From an uncultured Bacteroidales bacterium (GTDB taxonomy: Bacteria > Bacteroidota > Bacteroidia > Bacteroidales > PWNQ01): a stretch of DNA of 64,000 nucleotides. Of the stretch, positions 1-64,000 are shown piece after piece. The position numbers and the translations under genes are program-made. Each line of letters opens with the position of its first letter. Positions within the stretch are counted from its first letter, which is position 1. The notes beneath the pieces are model-generated. The model made no database searches. It was not told where the DNA came from and was given only the letters and a program-made list of their open reading frames with translations. The stretch is from contig CAYZDA010000008.1 in assembly GCA_964477095.1 (NCBI GenBank), positions 276 through 64,275 of the forward strand. Direction: 5' to 3'.

Positions 1-2
1 AT

Positions 3-575
3 TATAGCGGCAGCATTGCAAAAGCGGAATTACTACCCGAATTGATTGATGAAGTGAAGGATATTGCTGGTATTTACAACTGGAAATTCAACCTATATGA
101 ACGGCAATTTCCCGAAAACAGTTTTGGAATGCCCGGTTACAACAAAAGTATTTATGGTGTAAGCATTACACCGCCCGGCTGCGAAACCATATCTCTTTGT
201 TTTTTGTCAAACGGTCGCATGAGCAGCCATGCCCATTTGAAGTTTTATGGTAATACCAACGAACAGCCCGAAAAGGAATATTTATACATGCTATCGGTAA
301 AAACTCAATTTTCCAGTGTTGAAACACATCAGTTTATTATTCAACTTTTCCGTTACCTTAATACAAAATATTTTGTCAATTTTACCCTTATTGACGAGGG
401 CAGTTATTGGGAAACAAATGATATTGAAATACTAAGGGAAAATTTTAAAAGAAATGCCGATTTGTTATCAGGTTTCTCATCGGCACTTGAATGTGTGCCT
501 ATGGAAGAAGGAGAAACCATTGAAAAATACATTACACGGTTATTAAACCTAATTGAGAAAAGAAAAAAGCAATAG
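3..575 (+). CDS. Conserved hypothetical protein, 5' end lies outside the window
   Basis: The frame is open from base 3 (YSGSIAKAELLPELIDEV...), upstream of the TTG called at 42. Stop TAG at 573-575. Confidence 0.7.
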   Translation, partial: YSGSIAKAELLPELIDEVKDIAGIYNWKFNLYERQFPENSFGMPGYNKSIYGVSITPPGCETISLCFLSNGRMSSHAHLKFYGNTNEQPEKEYLYMLSVKTQFSSVETHQFIIQLFRYLNTKYFVNFTLIDEGSYWETNDIEILRENFKRNADLLSGFSSALECVPMEEGETIEKYITRLLNLIEKRKKQ

Positions 576-578
576 CGT

Positions 579-665
579 ATGTCAGAAAACCAAAATATTG
601 AATACAAAGAATCGTGGAGAGATGAATACCTGAAATGGATTTGCGGTTTTGGTAAAATTCTTTGA
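579..665 (+). pseudogene. Truncated N-terminus of an AlbA_2/Schlafen-like (RecG-C/ATP-binding) protein
   Basis: Translates MSENQNIEYKESWRDEYLKWICGF-GKIL*. The family normally continues ...ICGFANxxGG. Stops after 28 aa. Confidence 0.7.
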
Positions 666-782
666 AATACCCTGGAATAAAAATTAAATTATACTTTTGA
701 AGCCCAGGCGTGATATAATAAAAAGAAAGATTAAACCATTTTAAGTTGATTGATAAATATAAATATTAAAAAAATTGAGAAA

Positions 783-1337
783 ATGATTAGAAAAGCACTA
801 ATTGCAGTATTGCTGGTTGTATCAATATCCCTGATAGCTCAGGGTCAGGAGAAGGATGCAAACTTTAAACCGTTTAATAAAATAGTTTTAGATCTTAGCG
901 GTACTCCCTTAAGCATAACAAATGCAGACGACATGCAGCTTTACGCTTATGGTTTGGCAATGGGATATCAGTTTAACGACAGGATTGATATTCGCATTAA
1001 CGTTGATCAATTTATTTTTTCATACAAGTTTGATGACCTAAACAGCGATAGGTATCTCGTGGATAGATTAATAGGATTGTCGCTAGGATCAAACATTACT
1101 GTTTTTAAACCTAAAGATGATTCGTTTTTTGCAAATTCTACCCTGGGTTTAGTGGGCAAATTTGGAGCAGGAATATCACCAAAGTATAGGGAGCAGGAAT
1201 CGTTGTTTTATGATTTATCACTTAGAGCTAATATTGGAAAAGTGCCATACATTGGATTAGGAGTGAATCATCAATTTGGTGACATATTAATAGAGAACGA
1301 TATAAGCTTATATTTCACTTTCGGATTAAGTTTCTAA
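783..1337 (+). CDS. Putative outer-membrane beta-barrel protein
   Basis: Signal peptide MIRKALIAVLLVVSISLIAQG, amphipathic beta-strand pattern, C-terminal ..LYFTFGLSF (terminal Phe). Confidence 0.65.
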   Translation: MIRKALIAVLLVVSISLIAQGQEKDANFKPFNKIVLDLSGTPLSITNADDMQLYAYGLAMGYQFNDRIDIRINVDQFIFSYKFDDLNSDRYLVDRLIGLSLGSNITVFKPKDDSFFANSTLGLVGKFGAGISPKYREQESLFYDLSLRANIGKVPYIGLGVNHQFGDILIENDISLYFTFGLSF

Positions 1338-1376
1338 GCATACGCACACAAGCATTCCTTTCTATATAGTAATCAG

Positions 1377-1408
1377 TCAATGGGCGAGTGCTTACTCTCG
1401 CCCATTGA
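1377..1408. terminator. Inverted repeat / probable terminator
   Basis: TCAATGGGCGAG-8 nt-CTCGCCCATTGA, a perfect 12-bp stem 40 nt after the stop codon. Confidence 0.6.
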
Positions 1409-1783
1409 AGTTACTTTAATTTAATCAGGTTAAACCCACAGAATTTCATTGGCATAATAGCCTACCGTGATATCCTGGAAGCTATTCATTACGGCCTTCG
1501 CCGGGTTTTTGGCTTATTCCGGCTATACAGTATTATTGCAGCATTATTGGCAGAAATCGTTAGATCAGAAAAAATACAATGCAGCGGAAATCGGCCTTAA
1601 GCGGATCAAATCCGCCCATGATCTTAGGAAAAGCAGATATACTAAAGACTAAATATGAAGAAAACTGTAAATAGTTCATAACAAAGACAGTGTGAGCCGA
1701 ATTGACAAGCTATTCATTAACCCGGGATTTCAAAGCAGAATACTGGCAAAAGCAAAAGCCTGTACACATTTTGCAACGAATTT

Positions 1784-1881
1784 GTGTTTTTATGGCAAAA
1801 ATATTTGGATTCAGCATGATTTTCTTCTATATTTGGCAAATTATCATAGTCAACCAGGTTTTTAGACGGACTGCCGTTGTG
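1784..1881 (+). repeat. Copy 1 of promoter + conserved-site element
   Basis: GTGTTTTTATGGCAA..TATTTG..TTTCTTCTATATTTG..GTCAACCA..TTTTTAGACGGACTGccGTTGTG. Aligns without gaps over 73 nt with 12897-12969. Contains Bacteroidota -33 TTTG and -7 TATATTTG boxes. Confidence 0.8.
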
Positions 1882-1893
1882 TCCAAGCTTAGA

Positions 1894-2337
1894 ATGACGA
1901 GCAATATCAAAAATACCGGCCTGACCATAACGCTTCTGACTGTACAAACTTGTTACGTACGGGACAACCAATTGTTTACTAAAAAAATCATACAAGAAAT
2001 TGCAAAGAACAATTATGCACCCCCCTGTCCTGGCGGGTTTATGCATGGAGAAACACCACGGTATAACCTGAATATATTCTTAAAAGAAACTGCAACGACT
2101 GAGGAGCTAATAAAATATACTGACGATAAAAGACCGGTAGTAAGTACATATACTTTCAAATGCTCAGACGAAGGAAAATATGACAAGCTTTTTCAAATAG
2201 CTGTCAGGCAGATACAAGACACAGCGAAAGATAGTTTTGTGGGACATATTTCAGAATATGTTTATGATGGGGCTTACTTTGCGATTGTTAACCCATTAAA
2301 TTACGTCAAGGTAAACGATTTTCAAAAAAAAGTCTGA
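1894..2337 (+). CDS. Hypothetical helical (HEAT-like) protein, probably degenerate
   Basis: In-frame ATG 13 nt after the element. The longer ORF from 1702 runs through the non-coding element. Motif LKETATTEELIKYTDDKRPVV. Ends in an A-run. Confidence 0.4.
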   Translation: MTSNIKNTGLTITLLTVQTCYVRDNQLFTKKIIQEIAKNNYAPPCPGGFMHGETPRYNLNIFLKETATTEELIKYTDDKRPVVSTYTFKCSDEGKYDKLFQIAVRQIQDTAKDSFVGHISEYVYDGAYFAIVNPLNYVKVNDFQKKV

Positions 2338-2494
2338 AAATACTTTTAAAGCCATTTACAGATACAAGAATGCCAAAGGTGAAAAAATTGAATTCATATA
2401 AACTGAGATAATATTTAAATCATTAGTTATGAGCCGAGGCATGGCAAATATTTTTGACACGCACTTGCATGAATACCATGTATGTGGCGGGTAT

Positions 2495-2532
2495 TAAATT
2501 TGTCATGGCGAGTTCCCCCGCCGTTTGCGGGG
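2495..2532 (+). promoter_or_regulatory. -7 promoter box and GC-rich 5'-UTR hairpin of the giant gene
   Basis: TAAATTTG (2495-2502) fits TAnnTTTG. CCCCGC-cgttt-GCGGGG stem at 2516-2532. Confidence 0.45.
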
Positions 2533-2569
2533 CCAGCTATATGGGCGCTAAAATCAAAATTTTAATTAT

Positions 2570-5500
2570 ATGAAAAAACTTTTACTCTCTCTGGCAATGT
2601 TAATGATAGCAGGTTTTCTTTCAGCACAATCACCGGTTGTGTTCCATGAAAACTTTGAGCTCCCTTCAGGAGCTGATAGTGTAAGCCACTATTCGTCATC
2701 GTCAAACAACACATGGGGAATCTCCACCTCTTTATCTTCCGGCGGTGTACAGTCGGATTCGGCGAAGTGTTCCCCTAATGATACGTTAATCGTAACGAGT
2801 AATACCTTTTCCACGACGGGAAATTCCTTTGTGATCCTGGAATTCGATCATATATGCAAGATCGAGGTTTTCGACAAGGGTGTTGTAGAAGTTTCCACGG
2901 ATGGGGGTTTAACCTGGACTCAGTTGGATTCCACGCATTATAAAGGGAATTCCACCACTTTTGGCTCTAACGGCAATATCTTCAATGTTTCGGCCTATGG
3001 CGGTGCCTGGAGCAGCGGGATTGTTGTTACGCCCGATAACAGCTGGTGGAAGCACGAGGTTTTTGATATTTCTTCTATTGCGGGAGATAAGTCCAGTGTT
3101 GAGGTACGTTTTAGCCTGATCGATGAAAACGGGATGACAATGTTTGAGAACGGGGGCTGGTTTTTGGATAACCTTCAGGTGAAGGCGGCGTTTTCGGAAT
3201 TGGATCCTCCGGTGATCACGATGTTATCACCCATACCGCAAGACACAATAATAGACGCTTTGGGGCAGGAAGTTCGTGCGGAGATCACGGACAATACCGG
3301 CGTAGATTCGGCCTGGGTGGTTTATTCGGTTAACGGTGTTTTTGCCGATAGTGTGGGCATGCAGAATGTCAGCGGCAACACCTATGAAGGCACAATTCCG
3401 TTTCAGGGATATGGCAAGACCGTCAGTTACTTTGTGGGGGCTGTAGATGCGGCGGCGGCGGCGAATACGGCTTCGGGTTCTGCCTATAGTTATGTGGTGA
3501 TGCGTACTTTTGCTTTTACCAATGCCGGAGCGACGGGTTCTTCGGGACCAACGCAGTCGGATCTGGATGCGGAATATGCGGGCACTAATTTAAGTGGTTT
3601 GGTTACTTCTGTGAATGGATATCAGCAGTGGATGGTTCCGCAGACGGGTCAATACAGGATAACGGCTTATGGGGCTGAGGGAGGTGGTGTCGATTCTTCT
3701 CACCGCGGCCAGGGCGGCCGTTCGGAAGGTCTGGTACAGTTGAATGCCGGGGATATTTTGTATATAGGTGTCGGCCAGGCCGGCCAGTATGGCCATAATG
3801 CCTCCAGCGCACCGGCCGGTGGCTTTAATGGTGGAGGTGACGGAGGTAGTTCCGGTCAAACCGAGCATGGCAGTTCCGGCGGAGGAGCCTCGGATGTACG
3901 GATCAATGATACGACCTTAGCCAGTCGTGTAATTGTAGCCGGCGGCGGCGGTGGTGGTACCGGTGATGGTGTTGAGTCGTGGCGCCGTGGTGGCGGCGGC
4001 GGCGGCGGCGGTGGCTACTACGGTGGTGGCGGCGGCCATGGCGGAAACGAATCCCCTTACGATCCCGGTAAAGGCGGGACACAATCTGCCGGTGGGCAGG
4101 GTGGCGGAACATACTCTGGTAATACGGATGGCGGATTTGGCTATGGAGGAAATGGAGGAAATTGTGATCCCTCTTACACCTCATCCTTTTCTTCCAACAT
4201 CAACCAATACGGTGGTGATGGCGGAGGTCTTACCGGCCAGGATGGCCAGGACGGAGGAAGCAGCAGCCGTGCTGACGGCGGTGGGGGTGGTTCCAGCTAT
4301 ACCGGCGGTTTATCTTCCTATCCTCTGACCAATGCCAACACTCAAAGCGGTGTTCGTGATGGTCACGGGCTGGTGATCATCGAGCCGCAGTTTCCTATTA
4401 CTTCAGCCGAAAATGATGCCGGCGTGGTTTCTGTTGATGAGCCGGATATATATTGCCCGGGCTCAAATGATGTGATCGTTACCATCTCGAACTTTGGGAG
4501 CAATCAAATTAATGGTGTGGATGTGGAATGGACGGTGAATGGTGTATCCCAAACACCGGTGAGCTATAGCGGCACGTTGGATACAGTAGGGGGTTCGGGT
4601 TCTGTGAATGATACGGTTAACCTGGGCAGTTATACCTTTACCAATGCACCCTATGATATTGTAGCCTGGACTTCTAATCCTAATGGTGTTGCTGATACGG
4701 TTAATATGAACGATACGGTTTATGCCACGGTGCAGTCCAGCTTACCGGCGCCAGGCGGATTAACGGTATTGGATACGACCGGTACCACTGCAGTGATCGA
4801 CTGGACAGGCGGTTCACCGGCCAATAGCTGGATATATGTAGTCGTACCCCAGGGGGATCCTGTTAATACGGGAATACCTGTTCATGTAACGACAGAGGGT
4901 GATACGGTTACGGGATTAAGCCCCCTTACGGCTTATGATGTTTACGTGGCAGAGTTATGCCCCGGAGGGACAGATACTTCTGCCTGGGCCGGGCCGGTGA
5001 GTTTTTCAACTACCTTCTACTGTCCGCCTCAGGCATATTGCTTTACGAATGCCGGTGCTACCGGCACCCATGGACCCGGTCAGTCAGATGTTAATCTTGA
5101 GTATGCCGGAACAAGCCTGGATGGGCAGGTAACAATTGTAGGGAATGGCATTCAACAATGGACGGTTCCATCGTCAGGAATCTATCAGATTGAAGTATTG
5201 GGAGCACAGGGAGGAGGCCCTGCCGGTGGTTTAGGAGCAAAAGTAAAGGGGGATTTCCAATTAAATAGTGGTGAAGTATTAAATGTCCTGGTGGGGCAGA
5301 AAGGAGAAGTCGGTGGGAGTCGTCAATTGACAGGCAGTGGCGGTGGAGGTAGTTTTGTTGTTGATAACAATGATAATCCGCTGATCATAGCCGGAGGCGG
5401 TGGAGGAGGAGCCGACATCACGAGGAGTGAGCGTCATGGTACGACCAACAATATTGCTAATGATGGTCGCTGTCCGGTTGGCGGGGACAGTGATAATTGT

Positions 5501-8500
5501 GATTATAACGGAAGTGGAGGGGCAACTGACGAAACCTATTCGCCCGGAGGGGTATTTACGATTGATGGAGGTACTTCCGGTCGTCGCGGCGGTGGCGGAG
5601 GCGGATTTAATTCAGATGGAGAACAAGGTCAGTCCAGTAGTAGCGAAAATCCGGGGGTTGCCTATCTAAATGGCGGAGAAGGAGGCCAGGGTGGTGATGC
5701 CGATGGCGGTTTTGGCGGCGGCGGCGGTGCCAGGGAAAGCGGATATGATGGCGGCGGCGGAGGCGGTGGTTATAGCGGTGGTGGTGGTGCCACAGACCGT
5801 GATAACAATAGCGAGCACGTTGGTGGTGGCGGTGGATCATTTAATTCCGGGATGAACCAGGAGAATTTTATTGGGGTTGGAAATGGACATGGTATCGTGA
5901 TCATTAAACCTCTGTCGTCCGGCGCAGCCAACGATATGGGCGTTACTTCCCTGGATGCACCCGGGGTATTTTGCCCGGGAACAGAGGATGTGATCGTGAC
6001 TATTACCAACTTTGGTTTTAACCAGGTAGACAGTGTTGATGTCCATTGGGAGATCAATGGCGTGGCTCAGCCCACTTATTCACATACCTCCACCATAGAC
6101 ACCATGGGTGGTTCCGGTTCTTCTTCCGCACAGCTTACCCTTGGCAGCTATACCTTTACCAATGCACCATACCAGTTTAAAGCCTGGACAGAGAATCCCA
6201 ACGGCCAGAGCGATACGGTCAATGTGAACGATACAGTCACGGCCATGATACAATCGAACTTACCTGCCCCCGGCGGGATAACGGTAGTGGATACTCTTCC
6301 CAACTCTGTTACGTTTACCTGGACGCCTGGTTCTTCGCTTAATAGCTGGATATATACGGTGGTGCCAAAAGGTTCACCACCTTCCAGTGGCACGATCGAC
6401 AGTACATCTAACGATACGGTCACGGTTACGGGTCTGAACACGGTTACCCAATATGATATTTATGTAGCGGAAGTCTGTCCGGGTGGTGCGGACACCTCCG
6501 GCTGGGGCGGTCCTGTAAGCTTTAAAACGTCATTTGGGCTTAGCTGTACCACTGGCACCTCGGATGTGATCTTTACCGAGAACTGGGACGGCGGCCAGGG
6601 CAACTGGGCCGGCGATTTTGGCACTTCCAGCGGAGAATGGCAATTTGAGACCGGAACAACCAGCTCCTCCAGTACCGGTCCCAACGGGCCGCATGACGGC
6701 TTCCAGTACCTTTACTATGAAGCCTCCGGGGCAGGTTCTCCGGGTTCTGCCACCATTGTTTCCCCTTCGATTGACCTTTCGGCGGGTAACGACCAGGCGG
6801 TTCTGAGCTTCTGGATGCACGGCTATGGGGATGACATGGGAGGCTGCAGCCTGACGATAGGCGTTGGCACCAGCCCCGGTGGCCCCTTTACCACTGAATA
6901 CGATACAACCTTTTCCTCGCAGATCCAATCCAGTGAGAGCGATCCCTATGTGCGGGAGTTTGTGAACTTAAGCGCTTATCTGGGGCAGGTCATTTACCTG
7001 GAGATCACCTATACGGTGACCGGTTCCTATCATGCCGATTTAGCTTTAGACTTGTTTGAGATGTATACGTGTATTTCGTGTGCCTCGCCCATGAATTTAT
7101 CCGCTTCCAATGTAACCTCTTCCTCGGTAGATCTGAGCTGGAGCGATCCGGGTACGGGCAGCAGCTGGGAGATCGAATATGGCATGCCGGGATATACACC
7201 GGGCACAGGCACGAGCATTATAACTTCCTCTCCGCATACAGTTACGGGCTTAAGCCCGCTGACAGAATATGACTTTTACGTTCGCAGTATTTGCGGTGCG
7301 GGGGATACTTCCATTTGGGAAGGCCCTGTAACGGAAAAGACGCCCTTCCAGTGCCCGCCCAATGGTTTTTGCTTTAACAATGCGGGGTCTACGGGTGCTT
7401 CAGGCCCGGTGCAATCAGATCTGGATGTGGAATATACGGGCACTAATTTAAGTGGTTTGGTTACTTCTGTGAATGGATATCAGCAGTGGATGGTTCCGCA
7501 GACGGGTCAATACAGGATAACGGCTTATGGGGCTGAGGGAGGTGGTGTCGATTCTTCTCACCGCGGCCAGGGCGGCCGTTCGGAAGGTCTGGTACAGTTG
7601 AATGCCGGGGATATTTTGTATATAGGTGTCGGCCAGGCCGGCCAGTATGGCCATAATGCCTCCAGCGCACCGGCCGGTGGCTTTAATGGTGGAGGTGACG
7701 GAGGTAGTTCCGGTCAAACCGAGCATGGCAGTTCCGGCGGAGGAGCCTCGGATGTACGGATCAATGATACGACCTTAGCCAGTCGTGTAATTGTAGCCGG
7801 CGGCGGCGGTGGTGGTACCGGTGATGGTGTTGAGTCGTGGCGCCGTGGTGGCGGCGGCGGCGGCGGCGGTGGCTACTACGGTGGTGGCGGCGGCCATGGC
7901 GGAAACGAATCCCCTTACGATCCCGGTAAAGGCGGGACACAATCTGCCGGTGGGCAGGGTGGCGGAACATACTCTGGTAATACGGATGGCGGATTTGGCT
8001 ATGGAGGAAATGGAGGAAATTGTGATCCCTCTTACACCTCATCCTTTTCTTCCAACATCAACCAATACGGTGGTGATGGCGGAGGTCTTACCGGCCAGGA
8101 TGGCCAGGACGGAGGAAGCAGCAGCCGTGCTGACGGCGGTGGGGGTGGTTCCAGCTATACCGGCGGTTTATCTTCCTATCCTCTGACCAATGCCAACACT
8201 CAAAGCGGTGTTCGTGATGGTCACGGGCTGGTGATCATCGAGCCGCAGTTTCCTATTACTTCAGCCGAAAATGATGCCGGCGTGGTTTCTGTTGATGAGC
8301 CGGATATATATTGCCCGGGCTCAAATGATGTGATCGTTACCATCTCGAACTTTGGGAGCAATCAAATTAATGGTGTGGATGTGGAATGGACGGTGAATGG
8401 TGTATCCCAAACACCGGTGAGCTATAGCGGCACGTTGGATACAGTAGGGGGTTCGGGTTCTGTGAATGATACGGTTAACCTGGGCAGTTATACCTTTACC

Positions 8501-11500
8501 AATGCACCCTATGATATTGTAGCCTGGACTTCTAATCCTAATGGTGTTGCTGATACGGTTAATATGAACGATACGGTTTATGCCACGGTGCAGTCCAGCT
8601 TACCGGCGCCAGGCGGATTAACGGTATTGGATACGACCGGTACCACTGCAGTGATCGACTGGACAGGCGGTTCACCGGCCAATAGCTGGATATATGTAGT
8701 CGTACCCCAGGGGGATCCTGTTAATACGGGAATACCTGTTCATGTAACGACAGAGGGTGATACGGTTACGGGATTAAGCCCCCTTACGGCTTATGATGTT
8801 TACGTGGCAGAGTTATGCCCCGGAGGGACAGATACTTCTGCCTGGGCCGGGCCGGTGAGTTTTTCAACTACCTTCTACTGTCCGCCGAATTCTTATTGTT
8901 TCACCCATGCAGGTGCTACGGGTCGTCAGGGCCCGACGCAGTCACAGGTTGATGGAGCGTATTCGATGACGAGTTTAGATGGAAAGGTTACGGTAACATC
9001 AACAGGTATTCAACAATGGACGGTTCCTTCAGGCGGAATATACCGGATTAAGGCAACGGGTGCCAGGGGAGGAAATGCCACCAGCGGTCCTGCACCCGGT
9101 TTAGGAGCTTCGGTTTCCGGAGATTTTGTTTTAAATACAGGGGAGCAGGTTCAGATTTTGATTGGGCAGAAAGGTCAGGACCGGGATAATTCTGCCGGTG
9201 GTGGCGGTGGTACTTTTGTTACCCGTTACCCTCACAATACGGAAGCATCTATTTTGTTAATTGCCGGTGGTGGCGGAGCATCGAGTGAAGACTTTGCCGG
9301 TATAGATGCTTCAGGGGATTCATGTGCTACCTATGATGCCCAATCAGGTCCTCCAAAATGTAATGGTGAAGGAGGGATATCCTTCAGCGGCAACTCAGGA
9401 GGGGCCGGAGGCGGTTTCTTAACAGATGGAGAAGATGGAGGAATAGGCGATGGTGGAGAAGCTTATATTTCAGGTGGCCGTGGAGGCACTACCAATAGTC
9501 AGCAGGAAGGAGGCTTTGGTGGAGGTGGCGGCCAGGATGGCTCAGGGACTTATGCAGGCAGTGGTGGCGGAGGTTATTCCGGGGGGAATGGTGGTAACCG
9601 GAACTCCTCTGTAGGCACAGGAAGAATGGGAGGAGGTGGAGGAGGTTCCTTTAACTCCGGAATTAATCAGGTTAACCAGGGTGGTGTTAACGATGATCAT
9701 GGCCTGGTAATAATCGAGCCTCTATCATCCGGTGCTGGTAATGATATGGGTATTACTTCCCTGGATGAGCCTGTTATTTTCTGTCCCGGTACGCAGGATG
9801 TCATTGTGACCTTAACGAATTTTGGAAATACACTGGTAAATACTGTCGATGTGGTATGGGAGATCAATGGTGTGGCACAACCCACCTATACACATACTTC
9901 GACCATAGATACCATGGGCGGCTCCGGTTCTTCTACTGTCCAGGTGACCCTTGGCAGCTATGCTTTTACCAATGCGTCCTACCAGTTTAAGGCCTGGACG
10001 AGCGATCCTAACGGGCAGCCGGATACGGTGAATACCAATGATACCCTGCAGGCGGTTATAAAATCCAACCTTCCGGCTCCGGCCAATCTTACTATGGATA
10101 GCGTGGCTCCTTACTGGGCCAGTTTTTCCTGGAGCGGAGGTTCGAGCCAGCATAGCTGGGTTTATGTGATAGTCCCGCAGGGTCAGTCGCCCGGCAGTGG
10201 CACCTATGTATCTTCCACTACGGAAAATGCTACGGACAGCAGCCTGAACCATATTACCGACTATGACCTGTATGTAGCGGAGGTTTGCCCCGGGGGAACC
10301 GATACTTCTTCCTGGGCCGGACCGTTGAGCTTTAGCACGCCCTTTGGCGGTGTAAACTGCCCGGGCGCTATGGTAGATACGCTGCTTACGGAAAACTGGG
10401 ACGGTGGCCAGGGCAACTGGACCGGCGATATCGGCACTTCCAGCGGAGAATGGCAGTTTGAGACGGGTACAACGGGTAGCTCCAGCACCGGCCCTGATGG
10501 CCCGCACAACGGCAGCCAGTATATTTACTTTGAAGCCTCAGGAGGAGGTTCTCCGGGCTCGGCGACTATGGTCTCCCCGGCTATTGATCTTACGCTGGCC
10601 AGCGGAGAAGCCTTACTGAGCTTCTGGATGCACGGCTACGGCGATGATATTCCCGGGGCCACGCTGACCATCAGCGCGGGGACGAATCCCGGCGGGCCGT
10701 TTACCCAGGTCTATTCGCGCACTTTTTCCGATCAGTTGCAAAGCAGCGAAAGCGATCCTTATGTGCAGGATTTTGCCAACCTGAACGCCTTTATGGGGCA
10801 AACGATCTACCTGGAGTTCCATTACGATAACCCGAACTCGTCGTATAACAGCGACCTGGCCCTGGATATGCTTGAGGTTATGGCTTGTGGTACTCCTCTG
10901 ATTCCGGAAGATGCCGGGGTGATAGCCATGCCTTTGCCGGAGTTCTACAACACGAACCCCAACCAGCAGTTCCGCGCAGTCGTGCGTAATTATGGTACGA
11001 ATACGATTCACAGCGTGGATATTGACTATAGCTATGCCAATGTGAGTGATACCTATACGCATACCGCCACGATAGCTCCCAACGCAACAGATACGGTGGA
11101 TATGCCGATTGTAAGCCTGCCCAATGGCAATACTGAGCTTTGCGCTTATACCAACCTTCCGGGTGACAGCAACCTGATCAATGACGGGATGTGCAAGCCG
11201 GTTTTCCGGGAGGTAACGACGGCTCCGCCCTATACGGATAATTTTGATGTCAGTGATTACTTTATGGCAGATACGGCCTCGGATAGATCGACTATGTGGG
11301 AGAAGGGCTCACCCGCAGGCTTTAATATTACCGGCGCCCATTCGGGCAGCGATGCCTGGATGACGGATCTGACGGCCGATTATGCCAATTCCGTTACGGG
11401 GGATATATTAACCACGCCGAAATTTGCGATCACGCAGGCTCCAGATGGGGTAGACTCGCTGGTTTTCTGGCACTATTATGATACGGAGCAGGGCGACGGG

Positions 11501-12736
11501 GGATATGTTCAATATCGCAATACCACCGGTCATTGGAGTATACTGGGAAGTATTAATGATACTACGGCCGTGAACTGGTATAATGAAACGCTCGGCGGGG
11601 CAGGCGGATTTTCAGGCAACAGTGGCGGCTGGATACGTTCCGCGATCTGTATCGATACCGCCCATATCAGTAATATGGCGGGAATCACGCAGTTTCGTTT
11701 TGTATTCACCTCGGATGGCACCGGGAATAACGGTGATGGCTGGGCGATTGATGACTTTATGCTTAAGGTGCCGATGTCGCAGTACGATGCGGGGATTCGC
11801 TCAATAGTTAATCCGGTGGATAGTACCGTGACGGGTGGTGATATCAGCGTAAGCGTAGAGATACGTAATTATGGTACAGATACATTAACGAGCATTCCTG
11901 TTTCCTATCAGGCAGGTACGCAGTCTTCCGTAAGCGAGACGTGGACGGGCAGTCTGGGTACTTATGATGTGGATACCTTTACCTTCAGTCAGACCTATAC
12001 GGCACCCGGTTCCGCCTATGAGTTGTGTGCTTATACGGAACTGAACCAGGACGGTGATCTGACCAACGATACGAGCTGCGCCTTTATTATGAGTAAAAAG
12101 CCGGCCCTGGATGCCGGGGCTGTGGATATCATCCCCATTGTTGAGTATCTGGGTAATGATACCACCTTTGTGGATACTACCTATGGTGATAGACCGGCCA
12201 AAGTGAAGCTGTTGCTTACCAATTACGGTAGCGATGAGCTAACGAGCATGGATGTTGAGTACCAGGTTGGCTCGAATGCACCGGTTAGCGAGACGTGGAG
12301 CGGTAGCCTGCAAAGCGGGGATACAGTTGCTTATATCTTTAACCAGACGTTTACATCAGCTTATGGAACGTATAATATGTGCGGGCGTACGCAGCTTACC
12401 GGCGATGCCGATGCGTCCAATGATGAGGTGTGTGACGGCTGGCGAGGGATAGTAGGGATAGAATCGCATGAGCTTCCGGGCTTTATTCTGTACCAGAACC
12501 GTCCGAATCCGGCTATGGAGCTTACGGAGATCGATTTTGAAGTACCCTATGGGGGCATAGCATCCTTCATGGTTGTGGACTTGTTCGGCCGCGAACTGGA
12601 AAGCCGCGAGCTAATAGTTACCGCCGGATATCATAGTCTTAGCCTGGATGTGAGTCATTGGTCTCCGGGTGTCTACTACTATAGCATCACCTTTGATGGT
12701 TATCGCTTAGTACGCAAAATGGTGATCAACAAATAA
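2570..12736 (+). CDS. Giant T9SS-secreted surface protein/adhesin: 4 glycine-rich ALK/LTK-like modules, FN3, CARDB-like Ig and MAM-like domains, T9SS type A CTD
   Basis: Signal peptide. Four modules FTxAGATG..QQWxVP..GxYxIxAxGAxGG..Gly-rich..HGxVIIxP. FN3 motifs (GLSPLTAYDVYV). MAM-like TTSSSxTGP..YLYYEAS. C-terminal LYQNRPNPA...PGVYYYSI...KMVINK. Confidence 0.9.
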   Translation: MKKLLLSLAMLMIAGFLSAQSPVVFHENFELPSGADSVSHYSSSSNNTWGISTSLSSGGVQSDSAKCSPNDTLIVTSNTFSTTGNSFVILEFDHICKIEVFDKGVVEVSTDGGLTWTQLDSTHYKGNSTTFGSNGNIFNVSAYGGAWSSGIVVTPDNSWWKHEVFDISSIAGDKSSVEVRFSLIDENGMTMFENGGWFLDNLQVKAAFSELDPPVITMLSPIPQDTIIDALGQEVRAEITDNTGVDSAWVVYSVNGVFADSVGMQNVSGNTYEGTIPFQGYGKTVSYFVGAVDAAAAANTASGSAYSYVVMRTFAFTNAGATGSSGPTQSDLDAEYAGTNLSGLVTSVNGYQQWMVPQTGQYRITAYGAEGGGVDSSHRGQGGRSEGLVQLNAGDILYIGVGQAGQYGHNASSAPAGGFNGGGDGGSSGQTEHGSSGGGASDVRINDTTLASRVIVAGGGGGGTGDGVESWRRGGGGGGGGGYYGGGGGHGGNESPYDPGKGGTQSAGGQGGGTYSGNTDGGFGYGGNGGNCDPSYTSSFSSNINQYGGDGGGLTGQDGQDGGSSSRADGGGGGSSYTGGLSSYPLTNANTQSGVRDGHGLVIIEPQFPITSAENDAGVVSVDEPDIYCPGSNDVIVTISNFGSNQINGVDVEWTVNGVSQTPVSYSGTLDTVGGSGSVNDTVNLGSYTFTNAPYDIVAWTSNPNGVADTVNMNDTVYATVQSSLPAPGGLTVLDTTGTTAVIDWTGGSPANSWIYVVVPQGDPVNTGIPVHVTTEGDTVTGLSPLTAYDVYVAELCPGGTDTSAWAGPVSFSTTFYCPPQAYCFTNAGATGTHGPGQSDVNLEYAGTSLDGQVTIVGNGIQQWTVPSSGIYQIEVLGAQGGGPAGGLGAKVKGDFQLNSGEVLNVLVGQKGEVGGSRQLTGSGGGGSFVVDNNDNPLIIAGGGGGGADITRSERHGTTNNIANDGRCPVGGDSDNCDYNGSGGATDETYSPGGVFTIDGGTSGRRGGGGGGFNSDGEQGQSSSSENPGVAYLNGGEGGQGGDADGGFGGGGGARESGYDGGGGGGGYSGGGGATDRDNNSEHVGGGGGSFNSGMNQENFIGVGNGHGIVIIKPLSSGAANDMGVTSLDAPGVFCPGTEDVIVTITNFGFNQVDSVDVHWEINGVAQPTYSHTSTIDTMGGSGSSSAQLTLGSYTFTNAPYQFKAWTENPNGQSDTVNVNDTVTAMIQSNLPAPGGITVVDTLPNSVTFTWTPGSSLNSWIYTVVPKGSPPSSGTIDSTSNDTVTVTGLNTVTQYDIYVAEVCPGGADTSGWGGPVSFKTSFGLSCTTGTSDVIFTENWDGGQGNWAGDFGTSSGEWQFETGTTSSSSTGPNGPHDGFQYLYYEASGAGSPGSATIVSPSIDLSAGNDQAVLSFWMHGYGDDMGGCSLTIGVGTSPGGPFTTEYDTTFSSQIQSSESDPYVREFVNLSAYLGQVIYLEITYTVTGSYHADLALDLFEMYTCISCASPMNLSASNVTSSSVDLSWSDPGTGSSWEIEYGMPGYTPGTGTSIITSSPHTVTGLSPLTEYDFYVRSICGAGDTSIWEGPVTEKTPFQCPPNGFCFNNAGSTGASGPVQSDLDVEYTGTNLSGLVTSVNGYQQWMVPQTGQYRITAYGAEGGGVDSSHRGQGGRSEGLVQLNAGDILYIGVGQAGQYGHNASSAPAGGFNGGGDGGSSGQTEHGSSGGGASDVRINDTTLASRVIVAGGGGGGTGDGVESWRRGGGGGGGGGYYGGGGGHGGNESPYDPGKGGTQSAGGQGGGTYSGNTDGGFGYGGNGGNCDPSYTSSFSSNINQYGGDGGGLTGQDGQDGGSSSRADGGGGGSSYTGGLSSYPLTNANTQSGVRDGHGLVIIEPQFPITSAENDAGVVSVDEPDIYCPGSNDVIVTISNFGSNQINGVDVEWTVNGVSQTPVSYSGTLDTVGGSGSVNDTVNLGSYTFTNAPYDIVAWTSNPNGVADTVNMNDTVYATVQSSLPAPGGLTVLDTTGTTAVIDWTGGSPANSWIYVVVPQGDPVNTGIPVHVTTEGDTVTGLSPLTAYDVYVAELCPGGTDTSAWAGPVSFSTTFYCPPNSYCFTHAGATGRQGPTQSQVDGAYSMTSLDGKVTVTSTGIQQWTVPSGGIYRIKATGARGGNATSGPAPGLGASVSGDFVLNTGEQVQILIGQKGQDRDNSAGGGGGTFVTRYPHNTEASILLIAGGGGASSEDFAGIDASGDSCATYDAQSGPPKCNGEGGISFSGNSGGAGGGFLTDGEDGGIGDGGEAYISGGRGGTTNSQQEGGFGGGGGQDGSGTYAGSGGGGYSGGNGGNRNSSVGTGRMGGGGGGSFNSGINQVNQGGVNDDHGLVIIEPLSSGAGNDMGITSLDEPVIFCPGTQDVIVTLTNFGNTLVNTVDVVWEINGVAQPTYTHTSTIDTMGGSGSSTVQVTLGSYAFTNASYQFKAWTSDPNGQPDTVNTNDTLQAVIKSNLPAPANLTMDSVAPYWASFSWSGGSSQHSWVYVIVPQGQSPGSGTYVSSTTENATDSSLNHITDYDLYVAEVCPGGTDTSSWAGPLSFSTPFGGVNCPGAMVDTLLTENWDGGQGNWTGDIGTSSGEWQFETGTTGSSSTGPDGPHNGSQYIYFEASGGGSPGSATMVSPAIDLTLASGEALLSFWMHGYGDDIPGATLTISAGTNPGGPFTQVYSRTFSDQLQSSESDPYVQDFANLNAFMGQTIYLEFHYDNPNSSYNSDLALDMLEVMACGTPLIPEDAGVIAMPLPEFYNTNPNQQFRAVVRNYGTNTIHSVDIDYSYANVSDTYTHTATIAPNATDTVDMPIVSLPNGNTELCAYTNLPGDSNLINDGMCKPVFREVTTAPPYTDNFDVSDYFMADTASDRSTMWEKGSPAGFNITGAHSGSDAWMTDLTADYANSVTGDILTTPKFAITQAPDGVDSLVFWHYYDTEQGDGGYVQYRNTTGHWSILGSINDTTAVNWYNETLGGAGGFSGNSGGWIRSAICIDTAHISNMAGITQFRFVFTSDGTGNNGDGWAIDDFMLKVPMSQYDAGIRSIVNPVDSTVTGGDISVSVEIRNYGTDTLTSIPVSYQAGTQSSVSETWTGSLGTYDVDTFTFSQTYTAPGSAYELCAYTELNQDGDLTNDTSCAFIMSKKPALDAGAVDIIPIVEYLGNDTTFVDTTYGDRPAKVKLLLTNYGSDELTSMDVEYQVGSNAPVSETWSGSLQSGDTVAYIFNQTFTSAYGTYNMCGRTQLTGDADASNDEVCDGWRGIVGIESHELPGFILYQNRPNPAMELTEIDFEVPYGGIASFMVVDLFGRELESRELIVTAGYHSLSLDVSHWSPGVYYYSITFDGYRLVRKMVINK
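3579..5028 (+). repeat. Internal direct repeat, copy 1 (1450 bp)
   Basis: Matches 7437-8886 (offset 3858) with no mismatch seen on reading. Shadow ORFs in the track recur identically at +3858. Confidence 0.9.
7437..8886 (+). repeat. Internal direct repeat, copy 2 (1450 bp)
   Basis: Same sequence as 3579-5028. Identity breaks at ..aatat(g/a)cggg on the left and tgtccgcc(t/g) on the right. Confidence 0.9.
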
Positions 12737-12759
12737 GTTTTCCCGGACATACCGGAAAA

Positions 12760-12804
12760 CAAACAAAAAACCGCCGGACAATTTATCCGGCGGTTTTTTG
12801 TTTG
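12760..12804 (+). terminator. Rho-independent terminator (possibly bidirectional)
   Basis: CAAACAAAAAACCGCCGGA-7 nt-TCCGGCGGTTTTTTGTTTG. Confidence 0.9.
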
Positions 12805-12896
12805 CCGCTGATACATTCAGATTCCTGAAGCCTGAATCAGGAACGTAAGCCGCGTTGACGGAAATAGAGCATATTCCGTTTTTTTATGGCCTCTGG

Positions 12897-13013
12897 GTGT
12901 TTTTATGGCAATAGTATTTGAACCGGACAAGAATTTCTTCTATCTTTACAAAACCAACCCGGTCAACCAATAAAACACATAACCGGCAGTTTTTTTAGAC
13001 GGACTGATGTTGT
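12897..13013 (+). repeat. Copy 2 of promoter + conserved-site element
   Basis: GTGTTTTTATGGCAA..TATTTG..TTTCTTCTATCTTTA..GTCAACCA, then ~20 extra nt, then TTTTTTAGACGGACTGatGTTGTG. Lies 30 nt upstream of the SanA-family gene. Confidence 0.8.
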
Positions 13014-13043
13014 GGAGAATTCAAAAAACGGCACTGTAAATAA

Positions 13044-13685
13044 ATGAGATACGTTAAAAGGATACTGAAAATAGGAGTTTTAACCGGGATTCTTTCTTTG
13101 ATTGGAATTTTTGGAGCAGATAGACTTGTTGAAAAATCAGCCTCTGATAAAGTTTTCAATTCTGCTATAGAAATACCGCATAACAAAGTTGGTCTATTTT
13201 TAGGGACAGGAAAAATTTTGTCAAATGGACGGATTAATCTGTACTATAAATATCGGATTGAAGCTGCCGTTAAATTATTTAAAGCTGGAAAGGTTGATTT
13301 TATCCTTGTCAGCGGAGACAACTCAACAAAAGATTATGATGAACCATCAACAATAAAAAAGGATTTGATTATAAGGGGGATTCCTTCAGACAAAATATAT
13401 CTTGATTACGCAGGATTCCGGACCCTGGATTCAGTTGTCCGTTGCAAAGAGATTTTTGGGCAGAACAGTATTACTGTAATTTCTCAACAATTTCATAATG
13501 AGAGAGCGATTTATATCGCTGAACAGAAAGATATTAACGCGATTGGATTTAACGCCAAAGACGTTAATGTGCATTATGGACTGAAAACCCGCTTAAGGGA
13601 AAGGCTTGCAAGGGTAAAAATGGTTCTCGACCTGATATTTGGTAAAAAGCCGAAATTCTTAGGACAAAAAATTGAAATAAAATAA
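13044..13685 (+). CDS. sanA: SanA/YdcF (ElyC, DUF218) family protein
   Basis: N-terminal TM. Motifs ILVSGDN, YLDYAGFRTLDSV, ISQQFHNERAIY, RERLARVK. Confidence 0.9.
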   Translation: MRYVKRILKIGVLTGILSLIGIFGADRLVEKSASDKVFNSAIEIPHNKVGLFLGTGKILSNGRINLYYKYRIEAAVKLFKAGKVDFILVSGDNSTKDYDEPSTIKKDLIIRGIPSDKIYLDYAGFRTLDSVVRCKEIFGQNSITVISQQFHNERAIYIAEQKDINAIGFNAKDVNVHYGLKTRLRERLARVKMVLDLIFGKKPKFLGQKIEIK

Positions 13686-13959
13686 GTTTCTGGTTACAAT
13701 CCGCTGTTGTCCGGTAAAAAATAGGAAAAGCAGGACCCGGAGTACATCCCACTCCCGGTAATTTTGGTTTACCACAACTAAAATTACTTCTATGCATACA
13801 ATAATGCTTTTTTTTGAGAACCTCCTGCTGCACAGATCAAAAAAAATACGTTGGTAAACCACCTTTACGCTATCTTCAATACAGCTGTATGCTGTGGTGA
13901 ACAGGCTCGCGCAGGCTTGATGATGCTCCCATAATGGCCATAATCTTTGAGCTTGGTTA

Positions 13960-14025
13960 TGCAACAAAACCGTAAAAAAGGCACAACCTGCTCCGGTTTG
14001 AGAGGGACACTTTGATCCGATTTAG
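13960..14025. mobile_element. Possible isolated IS21-family-like end remnant
   Basis: Starts TGCA and carries ~23-nt periodic imperfect repeats (CCGTAAAAAAGGCACAACCTGCT / CCGGTTTGAGAGGGACACTTTGAT / CCGATTT). No transposase nearby. Confidence 0.3.
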
Positions 14026-14245
14026 CCAGAATTAAACCAGATTTACGTTAAAAAACCTTAAAAAGCGTTGGTATAGTTATTTTGAACAATATGTTTGACA
14101 ATTGGTTGTTGTTAGTACATGGATAATATTGTGAAAGTAGAAAATTCTTCAATATTTGTTTTTTCTAATGACGATTACGTTCCTAAAGATTCAACAACAA
14201 AATAACCTGAATCATAAATTGTTAAATATAAAAATTTATTTTATT

Positions 14246-14686
14246 ATGCCTACATTAAAAAGAATTACAAGTTTAATTATGTTGTTCAGTTTTATCAGTT
14301 TGAGTGCTTTTGCTCAATCGGGAGAAGAGGTAACTGATCAGGAAATAAAGCAGTTTGCCGCCGCATTCCAGAAAGTACAAGAAGTTGATCAACAAACTCA
14401 ACAAAAAATGATTAAAGCCATTCAGGATGAAGGAATAGATGTTCAGCGCTTCAATGAAATCCAACAGGCACAACAGGACCCTAATCAGGAAGTTGATGCT
14501 ACCAGTGAGGAGATGAATAAGTATGAATCCGTTTCAAAAGAACTTGAGCAAATACAAGGGCAAGCTCAGCAAAAGATGCAGGAGATAATTACAGAAGAGG
14601 GTTTAACAATTCAACGTTATCAAGAGGTAGCGGCAGCCATACAGGCTAGTCAGGAATTGCAGCAAAAATTACAGGAACACATGTAA
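14246..14686 (+). CDS. DUF4168 domain-containing secreted protein
   Basis: Signal peptide. Two Gln-rich repeats (VTDQEIKQFA..I.DEGIDVQRFNEI; I.EEGLTIQRYQEV). Confidence 0.8.
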   Translation: MPTLKRITSLIMLFSFISLSAFAQSGEEVTDQEIKQFAAAFQKVQEVDQQTQQKMIKAIQDEGIDVQRFNEIQQAQQDPNQEVDATSEEMNKYESVSKELEQIQGQAQQKMQEIITEEGLTIQRYQEVAAAIQASQELQQKLQEHM

Positions 14687-14983
14687 TGACAGAATTTTGT
14701 GCTACTGAATTGGCGTGACGACAGGCAATTTCCTATGTCTTTACGCCAGTTCAGTAAGCATATGGTTTTATTTGATCTTCATATTGAAAATTTTATCTAA
14801 TCTGGATTTTCCGGCAAATCAGAAAACCAAAATTATTAAGTCCGGGGTGATAAAAGATGTGCGGTTTTGTTATACTTATGATGAAACCTTAGGTGGTCAT
14901 CCGGATAAAGTAATACCTGTGTTATTTTTAATTATTGAGTTAAGCCGGTATATTACCTGATCCTGACTTCCGGCCACTGGACC

Positions 14984-15889
14984 TCAGCGGGGCTTGGTTT
15001 CCCGCTCCATAATCATCAGCTTTTCCTCCAGTGGTAATGTGCCATCTATCCAGTGGATATTGAATCCCTGCCGTTCCATCCGGCGAAACCAGGTGCTTTG
15101 TCGCTTTGCAAATTGATGAATAGCTGTATTCAGTCCGGCATACATTTCATCATAGCTGATCTCACCCTGAATATATCGTGTGAGGTAGCGGTATTCCAGC
15201 CCGTAAAACTTCAGTGCATCAGGACTCACTCCCTTGTCCATCAGGCTTTCCACTTCTTCAATCATTCCGTTTTGTAATCGTTCGGCAAGCCGCAGGCTAA
15301 TCCTCTCGCGGATCACTTTCCTGTCGAAATGCACACCAAATATTATCGTGCTGATCTTTGGGAAGTCCGTGGCTTTTTCATTATGCCGGTGATAGTAATC
15401 CTGTATTTCAATGGCACGCAATAAGCGATCGCGTTCCTCTGTATCGGTGATATTATGTGGTGTGGTGTAGCTGTGCAGTATATTCTGCAGTTCTTCCTTT
15501 GATTTTTCCCGAAGTTCATAACGCAGCTGCTCATTTTCCGGCACTTGCAAAAGCCGGTATCCTTTCAGCACCGCTTCTATATACAATCCTGTACCGCCGC
15601 AAAGCACCGGCAGTTTTCCGCGTGAAATAATATCCTTCCATGCATTCAAAAAATCCTGCTGGTAGCGGAATACGTTATATTCCTCGCCCGGCAGGGCAAT
15701 ATCAATAAGATGGCAGGGGACTTTTTGGCCGTCAATTACATATTCCGACAGGTCCTTGCCGGTTCCGATGTCCATACCTTTATACACCTGTCGCGAATCG
15801 GCGCTGATAACTTCGCCCTTGTTACGCAATGCAAAGTGGGTGGCCAGGGTTGTTTTTCCCGTGGCTGTTGGGCCGATAATGGCTATCAT
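14984..15889 (-). CDS. miaA: tRNA dimethylallyltransferase (MiaA)
   Basis: GPTATGKT P-loop, ISADSRQVYKGMDIGTGK, GGTGLYI, FAKRQSTWFR. Confidence 0.93.
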   Translation of the reverse strand: MIAIIGPTATGKTTLATHFALRNKGEVISADSRQVYKGMDIGTGKDLSEYVIDGQKVPCHLIDIALPGEEYNVFRYQQDFLNAWKDIISRGKLPVLCGGTGLYIEAVLKGYRLLQVPENEQLRYELREKSKEELQNILHSYTTPHNITDTEERDRLLRAIEIQDYYHRHNEKATDFPKISTIIFGVHFDRKVIRERISLRLAERLQNGMIEEVESLMDKGVSPDALKFYGLEYRYLTRYIQGEISYDEMYAGLNTAIHQFAKRQSTWFRRMERQGFNIHWIDGTLPLEEKLMIMERETKPR

Positions 15890-17115
15890 AGGCTGGTTTC
15901 CGGCTTTAATTCCTGAAAATGTATTTCTTTTTCAAATAGTCTCATGCGGATTTCTCCAAGTACTGATGTGGAAACCCTGCTGAGGATTGAATGTTCATGC
16001 AGGCAGTGGGTTGCCAGGCTGCCTACGTTGATTCCCAGCTGGTCAAGATTTTCCAGGAGTATGTTGTTTTCCATATATGGCAGCTTTTTTTGTTCTGATT
16101 TCAGGAACTGCAATATTCTCAAGCCATCCACTTTCTGATGACAGGCTTTGATGAATTGCTGTCGCGTGGAAGCATTTTGGCGTAGTTTTTTCCAGAGGCC
16201 CGTTTTGTCTGCCTGAAGCGTTTCATCCATGGGCGTACTTATATCCTGATTCCACAGTAGTGGAAAACTGTCAGTGGTTTCCTTCACCTGATCAAACAAG
16301 CGGAATGTGTAAACAGGATATGACTCCCAGTTGCCTTTATCTCCTTTGATCATGGCCGGTCCGGTGCCAAAAAACACGCGGCTGGAGAATCTGGCTGCGG
16401 GATAAACCACTTCATTATTGTGCAGGTATAGCTTACCACTCTTCAGTAACTTCTGAAGGAAATAAAAGTCTTCACCGCTTTTTTTAGCTGTCAAACCGCC
16501 GGCAAAGCGGTAGCTCTTCACGCTGGTGGCAATAGCCGAACCCAGAGCAGTGAAGCAATAGGGTGAACCGATCCTGAAAAGATTCAGAACATAGTTTCGC
16601 ATGTAAATCTCGTAACGCAGCATTGCCCTGTCAACCGCTTCATTACCCGTTAGCCGGTGAAAATACGGATTGGACAGTCCTTTGATATCCGGGTGATTAG
16701 TGAATATCCCGTTTACTGAAGCCAGGTAATTACTGCCAAACAAGGTGTCTGCATCCATGCTGAGAATAATATCCTCAGCATTTCCCTGCTCAGCAATATA
16801 GTCCATTAGATATTTGCGGGCTGCTCCCACGCTGCCTTTACCGTCCTTCCAGCCTTTATCCAAACTGCTTTTATCCAGTATATGTAAGGGAATGTCCTCT
16901 TGCTTTTGCAGATATTCCAGTGTCAGACGGTTGTTGTCAAAAATATCTTTTTCTTCACTTTTATCCGATGAAGAAAATTCATCCGGCTGATTCACGCAGA
17001 CCACAATTTCGTAGTTCTGATAATCCTGATCACGCACAGCATCAATGGTTGCAGGCAGCCATTCTGCTTCATTCAAGGCCGGAATGGCTATCCATATTTT
17101 CTGCTGCTTTTTCAT
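15886..17115 (-). CDS. Glycosyltransferase family 2 (GT-A) protein
   Basis: IAIPALNE, MDAD (DxD), GEDFYFL. ATGA overlap with miaA. Confidence 0.8.
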   Translation of the reverse strand: MKKQQKIWIAIPALNEAEWLPATIDAVRDQDYQNYEIVVCVNQPDEFSSSDKSEEKDIFDNNRLTLEYLQKQEDIPLHILDKSSLDKGWKDGKGSVGAARKYLMDYIAEQGNAEDIILSMDADTLFGSNYLASVNGIFTNHPDIKGLSNPYFHRLTGNEAVDRAMLRYEIYMRNYVLNLFRIGSPYCFTALGSAIATSVKSYRFAGGLTAKKSGEDFYFLQKLLKSGKLYLHNNEVVYPAARFSSRVFFGTGPAMIKGDKGNWESYPVYTFRLFDQVKETTDSFPLLWNQDISTPMDETLQADKTGLWKKLRQNASTRQQFIKACHQKVDGLRILQFLKSEQKKLPYMENNILLENLDQLGINVGSLATHCLHEHSILSRVSTSVLGEIRMRLFEKEIHFQELKPETSL

Positions 17116-17136
17116 GTAATGGTCCGGTTCATCAGA

Positions 17137-17170
17137 AATAAAAAAGACGCGGACAAATAAATCCGCGCCT
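17137..17170 (-). terminator. Rho-independent terminator
   Basis: Minus strand AGGCGCGGA..TCCGCGTCTTTTTT downstream of the DHOD-like gene. Confidence 0.7.
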
Positions 17171-17190
17171 GGTGGATTGAGTGGTGAGCA

Positions 17191-18180
17191 TTATTCAATG
17201 CCTGAAAAGTGTTTCATAAATTGCACGCGCTCATAAGCGGCAGGATTCTTAAGCTCCTTCTGGCTCATCTTTCCTCTGAAATCCTCAATGTTTTCATAGC
17301 CGTGCCTGTCCATCCATTCTTGAATTTCGTTCAGCATTTCCCCGATCTTGTCAAGGCCTTCCTTGTAGATAACGGATGCAATTTGCGTGGCTTTGGCACC
17401 AGCCAGCAATTGTTTAACCACTGCTTTGCCATCATGTATGCCGGTGGAGGCGCAGAGGTCGCAATGTACCAGATCCGACATCATAGCTATCCAGCGTAAT
17501 GAAATGGTTACTTCTTCAGGCGTGCTGAAAACAAAAGAGGAGGTGACCTTCATCTTTTCGATATCGATATCAGGAGAAAAAAAGCGGTTGAACAGCACCA
17601 GCCCTTCTACGCCGGTCCAGGAAAGTTCGCGGAACGTATTGGCAGCGCCTGAAAAGTAGTAGCTGATTTTAAGCGCTACGGGTATTTTCACTGTTTTCTT
17701 TACTTTTTCGGCTATCTCGAAATATACCTTCTCGTTACTGCGTCCGTCAGTAGCCGGGTCGGAGGGGAGGATAAAAATGTTAAGCTCCAGGGCATCAGCA
17801 CCGGCTTCCTCAAATTTTTTGGCGTAGGAAATCCATTCACGTGCCGAAATGCAGTTTACGCTGGCAATAACAGGAATATCCACTGCTGCTTTGGCTTCTT
17901 TGATCAGCTTCAGGTAGTTGCCCACGTTGAAGTCGCGGGAATATCCCTTCAGGTAGTCAGCAGCTTCCTGATAATGGAACCCTTTTGTCTGTTGTTCGTC
18001 CACAGTCATTTCCGCTTCATATTCTATCTGTTCTTCAAACAGTGACTTCAGTACCACTGCCCCGGCACCTTTTTGCTCAATTTCCCTGATCTTTTCTACT
18101 GTGCTGGTGAGTCCTGAACTACCTATGATTATTGGGTTTTTCAACTCCAGCCCCAGGTATTTTGTTTTCAGATTGGCCAT
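17191..18180 (-). CDS. Dihydroorotate dehydrogenase-like protein
   Basis: YLGLELKNP, GAVVLKSLFEEQI, DALELN, LFNRF, AYER.QF. Lacks the catalytic SCPN motif. Confidence 0.88.
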   Translation of the reverse strand: MANLKTKYLGLELKNPIIIGSSGLTSTVEKIREIEQKGAGAVVLKSLFEEQIEYEAEMTVDEQQTKGFHYQEAADYLKGYSRDFNVGNYLKLIKEAKAAVDIPVIASVNCISAREWISYAKKFEEAGADALELNIFILPSDPATDGRSNEKVYFEIAEKVKKTVKIPVALKISYYFSGAANTFRELSWTGVEGLVLFNRFFSPDIDIEKMKVTSSFVFSTPEEVTISLRWIAMMSDLVHCDLCASTGIHDGKAVVKQLLAGAKATQIASVIYKEGLDKIGEMLNEIQEWMDRHGYENIEDFRGKMSQKELKNPAAYERVQFMKHFSGIE

Positions 18181-18352
18181 TTCGATTATATTTTTCTTTT
18201 TTGATTTCCGGATTTCAATAGCGACAACAAATTTAAGGATTGATTTTAAATATCCTAATGTTTGGCCTGTTGTTTATATCTTTTCAAAATAAAGAAGCTA
18301 TGATGCCTGTGATAATCATTTAAGATGGCAGTACGAGATGAAAGTACCGGCT

Positions 18353-19837
18353 TTACTTATCCCTAAGGCCGTAAATGGTTCTGAAATGATAGCCATAAAC
18401 CGCCATGGTAATTGCTTCTATGAATAAACGGGGCTTTTTTATGAGCGACCAGAATATGAATTTCCAGTATTCACGCCTGCCTTTGGATGCTACTCCAAGC
18501 ACAAAAACCGATCTTAGAAAAGCTTTGATCCTGGGTAAATCCACATTACTTCTCCCGTTTTTGACTGGCTTATAGTTCAGTAGAAGCTTTCTAATTCGTT
18601 TATAATAAGCTTTTTCTTGATAAATGCTTGTGATGATATGCCGGTAACCCTGTAATAGTTCCCCGGTTTTCATTTTAGGGATAAAATTCATGGTAAAATC
18701 AGTGTTATTGCCAGTGGTAGCAATTGTTAACCTGTTTTCCTTCTCCAGGTTTTTATACAGGCGGGTATTTTTAGGAGCATTTAAAAGGCCCACCATAGCA
18801 GACACTATCCCGCTTTGCTGGATGAAATCGATCTGCTTTTGAAATACAGAAAGTTTATCGCTGTCGAAGCCCACGATAAAACCGCCGGATACCATCAGCC
18901 CGTTGCTCTGTATTTTTTGCACACTTTCCAGCAGGTTGCGGTTTTCATTCTGAACTTTATGACAGCTTTGAAGGGATTCTTCATCCGGAGTTTCAATTCC
19001 GATAAAAGTGGAATTAAATCCCGCACTGCTCATCAGTTCAAGCAATTGATCGTCGTCTGCAAGGTCGATGGAGGTCTGGGCATTAAAACTAAAAGGATAT
19101 TTATGTTCTCTCATCCATTTAATCATTGCAGGCAGGATATCATTTTTCACGGATTTTCTGTTTCCAATAAAATTGTCATCCACTACACTGACAGGTCCTC
19201 TCCATTTAAGTTCATACAATGTCTGGAGTTCGTTCACTAGTTGCCGGCGGGTTTTCATTCTTACTTTACGACCCAGTAAAGCCGTTATCTCGCAAAAATC
19301 GCAGTTAAACGGGCAGCCCCGTGATACCTGAAGGTTCATGAAAGCGTACGCCTTAAGGTTGAGCAGATGATAATCCGGAACTGGTGAAAGTGACATGTCG
19401 GCGTATTTATCCGTCTGATAGAGCCTTTTTGGTTGTCCCTTTTTCAGATCAGCCAAAAAGACAGGCAGGGTAATCTCTGCTTCATTTAATATAAAATGGT
19501 TGACTTGCGGATAATCCTTGTGATCCTGAGTGAAAATTGGTCCCCCTGCAATTACCTTCACATTATAACTTTTACAACGCTCCAGGATTTCAGCTATCGA
19601 CTCCTTTTGCACGACCATACCGCTAATAAAAACATGATCGGCCCATTCCAGTTCTTTGTCCTCCAGGTTTTCAATGTTCAGGTCCACCAGTTTTTTCTTC
19701 CAGTTCCCCGGGAGCATCGCAGACACCGTTAGCAGCCCCAAAGGCGGCACAGCAGCTTTTTTGGAAATAAACTTAAGCACATGCTTAAAACTCCAGAATG
19801 TATCCGGATACCGGGGGTATATTAAAAGTATTTTCAT
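18353..19837 (-). CDS. B12-binding radical SAM protein (DUF4070 C-terminus)
   Basis: PPLGLLTV B12-binding N-terminus, SRGCPFNCDFC, DDNF, FIGIET, C-terminal GYHFR. Confidence 0.9.
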   Translation of the reverse strand: MKILLIYPRYPDTFWSFKHVLKFISKKAAVPPLGLLTVSAMLPGNWKKKLVDLNIENLEDKELEWADHVFISGMVVQKESIAEILERCKSYNVKVIAGGPIFTQDHKDYPQVNHFILNEAEITLPVFLADLKKGQPKRLYQTDKYADMSLSPVPDYHLLNLKAYAFMNLQVSRGCPFNCDFCEITALLGRKVRMKTRRQLVNELQTLYELKWRGPVSVVDDNFIGNRKSVKNDILPAMIKWMREHKYPFSFNAQTSIDLADDDQLLELMSSAGFNSTFIGIETPDEESLQSCHKVQNENRNLLESVQKIQSNGLMVSGGFIVGFDSDKLSVFQKQIDFIQQSGIVSAMVGLLNAPKNTRLYKNLEKENRLTIATTGNNTDFTMNFIPKMKTGELLQGYRHIITSIYQEKAYYKRIRKLLLNYKPVKNGRSNVDLPRIKAFLRSVFVLGVASKGRREYWKFIFWSLIKKPRLFIEAITMAVYGYHFRTIYGLRDK

Positions 19838-19897
19838 GGTTCTGTCAGATTAATTTGTGATAAAGATAAGTATTCGCAGTGCCTGTCAAAAGTAAAA

Positions 19898-19965
19898 GGG
19901 ATAAATCAATCGGACATAGGGACAGGAGACGCTCCGGCAGGATGAAAATGAAAAGTTGGGCTGAA
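19898..19965 (-). promoter_or_regulatory. Candidate LytTR-binding direct repeats
   Basis: Plus-strand GGGATAAA / GGGACAGG / AGGATGAA / GGGCTGAA at 19898, 19919, 19939 and 19958 (19-21 nt spacing), upstream of the radical SAM gene. Confidence 0.5.
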
Positions 19966-19984
19966 TGCTATTCGTCCCTTTTGT

Positions 19985-20830
19985 TTAAAGGGCCTCTTTT
20001 ACAGACATTAAGTATTGGCGGGAAACTGGAATGATATCTGCTGTTTCATGAAGGCTTAACCAGTATTTGTTATATTTTTTGTTAAGTTTATCAGCGAAAT
20101 CCAGGTTTATAATACTGCTGCGATGCGTACGAATGAAATTATTATATTCACTTAACTGAAGTTCCACATTTTTCAAGGTATTTCTCAGCATGGTCTTTTT
20201 AATTTTCTCACCATCCCTGTAGGCCAGCTCAACATAATTGTCAGCAGATTTTACAAATACAATTTCTGAAAGAAATACACGGAAATCATCAACTTCATTA
20301 TTGGATTTTATTTCGATGATTTTTTTTGCTGAGCTTTCCGTGAATTTCCTGAGCTTGTTTTGCAGGTGCTGGTTCGATTGCTTAAGTTCAGTTATTCTTT
20401 TCGAGTAATTTAAAAACTGCCGTTCTACATATATTGTTGCAGGCAGGGCCGCGCAAATAAAACCTATCTTAACCACTGTGTTGAATGTAATTTGCGATTG
20501 ACCAACATATTGGATGTAAAAGATAAAGGCAAGGCTGGTAGTAACATGCAGGCTAATGTAATAGAGCGGGAAAAGCAGGGCATTTCTGGGCCGATCTGTT
20601 TCAGTATCTATTAAAATGTTATGAAACAAAATTTGATTCAGAATAGCAAAAGCAAATACAATTAAACCAAATCCGGTTATAAATATCAACGTGTTTTCAA
20701 ACTCAAATTTTGCTATATCAAAGGGTTGGAAAAACAGGATAAACAGAAATACCAATATACTGATTCCAAAATAAAGCCGGGAATTATTTTTTGTCAGGGT
20801 TAAAAAATGATATAATCGCTTGTTAGCCAT
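19985..20830 (-). CDS. Membrane-anchored LytTR-family transcriptional regulator
   Basis: Four N-terminal TM segments and a coiled coil. LytTR motifs SADNYV, LRNTLK, FIRTHRSSIIN, IPVSR. Confidence 0.88.
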   Translation of the reverse strand: MANKRLYHFLTLTKNNSRLYFGISILVFLFILFFQPFDIAKFEFENTLIFITGFGLIVFAFAILNQILFHNILIDTETDRPRNALLFPLYYISLHVTTSLAFIFYIQYVGQSQITFNTVVKIGFICAALPATIYVERQFLNYSKRITELKQSNQHLQNKLRKFTESSAKKIIEIKSNNEVDDFRVFLSEIVFVKSADNYVELAYRDGEKIKKTMLRNTLKNVELQLSEYNNFIRTHRSSIINLDFADKLNKKYNKYWLSLHETADIIPVSRQYLMSVKEAL

Positions 20831-21116
20831 ATTCAATATAATTTGGAGCAGCTGCTAATATCCGTGGTTGTAAAAATAAATGTGCGTACATTTCTTAAGG
20901 ATGAAGTAACTTTTCTTCAAAGCATATTTGTTAACCGGCTTATTTTTCAGGTAAATTTAATATAAAATGTGCAGAAGATTATATATTAAATGTTAATGCT
21001 CATGAAGCTTTTAAACATATCCTTATTAAAAAATGATCTGGTTTCAAAAGGCCGTTGAATGATGTTTATGTAAACCCTGTCTATTAAAGCTTGTACGCTC
21101 AGCATAATTTGCTGTG

Positions 21117-22346
21117 TCATTCATCTTTAAGCATAGGTTTCACCCTGCCCAACTGCCCGTCAGTTTTGGCTGGTTTGATGTGCATGATTTCGGCTATCAG
21201 GCTGTACAGGTCCACGTTCTCGAAAGTGGCGGCACTATAATTCTTTTTGAAGGCAGGGCCGTAAGCATAGAAAATGGCGTGCATATCCGTATTGGCTGTA
21301 TGATATCCATGCGTGGCTTTGTAATGCAGATCATTTCCCGTAGTTACGCTCCAGGCAGAATCGGCCAGCACGATCAGGTCCAGGGTTCTTGGGTGTGTGC
21401 CATAATGCAGCTCTTCAGGAACTTCACCGTGTTTCCATACGCTGATGTGCTTTATCCCGGATAAAACAGCATAAGCTGTATCCAGGAGGCCTTCTTTTAC
21501 CTTCAGGGTGTAAATGGGATTATGTCCTTCAATTACTTCAAACCAGGAGGTATCTATTTTTTGAGAAAGATCAACAATTTTGTCAGGACTGATCTTTCCC
21601 ATGCCATGATCGGAAGTGACAATTACATTAATCTTATCGCTGTCCGGCAGTTCTGCTATCTTATCCATAAATACACCCACCAGGCTGTCGAGCATCATGA
21701 TTACAGAATCCGTTTTTGGTGCGAAAGGGCCATCATAATGTCCCGTGGCATCAGGCTCATGCATGTACCACATAATAAGTCGAGGGCGTTTTGCCTGCGG
21801 GAGCTTCAGCCAGGCGATCACAGAATCGATCCTATGGTCAAATGGCAGGTCATGATCGTATGGTTTCCAGTAGCTGGCCTGATTATCAGCGCCCAGTACA
21901 TCCGATCCAACCCAAAAGAAAGTGGCTGCAGTGATGTCTTGTTTTTCTGCAGTTTGCCATATGGGCTCACCCTGGTAAAATACCGGATCATTACGTGAGC
22001 TGGAATCTCTCATGTGATAATACCTCCCAAGTTCCGGATCATAGAAGCTATTCTGCACTATACCATGATGATCAGGATAAAGCCCCGTGGCCATGGAGTA
22101 ATGATTGGGAAATGTGTTGGTGGGAAAGGAGGGTTTCAGTGATTTCGCTTTTACCCCCATGGCTGCTATCCTGTCCAGGTTGGGAGTTGGAATACTGTCC
22201 GGGTAATCCCAGCGAAAACCGTCCAGTGAAAGCATCACAACGTAAGGCTCCGGAGATGAGTGTTCGCCGGATTCCCTGGAATTATTGCAGGCTACGCCCC
22301 AAAGCATAACGACTATAAGAATTGAGATAAGATAATTTGTCTTCAT
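21117..22346 (-). CDS. Ectonucleotide pyrophosphatase/phosphodiesterase lipoprotein
   Basis: Lipobox GVAC, SLDGFRWDY, TFPNHYSMATGLYP, TSDHGM, HGY. Confidence 0.92.
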   Translation of the reverse strand: MKTNYLISILIVVMLWGVACNNSRESGEHSSPEPYVVMLSLDGFRWDYPDSIPTPNLDRIAAMGVKAKSLKPSFPTNTFPNHYSMATGLYPDHHGIVQNSFYDPELGRYYHMRDSSSRNDPVFYQGEPIWQTAEKQDITAATFFWVGSDVLGADNQASYWKPYDHDLPFDHRIDSVIAWLKLPQAKRPRLIMWYMHEPDATGHYDGPFAPKTDSVIMMLDSLVGVFMDKIAELPDSDKINVIVTSDHGMGKISPDKIVDLSQKIDTSWFEVIEGHNPIYTLKVKEGLLDTAYAVLSGIKHISVWKHGEVPEELHYGTHPRTLDLIVLADSAWSVTTGNDLHYKATHGYHTANTDMHAIFYAYGPAFKKNYSAATFENVDLYSLIAEIMHIKPAKTDGQLGRVKPMLKDE

Positions 22347-22821
22347 AAAGAATAAGTTCTGAAATGCAAAAATAACGATTGTAATGTTTACTTTGTTTGT
22401 CTTAAAAATTATTTAATCAAGCCGGCGATATATGAATATGTATTACAGGGCAGCGTTAATTATTTTTATAAAGACAGGCCACTGCTTTGGCAGCTTTTCA
22501 TGGGGTTAGACTAAAAAACGGAAGCTAACCATGAGCGGGAAGTTACAGGTTCCTTTTCCATCCCTATGCCATCAAAACTGTCCTCATCATGGCCGCCTTT
22601 GTCGTAAGCTTGCAGGATGTACTCTCTATTTATGAGCTTATTACACTATGCTTGCATATGTATGAAAATACCGGTTTATGTTAAGTCCTGTTCCTCAAAA
22701 GACATCAACCTCTGCATTATTCCCGGCTGTATGGATGAAGTGTGGCTGTCCTGCTTTCCCGTGGCTTTATTTGAACAAAATATACTTTACCTTTGCCTTC
22801 TTAAGCAAACATTTATGCTAG

Positions 22822-23538
22822 ATGGACAATGACCTGAAAAGAATATGGCGCAGTATGATCTTTCCGGTGCTTTTTGTGATAATACTCTGGATAATAAAAA
22901 TCATTGAACTGCAGTTCTCATTTGATTTTTCCGGATTCGGGATTCTGCCTTTACAGGTTAATGGTTTGCCTGGCATATTATTTTCTCCACTGATCCACGG
23001 TGATTTGAAACACCTGATGTCAAACAGTGTTCCTTTGATCGTACTGGGCTGGGGGCTGTTTTATTTTTACCGCAAAGTCGCGCTACAGGTTTTTTTCCTC
23101 TCATGGCTGTTTTCCGGATTGTGGGTGTGGGTTTTCGCACGCGAGAATTATCATATAGGCGCGAGTACCATTGTATATGCTTTGGCAGCATTTCATATCA
23201 CTTCAGCCCTCATCAGGCGCGAAAGGCATGTGCTGGCGTTTATGCTGTTGGTGTTTTTTCTTTACGGAAGTATGATCTGGGGCATGTTTCCTGACTTCTT
23301 CCCCACGAGAAACATATCCTGGGAAGGGCACCTGATGGGTACGGTTGCCGGGATCGTCCTGGCCGTTTTTTACAGGAAGGAAGGTCCTCAGCGGCCGGTA
23401 CCCCGGTGGGAGGATGAAGAAGAAGAGGAAGAAGAAGAATATCCTTATTGGATGGTGGATGAAAAAGATCATGACCCGCGGCAGATTAATATCCGGTACC
23501 GCTATCATTATCACAGGAAAAAGAAAAACAGCGACTAA
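22822..23538 (+). CDS. Rhomboid family intramembrane serine protease
   Basis: HGDLKHLMSNS, HIGAS, ISWEGHLMG, multiple TMs. Confidence 0.9.
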   Translation: MDNDLKRIWRSMIFPVLFVIILWIIKIIELQFSFDFSGFGILPLQVNGLPGILFSPLIHGDLKHLMSNSVPLIVLGWGLFYFYRKVALQVFFLSWLFSGLWVWVFARENYHIGASTIVYALAAFHITSALIRRERHVLAFMLLVFFLYGSMIWGMFPDFFPTRNISWEGHLMGTVAGIVLAVFYRKEGPQRPVPRWEDEEEEEEEEYPYWMVDEKDHDPRQINIRYRYHYHRKKKNSD

Positions 23539-23993
23539 TAATCCCGCAGGCTGCGTTGCATGTCCCGACTGATATCTTTTGACTTAATAGACTGCTTTTT
23601 ATCGAAGCTGTGCTTTCCTTTGGCCAAAGCTATATCTAGCTTGGCCCAGCCTTCTTCGCTAATATGCAGTAATACCGGAACAATAGTAAACCCTTTTTCC
23701 TTAGTTTTATTCTGAAGTTTCTTCAGCTCCCTTTTTGTGAGCAGGAGTTTGCGCGGACGCCTGGGTTCGTGAGTGTAATGAGTTGCCATTTCATAAGGCG
23801 AGATGTGCATTTCGCGCACATACAATTCACCTTTTTTATCAAAGGAACAATATGCCTCAGAAATAGAGGCCTTTCCCTTGCGGATTGATTTTATCTCGCT
23901 ACCCATCAATTCCAGCCCCGCCGTAAACTCTTCTATTAAAAAATAACGAAAAGAGGCTTTTTTGTTTCTGATATTTACTCTGCTTGCATCCAT
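23535..23993 (-). CDS. smpB: SsrA-binding protein SmpB
   Basis: NKKA..Y, AGLELMGSEIKSIR, RKLLL, AKGK..DK. Confidence 0.95.
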   Translation of the reverse strand: MDASRVNIRNKKASFRYFLIEEFTAGLELMGSEIKSIRKGKASISEAYCSFDKKGELYVREMHISPYEMATHYTHEPRRPRKLLLTKRELKKLQNKTKEKGFTIVPVLLHISEEGWAKLDIALAKGKHSFDKKQSIKSKDISRDMQRSLRDY

Positions 23994-24185
23994 AATTGCA
24001 TACAAAATTACAAAACTTCCTGTCTTAATTTTTTTAAGCACCTTTTTTATACGTGCCAGAAAAACGCCAGGCCTGCTATTTTGTTTCCTTTTATAAGCCT
24101 GAGAATATAATAGCCCTTATTTTTTTTGAGAACTAACACTTACTGAAGGAATAAACGTTATATAATCTAAGAAGCGATTAACTAC

Positions 24186-25097
24186 ATGATTGATTTGTAT
24201 GCCATACTTGGAATCGGAAGGAATGCATCGCAGCAGGATATCAAGCGGGCTTATCGCAAGCTTGCTATGCGCTATCATCCTGACAGCGGCGGGAGCAATG
24301 CTTCGAGTGAGTTATTCAATAAGATTTCCAAGGCATATCAGATTCTCTCGGTGCCATCCAGGCGGGCCTGGTATGATAATAAGCGTGTAGTTTATGAGCG
24401 GCGGCGCGATTTCAGGCAGCAACAACGCCAACGGGCCAGAAGTATGGCCGTTACCAGGGCCAGATACTACCAGCAGGCCAGGGAAAGAGACAAGAAAGCT
24501 CTGTATCAGCGTAGGGATTTCCAGGTTGCTACCCTGTCATTGATGATTCTGTTTCTTACCATTTTCCTGTTTAACGATCTGCGGTATCTGGTGATCCGGA
24601 AGCACAATACCAAAACGATCGGTCAGGTGTATTCCACACTTAGCTTTAATAATGACAGCCGGAACCTGCACTACAAATATATGGTAGGTGATTCGTTGTA
24701 TTACCAGCATGAATCACGGGCCACACGGCTGGGGCAGAAGCGTATAATTACGGGTAAAGGAATTCCTGTGCTCAGAAATTATGAATTTCTGGTGTGGTAC
24801 AATCCCAGACACCCCGGGCGCAGCATCATTGATCTTGATCATCCCAACCTGGAAACCATAAATGAATTGAAAAGAAAAGCTGCCAAAAGATTAACGGCTA
24901 CTGAGAAGTATAGTGCCCCGCTGGCAAAATGCCTGGTGGATAAGCTATACAATCATAAAGGGCTCGACGGGCTCGGACATATCCTTTGCAAGAATCTGAG
25001 CTGGATTCAAAACCCTCAGCATAACAGGAAGACCTACAGGAAACTTAAAAAATCTGACTTCTGGGAAAAAGCAATCAGGCAATGTCCTAATGATTAA
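24186..25097 (+). CDS. J-domain membrane protein
   Basis: N-terminal J domain (IKRAYRKLAMRYHPD), one TM at about aa 114-130, C-terminal domain unknown. Confidence 0.8.
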   Translation: MIDLYAILGIGRNASQQDIKRAYRKLAMRYHPDSGGSNASSELFNKISKAYQILSVPSRRAWYDNKRVVYERRRDFRQQQRQRARSMAVTRARYYQQARERDKKALYQRRDFQVATLSLMILFLTIFLFNDLRYLVIRKHNTKTIGQVYSTLSFNNDSRNLHYKYMVGDSLYYQHESRATRLGQKRIITGKGIPVLRNYEFLVWYNPRHPGRSIIDLDHPNLETINELKRKAAKRLTATEKYSAPLAKCLVDKLYNHKGLDGLGHILCKNLSWIQNPQHNRKTYRKLKKSDFWEKAIRQCPND

Positions 25098-25398
25098 CGT
25101 CGCCTATGTGCCTTTTAATGGATTCGATCTTTTGCTGCATCATATTCTCCTTATCTTTTTTGATATCAAATTTTATGGTGGAATAAATCCTGTCGCAATC
25201 CGGTTCAAGCACATCATATGCCCGCTGTATCACCGACAGTGTATCCTCCATGCTGTTTGTTTCAAAAATAGTTCCCATGGGGGTTAATTGGTAAGGATAG
25301 TCTGATTGCTTGAAAATCTCTATTATCCTGCTTACATATTTACTCACACTCACTCCTTTGTCAGTGGGAAACATTGCAAATTCGGTTAAAATAGCCAT
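25087..25398 (-). CDS. MTH1187 family thiamine-binding protein
   Basis: FP..KG.SVSKYV, YQLTPMGT..E, KIES. Confidence 0.88.
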   Translation of the reverse strand: MAILTEFAMFPTDKGVSVSKYVSRIIEIFKQSDYPYQLTPMGTIFETNSMEDTLSVIQRAYDVLEPDCDRIYSTIKFDIKKDKENMMQQKIESIKRHIGDVNH

Positions 25399-25598
25399 AG
25401 TTTTTTCTGCAAAAATAAAGAATACTTATGAAGGTTTTTTTCAACTCCCGCTTTTTTGTAATTAACGTTTTTTGATAGGTTTTTTTGGGGATTCCTCCTA
25501 ATAATTAGAAATTTTGAGCCCCAAAAAGTGCGTTTTAGTTATTAATATCTGGGCCAGGTATACTTCAATTTAGAAATAGCAAATACAAATGAATATCG

Positions 25599-26348
25599 CT
25601 ACAACCATTTCTTCCAGATATTCCAGGCGGCACAGGCCTGGGCATGCAGCATGAGCATGCCATTATAGGTTTTGGCGCCCTGCCTGGAGGCTTGCTGCAT
25701 CAGCATAGTTTTTGCAGGGTTATAGATCAGCTCAAAAAGAATGTTGTTTTCTGAAATCATATGGAAGGGCAGAGGAGGAGCTGCGTCAGTTACCGGCGAC
25801 ATACCCAGTGGGGTACAGTTAATAATCAATGGGTAGTCGCGGAAATGGGTGGCATTTAGCTTGTTATAGCAAACGGAATCATCCGTTGGTTTTCTGCTTA
25901 TAATTAAGCAGGGAATATTTTCTTTCTGAAGCACATACTGTGCACTTTTAGATACTCCGCCACTGCCGAGTATCATAGCACCTTCGGGCTTCTCTGTACA
26001 ATACTTCTGCAACATTTTTTGGAAACCTTCAGCATCTGTATTGTGGCCTTTCAACTTAAGATGATCATGAGTCCGGATAATCTCGATGGTATTTACTGAT
26101 CCGGTCGCTTTTGCTACCGTGGATAGTTCATCCATATATTTCACTATGCTGATCTTATGCGGGATGGTAACATTCAGCCCCAGCAAATGAGGATGATCTC
26201 TGACAATTGCCCTTATCTGCTCCGGCTTTTTAATTGGAAAAAGCGCATAACTGGCATTTGGCAGTGCATGCTTTTCAAAAATCTTCTGAAACAGTTCCGG
26301 GGATTTGGAATGCCCCAGCGGGTAGCCGGTGAGTCCGGCCAGTATCAT
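25599..26348 (-). CDS. aroE: Shikimate dehydrogenase
   Basis: GYPLGHSKSP, GLNVTIPHK, VNT, GHNTDA.GF, NCTPLGM, NG..ML..QA. Confidence 0.92.
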   Translation of the reverse strand: MILAGLTGYPLGHSKSPELFQKIFEKHALPNASYALFPIKKPEQIRAIVRDHPHLLGLNVTIPHKISIVKYMDELSTVAKATGSVNTIEIIRTHDHLKLKGHNTDAEGFQKMLQKYCTEKPEGAMILGSGGVSKSAQYVLQKENIPCLIISRKPTDDSVCYNKLNATHFRDYPLIINCTPLGMSPVTDAAPPLPFHMISENNILFELIYNPAKTMLMQQASRQGAKTYNGMLMLHAQACAAWNIWKKWL

Positions 26349-27349
26349 GCTTGCTGTTTTTTTTCACTGTATTTTTCCAGCACCCAGATCAGTATAAATC
26401 CAGCAGCCATCCAGAAAATGGCGTAGGCAACCTCCATGGAAAGGTCGGGAAGATATCTTTCATAACCGATTATGATGGGCTCACCATGACGGTCGAGTTT
26501 CACAGCGCCGTTTTCATTCAGGAATACTTCGTTTTTCCAGGGCCAGACAATGGCCAGCGAACCAAAAATAAATCCGGATAACACAGCCAGGGTATTATCT
26601 TTCTGATGCTTGAATATCCACGCCAGTACATTGGAGAAAGCAACGACCCCGACCACAGCTCCCACCCCAAAAATTCCCAGTAACTTAAGGTGGGTAACAA
26701 CTTCAGGATTAGCGGCAAAGAAATCAAGGTTTCCCTGTGCCAGTTCTTTAATCGAGGTGGAAAGGGAATTGACAGAACTCACCATCAAGAGCACATAATT
26801 ACCCATTAGCATAAGAATAAACGAGCCGGATAATCCGGGCAGGATCATTCCACTCATGGCAATCATTCCGCAAATAAATACATACCAGTAGTTTTCATTT
26901 TGTTCGGCATGAGCAAGGAATGTCATTCCAAAACCAATGGCTGTCCCCACAACCAGCATGATGATGCGGTCGGCTTTCCATTGTTCAATTCGCCTGGCAA
27001 TGAAAATAACGGAGGCCAGTATGAGCCCGAAAAACAGCGACCAGATGACAATGGGTTCATGCACCAGCAAATATTCAAACAGCCTGGCGATGGAAAACAC
27101 GCTTAGGATTGCCCCCAGAAATACCGCCATAACAAAAACCAGGTTGGTATGCAGTGCGAATGTTTTCCACTTAAATGTGAGCAGGTATCTGAGCGCTTTC
27201 AGATCAAAGGACTTCAGCGAATTGATCAGTTCTTCGTAGATGTTGGTGATTAGCGCGATGGTGCCACCGGATACGCCAGGAATAACATTGGCAGCACCCA
27301 TGCCAAAACCTTTCAACATCAGCACGAAATAATACAGTGTACTCTTCAT
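26345..27349 (-). CDS. DUF368 membrane protein (putative undecaprenyl-phosphate translocase)
   Basis: MGAANVIPGVSGGTIA, MILPGLSGS, WPWK. Confidence 0.92.
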   Translation of the reverse strand: MKSTLYYFVLMLKGFGMGAANVIPGVSGGTIALITNIYEELINSLKSFDLKALRYLLTFKWKTFALHTNLVFVMAVFLGAILSVFSIARLFEYLLVHEPIVIWSLFFGLILASVIFIARRIEQWKADRIIMLVVGTAIGFGMTFLAHAEQNENYWYVFICGMIAMSGMILPGLSGSFILMLMGNYVLLMVSSVNSLSTSIKELAQGNLDFFAANPEVVTHLKLLGIFGVGAVVGVVAFSNVLAWIFKHQKDNTLAVLSGFIFGSLAIVWPWKNEVFLNENGAVKLDRHGEPIIIGYERYLPDLSMEVAYAIFWMAAGFILIWVLEKYSEKKQQA

Positions 27350-27352
27350 CTG

Positions 27353-28138
27353 TCAGATATTGGAGGATTCTTTCATCTGTTCGGGCAGGAACTGAAAGAA
27401 CGTGTCCCCACGTAGGCCCAGGCGCAGTGTTTCCAGTGCAATTACTTCATCAGGAGCAATATTACCCAAATTAACATTGGCTCCGATTTCCTGAATAAAC
27501 CAGGCCTGTTGTGATTTTTTGGGAGCCTCCCACATAACCTTTTGCGCTGGCACACTGCTGATAATCTTATTAACAAGTGACACGTGAGCATTTCCACTGG
27601 GCCGGTAAATACCAACTGTTCCGCTCTCACGGGCTTCAGCAATAACGAGTTTTGAGCCGGCTTCCAGCTCGGTATTCATCATATTTATCCACTTGTTGGG
27701 AGCAATGATAATGCCTTCCTGCTTGGAACCCACCTCCGACAAGACAGTGAAATCTTTGGAATATTCTTCAATCCAGCTGAGTTTTTCATCATGGTCCACT
27801 ACTATACTGCCATCGGAAATCTCCAGTGCTGTTAAACCATATTCCTCAATCACTTTTTTATAATGATCCCTGATATCACGCACCACATAGGCTTCAAACA
27901 AAGTACCTCCAAAATATGGAATTATATTGTTATCCTGATATAGTCTGATCTTTTCTTTCAGCTTGGGTGTTACAGCTGAAGTACCAAAACCGAGTTTCAC
28001 ATAATCAATCAGATGTCCTGCTATTTGGATCAGGTCTTCAGATTCTCTCATGCTTAATCCTTTATCCATAATCATGGCAATACCTTCACTTCTCGGTTTA
28101 GAAGGTCTTTCCGGTACAAACGGTAAGTTGAAATTCAT
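27353..28138 (-). CDS. comA: Phosphosulfolactate synthase (ComA) family protein
   Basis: KPR..G..MIMDKG, VKLGFGT, GGTLFE, EISDG, EARESG, WEAP, VNLGNI, LETLRLGLRGDT. Confidence 0.9.
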   Translation of the reverse strand: MNFNLPFVPERPSKPRSEGIAMIMDKGLSMRESEDLIQIAGHLIDYVKLGFGTSAVTPKLKEKIRLYQDNNIIPYFGGTLFEAYVVRDIRDHYKKVIEEYGLTALEISDGSIVVDHDEKLSWIEEYSKDFTVLSEVGSKQEGIIIAPNKWINMMNTELEAGSKLVIAEARESGTVGIYRPSGNAHVSLVNKIISSVPAQKVMWEAPKKSQQAWFIQEIGANVNLGNIAPDEVIALETLRLGLRGDTFFQFLPEQMKESSNI

Positions 28139-28150
28139 ATTTATCGGGGA

Positions 28151-29569
28151 TTAACTGTTCTGATAATAAAATTTTGCCTGTTCAATCAACTGGAGGATTC
28201 CCGGGTGATCCAGTAAGGATTCATCCAGGCTGAGGAATTCAGTATGTTTTTCAAAATCCAGGAATAAGGCTTCCTCCAGAAAAGCCAATCCTTCTTTTTC
28301 ACTATCGCTGGTGATGAAATAAAAGCTGATGCGGTACAGCAGCGAAGCATTATCGGGGAAACGTGCATGAGCTTCCAACAGTATATCAATGCCTGCACTG
28401 ATATCCTCATCTCTCAGCGCGGTTACTTCTGCCAGATCCATCCATGCTTCATGGTCTTCTTCATTGAGTTCTCTGGCGCGCTGATAAGCAATGGCAGCCA
28501 TTTCGTAATCCTGCGTGGCTTTGTATATATCACCCTGCAGGAGCGCAAAATCAGCGTTGTTGTTATTCATTTTCCTGGCTTTGAGAATAAAGCTCATGGC
28601 CTTTTCATAATTTCCTGTTTCATAAAACACGGATGCCAATCCTGCCCAGCCTTCGCTGAGGTTTTCGTTGATTTCTATGGCCTTCAGGTAATGCTCTATG
28701 GCGGTGTCATAATCACACAGCTTTTCGTAGCATTCACCGATATACTGATATGTCAGAGCATCCGGTTGTTCCAGGTTGAGCGTTTCACCATAGGCTTCTA
28801 TGGCTTCATGAAACCGTTCCTGGTTACACAATACAGTTGCTTTATTGAAATATGCCGAAGCATAATCCGGCTCAAGGGCAATGGAATAATCAAATGCTTC
28901 CAGTGCTTCCTCAAAGCGGTCAACGGTGGAACAGGCAACTCCCAGGTTAAACCATGCGATGGATGATAACGGATTTTCCTCAAGGTAAGCCTGAAAATAT
29001 TTGATGCTGGCTGTAATATCACCAGTAGCTTCAAAGCAATATGCAAGCTCATACATGGCATTATCATTAGCGGGATTGATCGCCAGCACTTTTTTTAAAT
29101 AACGGATGGCCTCGTTGAACTGACCCATATTTTCATATTCAAATGCTATGTTGGAAAATATTTCCTCAGCATCATCTTCCACAGTCAGTTTCTTATATTC
29201 CCTGATAGCGTTGTCATATTGCTGCAGCTGGCTGAAAATATTGGCTTTGGTCTTTATGATATCGGTATTGTATGGCTCCAGGTGCTCCACTTTGCTGAGC
29301 ATTGATAATGCCTGCTCAGTATTGTTGGTGATGGCAAGCAACTGAGCTTTTTTCACCTGAAAGACAATGGAATCAGGATGAAGATTCAGGGCATGGTGCA
29401 GGACTTGCCTGGCCATTTCTATTGACCCATTATCGATATAATAGTCGATAATAAGCGCAAAGTCATCTACATCAAAGAAAAAACTCTCTTTCTGTTTCAG
29501 TTTTTGCTCGAACTGCTTCACCAGTTCATCAAATTCATTATCTTCCCAAAAATCTTTATTAGTGTTCAT
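28151..29569 (-). CDS. Tetratricopeptide repeat protein
   Basis: Many TPR units (AWFNLG, AYFNKA). N-terminal FFFDVDDF..IIDYY. Confidence 0.88.
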   Translation of the reverse strand: MNTNKDFWEDNEFDELVKQFEQKLKQKESFFFDVDDFALIIDYYIDNGSIEMARQVLHHALNLHPDSIVFQVKKAQLLAITNNTEQALSMLSKVEHLEPYNTDIIKTKANIFSQLQQYDNAIREYKKLTVEDDAEEIFSNIAFEYENMGQFNEAIRYLKKVLAINPANDNAMYELAYCFEATGDITASIKYFQAYLEENPLSSIAWFNLGVACSTVDRFEEALEAFDYSIALEPDYASAYFNKATVLCNQERFHEAIEAYGETLNLEQPDALTYQYIGECYEKLCDYDTAIEHYLKAIEINENLSEGWAGLASVFYETGNYEKAMSFILKARKMNNNNADFALLQGDIYKATQDYEMAAIAYQRARELNEEDHEAWMDLAEVTALRDEDISAGIDILLEAHARFPDNASLLYRISFYFITSDSEKEGLAFLEEALFLDFEKHTEFLSLDESLLDHPGILQLIEQAKFYYQNS

Positions 29570-29776
29570 TATATTTGGTTGCCATGTTTAAAAATATCGG
29601 CTTTTTACAAAAGTAAGATCAAAGGGGCAAAAATAGCAATTAATTCCGGGCTAAAAAGCTAATTTTTTATTCATTATTAATGCACTAAGCATCAATTTGA
29701 TATTAAGTTATAAACAGATAAAGGTAGTTTAGTGTTAAAAGATTACTTTTGCGAGGCTAAAATGAAACCAACAACT

Positions 29777-31168
29777 ATGAGCTTGATAAAATCTATTTCC
29801 GGGATAAGAGGTACAATTGGAGGAAAGCAGGGTGAAGGATTATCACCTGTTGACATCGTTCGATTTGCATCAGCATATGCTGAGTTCATAAAACGTCAGA
29901 ATAATAATAAAAAGGTGAAAATCGTGGTTGGACGTGATGCGAGAATATCCGGTGAAATGGTAAACCGTCTGGTAAATAACGCTCTGATAGGTATGGGGGT
30001 GGATGTGGTTGATCTTGGGCTTTCAACTACCCCTACCGTTGAAATGGCTGTACCGGCCATGCATGCACAGGGAGGTGTTATAGTAACAGCAAGTCATAAT
30101 CCCAGGGAGTGGAATGCACTGAAGCTACTCAACGGTTCAGGAGAGTTTATTTCAGCGGAAGAAGGTAGGCTTGTGCTGGATATAGCAGCTAAGGATGAAA
30201 TGGTTTTTGCTGATGTGGATAACCTGGGTCGCTATGCTTATTATGGGCGCTTCATTCAGGATCACATCGATCGCATATTGAATCTGGAACTGGTGGATAA
30301 AAAAGCTATACAGGAAGCCGGATTCCGCGTGGTGGTTGATTGCATCAATTCCACTGGTGGCATAGCTCTGCCGCCATTACTCAAATCGCTGGGGGTTGAA
30401 AATATTGAAATGATAAATTGTGATCCCACAGGTGAATTTGCTCATAATCCGGAACCTTTACCCGAACACCTTGAGGAAATTTCCAAACGGGTAGTATCTA
30501 AAAAAGCGGATGTTGGTTTTGTTGTGGACCCTGATGTGGACAGGCTGGCTATCGTGTGTGAAACCGGTGAAATGTTTGGTGAGGAATATACGCTGGTGGC
30601 AGTGGCTGATTATGTGCTGAAGCACAGGAAGGGCAATACAGTTTCAAACCTGTCTTCTTCCAGAGCGTTGCGTGATATCAGCGAAAAAGCTGGAGTGGAG
30701 TACCATGCCTCTGCCGTGGGTGAAGTGAATGTGGTGGAAAAAATGAAGGAAGTGAATGCTGTGATCGGTGGTGAAGGCAATGGTGGAATTATCCTACCTG
30801 AACTCCATTACGGCCGGGATGCACTGGCGGGCATAGCCCTGTTTCTTTCCATGATGGCTAAATCAGAAAAACTGGTCAGTGGCATCAGAGCTCAATATCC
30901 TTCCTATGTCATAAGAAAAAGCAAAATCAGGCTGGAAGAGGGAATGGATGTTGATGGAATTCTGAATAAGATCAAAGAAAAATACAGCGAGCATCCCATC
31001 AATACCATAGATGGAATAAAGATAGAATTTGATTCCGAATGGGTTCATATGAGAAAGTCCAATACAGAGCCCATTATCCGCATATATGCTGAAAGCAACT
31101 CCGCTGAAAAGGCGATACAGCTGGCGGATAAGTTCCTCAGTGAGATCAGGCAGTTTGCAGGAAAGTGA
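29777..31168 (+). CDS. glmM: Phosphoglucosamine mutase / phosphohexomutase
   Basis: SISGIRG, TASHNP, DPDVDR, GGEGNGG, RKSNTEP. Confidence 0.85.
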   Translation: MSLIKSISGIRGTIGGKQGEGLSPVDIVRFASAYAEFIKRQNNNKKVKIVVGRDARISGEMVNRLVNNALIGMGVDVVDLGLSTTPTVEMAVPAMHAQGGVIVTASHNPREWNALKLLNGSGEFISAEEGRLVLDIAAKDEMVFADVDNLGRYAYYGRFIQDHIDRILNLELVDKKAIQEAGFRVVVDCINSTGGIALPPLLKSLGVENIEMINCDPTGEFAHNPEPLPEHLEEISKRVVSKKADVGFVVDPDVDRLAIVCETGEMFGEEYTLVAVADYVLKHRKGNTVSNLSSSRALRDISEKAGVEYHASAVGEVNVVEKMKEVNAVIGGEGNGGIILPELHYGRDALAGIALFLSMMAKSEKLVSGIRAQYPSYVIRKSKIRLEEGMDVDGILNKIKEKYSEHPINTIDGIKIEFDSEWVHMRKSNTEPIIRIYAESNSAEKAIQLADKFLSEIRQFAGK

Positions 31169-31182
31169 TCCGGCTATTTGTG

Positions 31183-31229
31183 TTGACAATCCGGTAGCTT
31201 TATTCTATCTTTGTTACTAATTAATTAGT
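31183..31229 (+). promoter_or_regulatory. Promoter with palindromic operator upstream of the BlaI-family gene
   Basis: TTG (31183) ..20 nt.. TATCTTTG (31206-31213), then the perfect palindrome ACTAATTAATTAGT (31216-31229). Confidence 0.7.
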
Positions 31230-31243
31230 TAAACTCTTAAGCT

Positions 31244-31633
31244 ATGAAAGAGCTAACCAGGGCCGAGGAGCAGGTAATGCAGATCATGTGGAAGCTGGGT
31301 ACTGCTAATGTAAAGCAGCTACTGGAAGAAATGACAGAACCAGTGCCTGCTGTTACTACTGTTTCAACAATCGTAAGAATACTGGATAAGAAAGGATTTG
31401 TTGGCCACCAAAAGCAGGGGAGAGGATTTGTATATTTTCCTGTGGTGAGCAGGGAAGATTATCGTCATAACCTGGTGAAAAGTGTGATTAAAAGATTTTA
31501 TGATGATGAGATAAAGAAATTTGCCACCTTTTTTTCCGATACCGGTCTTAAGGAGCGTGATCTTGCTTTGATCAAACGTGAAATTGATGCACAGCTAAGG
31601 AACCGGAGGAACCGGCAGCCCACACTGTTCTGA
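31244..31633 (+). CDS. BlaI/MecI/CopY family transcriptional repressor
   Basis: MKELTRAEEQVMQIMW, TTVSTIVRILDKKGFV, Y.P.VSREDY. C-terminal QPTLF. Confidence 0.9.
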   Translation: MKELTRAEEQVMQIMWKLGTANVKQLLEEMTEPVPAVTTVSTIVRILDKKGFVGHQKQGRGFVYFPVVSREDYRHNLVKSVIKRFYDDEIKKFATFFSDTGLKERDLALIKREIDAQLRNRRNRQPTLF

Positions 31634-31764
31634 AATTTTTCCTGATCTTAGCCAGACTGTTAAAACTGCAGCATGGTTAATAAATTCGTCAATAACTTTG
31701 TTTATATTGGGGGTATTCCTTCCAGGATATGTAATAAGTTAGCAAACAAAATCATCTTTTTTTA

Positions 31765-32040
31765 ATGACTTCTGACAAGCGCAAACCGGTAAGAAGAAAA
31801 TTTAAAACAGTAAGTTTCAAGGTTTCTTACAAAGAAAGAAATCTGATAGAACAGTGCTCAGAGCTGGAAGCAACAACCATGAATAAATTCATCAAAGCCG
31901 CCATACGTGAGAAAATTGCGCTTTACAAGGAGCAACTTGATGAACAGAAGAAAAACCAGGTTTCAGAAAACCAGCTCACCTTATTTACTCCCAAAAAAGC
32001 AGGCGATCAGATTTCCATTTTTGATATCGATATTTACTAG
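31765..32040 (+). CDS. Small ribbon-helix-helix-like protein with C-terminal clamp-binding-like motifs
   Basis: Basic N-terminus, beta-strand KTVSFKVS, two helices (ERNLIEQC; MNKFIKAAIREK). Tail contains QLTLF and QISIF. Confidence 0.7.
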   Translation: MTSDKRKPVRRKFKTVSFKVSYKERNLIEQCSELEATTMNKFIKAAIREKIALYKEQLDEQKKNQVSENQLTLFTPKKAGDQISIFDIDIY

Positions 32041-32370
32041 AGACAGTATTTAATTTCCATCTCATTATTTGTTTTTTTTTATTAAGAGGCTTGTAGTTTC
32101 CAATGCATGTCAGAGGAATGGTTTGAATATAAATTTTTTACACGATACCTTCCGGAATACATTGCCATTTATTATAATTCGGATTGCAGCAAGTGAAGAT
32201 TTACCAGGCCAACAGTGAGCTGATCTGTTAAAAGTAACTGCAGATAAAACTTTCCCCCATGCAGAATATGTCGGCCTTTGTATCATTTCGGGATTTTATT
32301 TGTCAGCGGAAGCAATACACTAAAAAAGTTAATGAAGCAGCAGGTGTTTGCGATTATTCTTCATACTGCT

Positions 32371-33594
32371 TTAATATTCTCTCAATTTGCTTTCAATAGT
32401 TTCATGTCTCCATATCTCAAAACAGTCTTTATCCTCAGGTGGTGAAGACAGGTTACCGGCACCAGCGCAGGCTGATTCTCCTGCGAGGGTTGTATATGAT
32501 GTAACCTTATGGAACTCGTAAGTCTTGTACTTCAACTCAAGTTTATGCGGACTTAGAGGAAGCTTACCTTCATCTGCAAACAGGTAGTTTTCATATGATA
32601 CAGTTCCGTTGTTGATGTTTCTGATGTAATTACATTCTGTTTGCCGCGTATCCGGCGCCAGTTTGGTATGTATAATATTCCGGAAGCCAGATTTCTGAAA
32701 GCGGTATTTAAAGAAAAACGAGCAGTAATTTATTCCGATGGGTAACCCTTTCTCACGCGTGTAATTCATTATTTCCAGCGCTGCCAGCTCTGATTCCAAT
32801 ACAATTGGCCTTTCTGCCGCTATAAATCTATAGCCTTTCTTCGCGAGTTTGGCTGCATTGTAAGGCGTAAGGCGCATCTGGTGAAGATTTAGGTTAGTTA
32901 CTCCGGCTTTAATCATTTCAGGAAGCATTTTTTTAAGACGCTCTGCCTCCTCCGGTACTGCGGGTATTTCAATGGTGATGTTTTTAATGGCATCTATGGC
33001 ATTATACACGCGATCAAGTTTAAAGCCATTGGCACCGATGTCGAATCTTACTTCATTCAGGCCCGCCCTGCCCAGATCCTTAAATATTGTTTTATCAGCC
33101 AGGATGCCGTTTGTGTACATCCAGATATAGAGCTCCGGTGAACAGCTATCGCGAAGTACCTTTAAATAGGCCAGTGTTCTGTCTTTCACCAGCAATGGTT
33201 CTCCTCCGCTGAAGGCCACTCCCTGAAAGCCGAAATAATTAATATATTCTGCATAGGCCAGGGGATTTTTAAAAGTCAATCCCTGCGTGGTGGGTAAATG
33301 ATCGGCTTTTTGCAGAGCCGGACAATAGAAGCAGGCCGCGTTGCATTTACCTGTGATAAACAGGCAGCTCCATTTGCCCTGTCCACACAGGCTGCAACCC
33401 GGTGAAATGTGATTCAAAAAAGGTTTGGTTCCCTTGAATAAGGCACTGCCTTCAAAAGCCAGCATCAGTGTATCCCGTTTTTGCTGATATTCTGATGCTT
33501 CATACGGGCTCAGCCAGCGAATTCCGGGATAGTTCCTGTAAAATGTCTTATGCTCATTCAGCAAATCATTCAGGTAACTGAAATATGCATTCAT
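32371..33594 (-). CDS. Uncharacterised radical SAM protein (COG2108-like)
   Basis: ISPGCSLC, ITGKCNAACFYCP, FSGGEPL, YTNG, LNEVRF. Confidence 0.85.
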   Translation of the reverse strand: MNAYFSYLNDLLNEHKTFYRNYPGIRWLSPYEASEYQQKRDTLMLAFEGSALFKGTKPFLNHISPGCSLCGQGKWSCLFITGKCNAACFYCPALQKADHLPTTQGLTFKNPLAYAEYINYFGFQGVAFSGGEPLLVKDRTLAYLKVLRDSCSPELYIWMYTNGILADKTIFKDLGRAGLNEVRFDIGANGFKLDRVYNAIDAIKNITIEIPAVPEEAERLKKMLPEMIKAGVTNLNLHQMRLTPYNAAKLAKKGYRFIAAERPIVLESELAALEIMNYTREKGLPIGINYCSFFFKYRFQKSGFRNIIHTKLAPDTRQTECNYIRNINNGTVSYENYLFADEGKLPLSPHKLELKYKTYEFHKVTSYTTLAGESACAGAGNLSSPPEDKDCFEIWRHETIESKLREY

Positions 33595-33974
33595 GGTTTT
33601 CTTCGTCAATAAAACATTAGTCGTAAAGAATAGCTGCTTATAGCCGTCAAACAGAAGATATTTTGCACCTGTATTTCGCAGTATTTTTCGCCCCGCGAAT
33701 TTACATAAGAAGTAAATATGAATTCACTTTTTTTATGATGGAAGATTTATTTTTCCGGTTATTTCTTTTGATGAGTTCTTCGTAATCAATAATTCCATAA
33801 GGGTATGATAGCCGGAACTTCTAAGCAAATCCTGTCTAAAGTGCCTGGGCGGGGGGATCCCTGTATTCAATCCTGCTGAAGTGGGTTAGTACTATTCTGG
33901 CGGCATTCAATATGCCCGGCTTATCACTCTTAATTACTTTTATGGTAATGTCCGGTTTCAGTCCGCAGATAGTG

Positions 33975-34244
33975 TCAGTGGCCTTCATGATTGTCAATAG
34001 CTACTCTGTTTGCCAGTTTTTCATGATATAGTAATTCATCGGATATACCTGCTCCATCATCCCAGGTTCGATCCTCATAGTCTGCAATAATATCCTTTAG
34101 CTTAATGTGTAGTATTTTAACTCCTGATGACCTGGTGCTGTCAAGGCGTAGTCGCCGCTCGGTTTTTACAGCGCGTTCATATTCAGGCTTATCTTTAATG
34201 AAGCCGCGGTCAAGAATAGGAAGCAGATTAAAATTTTCAGGCAT
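33975..34244 (-). CDS. Hypothetical protein resembling the N-terminal domain of HigA-like/XRE regulators, without an HTH
   Basis: IKDKPEYERA..ERRLR..LKDIIADYEDRTW resembles HigA-type N-termini. The ORF ends before any HTH. Confidence 0.5.
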   Translation of the reverse strand: MPENFNLLPILDRGFIKDKPEYERAVKTERRLRLDSTRSSGVKILHIKLKDIIADYEDRTWDDGAGISDELLYHEKLANRVAIDNHEGH

Positions 34245-34419
34245 AATAATAGTTTTTAGGGTTCGATTATTCATAAGATATAAACAAGCATACTGTATTT
34301 GGGGTTTAATAATTCACTGCAAAACAGGCTTGATTATTATCAATCTTAGAGCAATTAAAAATAGCTTCTTCCGCTATGCCTGATATTTACATCAGGTTAA
34401 AAAAAAGATTTTTTTGGGC

Positions 34420-34450
34420 AAAAAAAAGCTGCCTTTTTGAAGGCAGCTTA
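34420..34450 (-). terminator. ilvE terminator
   Basis: AAGCTGCCTT-4 nt-AAGGCAGCTT stem with an A-run on the plus strand (U-tract on minus). Confidence 0.85.
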
Positions 34451-34470
34451 ATATTGTTGGCATTCGTTTT

Positions 34471-35490
34471 CTATTCCACTATGGTAATCCAGCCGTGTTT
34501 GTCTTCATAATCGCCGTACTGAATATCCTGCAGACGTTTGAAAAGTTTTGTGGTTATTTCACCGGGCTCACCGTTTTTGGAAATCACATATTCTTTTCCT
34601 GTAGCCCGATCCTGTATGGTTCCGATGGGAGAGATAACAGCTGCGGTACCGCATGCACCTGCTTCCTCAAAAGTTTCCAGTTCTTCAACTGCTACCGGAC
34701 GTCGCTCTACTTTCAGGCCCAGGTCTTCGGCAAGCTGCATCAGCGATTTATTCGTGATGGATGGCAGGATGGACTCTGATTTCGGTGTGATATAAGTATT
34801 GTTTCTGATACCAAAGAAGTTTGCGGGGCCTGCTTCATCTATATATTTCTTTTCTTTGGCATCCAGGAAGATGGGCGCTGCAAATCCTTCATCATGAGCA
34901 CGCTCACCGGCCCGTAAACTGGCTGCGTAGTTGCCGCCTACCTTTAATCTTCCGGTACCCTGCGGAGCTGCGCGGTCGAAGTCTTTGGCTATTTGCATTT
35001 TCACAGGCTTGAATCCTTCCTTGAAATAAGGACCCACCGGTATAACAAAAACCACAAACATATATTCATCTGCCGGTTTTACGCCAACCCGCGGCCCGGA
35101 ACCAAACAATAACGGACGCAGATAAAGAGAGGCACCTGTACCATGGGGTGGCACATAATCTTCATTTAATTTGATCACTTTAAAAATAGCCTCCCTGAAT
35201 ATTTCTTTGGGTACGGGAGCCATCAGAATACCTTCAGCTGAGTTTTTCAGCCGCTCGTAATTATCTTCCCAGCGAAACAATCTTATTCTGCCTTCTTTGT
35301 CACGAAAAGCTTTCATGCCTTCAAATGCTTCCTGACCGTAGTGCAGGGCAGTGGCAGCCATATGGATATTGATATACTCGTCAGAGGTTGCTTCCAGCTC
35401 GCCCCATTTACCATCGCGGTAATAACAACGCACATTGTAATTGGTTTTCTGATATGCGAACGACAATGCTTTCCAGTTTATATCTTTCAT
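34471..35490 (-). CDS. ilvE: Branched-chain amino acid aminotransferase
   Basis: LHYGQEAFEGMKA, LYLRP, KVGGNYAAS, ILPSIT, GTAAVISP. Confidence 0.95.
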   Translation of the reverse strand: MKDINWKALSFAYQKTNYNVRCYYRDGKWGELEATSDEYINIHMAATALHYGQEAFEGMKAFRDKEGRIRLFRWEDNYERLKNSAEGILMAPVPKEIFREAIFKVIKLNEDYVPPHGTGASLYLRPLLFGSGPRVGVKPADEYMFVVFVIPVGPYFKEGFKPVKMQIAKDFDRAAPQGTGRLKVGGNYAASLRAGERAHDEGFAAPIFLDAKEKKYIDEAGPANFFGIRNNTYITPKSESILPSITNKSLMQLAEDLGLKVERRPVAVEELETFEEAGACGTAAVISPIGTIQDRATGKEYVISKNGEPGEITTKLFKRLQDIQYGDYEDKHGWITIVE

Positions 35491-35733
35491 AATATTTATG
35501 TTTTTAGATTTACATTTTTGCGATCGCTAATATAAGAAAAAATGTGGCCTGAAGAAAACAAAATCACAGTACGCTGATTGCATAATGTAAGGCTGGTGCT
35601 GAAGAAAATAATTATATGCCACACCATTTGAATGTAGTATTTTCATATTCTGAAATGCTTATATTTGATGAACCCCGAACTGCCGGCCTGTGTTTTTTGT
35701 TTATCCTTATGCCGTTATTGAAAAGATGCCACT

Positions 35734-36579
35734 ATGAAAAAGGTCAAAAATTTTTTGGAGGTTACTTTGCTTAAAGTGGAAGAAGTCCAGATAACTACCT
35801 GGGACCTGATCACTATTGCTTTAGTAATTCTTGGCAGTATTGTGTTATTTGCAGTGCTGCGGAGGGTTATGCGATTGCAGGAGAGAAAGCAAAAAATGGA
35901 AGCCGGTAAAACTTATGCAATATTGCAGATAACAAAGTACATCCTCATAGTATTGGTAATTTCCTATATTTTGGAAGCCGTAGGCATTGATACCACTTTT
36001 GTAATCGCATCATCAGCCGCCTTGCTGGTGGGCATAGGGCTGGGTATCCAGCATTTGTTTAATGACGTTATCTCGGGTTTCATCCTGCTTTTTGGCAGGC
36101 CAATATCAATTGGCGATGTGGTGGAAGTGGATGATGAGATCGGACGGGTAACGGATATTGGTTTCCGCAGATCAATGATTATTACCCGTGATGATATAAA
36201 TATAATTATACCCAACAGTAAATTTGTATCGGAAAAGGTGGTTAACTGGTCGTTTCGCAGCAGGCTGACACGATTTCATGTTAAGGTGGGGGTGGCATAT
36301 GGTTCAGATACGGATAAAGTGAGAAAACTGCTGGAAGAAGCAGCTAATGAGCATCCCGAAGTGAGCAAGGAGAAGCGGCCGTTTGCACGGTTTCACGATT
36401 TTGGTGATTCGCAGCTTACCTTCGACCTGCTTTTCTGGAGTAATAATATTTTCAGGGTGGAAAATGTACTAAGTGATCTACGTTTTTCTATAGATAAAAA
36501 ATTCAGGGAAAACCAGGTGAAAATTCCTTTTCCTCAAACCGATATTTATATCAAAGAGACTCCGCAAAAGTCCAACTGA
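35734..36579 (+). CDS. mscS: Small-conductance mechanosensitive channel (MscS family)
   Basis: VGIGLGIQ, GDVVEV, IIIPNS, VGVAYGSD, IPFPQ. Confidence 0.9.
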   Translation: MKKVKNFLEVTLLKVEEVQITTWDLITIALVILGSIVLFAVLRRVMRLQERKQKMEAGKTYAILQITKYILIVLVISYILEAVGIDTTFVIASSAALLVGIGLGIQHLFNDVISGFILLFGRPISIGDVVEVDDEIGRVTDIGFRRSMIITRDDINIIIPNSKFVSEKVVNWSFRSRLTRFHVKVGVAYGSDTDKVRKLLEEAANEHPEVSKEKRPFARFHDFGDSQLTFDLLFWSNNIFRVENVLSDLRFSIDKKFRENQVKIPFPQTDIYIKETPQKSN

Positions 36580-36589
36580 TCTGGATGTT

Positions 36590-37105
36590 TTACACCCCCT
36601 GCTCTGCTTCCTGCTTCAGCTTTCGGGGATACATAACAAAGCCGGTGGTGTGCTCTGCCTGCAATACATCCTCCCAGTTATCGGTATGAAAATTTATGCA
36701 TACCACACCGGAGGTTTGAAGGTAGTCAAGCTTGTTGTCAAGAAAGAGATTAGCGAAATTTGTAATGGTAGGATTATGACCGATTATCCAAAGGTTATTA
36801 ATATCATTTGAAAGATCAAAAAACTGGTTGGCAATCTGCTGTTCACTGCCTTCATATATCAGGCGGTCAATCTTTATCCGGTCAGCAGGATGCTGAAAGG
36901 CATGAGCCAGTATTTTCGCGGTTGCTTTGGCACGTGTGGCGTGGCTGCTTATCATCAGGTCAATCTTCACATTTTTCGACAACAGGTAATCAATCATCCG
37001 TTTGGTGCGTTTTTTACCTTTCTCAAGCAAAGGACGTTCAAGATCAGACTGCTCAGAATTGTCCCATGAAGATTTAGCATGTCGTACAAGATACAAGGTT
37101 TTCAT
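36590..37105 (-). CDS. SixA-type histidine phosphatase
   Basis: LVRHAKSSW, ERPL, SSHATRA..TA, IIGHNP. Confidence 0.88.
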   Translation of the reverse strand: MKTLYLVRHAKSSWDNSEQSDLERPLLEKGKKRTKRMIDYLLSKNVKIDLMISSHATRAKATAKILAHAFQHPADRIKIDRLIYEGSEQQIANQFFDLSNDINNLWIIGHNPTITNFANLFLDNKLDYLQTSGVVCINFHTDNWEDVLQAEHTTGFVMYPRKLKQEAEQGV

Positions 37106-37262
37106 GTTCAGATAGTTTGTTGCTAAAATATTATTTTTTATCATTTTTGCTTCATTGTTACTTTTAAACTATCATTAATTTTGTGTGATGTTTTAAGAGT
37201 GTTTGAACATCGTGAAAACGGGCAATGTTCACTGCCGCTCAAATCAAGCTAAACTTATGAGT

Positions 37263-37303
37263 TGTCAAAATGGCAGAGACATTTTCTGTGGCACATACTT
37301 TGA
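37263..37303 (+). promoter_or_regulatory. Sigma54-like promoter with upstream inverted repeat (heat shock)
   Basis: TGGCACATACTTTGA (37289-37303) versus consensus TGGCACG-N4-TTGC. TGTCA-aaa-TGGCA imperfect inverted repeat at 37263-37275. Confidence 0.55.
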
Positions 37304-37384
37304 CAGAGCCCTGATGTTTATAAAACCGGATGATATCACTATACCGGTTATTATCGCTAATCCGCAAAAAAAAATATAACAGGT

Positions 37385-39274
37385 ATGCATAAAGGAAAAA
37401 TCAACGTTCAAACGGAAAACATCTTTCCGGTAATTAAAAAGTTCCTGTATTCCGATCAGGAAATCTTTCTGAGGGAAATTGTTTCAAATGCTGTGGATGC
37501 CACGCAGAAAATAAAAACTCTTGCCCGTCAGGGTAAGGTTGAAGGGGAACTGGGTGATCTTACCATACAGGTGAGTTTTGATAAAAAAAAGAAAACCATC
37601 ACAGTATCCGACCGTGGTATTGGAATGACAGCGGAAGAAGTGAAAAAGTACATCAACCAGATAGCCCTTTCCAGTGCTCAGGATTTTATTGACAAGTACA
37701 AGGAAGCTGATTCCGATAAGCTCATCGGTCAGTTTGGGCTTGGATTTTATTCATCGTTTATGGTGGCCGATAAGGTAGAGGTTCGCACCAGGTCTTATAA
37801 AAAAGACAGCAAGGCTGTTAAGTGGACCTGTGATGGTTCACCGGAATATACTTTGGAGGATGATCAAAAAGATGTGCGAGGTACAGATGTGATCATGCAC
37901 ATTGGTGATGACGGAAAGGAGTTCCTGGAAGAGTACCGCCTGCTCGAGCTTTTGAAAAAATACTCGAAATTTGTACCCGTGCCGGTACAGTTTGGTACTG
38001 AAACACACGAAGAGGAAATTGAAGGCGAAAAGGACAAGGAAGGCAAGCCTAAAACTAAAAAAGTTGAAAAGCCAAGGATCATTAACAACACAGAACCGGC
38101 CTGGACAAAGGCTCCGGCTGATCTGAAAGATGAAGATTATAAGAACTTCTATCGTGAGCTTTATCCGGCCACTTTTGAAGATCCGTTGTTCCACATCCAC
38201 CTGAATGTGGACTATCCGTTTAAGCTTACTGGAATTCTTTACTTCCCCAGGATCAAGGAAAACTTCGAGATCCAGCGGAATAAAATCCAGCTCTACTCGA
38301 ACCAGGTATTTATTACCGATTCTGTGGAAGGAATTGTTCCTGAATTCCTTACTATGCTACACGGTGTGCTTGATTCGCCTGATATCCCGCTAAACGTATC
38401 ACGCAGCTACCTGCAGAGTGATTCCAGTGTGAAGAAAATCTCAAAACATATCATGAAGAAGGTTTCTGACAAGCTGGAAGAAATCTTTAAAAATGACCGC
38501 GAAGATTTTCAGAAGAAATGGGATGATGTCAAAATCTTTATCGAATACGGGATGATCTCAGAGGAGAAATTCTTCGATCGTGCAAAAAAATATGCCCTGC
38601 TGAAAAATGTTGATGGTAAGTATTTTACCTTTGATGAGTATAAGGATCACATTAAGGAAACTCAAACTGATAAGGATAAGAATGTTGTCCATCTGTATAC
38701 CACTGACAGGGAAAATCAACATACCTACATCAAAGCTGCCAGAGACAGGGGATATGATGTGTTGATCCTGGACGGGCCGATAGACAGTCATTTTGTCAAC
38801 CTGCTGGAACAGAAGTATGAAAAATCGTCCTTTAAACGCGTGGATGCTGATGTGATTGACAAGTTGATTCTGCAAAAGGATGATGCATTGCCATCAAAAC
38901 TTTCAGATGAGCAAAAGGATAAACTTAAGCCCCTGTTTGAATCACAGACTGATAAGTCGAAATTCAGAGTGAAATTCGAGAGCATGAGTGAGACAGATAT
39001 GCCTGTGATCATTACCCGGGATGAGTTTATGCGCCGTATGATGGATATGCAAAAAACCGGTGGGATGCAATTCATGGGTAATATGCCAGAGAGCTATAAC
39101 CTCATTGTAAATGAAAATCATCCTCTGGTAAATAATCTGCTGGAAGAAAAAGATGAGGAAAAACAATCCAAAACTGTAAAGCAATTAACCGACCTTGCAT
39201 TGCTTTCACAAAATCTTCTTAAAGGTGAGGATCTCACAGGCTTTATTAAACGCAGCGTGGATATTATCCGGTAA
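37385..39274 (+). CDS. htpG: Molecular chaperone HtpG (Hsp90)
   Basis: FLREIVSNAVDA, DRGIGMT, IGQFGLGFYS, DIPLNVSRS.LQ. Confidence 0.97.
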   Translation: MHKGKINVQTENIFPVIKKFLYSDQEIFLREIVSNAVDATQKIKTLARQGKVEGELGDLTIQVSFDKKKKTITVSDRGIGMTAEEVKKYINQIALSSAQDFIDKYKEADSDKLIGQFGLGFYSSFMVADKVEVRTRSYKKDSKAVKWTCDGSPEYTLEDDQKDVRGTDVIMHIGDDGKEFLEEYRLLELLKKYSKFVPVPVQFGTETHEEEIEGEKDKEGKPKTKKVEKPRIINNTEPAWTKAPADLKDEDYKNFYRELYPATFEDPLFHIHLNVDYPFKLTGILYFPRIKENFEIQRNKIQLYSNQVFITDSVEGIVPEFLTMLHGVLDSPDIPLNVSRSYLQSDSSVKKISKHIMKKVSDKLEEIFKNDREDFQKKWDDVKIFIEYGMISEEKFFDRAKKYALLKNVDGKYFTFDEYKDHIKETQTDKDKNVVHLYTTDRENQHTYIKAARDRGYDVLILDGPIDSHFVNLLEQKYEKSSFKRVDADVIDKLILQKDDALPSKLSDEQKDKLKPLFESQTDKSKFRVKFESMSETDMPVIITRDEFMRRMMDMQKTGGMQFMGNMPESYNLIVNENHPLVNNLLEEKDEEKQSKTVKQLTDLALLSQNLLKGEDLTGFIKRSVDIIR

Positions 39275-39301
39275 TCTGCTGGAAAAAAATATAGCATGAA
39301 T

Positions 39302-39333
39302 AAAGGGGGCATGAACAATGCCCTTTTTTGTTT
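39302..39333 (+). terminator. htpG terminator
   Basis: GGGCAT-gaaca-ATGCCC followed by TTTTTTGTTT. Confidence 0.8.
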
Positions 39334-39381
39334 GCCTCGAATGCAAAAATGTCCGGCAGTTTGAAAGAAAACTGCGCCGCC

Positions 39382-39455
39382 GATTATGCTCTCCCATCAA
39401 AGGAGATCATGCTCTCCCATTAAAGGAGATTATGCTCTCCACGGTTAGGTGATTA
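39382..39455. repeat. 23-bp tandem repeat (~3 copies)
   Basis: GATTATGCTCTCCCATCAAAGGA / GATCATGCTCTCCCATTAAAGGA / GATTATGCTCTCCACGGTTAGGT / GATTA. Confidence 0.85.
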
Positions 39456-39505
39456 GTGGTCCCGGTTTATCTCCTTATGTTGTCATGGTTGTTTTGAGCT
39501 AAGTG

Positions 39506-39610
39506 GGGTCTGCTGAAAAAAAAAATAACTTCTTCGTTTTGAAGAATTCATATACATCTGCAACTCAGAAATCAAAAAATATATGCACTTCTGAGCTTTT
39601 CAGCAGTCCC
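39506..39610. mobile_element. 105-bp MITE or internally deleted IS
   Basis: Terminal inverted repeats GGGTCTGCTGAAAA ... TTTTCAGCAGTCCC (13/14 match). No ORF. Confidence 0.6.
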
Positions 39611-39649
39611 AAATTACACCTGATATTCTTAGTTTTACCAGCAATAATT

Positions 39650-39680
39650 AAAAAGGCCGGGATGTCCCGGCCTTTATTTT
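39650..39680 (-). terminator. cyd operon terminator (possibly bidirectional)
   Basis: AAAAAGGCCGGGA-tg-TCCCGGCCTTTATTTT. Confidence 0.85.
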
Positions 39681-39876
39681 AATTACTTGTTTGCTCTTTA
39701 TTATGCTGTTCTATGTTATCCTGCCCCCCGGGCGGATTTTCAGCTGCTTCTTCAGCATCAGTGGCGCTGAAGACCCGTTCAAACTTTTTCAGCGTCCAGC
39801 GTATTGCCAGAAATGAAACCAGAATAAGCAGGGGCCAGCTGAGGTACCAAAATATTGATGCAGTATATGAATACAT
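39679..39876 (-). CDS. Small single-TM protein, candidate cytochrome bd accessory subunit
   Basis: Starts 14 nt after the cydB stop and ends at the terminator. TM IFWYLSWPLLILVSFLAI. Confidence 0.65.
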   Translation of the reverse strand: MYSYTASIFWYLSWPLLILVSFLAIRWTLKKFERVFSATDAEEAAENPPGGQDNIEQHNKEQTSN

Positions 39877-39890
39877 AATTTCTCCTGTTT

Positions 39891-41024
39891 TTAATATGAA
39901 TGACCTTCTTTATCTTCCATTTCCTCACGGTTGATCTTACCGGAGTCAATTGCTCTCCAGGCATAATAAGTGTACCAGATAACAAAAGGCACCAGCAATG
40001 AGACATATGACATAACTGTTAGTGTAAGCTTACTTGATGATGCATTTTGAATAGTCAGAGAGCTTTGAATATCGGTGGAAGAAGGATAAAATGGAGTGCC
40101 ATTATAACCGCTGTTGAGCATCAAAGCCAAAACAGTGAGCACAACTCCTGCCGATCCCAGATTAAAGCCTTGTGAACCCGCTTTGTAATAAGTGCGGATA
40201 CCGGCATAGAGTACCAGGATCACGCCAGTTAAAAACATGACCGCCAGCAAGGGCATTTCAATGAAATTATTGAAATATTTGTTATCAACCTTATCTACTA
40301 TCATGGTTTCCATGTTATAGGTGTAGCCTTCCATGGTAAACAGTCTGAAAACAAAAAACAGAAAAAATACCAGAAAGGGGATTCCATTCACCAGTATCTG
40401 TTTTTGTGATCTTTCAATGATTTTATCTTCATCTACAATCTTAATAAAATAAAGTGCTGCCACAGTTCTTGCCAGGAAGAAAATGGCCAGTCCGAGTGCT
40501 ATATTTTCGATATCCAGCACGGCCTCCAGGCCGCGGGCAGCACCCTGCCATGTCACAGCATTGTATTTGTCGATGGTAAACTGCGCACCAGTGAAGAAGG
40601 TACCCACGGCGGTTCCGATCAGAGTTGTACCCACAAAACCATTGAGAAACAGGAAGGTTTCAAATGTTCGTTTACCCAAGACATTGCCTGGTTTATTGCG
40701 ATACTCATAAGAAAATGCCTGTATGGTGAAAGCGAAGAGGATGGTGATCCATACCCAGTAGGCACCACCGAAGCTGGTGGCGTAAAACAGAGGAAAGGAT
40801 GCAAAAAATGCTCCGCCAAAAGTTACCAGTGTAGTAAAGGTTACTTCCCACTTACGCCCAAGCGCATTGACCACAATCTTTCGACCGGTTTCATCTTTGC
40901 CCAGGGTGTAGATCATGGTTTGTCCGCCCTGCACAAACATCAGGAAGACCAGCATGCTGGCAAGCAATGATATGATAAACCACCAGTATTGTTGGAGTAC
41001 AAGGTGTGAAAAGGTTTCAAACAT
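39891..41024 (-). CDS. cydB: Cytochrome bd ubiquinol oxidase subunit II
   Basis: GRKWE.TFTTLVTFGGAFFASFP, SLTI.NASSS..TL..M. Confidence 0.93.
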   Translation of the reverse strand: MFETFSHLVLQQYWWFIISLLASMLVFLMFVQGGQTMIYTLGKDETGRKIVVNALGRKWEVTFTTLVTFGGAFFASFPLFYATSFGGAYWVWITILFAFTIQAFSYEYRNKPGNVLGKRTFETFLFLNGFVGTTLIGTAVGTFFTGAQFTIDKYNAVTWQGAARGLEAVLDIENIALGLAIFFLARTVAALYFIKIVDEDKIIERSQKQILVNGIPFLVFFLFFVFRLFTMEGYTYNMETMIVDKVDNKYFNNFIEMPLLAVMFLTGVILVLYAGIRTYYKAGSQGFNLGSAGVVLTVLALMLNSGYNGTPFYPSSTDIQSSLTIQNASSSKLTLTVMSYVSLLVPFVIWYTYYAWRAIDSGKINREEMEDKEGHSY

Positions 41025-41026
41025 GG

Positions 41027-42604
41027 TTATTTTCCTCCTGTTTTTGGTCCAACCTTAATTTGTCTGGTAAGTATGCTGATCTCTGCAATGAGCAGTGCAG
41101 TAAAAATGGCTGCAAACATCCAGAAAGTAATTTGCACGCTGGATGCATCAATGTTTGAAACCGCTGCTGAAACCGGCATCAGGTCCTGTATGGCCCAGGG
41201 CTGCCGGCCTACCTCTGCCACTATCCATCCGGCCTGTGATGCGATGTAGGGCAGTGGAATAGAGAAGATCGCCACCCATAGCATCAGCTTGTTTTTATGA
41301 AGCCTGTCCCTGTAGAGGAAAATCAGGATGAGGACAAAAAGCATGATGAAATAAAAACCCAGCCCAACCATAATGTGAAAGCTGTAGAAGGTAAGCGGTA
41401 TATTGGGTATGATATCATTAACATCATTTAGGAATCCATAGCCAAAATAGCGAAAATTATCGTGGAAGGTAGTCAGGTAGCCGTCCAGTTCTTCCTGGCT
41501 GGCTCCGGCTTCTTGCGCATCTTTATAGTCGGACAGTGCCTTTCTGGCAATCCGTCCTTTGCTGATCTTCTGCTCTGCTGACAACGCTACCTGGGTGTTG
41601 CCTTCTGCATCAGTATATTCATATCCGCCTAAAACAAGGTCTTTAATACCGGGAACAAAAGCATCCTTGGAGCGATATCCGAGGATTGACAACAGCTTGG
41701 GAATTTCTAATCGTGCATAAATATCCACCTCATTATTGTCCCATCTTTTGTTGGGATTCAGAACGCCGGCAACCAGAATTCCGGCACTTTTCTGACCCTC
41801 ATAGAGTCCTTCCATGGCAGCCAGCTTCATGGGCTGTTTCTGTGCTACCTGGTATGCTGACCCATCCCCGGTAAAGATCAGGTAGAGTCCGGTAATCAGT
41901 CCGAATACTGCAGCCACCACCATGCTTCTTTTGGCGAAAGCCATATGACGTTTTTTCATCATAAACCATGCACTCACACCTATCACAAAGATGGCTGAAA
42001 GGGTGTAGGCAGAGGTTACGGTGTGCAGGAATTTGTTGACAGCCACAGGTGAAAGGAAAACATCCCAGAAATTGAGCATCTCGTTTCGCGCTGTGTCGGG
42101 ATTAAACTGCATGCCTGTGGGATATTGCATCCAGGCATTGGCCACCAGAATCCATAAGGCTGACAGGCTGGCGCCCAATGCAACCAGCCAGGTGGACAAC
42201 AAATGAAATTTCTTGCTAACCTTGTTCCATCCAAAGAACATCACGGCAACAAAGGTTGACTCCAGGAAAAAGGCCATAATGCCTTCAATGGCCAGTGGTG
42301 CGCCAAATATGTCGCCCACAAACCAGGAATAGCGTGACCAGTTGGTACCGAATTCAAATTCCAGGATAAGCCCGGTGGCTACCCCGATGGCGAAATTGAT
42401 GCCAAACAGGATCATCCAAAACTTGGTGGTCTTTTTCCAGACCGGATTACCTGTCTTCACATAAAAGGTCTCCATGATCGCCATCATGAAGGACAGTCCC
42501 AGGGTTAGCGGCACAAACATGTAATGATACATGGCTGTGAGTGCGAACTGCCCCCGCGACCAGTTGACCAGCGACAGGTCTGTAAGGAGGATATTTTCAA
42601 TCAT
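41027..42604 (-). CDS. cydA: Cytochrome bd ubiquinol oxidase subunit I
   Basis: QFALTAMYH, EFEFGTNW, ANAWMQ, QPMKLAAMEG, AGWIVAEVGRQPW. Confidence 0.96.
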   Translation of the reverse strand: MIENILLTDLSLVNWSRGQFALTAMYHYMFVPLTLGLSFMMAIMETFYVKTGNPVWKKTTKFWMILFGINFAIGVATGLILEFEFGTNWSRYSWFVGDIFGAPLAIEGIMAFFLESTFVAVMFFGWNKVSKKFHLLSTWLVALGASLSALWILVANAWMQYPTGMQFNPDTARNEMLNFWDVFLSPVAVNKFLHTVTSAYTLSAIFVIGVSAWFMMKKRHMAFAKRSMVVAAVFGLITGLYLIFTGDGSAYQVAQKQPMKLAAMEGLYEGQKSAGILVAGVLNPNKRWDNNEVDIYARLEIPKLLSILGYRSKDAFVPGIKDLVLGGYEYTDAEGNTQVALSAEQKISKGRIARKALSDYKDAQEAGASQEELDGYLTTFHDNFRYFGYGFLNDVNDIIPNIPLTFYSFHIMVGLGFYFIMLFVLILIFLYRDRLHKNKLMLWVAIFSIPLPYIASQAGWIVAEVGRQPWAIQDLMPVSAAVSNIDASSVQITFWMFAAIFTALLIAEISILTRQIKVGPKTGGK

Positions 42605-42836
42605 AAGATATGGGTTTGGTTAAATGTTCTATCATATGCTCCGCCCGTTCTTCATCAGACTTGAACTTCTGCGACATAATATTGGGAAAGAAAAATAAGC
42701 GAAGCACAACGAACATGAGGAAAAGCTTGATGAGAATCAGTGCCCAGGCCTTGATGCCCCACAGGGGCATGTCGCGAAAGCCCTGGTAGTAAAAGTCAAA
42801 AACGCGTTTGAAAATACTGGGTTTCTTTTGTTTCAT
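42597..42836 (-). CDS. DUF4492 domain protein
   Basis: FYYQGFR.M..G...W..ILIKLF.MF.VL..FFFP. Overlaps the cydA start. Confidence 0.88.
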   Translation of the reverse strand: MKQKKPSIFKRVFDFYYQGFRDMPLWGIKAWALILIKLFLMFVVLRLFFFPNIMSQKFKSDEERAEHMIEHLTKPISYD

Positions 42837-43443
42837 GCCGTTCTTGTTTAATTATTCATGCCATCGGGCTTATTTGATTCAAAAATAAAGCAATTTAGCA
42901 CTAATGCAAATGGCATTTTAGTATTCATGCTCCATTTATTTATGGTATTCTAAATAACAAATAAATTCTTTGTAATCTGTATCCTTCGGTTGGTAGAGCT
43001 TCTGTGAGTTTCTTAGGTTCTGAATTTCTATCTGAAACAAACAGCCGGCTGTTTTGTTTACAGCTCTGTTTTTATTCAGTCTGAAAGAAAATGATCAGGA
43101 TTTAATTTAGCTGTTATGAGGCGTTGGGAAATCAGATATTACTATTCGCTGCAGTTTTTCTCATGTTGGTTTTTGTCTGTGTTTATCTTGAAAGTCGCTG
43201 ATAATATTGAACATGGTGGTGAATTCCCTGAAATACCCCAGTCATTTCAGGGAAAGAGAATGGTTGCATGTCTGACATACATTATGAGCCTTGAGTCTCA
43301 CGGAAAGGGGTGAACATGATTGTGGAAAGGATCATAAAAATGCATCCTGATACATGGTTGCGGGAGGATTATGAAGGTCGTGAACCAGAAATTATTAAGC
43401 CTGTGATAAATGAATTCTTTTGCCGTCCTGGAATTTGTTGTTT

Positions 43444-44616
43444 TCAGCTGTTTTTAATCGGTACCTTTTTTATCAGGGTCGTAAGTTTCCCTGTGCAGGC
43501 CTGCCAGTTAAATTCACTGATAACAAATTGCCGCGCGGCTTTGCCCATGTTTTGTCTTTTATGTTCATCATCCAGCAATTTAAGTGCCTTATCTGAAAAA
43601 TCCTCAGCTTTGCCGGCCACCATTATTTCTTTTTCAGGTGAAGCACCTATGGGCTTCCATGCTGATTGGGAGCTGATACATGGCAGCTCCATGGCCATGG
43701 CTTCCAGTATTTTATTTTGGAGCCCGGTGCCTATCTGCATGGGAGCAATGAAAACTTTGCTTTTACTGTATGCTATTCTGATGTCGTCTATCCAGCCAGT
43801 AACGGTAATTCTTTCCCCGGCCAGCATGCTCACCCTCCTGTCCGGGTTTGCTCCCGCCAGTATGAGCCTGCAACCGGGCTTAATTTTCCATATTAAAGGC
43901 ATTATCTCGCGGACAATATAAATAGCAGTGTGAACATTGGGTAGATATGACATATTTCCGGAGAATATCAGATCATATTCTGATTCCTCTTCCATTGGTT
44001 TGAAGAAATCAGTATCCACACCATTTCTGACAATATGGATATCGGGCAAATCCATCAGTTGCCGGTCGGTTTCTGAAATAACCGTATGCAGGTCAAAATC
44101 ATTGTGGATATCTTTTTCATAGCGGCTGATCCGTTTATATTCCAGTGAAAGCAGCCATTTTTTTATACCTGAAGTTGCTTTCATCCTTTTCTTCATACTG
44201 GCTGCAAAAGCATCCTGATAGTCGATGGATTTGGGCAGGGGAATTGTTCGCACCATTTCAGCCGTGCGAAAGAGCTGGCAATAAACATGATCAGCCTGTT
44301 TTGCATCAGCCTTCTGTTTTATCAGCCGCTTAGCTTTCGCGGAGTAAAAATAGCCGCTTTGGAGAGGTTTGCCTTTGAGGAAAAACCACAAAGTATTGAT
44401 GATGCGCCTGAAACTGCTTTGTGTAAGAAAATGAACCTCTTTGCAGTAAGGATCAAGTTGCCGGTATGCTTCTTCGGTGATCTCTTTTTTTCTACCCGTA
44501 GCTATCAGCACAATATCAAATTCCCCGGACAAAATCCTGATCTGGTGGAAGGCACGAAGCTTATCTCCTTTTTCAAGCGGATAAGGAATGCGGGGAAGAA
44601 TAACTAACAACTGCAC
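43444..44616 (-). CDS. Glycosyltransferase family 4 (GT-B)
   Basis: PYPLEKGDKLR, NGVDT, FSGNMSYLPN, GLQNKILEAMA. Confidence 0.9.
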   Translation of the reverse strand: MQLLVILPRIPYPLEKGDKLRAFHQIRILSGEFDIVLIATGRKKEITEEAYRQLDPYCKEVHFLTQSSFRRIINTLWFFLKGKPLQSGYFYSAKAKRLIKQKADAKQADHVYCQLFRTAEMVRTIPLPKSIDYQDAFAASMKKRMKATSGIKKWLLSLEYKRISRYEKDIHNDFDLHTVISETDRQLMDLPDIHIVRNGVDTDFFKPMEEESEYDLIFSGNMSYLPNVHTAIYIVREIMPLIWKIKPGCRLILAGANPDRRVSMLAGERITVTGWIDDIRIAYSKSKVFIAPMQIGTGLQNKILEAMAMELPCISSQSAWKPIGASPEKEIMVAGKAEDFSDKALKLLDDEHKRQNMGKAARQFVISEFNWQACTGKLTTLIKKVPIKNS

Positions 44617-44686
44617 AGCTAAAATGTATTTTGGCTGTAAAATTAAGGTAAAAATCTATGATAAGATGTGGATTCTGCATCCAGGT

Positions 44687-45898
44687 TCAGTTGTTGTTCC
44701 TATTGTTCAGTTGCTGAAAGTATTCCGTAAGGCGCAGGGAGCTTTCCTGTATATTATATTTTTCTTTAACAAGCTGCGAAGCGGCTTCACCTATCAGCCT
44801 GGTTTCTTCCGGATTATCCATGCACCAGTTTATCTTTTCTTCAAATTCAGCCTCATTATTGGCTATAAGCAGATGTTTTCCGGGTTCACAGTCAATTCCC
44901 TCTGCACCGATGGCAGTGGTGATGATTGCATTTTTATTAAGCATTCCTTCCACAATTTTAATTCGAATTCCGGAGCCGGAAAAAAGGGGGACGACCATGA
45001 TATTTTTACTTTGCATATAATCATGCGCATCGGGTACTTCGCCGTCGATCACAAGACCCGGTTCCTGCCTGCGCATCATCCATAATGGGATATTGCGCCC
45101 GGCCAAACAAAAGTTAAGCCCGGGATGCTGCTTTTTCACATTCTGCCATACCTTGTCAAGAAACCAGCTAATCCCTTCCTGATTGGGAAGCCAGTCCATT
45201 GAGCCAAGGTGAAACAGGCAGTTATTATCCCTGTTTTTTATTTTTTGCTGATGATTTTCAGTATCCAGAGCAAATGGATGAGCCATAATAAGGCCGCGGG
45301 CGCCCTGATTTTCGTAAAATTCTTTGTCGACAGAGGTGATGGGGAGGATGCCGTCATAATCATTGATATGGCTTTTCTCATAACGCTCCAGTTCTTTACT
45401 GAGCTTTTTCAAATACCATCTTTTTAATGGAACGTGCGAATTTGCTGCATATCTTTCCCAGATTTTATGCTCCACGTTGTGCGCCCGTAATACAACAGCA
45501 GCATTACTCATTTCCCTGATATCTTCCATGTAGGGAGTAAGATATAAAGTTTCGAGGATAATGATGTCGAACTGCCGGGCCAGGAGTGTATTTCTAAGCG
45601 CATTTCTGAAATCATCACTTTCAAAGCGCTTTACTATATAACTGTTGCGGTTAAAAAGGTTGAAAAAGGCTTTGATAGGCCTCACCGTAAGATCCACCCT
45701 GCCGGTTGAAAACCGTGTCTGCTCTCTGAAGTTATCAGGGATGTCCTCGGTTTTTACAGGACATTTGCTGGTACTCATAGCTAACACCTTCACCACGTGC
45801 CCTTGCCGGAGCATGCTGTCAGTCATTGCCTTCATTGCTATGGAACCACCTTCAACCGGCGGCCACGGCGATTTGCTACATAATTGCAACACTCGCAT
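44687..45898 (-). CDS. Glycosyltransferase family 4 (GT-B)
   Basis: PWPP..GG, HNVE, GSMDW.PN..G, SGSGIRIKIVEG. Confidence 0.9.
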   Translation of the reverse strand: MRVLQLCSKSPWPPVEGGSIAMKAMTDSMLRQGHVVKVLAMSTSKCPVKTEDIPDNFREQTRFSTGRVDLTVRPIKAFFNLFNRNSYIVKRFESDDFRNALRNTLLARQFDIIILETLYLTPYMEDIREMSNAAVVLRAHNVEHKIWERYAANSHVPLKRWYLKKLSKELERYEKSHINDYDGILPITSVDKEFYENQGARGLIMAHPFALDTENHQQKIKNRDNNCLFHLGSMDWLPNQEGISWFLDKVWQNVKKQHPGLNFCLAGRNIPLWMMRRQEPGLVIDGEVPDAHDYMQSKNIMVVPLFSGSGIRIKIVEGMLNKNAIITTAIGAEGIDCEPGKHLLIANNEAEFEEKINWCMDNPEETRLIGEAASQLVKEKYNIQESSLRLTEYFQQLNNRNNN

Positions 45899-45900
45899 AA

Positions 45901-47757
45901 TTAATCCCTTCTGAAAAATTGGTTACGTAATTTCCTAAATAATCGCAGATATGTTTCTGAATTAAGAAACGGAGCATCAGTGGTAGCTTTAAGTGTGAGG
46001 AAAATTCCCAGCGGAAGCAGTACCAGTGCTGATATCCACATTCCCCACCAGGGCTCGATCACCCCCTCGCGTGCAAATTTTTCACCCGTCATGGAGATTA
46101 CATGATAGATCACAAACAAAAGCACAGACACCACAACCGGGAAGCCGAAACCTCCTTTCCTGATGAGTGCTCCCAGGGGAGCTCCGATAAAAAACAGCAC
46201 GATGCATGCAAATGACAGGGTGAACTTCCGGTGCCATTCTATGTCGTGGCGGGCAATGAGTTCCCGCTTGTGCCTCAGCACGTTGGTGGTGTAATCGGTC
46301 CGGCTGATGATATTTCGCACATCATTAATGGCATATTCCACGATCTTCGCCCTCTCACCGGGCTTGAAATTTTCCAGCAGATCACGATCAAGTTCTGTAT
46401 CACTGGTAATTATGGTGGGAAAGTCCGGGTCGTTTTTCATCAGTGAATCCAGGTCGAGGCCTATCTCTTTTGCCTTTTTCCTTAAACCATGTATGGTATA
46501 TCCTTTCGATAACTGTTTTCTGCCGCGAAGAGATAAGGTGCCGGGTTCCAGCTGTTCTTTTTGTTGTGCTTTCATCCTCCGCCTTATGTTATGCTCCCTC
46601 AAAGTATTGGCCTGCCTGTTGTTGTCTGCTCCTGATTCAGTTATTAGTAATTCCGGAGGGAACATATTACTTAAAACCGCATAGGTTATACTGTCGTGTT
46701 CTGGTTTTACAGCGGATTCCCGGAGCGTGTCTGATGTATTGCCAGCACTGCCGGGCCCGGATTGAGCCTGCTTTGCTTTGCCGCTGTTTGCTGTCAATGC
46801 TTTTGCGCTGTCAGCTTTCTTGCCCGTGATACCTTCGGTAGAACTTTGTTTGATCAGAGAATTATAATAACTGAAATGGTTTATCTGAGAGGTCGAATAG
46901 TCATTCTTTCGCTTGCTCACATGCTCCAGAATAGAATCTTTAGAGCTCACCAACTGCGTGAGGTTCATCATTTCATAATGATTTTTATAAAATTCCTCAT
47001 TGGTTTGTTCAAAACTGAAGGAAGCGAGGTCGATCCTGCGCAGTTCCTCCCGGAATTTTGTAATCTGAAGGGGGCGTGAATATTTTTCAGAATGCTTTTC
47101 AATGCGCTCCATATAGTTTTTGCCATTGAACAGCTGGAAAACAAGGAAACGCTTGTCTTTGGTTACCTGCATGGTTCCTGAGTCAGCAACTGTAACGCTC
47201 ACATTTCCCTGCTTTTTGGTATGGTCATAGATTACCACATCCCGGATGGTTTTTCCATCATTATCTTTCCCACCTATTTTGATGGTATAATTCTCGATCT
47301 CATCATAGAAGACTCCGGGTTGGATGGAAACCGCCGGTTTTTGTTTTCGCACGTCGTGTAGCAGGGTGCGCATTTTAAGATTAGCCACTGGCATGATATT
47401 GTTGGAGAAAAGAAAAGCCACTATGCTCAGAATGGCAATGAAAACCGCCATAGGTTTCATAACAGACCTCAGTGAAATACCCGCAGCTTTCAATGCTACC
47501 AGCTCATACCTCTCACCCAGGTTTCCGAAAGACATCAGAGAGGAAAGCAGCACAGCCAATGGTACCGCCATGGGAACAAAAGTAGAGGAGGCAAAAAACA
47601 GTAAGCGTGCAATAATGCCCCAGTCGAATCCTTTTCCCACCAGATCATCAATGTATTTCCACAAAAACTGCATCAGCAAAATGAACAATGCTATAAAGAA
47701 CGTGGCAACAAACGGCCCGATATAGGATTTGATTATATATGAATATAGCTTCTTCAA
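45901..47757 (-). CDS. LptF/LptG family LPS export permease
   Basis: FLWKYIDDLVGKG, PLAVLLSSLM.FG.L.E..EL.ALKAAG, HRKF, GAPLG...RKGG. Confidence 0.9.
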   Translation of the reverse strand: MKKLYSYIIKSYIGPFVATFFIALFILLMQFLWKYIDDLVGKGFDWGIIARLLFFASSTFVPMAVPLAVLLSSLMSFGNLGERYELVALKAAGISLRSVMKPMAVFIAILSIVAFLFSNNIMPVANLKMRTLLHDVRKQKPAVSIQPGVFYDEIENYTIKIGGKDNDGKTIRDVVIYDHTKKQGNVSVTVADSGTMQVTKDKRFLVFQLFNGKNYMERIEKHSEKYSRPLQITKFREELRRIDLASFSFEQTNEEFYKNHYEMMNLTQLVSSKDSILEHVSKRKNDYSTSQINHFSYYNSLIKQSSTEGITGKKADSAKALTANSGKAKQAQSGPGSAGNTSDTLRESAVKPEHDSITYAVLSNMFPPELLITESGADNNRQANTLREHNIRRRMKAQQKEQLEPGTLSLRGRKQLSKGYTIHGLRKKAKEIGLDLDSLMKNDPDFPTIITSDTELDRDLLENFKPGERAKIVEYAINDVRNIISRTDYTTNVLRHKRELIARHDIEWHRKFTLSFACIVLFFIGAPLGALIRKGGFGFPVVVSVLLFVIYHVISMTGEKFAREGVIEPWWGMWISALVLLPLGIFLTLKATTDAPFLNSETYLRLFRKLRNQFFRRD

Positions 47758-47971
47758 AATGCTTCCTCAGTTTATACTGCAAAATTAGCGATTTTTATAA
47801 CGAAAACGAATATTGTTATGTTGATAGTAAAATCATTGGTCGTAACGTTGGAATTAGCATAGCCGTTTTTTTCTGCTGATGTTGTTTTCTTGATCAATAT
47901 ATCTTTCCCTTTTTGAAGTTCTCTTTAAAAATGCTACTTTTGAAGATTATATTGTTTATAAAAATAAAAAT

Positions 47972-49162
47972 ATGAATTTACATGAATATCAGGGCAAACA
48001 GATCCTGAAATCGTTTAATGTACCGGTACCTGAAGGCAAAGTAGCCTATGGTCAGGAGGAAGCAGTGAAAGCAGCCATTGAAATTGAGAATAAAACAGGC
48101 TTCAGTAAATGGGCGGTTAAAGCCCAGATTCATGCAGGTGGAAGGGGAAAAGGCGGAGGTGTGAAAATCGCCAACAGTCTGGAGGAAGTTCATAAATATG
48201 CCGGTGACATCCTTGGGATGCACCTGGTGACCCCACAAACCAGTGAGAAAGGTAAGCTGGTGCGTAAAATCTATATTGAACAAAACGTTTATTATGATGG
48301 CCCATCGGAAATACTGGAGTTTTACATGAGCGTTTTGCTCAACCGGCAAACCGGCAGGCACATGATCATGTATTCGCCCAGGGGCGGGATGGATATAGAA
48401 AAAGTGGCTGAAGAAACACCTGATCAGATATTTAAAGAAGAAATCGATCCAAAAGTAGGGCTCACAGACTTTCAGTGCCGCAATATTGCCTTTAATTTCG
48501 GTCTTAAAGCTGAGGCGTTTAAAAACATGATCAGATTCTCCAGGGCATTGTATAATGCTTTTGTTGGCTCTGATGCCTCTCTGTTTGAAATTAATCCGGT
48601 GATTAAAACCTCTGATGATAAATTTTTCGCGGCAGACTCCAAGGTAACCGTTGATAATAATGCTCTGTTTCGTCATAAGGACATAGCGGAAATGCGCGAC
48701 CTGGAAGAGGAGGATCCCATGGAAGTGGAAGCCGGAAAGCATGGCCTTAACTTTGTTAAGCTTGATGGTAATGTGGGCTGTATGGTAAATGGTGCCGGTC
48801 TTGCAATGGCTACCATGGACATCATCAAACAGTCTGGAGGAGAACCTGCCAACTTCCTTGATGTGGGTGGATCAGCCGATGCCAAAAGAGTGGAAGAGGC
48901 CTTCAGGATTATTCTTAAAGATCCGAATGTTGAAGCTATCCTGATCAATATTTTCGGAGGCATTGTTCGCTGTGACAGGGTGGCCAACGGAATTGTGGAT
49001 GCTTACAAAAACATCGGTGAAATTAAAGTGCCCATCATTGTGCGTCTTCAGGGAACGAATGCTGACAAAGGAAAAGAGATTATCGACAGTTCAGGGCTGA
49101 AGGTATATTCAGCCATAAAACTTCAGGAGGCTGCCGTGCTGGTTAAGGAGCTGGTATCTTAG
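47972..49162 (+). CDS. sucC: Succinate--CoA ligase (ADP-forming) beta subunit
   Basis: MNLHEYQGK, KAQIHAGGRGKGGGV, GCMVNGAGLAMATMD, NIFGGIVRCD. Confidence 0.97.
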   Translation: MNLHEYQGKQILKSFNVPVPEGKVAYGQEEAVKAAIEIENKTGFSKWAVKAQIHAGGRGKGGGVKIANSLEEVHKYAGDILGMHLVTPQTSEKGKLVRKIYIEQNVYYDGPSEILEFYMSVLLNRQTGRHMIMYSPRGGMDIEKVAEETPDQIFKEEIDPKVGLTDFQCRNIAFNFGLKAEAFKNMIRFSRALYNAFVGSDASLFEINPVIKTSDDKFFAADSKVTVDNNALFRHKDIAEMRDLEEEDPMEVEAGKHGLNFVKLDGNVGCMVNGAGLAMATMDIIKQSGGEPANFLDVGGSADAKRVEEAFRIILKDPNVEAILINIFGGIVRCDRVANGIVDAYKNIGEIKVPIIVRLQGTNADKGKEIIDSSGLKVYSAIKLQEAAVLVKELVS

Positions 49163-49761
49163 ATTTGTTGTTTTACTGCAAGAAAATCAATTACGGAGGA
49201 ATCACCGGTATGCATATCGCCCTCCGTAATTTTTTTTATATGCTGATTCAACAGCAGGATGTTTGTTCCCTTCAGGTATCCGGCGATATCTTCGGTGCTG
49301 TAAAGTAAATCCGGGTTGCGGGGGCCTCCGGTGCCATATGCAAGTTGTTCCCGGCTGTAGAGTTGCCCGAAGAACCTGCCTCCGGGTTTAAGGCTTTTAA
49401 TCATTTTCCTGAAAAAAACGGCAGTTTGTTCACGGGGCAGATGTACAAAAATCAGGGCCACGGCATCAAATTCTTGTTCTGGAGCCGCCCAGCTGCAAAT
49501 ATCAGAATGAATATATCGGATGGAAACCTTTTCTTCTGAGGCCAGTTTCAAGGCTTTTTTCCTTCCTTCGCCACTGTAATCAACGGCGGTTACTGTCCAG
49601 CCGGTTTTTGCTGCATATACTGCATTGCGGCCTTCACCCTCACCGGGCAGTAAAATGCTGCCAGGCTTCAGGCTGTCAAGGTTTTCGCGGAAAAAGCCAT
49701 TGGCTGTCTTTCCATATGTATATTCCTTTGAGGAATAGCGGCTGTCCCAGAATTCTTTCAT
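49159..49761 (-). CDS. Class I SAM-dependent methyltransferase (TehB/TPMT-like)
   Basis: FWD.RY....Y.YG, PGEGEGRNA, LKPGG, GTGGP. Confidence 0.88.
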   Translation of the reverse strand: MKEFWDSRYSSKEYTYGKTANGFFRENLDSLKPGSILLPGEGEGRNAVYAAKTGWTVTAVDYSGEGRKKALKLASEEKVSIRYIHSDICSWAAPEQEFDAVALIFVHLPREQTAVFFRKMIKSLKPGGRFFGQLYSREQLAYGTGGPRNPDLLYSTEDIAGYLKGTNILLLNQHIKKITEGDMHTGDSSVIDFLAVKQQI

Positions 49762-49825
49762 AAAAAATGTGTTGCTTTTTTCAATAAAAAAACAACACAT
49801 TTCTGAAAGAGTTCTGCTTCCCGGT

Positions 49826-50557
49826 CTATTTCATCAGGAAATCAAGAATGTCATTAGTATTTAGTTCTTTGGGTTCTTCGCCGTGTTTGAATATCCTGAG
49901 GCTGTGTTTGCCTTTAAGTATCAGGCGTTCACCCTCCAGTAGCAGCAGGCAGCCTTCACGCAAGCCAACTACAGTGGTATTGGTGTTAATCTTCAGGAAT
50001 TCATCAATACGCTGTTCGCGCGTTTCACCTGCGTGTCCGTCAGGATTTGCATCCAAATAATGCGGGTTGATCTGAAACGGGATAAGATTCATAGTTTTGA
50101 AGCTTTCCGGTTCGTAAATCGGCATATCGTTCGTGGTCATAAGGGTAGGACAGGCCACATTGGAGCCGGCACTCCATCCCATGTAAGGCATACCGTTTTC
50201 TACTTTTTCGCGAATAGGCTCTATAAGCTTGTTTTTGTGAAGCATGCCCACCAGGTGGAAGGTGTTTCCTCCGCCTACTGCAATGCTTTCTGCTTCCTGA
50301 ACAGCTTTCACAGGATCATTTTCTTTATGGATGGAATATATCTCATAGCCAAGTTCGGAGTAAACATGTTTCACTTTTTCTTCATAGGCATCATAAGAAG
50401 CCTGTAATCCTTCATCTGATAAAGCCACCCCTGCATAAGGGATGAATAAGACTTTTTTTACATCTTCCTTCAGGAAATCCTTGATGTGATTTTTTGGCCA
50501 GTTCAGATAGGCGTCACCAGCCATGGTTGAATTACTGATCAATAATAAACGTTTCAT
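49826..50557 (-). CDS. pepE: Dipeptidase PepE (peptidase S51)
   Basis: LLLISNS, FIPYA, GGGNTF, GWSAG, TTNDMP, QINPHY, HAGETRE.R. Confidence 0.95.
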   Translation of the reverse strand: MKRLLLISNSTMAGDAYLNWPKNHIKDFLKEDVKKVLFIPYAGVALSDEGLQASYDAYEEKVKHVYSELGYEIYSIHKENDPVKAVQEAESIAVGGGNTFHLVGMLHKNKLIEPIREKVENGMPYMGWSAGSNVACPTLMTTNDMPIYEPESFKTMNLIPFQINPHYLDANPDGHAGETREQRIDEFLKINTNTTVVGLREGCLLLLEGERLILKGKHSLRIFKHGEEPKELNTNDILDFLMK

Positions 50558-50608
50558 ATGATTTTGGTTTAAATGTGTTTTTTATTGTTTGTCAAAAATA
50601 ACAAAACC

Positions 50609-53287
50609 TCAGAAAAACCAGGGAAATATTCCTTCGGCTTTGCGGTATGCCGACTTGTATGACTGTTCCAGGTGTCTGAGCCAGTAGTCATTATCTGAAT
50701 ATCTTATCGCCTGTTTTTTGTAATTGATACTGCCCTTCCTGCCTGCATCTTTTTTTGCAAGTATGCGACCGGTTTTTTTCTGAAGGTTCTTAATGATGGA
50801 ATAATCAACCTGGCTGTTTCGTAGCGACTTAAGAAGCTCCAGCGCTTTCCTGCCATCCTGCTGTTTAAGATAATAACGGATAAACTTTAGCTTAAGTTCA
50901 TCATCACCCTGCCGTTTTGCAAATGTCAGCGGACTTAAAACTACCAATCCTTCATCACTCAGCTTATGTTGCTTAAAAAAATGTTCAGCACTTTCCAGTT
51001 TCGTGATAAGGGCTGTTATGTTGTTGTTTTTATAAAGGCTGTCCACTGATTTGTGTAGTTCGGCAAACCTGAATATGTGGCGGTATTGCTCCAGCTTATT
51101 GGCTGCTTTCAGCGTGTCAAACTTACAGAAAGCATATCTTCGGGCAATCTGAAGTGCCCGCCTGTAGTGTGTCCTGGCCGAAAGATAATCAGTGCTGGTA
51201 ATTCCCAGGCTACCCTTTTCGCTATGGTGGCGGAAAGTATCGCGGGCTGCTTCGCATACTTTTGCCTGCAGCTTGTGTGACAGTTCTTGTATTTTTAGTT
51301 GAATGATCTTCGAATTACCAAGATTGTATTCAGCAGTGTCCTCTTTCACTTCTTCTAAAATATCATTTGCATTACTAAAGCGGGCCCCCCAAACCTTCAT
51401 ATCAGCTCGTTTGATTTCGGCTAAAACCAGGGGTTCGGCTGCACGCCGGGTAAGAGAATCAAGGGTGTCATTAGTGCCAAACTGATAATGTTTTAGCAAT
51501 TTCCGGGCATCAGTAAATTCTTTCAGTGCAATTTCGAAACGCTCGTAGTTGAGAAAAGCAAAACCTTTTTGCAAGTGAAGCAGATAAATTTCTTTATCGA
51601 TTTTTTCCTGAAGTTCTGCTGCCTTTTCTGTTCTGTTAACGTGCAGCTGATGTTTTTTTCGATAGTTTTCAGCTTCTGAAAATAATTCATCAGCTTTATG
51701 GTAATTCTCATCCCTGTATTCACTGGCTGCCTTTTTTACTTTCTGATCATACACACCCTGATGAGCTTCAATTGCATGTTTCCTGATCATGTTCCGGCAG
51801 TCTTCAGTCCGGCATAGTTCAGCAGCATTGTCATAATGGGAGAATGCCTGTTCGTAATCCTTGTTTTCGATAAGGTGTCCGGCCTGTTCAACAAAAAGCT
51901 CAGCCACCTCGTCATACAACAGTTTGATGGCCCGGTCGGATATAATAGAGCTGCTGTGTTCTTTCTGAAACCTGTCCACCATTTTGATATACTGCAGAGC
52001 AAGGTCAGGCCGGTTGGCATTAAGCGCCTGCCGTGCCACTGCAACATAAGCATTATAGATGCCATATCTGGCCTTCGACAAGTATTTCTGTACTTCAGGA
52101 CTGCATTTATACCGCGGAGTGTTCCGGCAAAAAGCCGCAGCACGTTCCATTATTTCTATGGCCCAGTTAAATTCTTCCTCAGCCATGAGTTCGCGTGCTT
52201 TGCTGATAAAGGCTGCTACCAGGGTATCACTGAAGAGTATTGCCTGCTGGTAGGTTTGGGTGTCAGGTTTGAGTTCCATGAGCAGGTGCTCAGTTTTACC
52301 GGCAGATGCATCAAGCCTGCCCTGTTGCAGGTCCAGCCTGGCCAGCTCCAGCCAGGCCGGGGAAAAATATGGGTTTGCCTGTATGGATTTTTCGAAATAA
52401 CCACGGGAGATGGCTGTGTCAGTACTTAAATAACTAAGGCCTTCCTGGTAATACAGCCGCTCAAGGTTCTGCATCTGGCGGTTTATCTTTGCCCGCTTAA
52501 AAGCTATTCCGCTTTTTAAATTTTTGAAACGGGGAAGGAATTTCAGGGGATCATTTTTTTCGAGATCAAGGATTTGCAGATAATCACTTTCCTGCAATTG
52601 ATCAAGGATTGCCTCTGCCTCCCGTAAATTGGCACTGTAAATCGGCAGCATATTAAGGTTGCCAATTGTAATGCCCCCTACTTTTATAAGGGCCTCTTTA
52701 AGAAGTGGAAAATCAAGATAATACTGATCGATGGCTTCGGTTTTGCGTTGAAAAGCTTCCGATTGTTCTTCAGTATACATCAGAGTGTAACTGATATCAT
52801 TGAACTGAAGGTTGTATTCTGAAAGTGAATCGGCTAATGGTATAACTTTCCTGTCATGCGAAAGATCAATGGTATCATTTATCACTGCTTGTTTGCCTGC
52901 TGCCTCAAGGAAGATGCTATATGCTATTTTTGATGGGATCATTTGCTTTTCCACAGGAAAGCCGCGGTAATGCTCATATCCCCTGATGTGTATGCCTTTT
53001 ATTTGGGTCACCAACTTATTGCCGCTGAGGTATATATCCTGCTGCCAGTGAATGCTGAATTTGGTGTAAGCAAGTATCCTGGGAATACTTTTGGAGAAGG
53101 CTTCTAAAAACTTATCGGTAATCCGCTGGTCGTTAATGTTATCTATCCGCCGGTATTTACGATGCTCCACTGTTAGATGCAAGGAATCGGAAAAAAGTAG
53201 CTTTTCTTCGTCTGCCCGGACATTTTGTGTGCAAAGCAACAATAGCCCTGTAATAACTAACAGCCATATCCTGTGGAGTCTTCCCAT
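50609..53287 (-). CDS. Large secreted TPR-like hypothetical protein
   Basis: Signal peptide and helical TPR-like repeats (AWLELARLD, ALKEF..A). Confidence 0.7.
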   Translation of the reverse strand: MGRLHRIWLLVITGLLLLCTQNVRADEEKLLFSDSLHLTVEHRKYRRIDNINDQRITDKFLEAFSKSIPRILAYTKFSIHWQQDIYLSGNKLVTQIKGIHIRGYEHYRGFPVEKQMIPSKIAYSIFLEAAGKQAVINDTIDLSHDRKVIPLADSLSEYNLQFNDISYTLMYTEEQSEAFQRKTEAIDQYYLDFPLLKEALIKVGGITIGNLNMLPIYSANLREAEAILDQLQESDYLQILDLEKNDPLKFLPRFKNLKSGIAFKRAKINRQMQNLERLYYQEGLSYLSTDTAISRGYFEKSIQANPYFSPAWLELARLDLQQGRLDASAGKTEHLLMELKPDTQTYQQAILFSDTLVAAFISKARELMAEEEFNWAIEIMERAAAFCRNTPRYKCSPEVQKYLSKARYGIYNAYVAVARQALNANRPDLALQYIKMVDRFQKEHSSSIISDRAIKLLYDEVAELFVEQAGHLIENKDYEQAFSHYDNAAELCRTEDCRNMIRKHAIEAHQGVYDQKVKKAASEYRDENYHKADELFSEAENYRKKHQLHVNRTEKAAELQEKIDKEIYLLHLQKGFAFLNYERFEIALKEFTDARKLLKHYQFGTNDTLDSLTRRAAEPLVLAEIKRADMKVWGARFSNANDILEEVKEDTAEYNLGNSKIIQLKIQELSHKLQAKVCEAARDTFRHHSEKGSLGITSTDYLSARTHYRRALQIARRYAFCKFDTLKAANKLEQYRHIFRFAELHKSVDSLYKNNNITALITKLESAEHFFKQHKLSDEGLVVLSPLTFAKRQGDDELKLKFIRYYLKQQDGRKALELLKSLRNSQVDYSIIKNLQKKTGRILAKKDAGRKGSINYKKQAIRYSDNDYWLRHLEQSYKSAYRKAEGIFPWFF

Positions 53288-53400
53288 CTTTTTCTTTTCA
53301 GCCTCAGCTAACGTTTATTCTTCATTTTTATTCCATTTATCCGCGGTTTATACGAATCAAAAACGCTATTGAGCCACTGTTATTATTAAGCCTGCGATAT

Positions 53401-54366
53401 TCAGGCGCCTGCCAGATGAATAAGATTCTGCGGCTTTCCTTCCAGCCATTTGAATACATTTTCCTTCACAATTGCTGCCCTGTTCTCCATGGCTTCCGCT
53501 GTGGCATAGCCGATATGTGGTAGCATCACAAGATTCGGAGCATCCATCAGTGGGTGATCAGCCGGGATTGGTGGTTCATGTTCATACACATCAATTCCTG
53601 CACCCGCAATCTTTCCTTCTTTTAGGGCAGATGCCAGCGCCTTATAATCAACAATCTGCCCGCGGGCTGTATTGATAAGTATAGCAGATGATTTCATCGC
53701 CATTAGCCGGTCTTCGCTTATCATGTGCCGGGTGTCTTCTGTATAAGGCACATGCAGGCTTATGATGTCCGATTTTCTCAGCAATTCATCCAGCCCCAGG
53801 TATCTGATACCTTTTTCTTTCGCTTCCTCTTTTCTACTGCGGCTGTATGCTATTACTTCAGCTCCCATTGCATTAAGAATAGAAGCGGTTCTCATTCCAA
53901 TGGCTCCTGTGCCTATTATTGCCGCGGTTTTTCCTGATATCTCCCTGCCAAGAAAGCCTTCACGGGTCTTCTGTTGACGCACTTTTGCATCATTTGTGGT
54001 AATCTTTCGGTAAACATCCAGTATTAATCCTATTGTCAGTTCTGATACTCCTGTGGTGCTGTAGCCTGCAGCGTTACACACTGTTATTTGCAGTTCTTCA
54101 CACGCCTGTATATCCACATGGTCAACACCCGTAAATGCTATATTGAGTAATTTTAGTTTTGGCAGGGACTCTAACAGTTCCCTGGTGACCGGAATGTTTG
54201 AAACTACCATTATATCTGCATCTTTTGCCCTTTCTGTAATAACTTTACTATCTTCCACACGGTTGCTGAACATAATAAACTCATGTCCTGCATTTTCAAA
54301 TTCACTTTTAATACTGTTGAATGCCATTAAAGAAATGCCCAGGGGCTCTACAGCTACTATTTTCAT
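53401..54366 (-). CDS. D-2-hydroxyacid dehydrogenase
   Basis: TGVDHVD, GTGAIG, SLHVP, INTARG, DVYE.EP, PHIG.AT.EA. Confidence 0.92.
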   Translation of the reverse strand: MKIVAVEPLGISLMAFNSIKSEFENAGHEFIMFSNRVEDSKVITERAKDADIMVVSNIPVTRELLESLPKLKLLNIAFTGVDHVDIQACEELQITVCNAAGYSTTGVSELTIGLILDVYRKITTNDAKVRQQKTREGFLGREISGKTAAIIGTGAIGMRTASILNAMGAEVIAYSRSRKEEAKEKGIRYLGLDELLRKSDIISLHVPYTEDTRHMISEDRLMAMKSSAILINTARGQIVDYKALASALKEGKIAGAGIDVYEHEPPIPADHPLMDAPNLVMLPHIGYATAEAMENRAAIVKENVFKWLEGKPQNLIHLAGA

Positions 54367-54607
54367 GCTAAGAAGTTTTTAATTCTGATACAAAATTAAA
54401 AGATTGTTGGTATTTGAAGCTTTAATTATGGATTTCAAAACACAAATAAGGAAATAAAAATGAGAAAAAGACTAAAAATCCTTTACTTACAAAAAAAAAT
54501 GTGTTACCTTTATTCTACGTATAGGGTTCAGGATAATTTAATGAATTAAATTTCGTTATTTATAAAATACTCTGAGCAACAATACAAGGTTTTGAATGTT
54601 AATAAAT

Positions 54608-54736
54608 AAGGTTGCCTCGTTCCGGGTAGCTTTTTAGGGATAACAGTAACTTTTACACGCAATTAATCCTCGGAGGTCCCACCTCCTTGCCCTGAGGCAA
54701 CCTTTCTTATTTTTACAGGCGTAAGCCTGTTTTTTT
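54608..54736 (+). ncRNA. Candidate structured small RNA plus terminator
   Basis: 11-bp closing stem AAGGTTGCCTC/GAGGCAACCTT with internal stems, then ACAGGC-gtaa-GCCTGT-T6 on the plus strand, where no plus-strand gene exists. Confidence 0.4.
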
Positions 54737-54737
54737 A

Positions 54738-55451
54738 TTACTTAAGTTCAGTAAGTTCAATAGATGTCAGTGGAGTGTTATACTGGGTTCTCCATTTCTC
54801 ATTCGCGGGAAAATAGCCGGAATAATAGTCAACATAATCATCCGAATTTCCTTCCAGTATTGATCCTATCATCACAGACAGCTCAGATGCGGCAGTTCTG
54901 ATACTGTTCAATAAGGCCATTTGGATTCCTCCGGCAACAGATATCAGGTTTAAAAGATTGCTTAGTTCTGATGTTTGTATGGTTTCACCGATTGACTGCA
55001 TGGTTTTTCCGATATCCCTGCTTTTCTTATCGGTCTCGAAAATTTTAATTTCCAGATTTATGCCGCCGTGCACCTTTTGTGCAGGATATAAAAGCTTGCC
55101 GGCGCCCATAAACTCACGTTGCTCACCTTTTTTCATCACAAAATAATTGTCGGGATTATTGTTGATGAATGGTCCAGCACCACTTAGATCCCAGGCGTAG
55201 GAAAAGAAATAAATCTCACTGTGCCTGTCGAAAAAACCACCCAGGAAACCATCGAAATTTTTCTTAATGGATAATGACTTTAATGTAAGTCCTCTGTTAT
55301 GCTCCGAAACCTTCGGTCTGATTTTTTTACTTTTGAAGGTTCGCTTCATTTGCTCAAGGTCCCTGACTTTGTTAAAGTACAGATGGCTTAAAGCTTCGTC
55401 TTCCAGTGTGGCATCGAAATCGAGAATACTGCCGGATTCAATAAGAGCCAT
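54738..55451 (-). CDS. Hypothetical protein
   Basis: 237-aa ORF. Beta-rich core plus an amphipathic helical segment. No signal peptide. Confidence 0.7.
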   Translation of the reverse strand: MALIESGSILDFDATLEDEALSHLYFNKVRDLEQMKRTFKSKKIRPKVSEHNRGLTLKSLSIKKNFDGFLGGFFDRHSEIYFFSYAWDLSGAGPFINNNPDNYFVMKKGEQREFMGAGKLLYPAQKVHGGINLEIKIFETDKKSRDIGKTMQSIGETIQTSELSNLLNLISVAGGIQMALLNSIRTAASELSVMIGSILEGNSDDYVDYYSGYFPANEKWRTQYNTPLTSIELTELK

Positions 55452-55541
55452 AGCAATCGGGTTTGGGTTGCGGATGTAAATATAGCAGGTTTGTCAGCTG
55501 AATGCAATACTTTCATAGCTATTGTGCTGCAAGGACTCTGC

Positions 55542-56435
55542 TTATTTCCTGGTGAATTCTAAAATACGCTGCTCTTCAAAACTACGGTAGCTGTATGATT
55601 CAAGTATTTTTCCCTTGTCCAGTATAAATATCACCGGAAGTGACCCATCTGTTATTTTAAGAAACTCCATGGGATCTATGGATATGTTCTCGATCTCTTC
55701 CAGCCCGTATTCAGTGATAAATGTCTCATTTGCTTTTTTGTTGTCACCCATAAAAACGATTAAGAAGGCTTGCTTGTGATCAGTTTTATCTTGAATGACT
55801 GATAGCTTTTGCGCCGCCATTTTGCAGAATCTGCATGAAGCACCAAAGAAAAAAGCCACCTTCTTTTTATTTTGAAGCTGATGTTTACTGATGAATGCTT
55901 CAAGCTTCTCTTTATTGAATGATGTTTTGTTTTTGTAGTTATTTCTTCTCAAAGAGTCTGGAGGCGAAACAATGAATACTAACGCTATGGATAAGAGCAA
56001 AAGCAGACTGAAAATTGCCGGACGGTATCGCTTGATCATATCTGCTGATTTTGCAGCAATGATCAGAAATATAATAAGTATTATATTCTTAATAATGGAG
56101 AGAGGATGTGATATCTCCACGGCATCTCCAAAGCAGTGACAGTGCTCATTGTTATTGCTGATCATAAGAAAACCAATAAAAGCAGTGAATATCACGAGCA
56201 TAAGTATTGAAACCTTAATAGCAAACTTTGAAAATATGCCCGTGGTCAGTAACAGCCCTAATAAAAGTTCTGCAGCTACAAGGAGCCTGGCTAATATCAT
56301 TGTCGCATCCAGGCTGAGTATGCCAAAGCTGTAAACATATAATTCAAAAGTGTCCAGGGACAATAGTTTAAGGACTGCTGAAATAATGAAAATAGTCCCT
56401 GTTAGAACTTTTGTGATGAACGGAATTCGCAACAT
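55542..56435 (-). CDS. MauE/DoxX membrane protein fused to a thioredoxin-like domain
   Basis: FIISAVLK, ELLLG, CHCFGD, KN (MauE). C-terminal CRFC and P.I (thioredoxin-like). Confidence 0.85.
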   Translation of the reverse strand: MLRIPFITKVLTGTIFIISAVLKLLSLDTFELYVYSFGILSLDATMILARLLVAAELLLGLLLTTGIFSKFAIKVSILMLVIFTAFIGFLMISNNNEHCHCFGDAVEISHPLSIIKNIILIIFLIIAAKSADMIKRYRPAIFSLLLLLSIALVFIVSPPDSLRRNNYKNKTSFNKEKLEAFISKHQLQNKKKVAFFFGASCRFCKMAAQKLSVIQDKTDHKQAFLIVFMGDNKKANETFITEYGLEEIENISIDPMEFLKITDGSLPVIFILDKGKILESYSYRSFEEQRILEFTRK

Positions 56436-56448
56436 AATTCAGCTAAAT

Positions 56449-56492
56449 AAAAAAAAGGGTATATTACTTGTTGATTGTCGCTAATATACCCT
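56449..56492 (-). terminator. Intergenic terminator or attenuator hairpin
   Basis: AGGGTATATTA ... TAATATACCCT 11-bp stem with a U-tract on the minus strand. Confidence 0.7.
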
Positions 56493-56513
56493 GTTTTTGA
56501 ATAAAAGAAGATA

Positions 56514-56711
56514 CTAAATTTCTTTGCATTCAATTTTAGAAGTGCCCATGTCTTTTTCCAAACTGCTACAGTCGTCTTCTTCAATAGTGAAGGTGTTAGT
56601 ATCAACTACATTGCCGTTCGAAATCGTATCACATTCACATTCGATTTCTTTGTTGCAGCTACTTAAAGCAAAAAGAGCAACTACGCTTAAAGCCAGAAAT
56701 ACTTTTTTCAT
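56514..56711 (-). CDS. Small Cys-rich lipoprotein (65 aa)
   Basis: MKKVFLALSVVALFALSS-C lipobox. Mature part has CxC...C...C (four further Cys). Confidence 0.8.
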   Translation of the reverse strand: MKKVFLALSVVALFALSSCNKEIECECDTISNGNVVDTNTFTIEEDDCSSLEKDMGTSKIECKEI

Positions 56712-56952
56712 TTTGATTGGGTTTTTTTGTTTTGCCTCTTTTTTTAATAATGGGTTTCGGCTTTCCCACAAAACATTTTTATTAAATAACGAAAGTATAA
56801 AAATTGATTTATAAAAACAATAATTATGGAGAAATATTCAAAACTTATTAAAAAAGCGTTGTTAATAACCTGTGTAGGTCATGTATAAGCAGCTTTATAA
56901 CTGATGTGGCAGTAGTGGCATGGATGTTATTATTTTACAAATAGGTAGGAGT

Positions 56953-56989
56953 AAAAAAAAAGAGATGCTGAATAATTTGCATCTCTTTT
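56953..56989 (-). terminator. Terminator of the S9 peptidase gene
   Basis: AAAAGAGATGC...GCATCTCTTTT with an A9 run. Confidence 0.85.
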
Positions 56990-57015
56990 ATGTAGAAAAT
57001 CCTGGTTATTCAGAA

Positions 57016-59127
57016 TTATTTGAGATATTTATCCAGCCAGGCATAAAACTCCCGGTGCCATAGTACCGAATTTTGAGGCTTTAGTACAAAGTGCGATTCA
57101 TCCGGAAAGAACAACAATTTACTTGGCACATCACGCAGCTGGGCTGCATTAAACGCCTGCAGGCTTTCAGTATATGGAATCCTGAAGTCGTTTGCCCCTG
57201 TTATTATCATAATCGGAGTATCCCAATTATCAACATACAGATGAGGGGAGAATTCAGTGTAGCTCTTTGGCTTTGGCTCCTGCCAGTAAGGCCCTTCCAG
57301 GTCCTGGTTCACAAACCAGTATTCTTCTGTGGCGCCATACTGGCTTTCCAGGTTGAACATACCACAATGAGAGATAAAGCAGGCAAAGCGGTCGCTGTGT
57401 TTTCCGGCCAGATAGAATACTGAAAAACCGCCGTAACTGGCTCCCACGGCACCCAGCTTGTTTTCATCAACGTAAGGCTCTTCAGCCAAAGCATTAATCG
57501 CCGACATATAGTCCCGGATGTTTTGGCCGCCATAGTCCCCGCTGATCTGATCGTTCCATTCCTGTCCGAATGAAGGAAGACCACGACGGTTTGGCGCTAC
57601 TACAATATAATCGTGAGCAGCCATCATCTGGAAATTCCAGCGATAGCTGAAAAACTGGCTAACGGCACTTTGCGGACCACCCTGGCAATAAAGTAACGCC
57701 GGATATTTTTTGTTTTTATCAAAGTTAGGTGGATAGATCACCCATACCAGCATCTTTTTACCGTCAGTGGTTTCCACCCAGCGCTCCTCGCTGTGGGCTA
57801 AAGTGATCTCTTCAAGCATATCATCATTTACATGACTCAGTTGCTCTTCCTGTCCCCCCATTGTAATGGTAAAAATCTCTGTGGGCAGCGCCATGGACTG
57901 CTTGGCTCCGATCAGTTTGTCGCCTGCAGGCGCTACACTCACGTAATTATGTTTTCCTTCCGTGATCTGTCTGATTTCTCCGCTTTTGACATCCAGCTCG
58001 TAAATCTGATAGGTGGCATGTATTCCACTGATGAAATACAGCTTACTTGCGTCTTCACTCCAAACAAAGCCATGTGAACTTTGATCAAATTTTTCACTCA
58101 TGTCATTAATTTCACCTGTTTCCAGGTTTTTGACTATAATTCGCTCCTTGTCTGATTCAAAACCCGGGGTTGCCATGCTTTTCCAGGCGATCATTTTTCC
58201 ATCAGGAGAATAAACCGGATCGTGATCATATCCATCGAATTTCTCTTTTGTGAGGTTTTCGGTTTCACCGGTTTCCAGATCATAAATATATATCTCTGAA
58301 TTGGTGCTTACCGTGTATTCCTTTCCGGTAAGTTTTTTTGCCACGTAGGCTATTTTGCTGCCATCAGGGCTCCAGGTGATCTGCTCCATGCCTCCCCATG
58401 GGTTTAGCGGGCTGTCAAACCGTTCGCCTTCCATAATATCCTTGTGTTCTGTCAATCCTCCATCTTTATAGGAGGCATAAAAAACGTGGCTGTATTTGTA
58501 GTCGTGCCAGGCATCCCAGTGACGGTACATCATATCATCAATAATCCTGGCATTGGCTTTTGGCAGGTCTGGATATTTTTCATTAGCTGTCTCATCCAGC
58601 TTCACATCTTTTATGTACAGTATATGTTTCAGGCCGGGAGAGTATTCAAAACCTTTGATACCACCTTCCACTTCTGAGATCATGGTTTTGCCACCTCCCT
58701 CAGCATCCATTTCCCAAAGCTGCATATGGTCATTGTCATCCTTCGCCAGAAATCCTATTTTTTCACCATCAGGCCTCCAGCGTGCATTACTCTCTGATTC
58801 ATCTTCTGTTGAGGTGATATTTTTACTTTCCCCGGTTTCCACATCAACCAGAAACAGGTCGCTTTGGCCTGAGTTTTCCTCCAGCTTATATCTGCTAACA
58901 CCATATAATACTTTTTTACCATCGGGAGATACCTGTACATCAGCATTCACACGTCCCAGCTTCCAGAGCAGTTCGGCGCTCATCACGTTTGTAGATATCT
59001 TTTCCTCTTGTTCTGATAGGGTTTCAGCTTCTTTTTTTTCAGCTTCCTCCCGTTTTTTGTCTTCCTGCTTGCAGCTCCACAGGCCTGTAATTAATGCAGA
59101 CAGGATCAACAACGTCCATTTTTTCAT
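57016..59127 (-). CDS. S9 family peptidase (DPP5-like) lipoprotein
   Basis: Lipobox LWSC, PD40-like propeller repeats (SPDG), GGPQS, GASYGG, NDFRIP, DESHFV. Confidence 0.92.
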   Translation of the reverse strand: MKKWTLLILSALITGLWSCKQEDKKREEAEKKEAETLSEQEEKISTNVMSAELLWKLGRVNADVQVSPDGKKVLYGVSRYKLEENSGQSDLFLVDVETGESKNITSTEDESESNARWRPDGEKIGFLAKDDNDHMQLWEMDAEGGGKTMISEVEGGIKGFEYSPGLKHILYIKDVKLDETANEKYPDLPKANARIIDDMMYRHWDAWHDYKYSHVFYASYKDGGLTEHKDIMEGERFDSPLNPWGGMEQITWSPDGSKIAYVAKKLTGKEYTVSTNSEIYIYDLETGETENLTKEKFDGYDHDPVYSPDGKMIAWKSMATPGFESDKERIIVKNLETGEINDMSEKFDQSSHGFVWSEDASKLYFISGIHATYQIYELDVKSGEIRQITEGKHNYVSVAPAGDKLIGAKQSMALPTEIFTITMGGQEEQLSHVNDDMLEEITLAHSEERWVETTDGKKMLVWVIYPPNFDKNKKYPALLYCQGGPQSAVSQFFSYRWNFQMMAAHDYIVVAPNRRGLPSFGQEWNDQISGDYGGQNIRDYMSAINALAEEPYVDENKLGAVGASYGGFSVFYLAGKHSDRFACFISHCGMFNLESQYGATEEYWFVNQDLEGPYWQEPKPKSYTEFSPHLYVDNWDTPIMIITGANDFRIPYTESLQAFNAAQLRDVPSKLLFFPDESHFVLKPQNSVLWHREFYAWLDKYLK

Positions 59128-59232
59128 ATCATCAGGTTTTTAAATTGTAATACAACATTTTTACGTCCGAAATATAAAATGAAAACCGGACGGTTCCAAC
59201 AGTAAGGGCGTTAATTGTTTAATTCTGGTACC

Positions 59233-60252
59233 TTACTTTTGATCCAGACGGTTCAGGCCTTGAATTCCCAGACGGAAGTTTTCTTCCATCTCAAGCGTTT
59301 GCCGGTAGTGTTTTCTTGCTTCTTCGATGTCTCCCTGGAGCTCCAGTGCATATCCCAGATTATAAACAGCATTTACGTTTTGCGGATCTATATCCAGTAC
59401 CCGGCTGAAGTATTCCTCCGCTTTCTGATAGTTTTCCATCACAGTGAGGTTGATATACCCAAGGTTGTAATAAGCATTGATATTTTGCGGATTCACATCC
59501 AGCAAGCGATTGTATGTGTCAATGGCTTTTTCATATCTTTCCTGATCCTGGTAAAAGAAACCAAGGTTGTAAAGTGCCTCCTGACTTTCAGGCCGGGCAT
59601 CCAGGGCATTTTCATAATACAGCACTGCCAGGCTGTCGTCTTGTTCAGCTGCAATTATCCCCAATTGTATGAAAGCATCATAAAATTCCTGGTCCTGTTC
59701 AGTGGCCCGGTGGAAATCACGAATAGCTTTATCCGTATCACCTTTATCTTTATTAATCATTCCGCTGATGAAATAAATCCGCTCATCACCGGGAGCAAAA
59801 CTCAGTGCACGGTTTAAAAAACTAAAAGCCTGATTATGGTTGCCCCGGTACAAATGCAGCTGCGCCATCTTCAGCAGCGCATCCAGGTGATCGTTATCTT
59901 CAATAAGCACAGACTGCAATGCCTGCTCGGTTTTGGTAACCTGTCCCATGGCAAAATATATATCCGAAAGCGTGATGATATAATCCGCTTTGCGGCCACC
60001 CTTTTCTATGGCCGTGTTGATATCCGAAAGTGCTTTGTTGATTCTGGCATTTTCCATATGCAATTCGGCCCGCTTGTGATAAAGGTCTGCATCATCGGGC
60101 GTGGCTTTTATTCGGCGATTGACCGCTTCCATTTCACTCACCTCTGTGGTGTCCTGCTTTGGTGGTTCCTTTTTTTTGCTTTTATCATTATTACAGGCCA
60201 TAGCCGGAATAATGAAAAGCATTAAAACCATGATCCGGAGTTTTATATTCAT
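59233..60252 (-). CDS. TPR lipoprotein
   Basis: Lipobox AMAC, repeated A.YNLG TPR units. Confidence 0.85.
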   Translation of the reverse strand: MNIKLRIMVLMLFIIPAMACNNDKSKKKEPPKQDTTEVSEMEAVNRRIKATPDDADLYHKRAELHMENARINKALSDINTAIEKGGRKADYIITLSDIYFAMGQVTKTEQALQSVLIEDNDHLDALLKMAQLHLYRGNHNQAFSFLNRALSFAPGDERIYFISGMINKDKGDTDKAIRDFHRATEQDQEFYDAFIQLGIIAAEQDDSLAVLYYENALDARPESQEALYNLGFFYQDQERYEKAIDTYNRLLDVNPQNINAYYNLGYINLTVMENYQKAEEYFSRVLDIDPQNVNAVYNLGYALELQGDIEEARKHYRQTLEMEENFRLGIQGLNRLDQK

Positions 60253-60304
60253 ATTAGTATCATATTATATTTTAACTCTTCAGTTTTATTTACAGTGCAA
60301 AAAT

Positions 60305-60345
60305 AAAAAATCAATTTACTCCCGGCAGGAGTAAATTGATTTTTT
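60305..60345 (-). terminator. recA terminator (possibly bidirectional)
   Basis: AAAAAATCAATTTACTCC-cggca-GGAGTAAATTGATTTTTT. Confidence 0.88.
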
Positions 60346-60368
60346 GGTTCCGGTGCCAGGCTTATCAG

Positions 60369-61412
60369 CTAAACCGCTTCCTTTTCGGCATCACTGTAGA
60401 ATTCCATAATTTTCTTTTCAAGCTCCTCGGCCAGCTCAGGATTATCCATCAGCAACTGCTTTACTGCATCGCGGCCCTGGCCCAGTTTGGTTTCTCCATA
60501 GGAAAACCACGAACCGCTTTTTCGGATCACATTGGCTTCCACTCCCAGATCGACAATTTCACCAACCTTTGAGATACCTTCGCCATACATAATGTCGAAT
60601 TCCGCTTTGCGGAAAGGTGGAGCTACTTTGTTTTTCACCACCTTGGTACGGATGCGGTTTCCAGCCACGTTATCACCATTCTTGATCTGGCTTATTCTGC
60701 GAATATCAATCCTTACTGAAGCATAGAACTTCAGCGCGTTACCACCGGTAGTTGTTTCAGGATTACCAAACATCACACCGATCTTTTCGCGCAGCTGGTT
60801 GATGAATATGCAGGTAGCACCGGTTTTACTGATGGTGGAAGTAAGCTTACGCAACGCCTGTGACATCAGGCGGGCCTGCAATCCCATTTTGGAGTCGCCC
60901 ATTTCGCCTTCCAGCTCACTCTTTGGTGTAAGAGCAGCTACCGAGTCAATTACAATAATATCAATAGCGCCGGAGCGGATCAGATTATCGGTAATTTCCA
61001 GTGCCTGCTCGCCATTATCAGGCTGTGAAACCAGCAGATTTTCAATATCCACACCCAGTTTTTTGGCATAGAATCGGTCAAAAGCATGCTCGGCATCAAT
61101 AAAAGCAGCTATGCCGCCTGCTTTTTGGGCTTCAGCTATGGCATGGATGGCCAGGGTGGTTTTACCTGATGATTCCGGGCCGTAGATCTCCACAACGCGT
61201 CCACGTGGTAATCCACCAATGCCAAGTGCCATATCCAGGCCCAGAGAACCCGTGGATATATGCGGTAGGTCTTCAACGGCATCATCACCCAGCTTCATGA
61301 TCGTGCCCTTACCATATGATTTCTCAATATTACTGATTGTCCGTTCCAGTGCCTGCAATTTCTCTTTATTCACAGCAGCTTTCTCCTGGTTTTCTTTGGT
61401 TTGTTTTGCCAT
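60369..61412 (-). CDS. recA: Recombinase RecA
   Basis: [43 protein letters not shown]. Confidence 0.98.
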
Positions 61413-61451
61413 AGTTCCTTGTTTTATTAGTGTTCAAAGATATTCATTTTT

Positions 61452-61916
61452 TTACGATTTCATGCTGTCCAGGATTTGTTCAGCATGGCTTTTGGTTTTC
61501 ACTTTTGTGAAGATTTTTTCAATAATTCCCTCACCGTTAATAACGAAAGTGGTCCGGTGAATGCCATCAAATTCACGACCCATAAATTTCTTTGGTCCCC
61601 ACACCCCAAATGCATTGATCACTTCTTTTTCTGTATCGGGGATTAACGGATAGGGCAGATCGTTTTTAGCCTTGAAATTTTGCTGCCGTTTTGTCGAATC
61701 AGCGCTTACACCCAAAAGTGCATATCCCTTTTGCTGTAATTCACGGTTGTAATCCCTAAGGTTACAGGCCTCAGCCGTGCAACCGGGAGTAGATGCTTTC
61801 GGGTAGAAAAAAACGATCAGCTTTCTTCCTTTATAATCATCAAGTTTAACTACGTTCCCCTGTTCATCCTGCGCCGAAAACCGTGGCGCCTTTTCACCTT
61901 CTTTTAAATGTGTCAT
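61452..61916 (-). CDS. bcp: Thioredoxin-dependent thiol peroxidase Bcp
   Basis: FYPKASTPGCTAEAC, GVS.D, RTTF.I. Confidence 0.93.
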   Translation of the reverse strand: MTHLKEGEKAPRFSAQDEQGNVVKLDDYKGRKLIVFFYPKASTPGCTAEACNLRDYNRELQQKGYALLGVSADSTKRQQNFKAKNDLPYPLIPDTEKEVINAFGVWGPKKFMGREFDGIHRTTFVINGEGIIEKIFTKVKTKSHAEQILDSMKS

Positions 61917-62036
61917 CGTAAATTTGTTTTCTGTAATAAAATTATAAAAAAATATTGGAAATAAACAAAGAAATATTAAAAAAAGTTTCTGCCGTTCTTT
62001 TCCGGATCAAAGAAGAAAAGTAGAAAAGAAACGATA

Positions 62037-62201
62037 AGGGCGGCCCCGCCGAAAAGGCGGGACGGTCTGCGGCTATTAGCTGGCCCCGGCAGGCCGCGGG
62101 TTTGTAAGCTATGGACAACGAGCTTCCTTTGGTCGCTGTTGCCATAGCACAAACCCCATGCAGCCTGCCGGCACCAGGCTAACCGCCTACGCCCTGCCGC
62201 A
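62037..62201. repeat. GC-rich long palindromic REP/Flavo-1-like element
   Basis: Nested stems AGGGCG/CGCCCT, CCCGCC/GGCGGG, CCGGCAGGC/GCCTGCCGG, GGGTTTGT/ACAAACCC, GCTATGG/CCATAGC. Apical GAGCTTCCTTTGGTCGCT. Confidence 0.7.
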
Positions 62202-62410
62202 CTGCTCGCCAGGGTTAAAGCTTATTGTGCTTTGTCAATCTTTTCGTACAGCGAATAACCCTAAAATGATGCACCTCGCGAGATACCATAATATAGAGGA
62301 GTGTTTCCGAAAAATATCTTGATTATGTCGCTGTTTCCAGCCCGCCCGAAAGTGCAGGATCGCATCGGATATACACCCGGATAGAGCATGGAAATCATTT
62401 GGAATTAGTT

Positions 62411-63058
62411 TTAATCAGTGGCGTGATATTTTTCATTGTAACGGCAATACTCACTGATGGGACATTCGCTGCATTTGGGATTTCTCGCAGTACAGATATA
62501 CCGTCCGTGAAGGATAAGCCAGTGATGGGCGAGCGGGATTTTTTCTTCGGGAATATAACGTACGAGTTGCTTTTCGGCCTGTAGTGGATTTCTGGCCCTG
62601 GTAGTCAACCCGATTCTGTCTGCTACACGGAAAACATGGGTATCCACGGCAAGGGCTGGCTTGTTGTAAACCACTGATGCTATAACATTGGCGGTTTTCC
62701 GTCCTACACCGGGCAATTTCTGTAGTTCTTTCACATCCGGTGGTACCACACCATCAAATTCCTCCAGCAGGGTTTTAGCCATACCCAGTAGGTGCTTTGC
62801 TTTATTATTGGGGTATGAGCAGCTCTTTATATAGGAATATACCTCATCCTGTGAAGCTGCTGCCAGTGATGCGGGTTCGGGAAAGCGTGCAAAAAAAGGA
62901 GGAGTAAGCAAGTTAACGCGTTTATCCGTGCATTGTGCGGATAAAATAACAGCAACCAGTAACTGGTACGGATTGGCATATACCAGCTCCGTTTCAGCTA
63001 CTGGTTGCTGTTCAGAGAAATAACCTAAAACCTTCTCAAATCGTTCTTTCTTTTGCAT
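62411..63058 (-). CDS. nth: Endonuclease III
   Basis: LSAQCTD, LPGVGRKTANV, VDTHV, CTARNPKCSEC.....C Fe-S motif. Confidence 0.96.
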   Translation of the reverse strand: MQKKERFEKVLGYFSEQQPVAETELVYANPYQLLVAVILSAQCTDKRVNLLTPPFFARFPEPASLAAASQDEVYSYIKSCSYPNNKAKHLLGMAKTLLEEFDGVVPPDVKELQKLPGVGRKTANVIASVVYNKPALAVDTHVFRVADRIGLTTRARNPLQAEKQLVRYIPEEKIPLAHHWLILHGRYICTARNPKCSECPISEYCRYNEKYHATD

Positions 63059-63098
63059 ATCCTGTTATTTGTTGCAAAGATATGCAAACACGGGCACA

Positions 63099-63296
63099 TC
63101 AATTATGGATGATACCCGGATAATTTTTCGGCGCCAGGGGATGTGCATATACCCTGGAAAAGTTCAGGATATTGTTTATCACAGAACTGCCGGGTTGTTG
63201 CTGATGATTACCGTTGATGAGGAATTCATCAATAAAACGGTCGATTTCAGCATCTGAGAAGTGAGAAATCTCTTCAAGAGTAAATGTTGTATTCAT
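63099..63296 (-). CDS. Small hypothetical protein downstream of the ECF sigma factor
   Basis: Co-oriented between the sigma gene and nth. Motif P..SVINNILNFSR...IIHN. Confidence 0.55.
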   Translation of the reverse strand: MNTTFTLEEISHFSDAEIDRFIDEFLINGNHQQQPGSSVINNILNFSRVYAHPLAPKNYPGIIHN

Positions 63297-63372
63297 AGAC
63301 ATCAATTGGTTTATGTCTATAGCAAACGGAAGAGAAATCGGCTTATTATTGAAACTCTAAAAAAAAATTACA

Positions 63373-63966
63373 TTAATCGGTTGTAAGTACAAGCTTCTTC
63401 TCGTCAATGAGTTTGCGAAGATTGATCAGCGCGTAACGCATACGTCCGAGAGCGGTATTAATACTTACGTTCGTTTTCTCAGCGATTTCTTTAAAGCTCA
63501 TATCGCCATAGTGACGCATGATGAGCACCCGTTTTTGCTCCTCAGGCAAATGTTGGATAAGCTTACGCACATCATCATGGATTTGCCTGGTGATGATTTG
63601 ATCTTCAACTGAACCTTCCATCATGTCGATGGTATCAAAGATGTCGTACTCGTCCGTACCACGGGCCATAGATACTCGCTTTGCCTGACGAAAATGATCG
63701 ATCACCAGGTTATGCGCGATTCGCATTACCCACTGCAGGAATTTTCCTTCTTCCTGGTAAGAGCCGGACTGGAGTTTTTTAACCACCTTAATGAACGTGT
63801 CCTGAAATAAATCCTCAGCGAGGTTTTTATCCTTGACCATCATTAGGATATAACCAAATACCTTGTTCTGATGCTTTTGGATGATTTTTCCAAGAGCCGA
63901 CTGATTACCATCTAAGTATTGGCGGATCAGTTGCTGATCGCTTAAATGGTTCTGCATAAAATTCAC
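63373..63966 (-). CDS. ECF-type RNA polymerase sigma-70 factor
   Basis: AEDLFQDTF, W..RIAHN..IDHFR, LP.EQ, MSFKEIA, SINTALGRMRYA. Confidence 0.95.
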   Translation of the reverse strand: MNFMQNHLSDQQLIRQYLDGNQSALGKIIQKHQNKVFGYILMMVKDKNLAEDLFQDTFIKVVKKLQSGSYQEEGKFLQWVMRIAHNLVIDHFRQAKRVSMARGTDEYDIFDTIDMMEGSVEDQIITRQIHDDVRKLIQHLPEEQKRVLIMRHYGDMSFKEIAEKTNVSINTALGRMRYALINLRKLIDEKKLVLTTD

Positions 63967-64000
63967 CTTTCTTGTTTAATAACTTAAGGGTAAATTATGT

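Follow-up and report, generated by a model that had tools for sequence, protein, structure and literature searches.

The two similar stretches that precede a 147-aa ORF and a sanA-like gene in the window (by which we mean the whole stretch of 64,000 nucleotides that was analysed) are each very probably a solo right-end relic, about 90-120 nt long, of an insertion sequence (IS) of the IS1182 family. Such a relic would consist of a subterminal region with an outward promoter, the 16-nt repeat GTTTTTAGACGGACTG and the (C)CGT that was duplicated on insertion, and everything from TGTG onward would be the insertion target, so that the likeness between the copies would stop there. The window repeat would thus be debris of a known IS1182-family kind and ordinary for the window, so the duplicated promoter is explained as IS debris and a false lead toward a new gene-capture system is removed.

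The two repeats and their surroundings

The genome to which the window belongs has 3.04 Mb in 110 contigs, is 97.7% complete and has a mean GC content of 43.0%. The 73-nt ungapped block reported in the first-pass annotation (1784-1856 against 12897-12969) was found again in the self-comparison of the window as repeat family D9, with 73% identity, and the local alignment of copy 1 with copy 2 scores 48, while shuffles score 14.6 on average and 29 at most (0 of 500 reach 48). The second block, TTTTTAGACGGACTGnnGTTGTG, is likewise present in both copies, starting 1 nt after the 73-nt block in copy 1 and about 20 extra nt later in copy 2, and the likeness does stop past GTTGTG, with ATG codons at 1894 after copy 1 and at 13044 after copy 2. 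The extra CCAATAAAACAC of copy 2 is a near-complement of GTGTTTTTATGG, as had been noticed earlier. A weaker match proposed upstream of both copies (GTrAGCCG..TTGAC) is at chance level, since 319 of 500 shuffles score at least as high as the observed pair. The two window copies are more closely related to each other than to any other copy, and the stretch GTGTTTTTATGGCAA..TATTTG is common to both and absent from three further copies on another contig (C2) of the same genome. The features, all on the + strand, are as follows.

1784-1857, +: copy 1, putative subterminal part of the IS right end with outward promoter (shared block with copy 2, profile match)
1804-1807 and 1828-1835, +: copy 1, predicted promoter boxes, -33 TTTG and -7 TATATTTG (sequence)
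1858-1873, +: copy 1, putative right terminal inverted repeat (IRR), GTTTTTAGACGGACTG (identical to the right end of 1.7-kb IS1182-family elements elsewhere)
1874-1877, +: copy 1, CCGT, at the position of a 3-4-bp target duplication (flank pattern of two-ended elements elsewhere)
1894-2337, +: 147-aa ORF downstream of copy 1 (GC 36.9%; no family match)
2570-12736, +: giant T9SS-type adhesin gene of 3388 aa between the copies (Pfam ALK_LTK_GRD, fn3, Por_Secre_tail)
12759-12803, +: strong terminator-like hairpin after the adhesin gene and upstream of copy 2 (DNA fold)
12897-12988, +: copy 2, putative subterminal part with outward promoter, about 20 nt longer than in copy 1 (alignment with copy 1)
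12917-12920 and 12941-12948, +: copy 2, predicted promoter boxes, -33 TTTG and -7 TATCTTTA (sequence)
12989-13006, +: copy 2, putative IRR, GTTTTTTTAGACGGACTG, with a run of T7 against T5 in copy 1 (sequence)
13007-13010, +: copy 2, ATGT, apparently a degenerate form of the CCGT/ACGT flank (sequence)
13044-13685, +: sanA-like gene (DUF218) downstream of copy 2 (Pfam DUF218)

Both copies carry TTTG, a 20-nt spacer and TAnnTTT(G/A), aimed at the next gene (the 147-aa ORF and sanA, respectively), which agrees with the promoter reading of the first-pass annotation and which we take to fit the Bacteroidota -33/-7 promoter consensus. It is plausible, judging from these boxes, that the 147-aa ORF and sanA are now expressed from promoters supplied by the relics; transcripts would begin a few nucleotides past the -7 box and carry the repeat in the 5' UTR. 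The original job of the outward promoter may have been to drive the transposase across abutted ends, and the copies may have been kept because the promoter is useful, that is, by selection on the promoter.

The adhesin gene between the copies contains an internal duplication of 3.86 kb, and its GC content is 52.6% as opposed to 34-37% in the flanking genes; the window ORFs behind the copies are low in GC (33.7-36.9%). The DNA at 12752-12900, which contains the terminator-like hairpin, folds at -38.2 kcal/mol (z -6.76), and the DNA upstream of copy 1 is unstructured (fold z +1.19). Rfam, searched at the gathering score, gives no match in the 64-kb window. The sanA-like product scores 187.5 bits on the NCBIfam SanA model, under the cut-off of 363. 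In two genomes of the same genus the sanA orthologues have another upstream neighbour, whose own orthologue lies here on contig C37; the core motif has no match in one of these genomes and a single match, on another contig, in the second, the two being too far removed to allow an exact comparison with an empty site. In four DNA runs (two studies, with one run possibly the source of this DNA) the contigs carry copy 2 uninterrupted, with few base changes and neither an alternative joint nor a loose end at 12897-13013; such contigs drop rare variants, so this has no bearing on rare excision.

The shared core as an end of IS1182-family elements

More copies had been predicted, and they were found: there are five cores in this genome (two in the window and three on contig C2), and a scan for the exact pattern over one genome per prokaryotic species yielded at least 122 stretches phylum-wide, the matches listed coming from Bacteroidales, Flavobacteriales, Cytophagales, Chitinophagales, Saprospiraceae and Chlorobiota. 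The expected variety of downstream genes is seen as well, with lipoproteins, defence genes and toxin-antitoxin genes among the matches listed, and conservation across copies ends at ..CGTT as anticipated. The C2 copies are 1.7 and 2.7 kb apart, in one orientation, inside a low-GC (35.6%) array of small co-oriented genes that include HicA/HicB, a HigB-like gene with an HTH gene, and an HTH+SocA/Panacea gene. Many of the matches listed lie about 100 nt from a contig end, and 26 of the 36 instances with less than 700 nt of upstream sequence sit within 125 nt of one, as is expected of a repeat that breaks assemblies. The literature search returned no paper containing the 13-mer core, and 11-mers matched unrelated papers only.

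The first-pass annotation expected a tyrosine recombinase as the partner of this repeat; the actual partner gene encodes a DDE transposase of the IS1182 family. An inverted, slightly differing copy of the core, A(A/C)CGTCA(G/A)ACTGTCTAAAAA, occurs 150-2000 nt upstream of it in 17 of 67 testable cases, while in the control the same inverted left end was found downstream of the core in 2 of 91. On a complete Bacteroidales chromosome two such inverted sites enclose a 514-aa ORF with the domains DUF772, DDE_Tnp_1_6 and DDE_Tnp_1, whose product reaches 343.5 bits on NF033551 (NCBIfam IS1182 family; cut-off 270). The 1.7-kb element was compared in three copies, of which two come from one genome and the third from another; they share 98.6-98.9% identity over 1726-1740 nt, up to a common end at ..GGACTGCCGTT. 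By tblastn, transposase homologues that are 55-67% identical over most of the protein lie directly upstream of the core at 13 loci, and transposase fragments at about 12 more. Full elements measure about 1.7 kb and are found across Bacteroidota.

The 81 distinct cores among the scan matches listed were classed by their upstream content: 12 follow a full-length transposase gene, 5 one that is truncated by the contig end and 8 fragments of one, 10 belong to miniature two-ended elements without transposase (MITE-like), 16 are solo right ends, and 30 are undecidable as the contig ends less than 700 nt upstream. Among 37 two-ended elements, CGT is directly repeated at both ends in 33 and CCGT in 19, a pattern that fits a 3-4-bp target duplication by the transposase. 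The left and right flanks of the elements otherwise have no direct or inverted relation beyond that of shuffles, with neither a long target duplication nor a longer terminal repeat. Since the core has an inverted partner, a DDE transposase and a CGT repeat, it is the right terminal inverted repeat of an IS of the IS1182 family; the likeness among copies ends at GTT because the element ends there, and GTT is the duplicated target together with the bases that follow it.

In the genome of the window itself neither an IS1182 transposase (tblastn and NF033551 search, at 97.7% completeness) nor a left end within 3 mismatches was found, all five cores being right ends, and therefore the window copies are read as solo right-end relics and not as ISs. 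Upstream of each of the five copies, too, a left end such as a MITE would have is missing, and of the target duplication the right-hand copy alone is visible in the window (CCGT and ATGT). Seven genomes of the same genus lack a full transposase too. In one of these seven there is a complete miniature element of 355 nt (L068/L230), and its right ~110 nt can be aligned to the window copies. For the promoter part (about -100 to -25) the proposed IS origin is based on two weak profile matches (E-values of 0.005 and 0.01), the first being that of an nhmmer profile built from the right ends of full-length ISs, which reaches the window at about 1822-1874, and on a miniature element in genome G006 with the same right part. 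Five stretches match the genus-type pattern, none of the five with a transposase, and the search gave no full-length IS whose subterminal sequence is the genus-specific one.

Two other readings of the copies need to be weighed here, and we regard each as improbable. The copies could be the direct-repeat ends of a unit of about 11 kb (the 147-aa gene and the adhesin) that was inserted or duplicated as a block, or that can be lost by recombination, and it is true that they are mutually closest, share the GTGTTTTTATGGCAA..TATTTG that is absent from the C2 copies, and flank a gene of 52.6% GC among genes of 34-37%. However, both are right ends in the same orientation, which makes a composite transposon impossible, they are a mere 73% identical over 73 nt, and the high GC content of the adhesin gene may come from its glycine-rich repeats.

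The other reading, just as doubtful, gives the core a cis-acting role in the 5' UTR, as RNA hairpin or protein-binding site, which a regulon of accessory genes would have in common and for which the core would be conserved. Every downstream gene does have the core in its predicted 5' UTR, a GACGG-ACTG-CCGTT structure can form in it, and among nine copies from the same genus the mean pairwise identity is 0.93 in the 16-nt terminal repeat, as against 0.56 in the promoter part and 0.51 in the leader (0.26 further upstream and 0.33 beyond +5). Yet the same 16 nt form an IS terminus with an inverted partner at the other end, Rfam has no match to them, and the closing stem is missing in some copies; the conservation is explicable if members of a diversified IS/MITE family, with ends kept constant by the transposase, were inserted independently. 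The much stronger conservation of the IRR, compared with the promoter part, in a genome that lacks the transposase could nevertheless reflect a DNA or RNA function of the repeat itself. As a separate observation, the nine genus copies have a roughly common left limit. A leader-peptide reading of the core, judged from the sequence, was also considered and was rejected, as its variants are inconsistently synonymous in every frame.

Structured repeats and recombinase-headed arrays in other Bacteroidales

Immediately to the left of the IS left end there is a conserved element of about 135-155 nt that starts with ..YAAC.., ends with ..A(A/C)CGTT and folds as a long imperfect hairpin. Its long-range stem of 13 pairs has compensatory changes in 12 of them, and 89.9% of the stem cells are paired, compared with 59.4% in shuffles (none of 500 reaches the observed value) and 34-40% when the partner columns are slid. 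Two-ended elements stand directly after this palindrome in 23 of 37 cases; another 7 have too little flank, and a further 2 are the same elements read in reverse. In other Bacteroidales it is at the ..CCGTT end of the palindrome that the IS and its miniature derivatives are inserted. Palindromes without an insertion ('empty') pass directly into A(A/C)CGTT and then into sequence like that found after the IS right end. Near-identical IS copies sit in palindrome members that are only roughly 55-65% alike (alignment by eye), and these diverged hosts together with the empty copies indicate that the IS inserts site-specifically at the GTT end of the palindrome.

The palindrome is an attC-like, covarying repeat, with ISs homing on its end; of 61 Bacteroidales genomes, 48 are hit by its covariance model, a single genome holding up to 48 copies, and it separates co-oriented ORFs in arrays with Xer/IntI-like recombinases. 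The four genomes examined contain five arrays or sites with a tyrosine recombinase 1-4 kb from the first palindrome, co-oriented with the array in three and divergent in two; one array occupies 476-539 kb of a complete chromosome (about 63 kb) and has at least 19 palindromes. Five of six array recombinases (four of the above and that of locus L232) score best on a XerA/integron-integrase model, with 202-242 bits (cut-off 220, which one passes), and reach 174-214 bits on the IntI model in two stretches (cut-off 265), the IntI-specific middle part being unmatched. The sixth (G021:C7) is more distant, with XerC as its best model (92 bits) and 40.5 bits in one stretch on the IntI model. When the one recombinase of locus L237 was compared with solved structures, the closest chains were XerA and IntI4. 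For the palindrome itself an Rfam search of six array loci returned no family, and DUF805 RNA was matched elsewhere only. Pairs of an IS91-type recombinase and a Y2 transposase near palindromes, considered as integrase and attI, were dropped, for Pfam identifies them as IS91-like elements.

The genome of the window does not have this machinery as far as it can be detected. Neither the covariance model of the palindrome nor its profile gives a significant match anywhere in it, and with filters off nothing significant appears in the window or the C2 array (best E-value 0.68). It has only two Xer-type tyrosine recombinases, at C2:1783 and C22:31997, which lie on other contigs or 59 kb away, and no IntI-type integrase, TIGR02249 being without a match over its cut-off. 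The contig of the window has no tyrosine recombinase (the first-pass annotation had seen no integrase in the window), there is none closer than 18 kb to the C2 array, and a phmmer search with the two Xer proteins against 478 ORFs of at least 150 aa from loci L053-L161, among them those of the scan, found no match.

These results bear on the proposal of a tyrosine-recombinase (integron-like) system that crosses over at G/TT and has the copies as its orphan attI-like platforms for capture and expression. The order of a promoter, a site ending in GTT and variable, cassette-like low-GC genes speaks for it, as do the three copies in the co-oriented array on C2 and the presence of an integron-like system in the order Bacteroidales. 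We nevertheless find it very hard to sustain: the core forms, with its inverted copy across the transposase gene, the pair of ends of a DDE transposon, which has a CGT duplication, whereas in the arrays of other genomes the candidate for a recombination site is the palindrome of about 155 nt, into which the core is an insertion. The genome of the window moreover has no detectable palindrome and no array-type recombinase, and the 478 ORFs of L053-L161 include none by the queries used, that is, this genome's two Xer proteins. The end of conservation does fall at CGTT, but this CGT is repeated at the far end of the IS, so that duplication by the transposase can account for the G/TT boundary. An invertible promoter, suggested by head-to-head cores about 300 nt apart in one Cytophagales genome, was rejected as these are two-ended miniature elements and most cores have no near inverted partner, and a dif/Xer site, judged by eye against a dif consensus, was dropped given the transposase and the CGT duplication.

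Returning to the copies as IS1182-family relics, their integron-like look, with cassette-like genes behind, comes from the preference of the IS for palindrome targets in arrays. We tentatively suggest that a lineage of IS1182 elements and their miniatures is specialised on the GTT end of an attC-like palindrome, the outward promoter of the insertion switching on the next cassette. The arrays might, as a part of the same suggestion and held with the same reserve, be analogues of integrons that use a Xer/IntI-like recombinase without the IntI-specific insert. The solo ends in the window could then, no more firmly, be the remains of an array that lost its recombination sites, with promoters exapted in front of former cassettes. 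If true, this would offer a handle on how the cassettes in such arrays (probably rAID systems) get expressed, and the 16-nt IS end combined with the palindrome model would provide markers for arrays in fragmented assemblies.

Comparison with known systems

The family assignment follows from full elements elsewhere that have terminal inverted repeats, occur in several copies and encode a transposase over the NF033551 cut-off; the window itself differs from such ISs in holding right ends of about 100 nt, without a transposase or a left end. According to the available part of the report on IS1272, a member of the IS1182 family, that element targets inverted-repeat structures (PMC5678879), and this preference for palindromic or stem-loop targets is, within the limits of that source, the nearest described behaviour in the family. 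Two differences are apparent: a 3-4-bp CGT repeat flanks the present element, whereas the same portion of the report gives no duplication for IS1272, and the present target is one specific family of structured repeats.

Among mobile elements, the IS1111-attC insertion sequences seek out the recombination sites of cassettes. Group IIC-attC introns have outward promoters that can express downstream cassettes, as stated in the accessible parts of the corresponding papers (PMC3001079, PMC11187229). Both kinds of element home on cassette sites and are the nearest analogues of the insertion into the palindrome described here. The enzymes are different, as IS1111-attC uses a DEDD transposase and IIC-attC a reverse transcriptase with a ribozyme, while a DDE transposase of the IS1182 type is found here; their targets are canonical attC sites, and the present one is an attC-like palindrome of Bacteroidales arrays whose machinery lies outside the window.

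Canonical integrons are nearly absent from Bacteroidetes according to the section of the source available (PMC9024848). The window copies resemble an integron platform in having a promoter upstream of a site that ends in GTT and variable low-GC genes behind it, and differ from it in that there is no IntI, the boundary is an IS terminus with a target duplication, the copies are dispersed and no attC-like hairpin is found at them. Closer to the arrays is rAID-1 (recombinase-associated acquired interbacterial defence) of Bacteroidales, described in the parts of the sources at hand as arrays of short, co-oriented genes of low GC content, with conserved motifs between the genes and a tyrosine recombinase of the Xer family, and as reminiscent of integrons (bioRxiv 10.1101/471110; PMC12247911); the array criterion is a Xer-family recombinase heading at least 2 co-oriented genes of <41% GC. 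The recombinase-headed palindrome arrays fit this description as far as it is given, and they are probably the published rAID systems. The genome of the window differs from rAID-1 in that it has no such recombinase and no detectable palindrome, and its C2 array carries IS-end repeats only.

Outward promoters borne by ISs are known in Bacteroides, where ISs lie upstream of cfiA, cepA and erm, and 'mobile promoters' and the propagation of promoters have been the subject of separate studies. The window copies differ from these cases in that only the IS end remains and the promoter is read from the sequence, and they resemble them in that IS ends give promoters to unrelated downstream genes.

The adhesin gene between the two copies
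The two copies in the window, read as solo right-end relics of an IS1182-family insertion sequence (IS), flank a gene for a giant adhesin:
2570-12736, T9SS-type adhesin gene, 3388 aa, with an ALK/LTK glycine-rich domain, fn3 and Por_Secre_tail
Its GC content is 52.6% versus 34-37% in the adjoining genes, and it contains an internal duplication of 3.86 kb (300 nt at 94% identity). At window 12047-12498, two runs each yielded a second contig that matches only 12047-12070 and 12470-12498, with 405 differing letters separating its two matched stretches; this contig is probably the related adhesin C-terminus of another gene or organism. Further downstream, the start of the block shared by the copies is partly duplicated as a direct repeat (CGTTTTTTTATGGCC, window 12877-12891), 6 nt 5' of copy 2.

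Repeats and RNA motifs in other genomes
Several further elements were observed in other genomes:
L230, about 2470-2540, a further short repeat containing a GC hairpin (..ATGGCGAGCTCCCCC..GACGGGGTAAACATC..), within the miniature element of a same-genus genome (G006); also upstream of sanA in L216 (G007)
L227, hairpin repeats in tandem (GGAATCTTCTTTTATTCCA..GGGTTTACCCC) at about 2320-2520 and 2990-3190, preceding both IS-end copies of the same-genus genome G001
L085, 2611-2679 (+) and 5828-5895 (-), two DUF805 RNA motifs (RF03081; 76 and 83 bits) in a Vicingaceae locus with IS and palindromes

Palindrome arrays with a recombinase, and a gene array in the window's genome
The structured palindrome of about 155 nt, for which there is no Rfam family, was found in 48 of 61 genomes of the order, and its arrays reach at least 19 elements across 63 kb. 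An Xer/IntI-like tyrosine recombinase lies at one end of each large array:
G036:C1:475996-544149
G042:C3:7385-25137
G021:C5:103-23787
G021:C7:14971-30830
The window's own genome carries a co-oriented array of small genes with a GC content of 35.6%, holding HicA/HicB, HigB-like plus HTH and HTH plus SocA/Panacea modules together with three of the genome's five IS-end repeats, and there is no recombinase within 18 kb of it:
L052 (G000:C2:55000-73000), 3000-13200

IS91-type units beside palindromes
Three copies of an IS91-type unit, composed of a 280-299-aa tyrosine recombinase and a 379-aa Y2_Tnp/Zn_Tnp_IS91 protein, adjoin palindromic elements:
L234 (G062:C1:3220000-3237000), 2120-3224 and 6684-7785
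L235 (G061:C1:4097000-4112000), 1534-2575
The palindromic element lies about 90 nt from the unit, as measured to the predicted start codon, in opposite orientation, and the unit looks like a second mobile element homing on palindrome sites.
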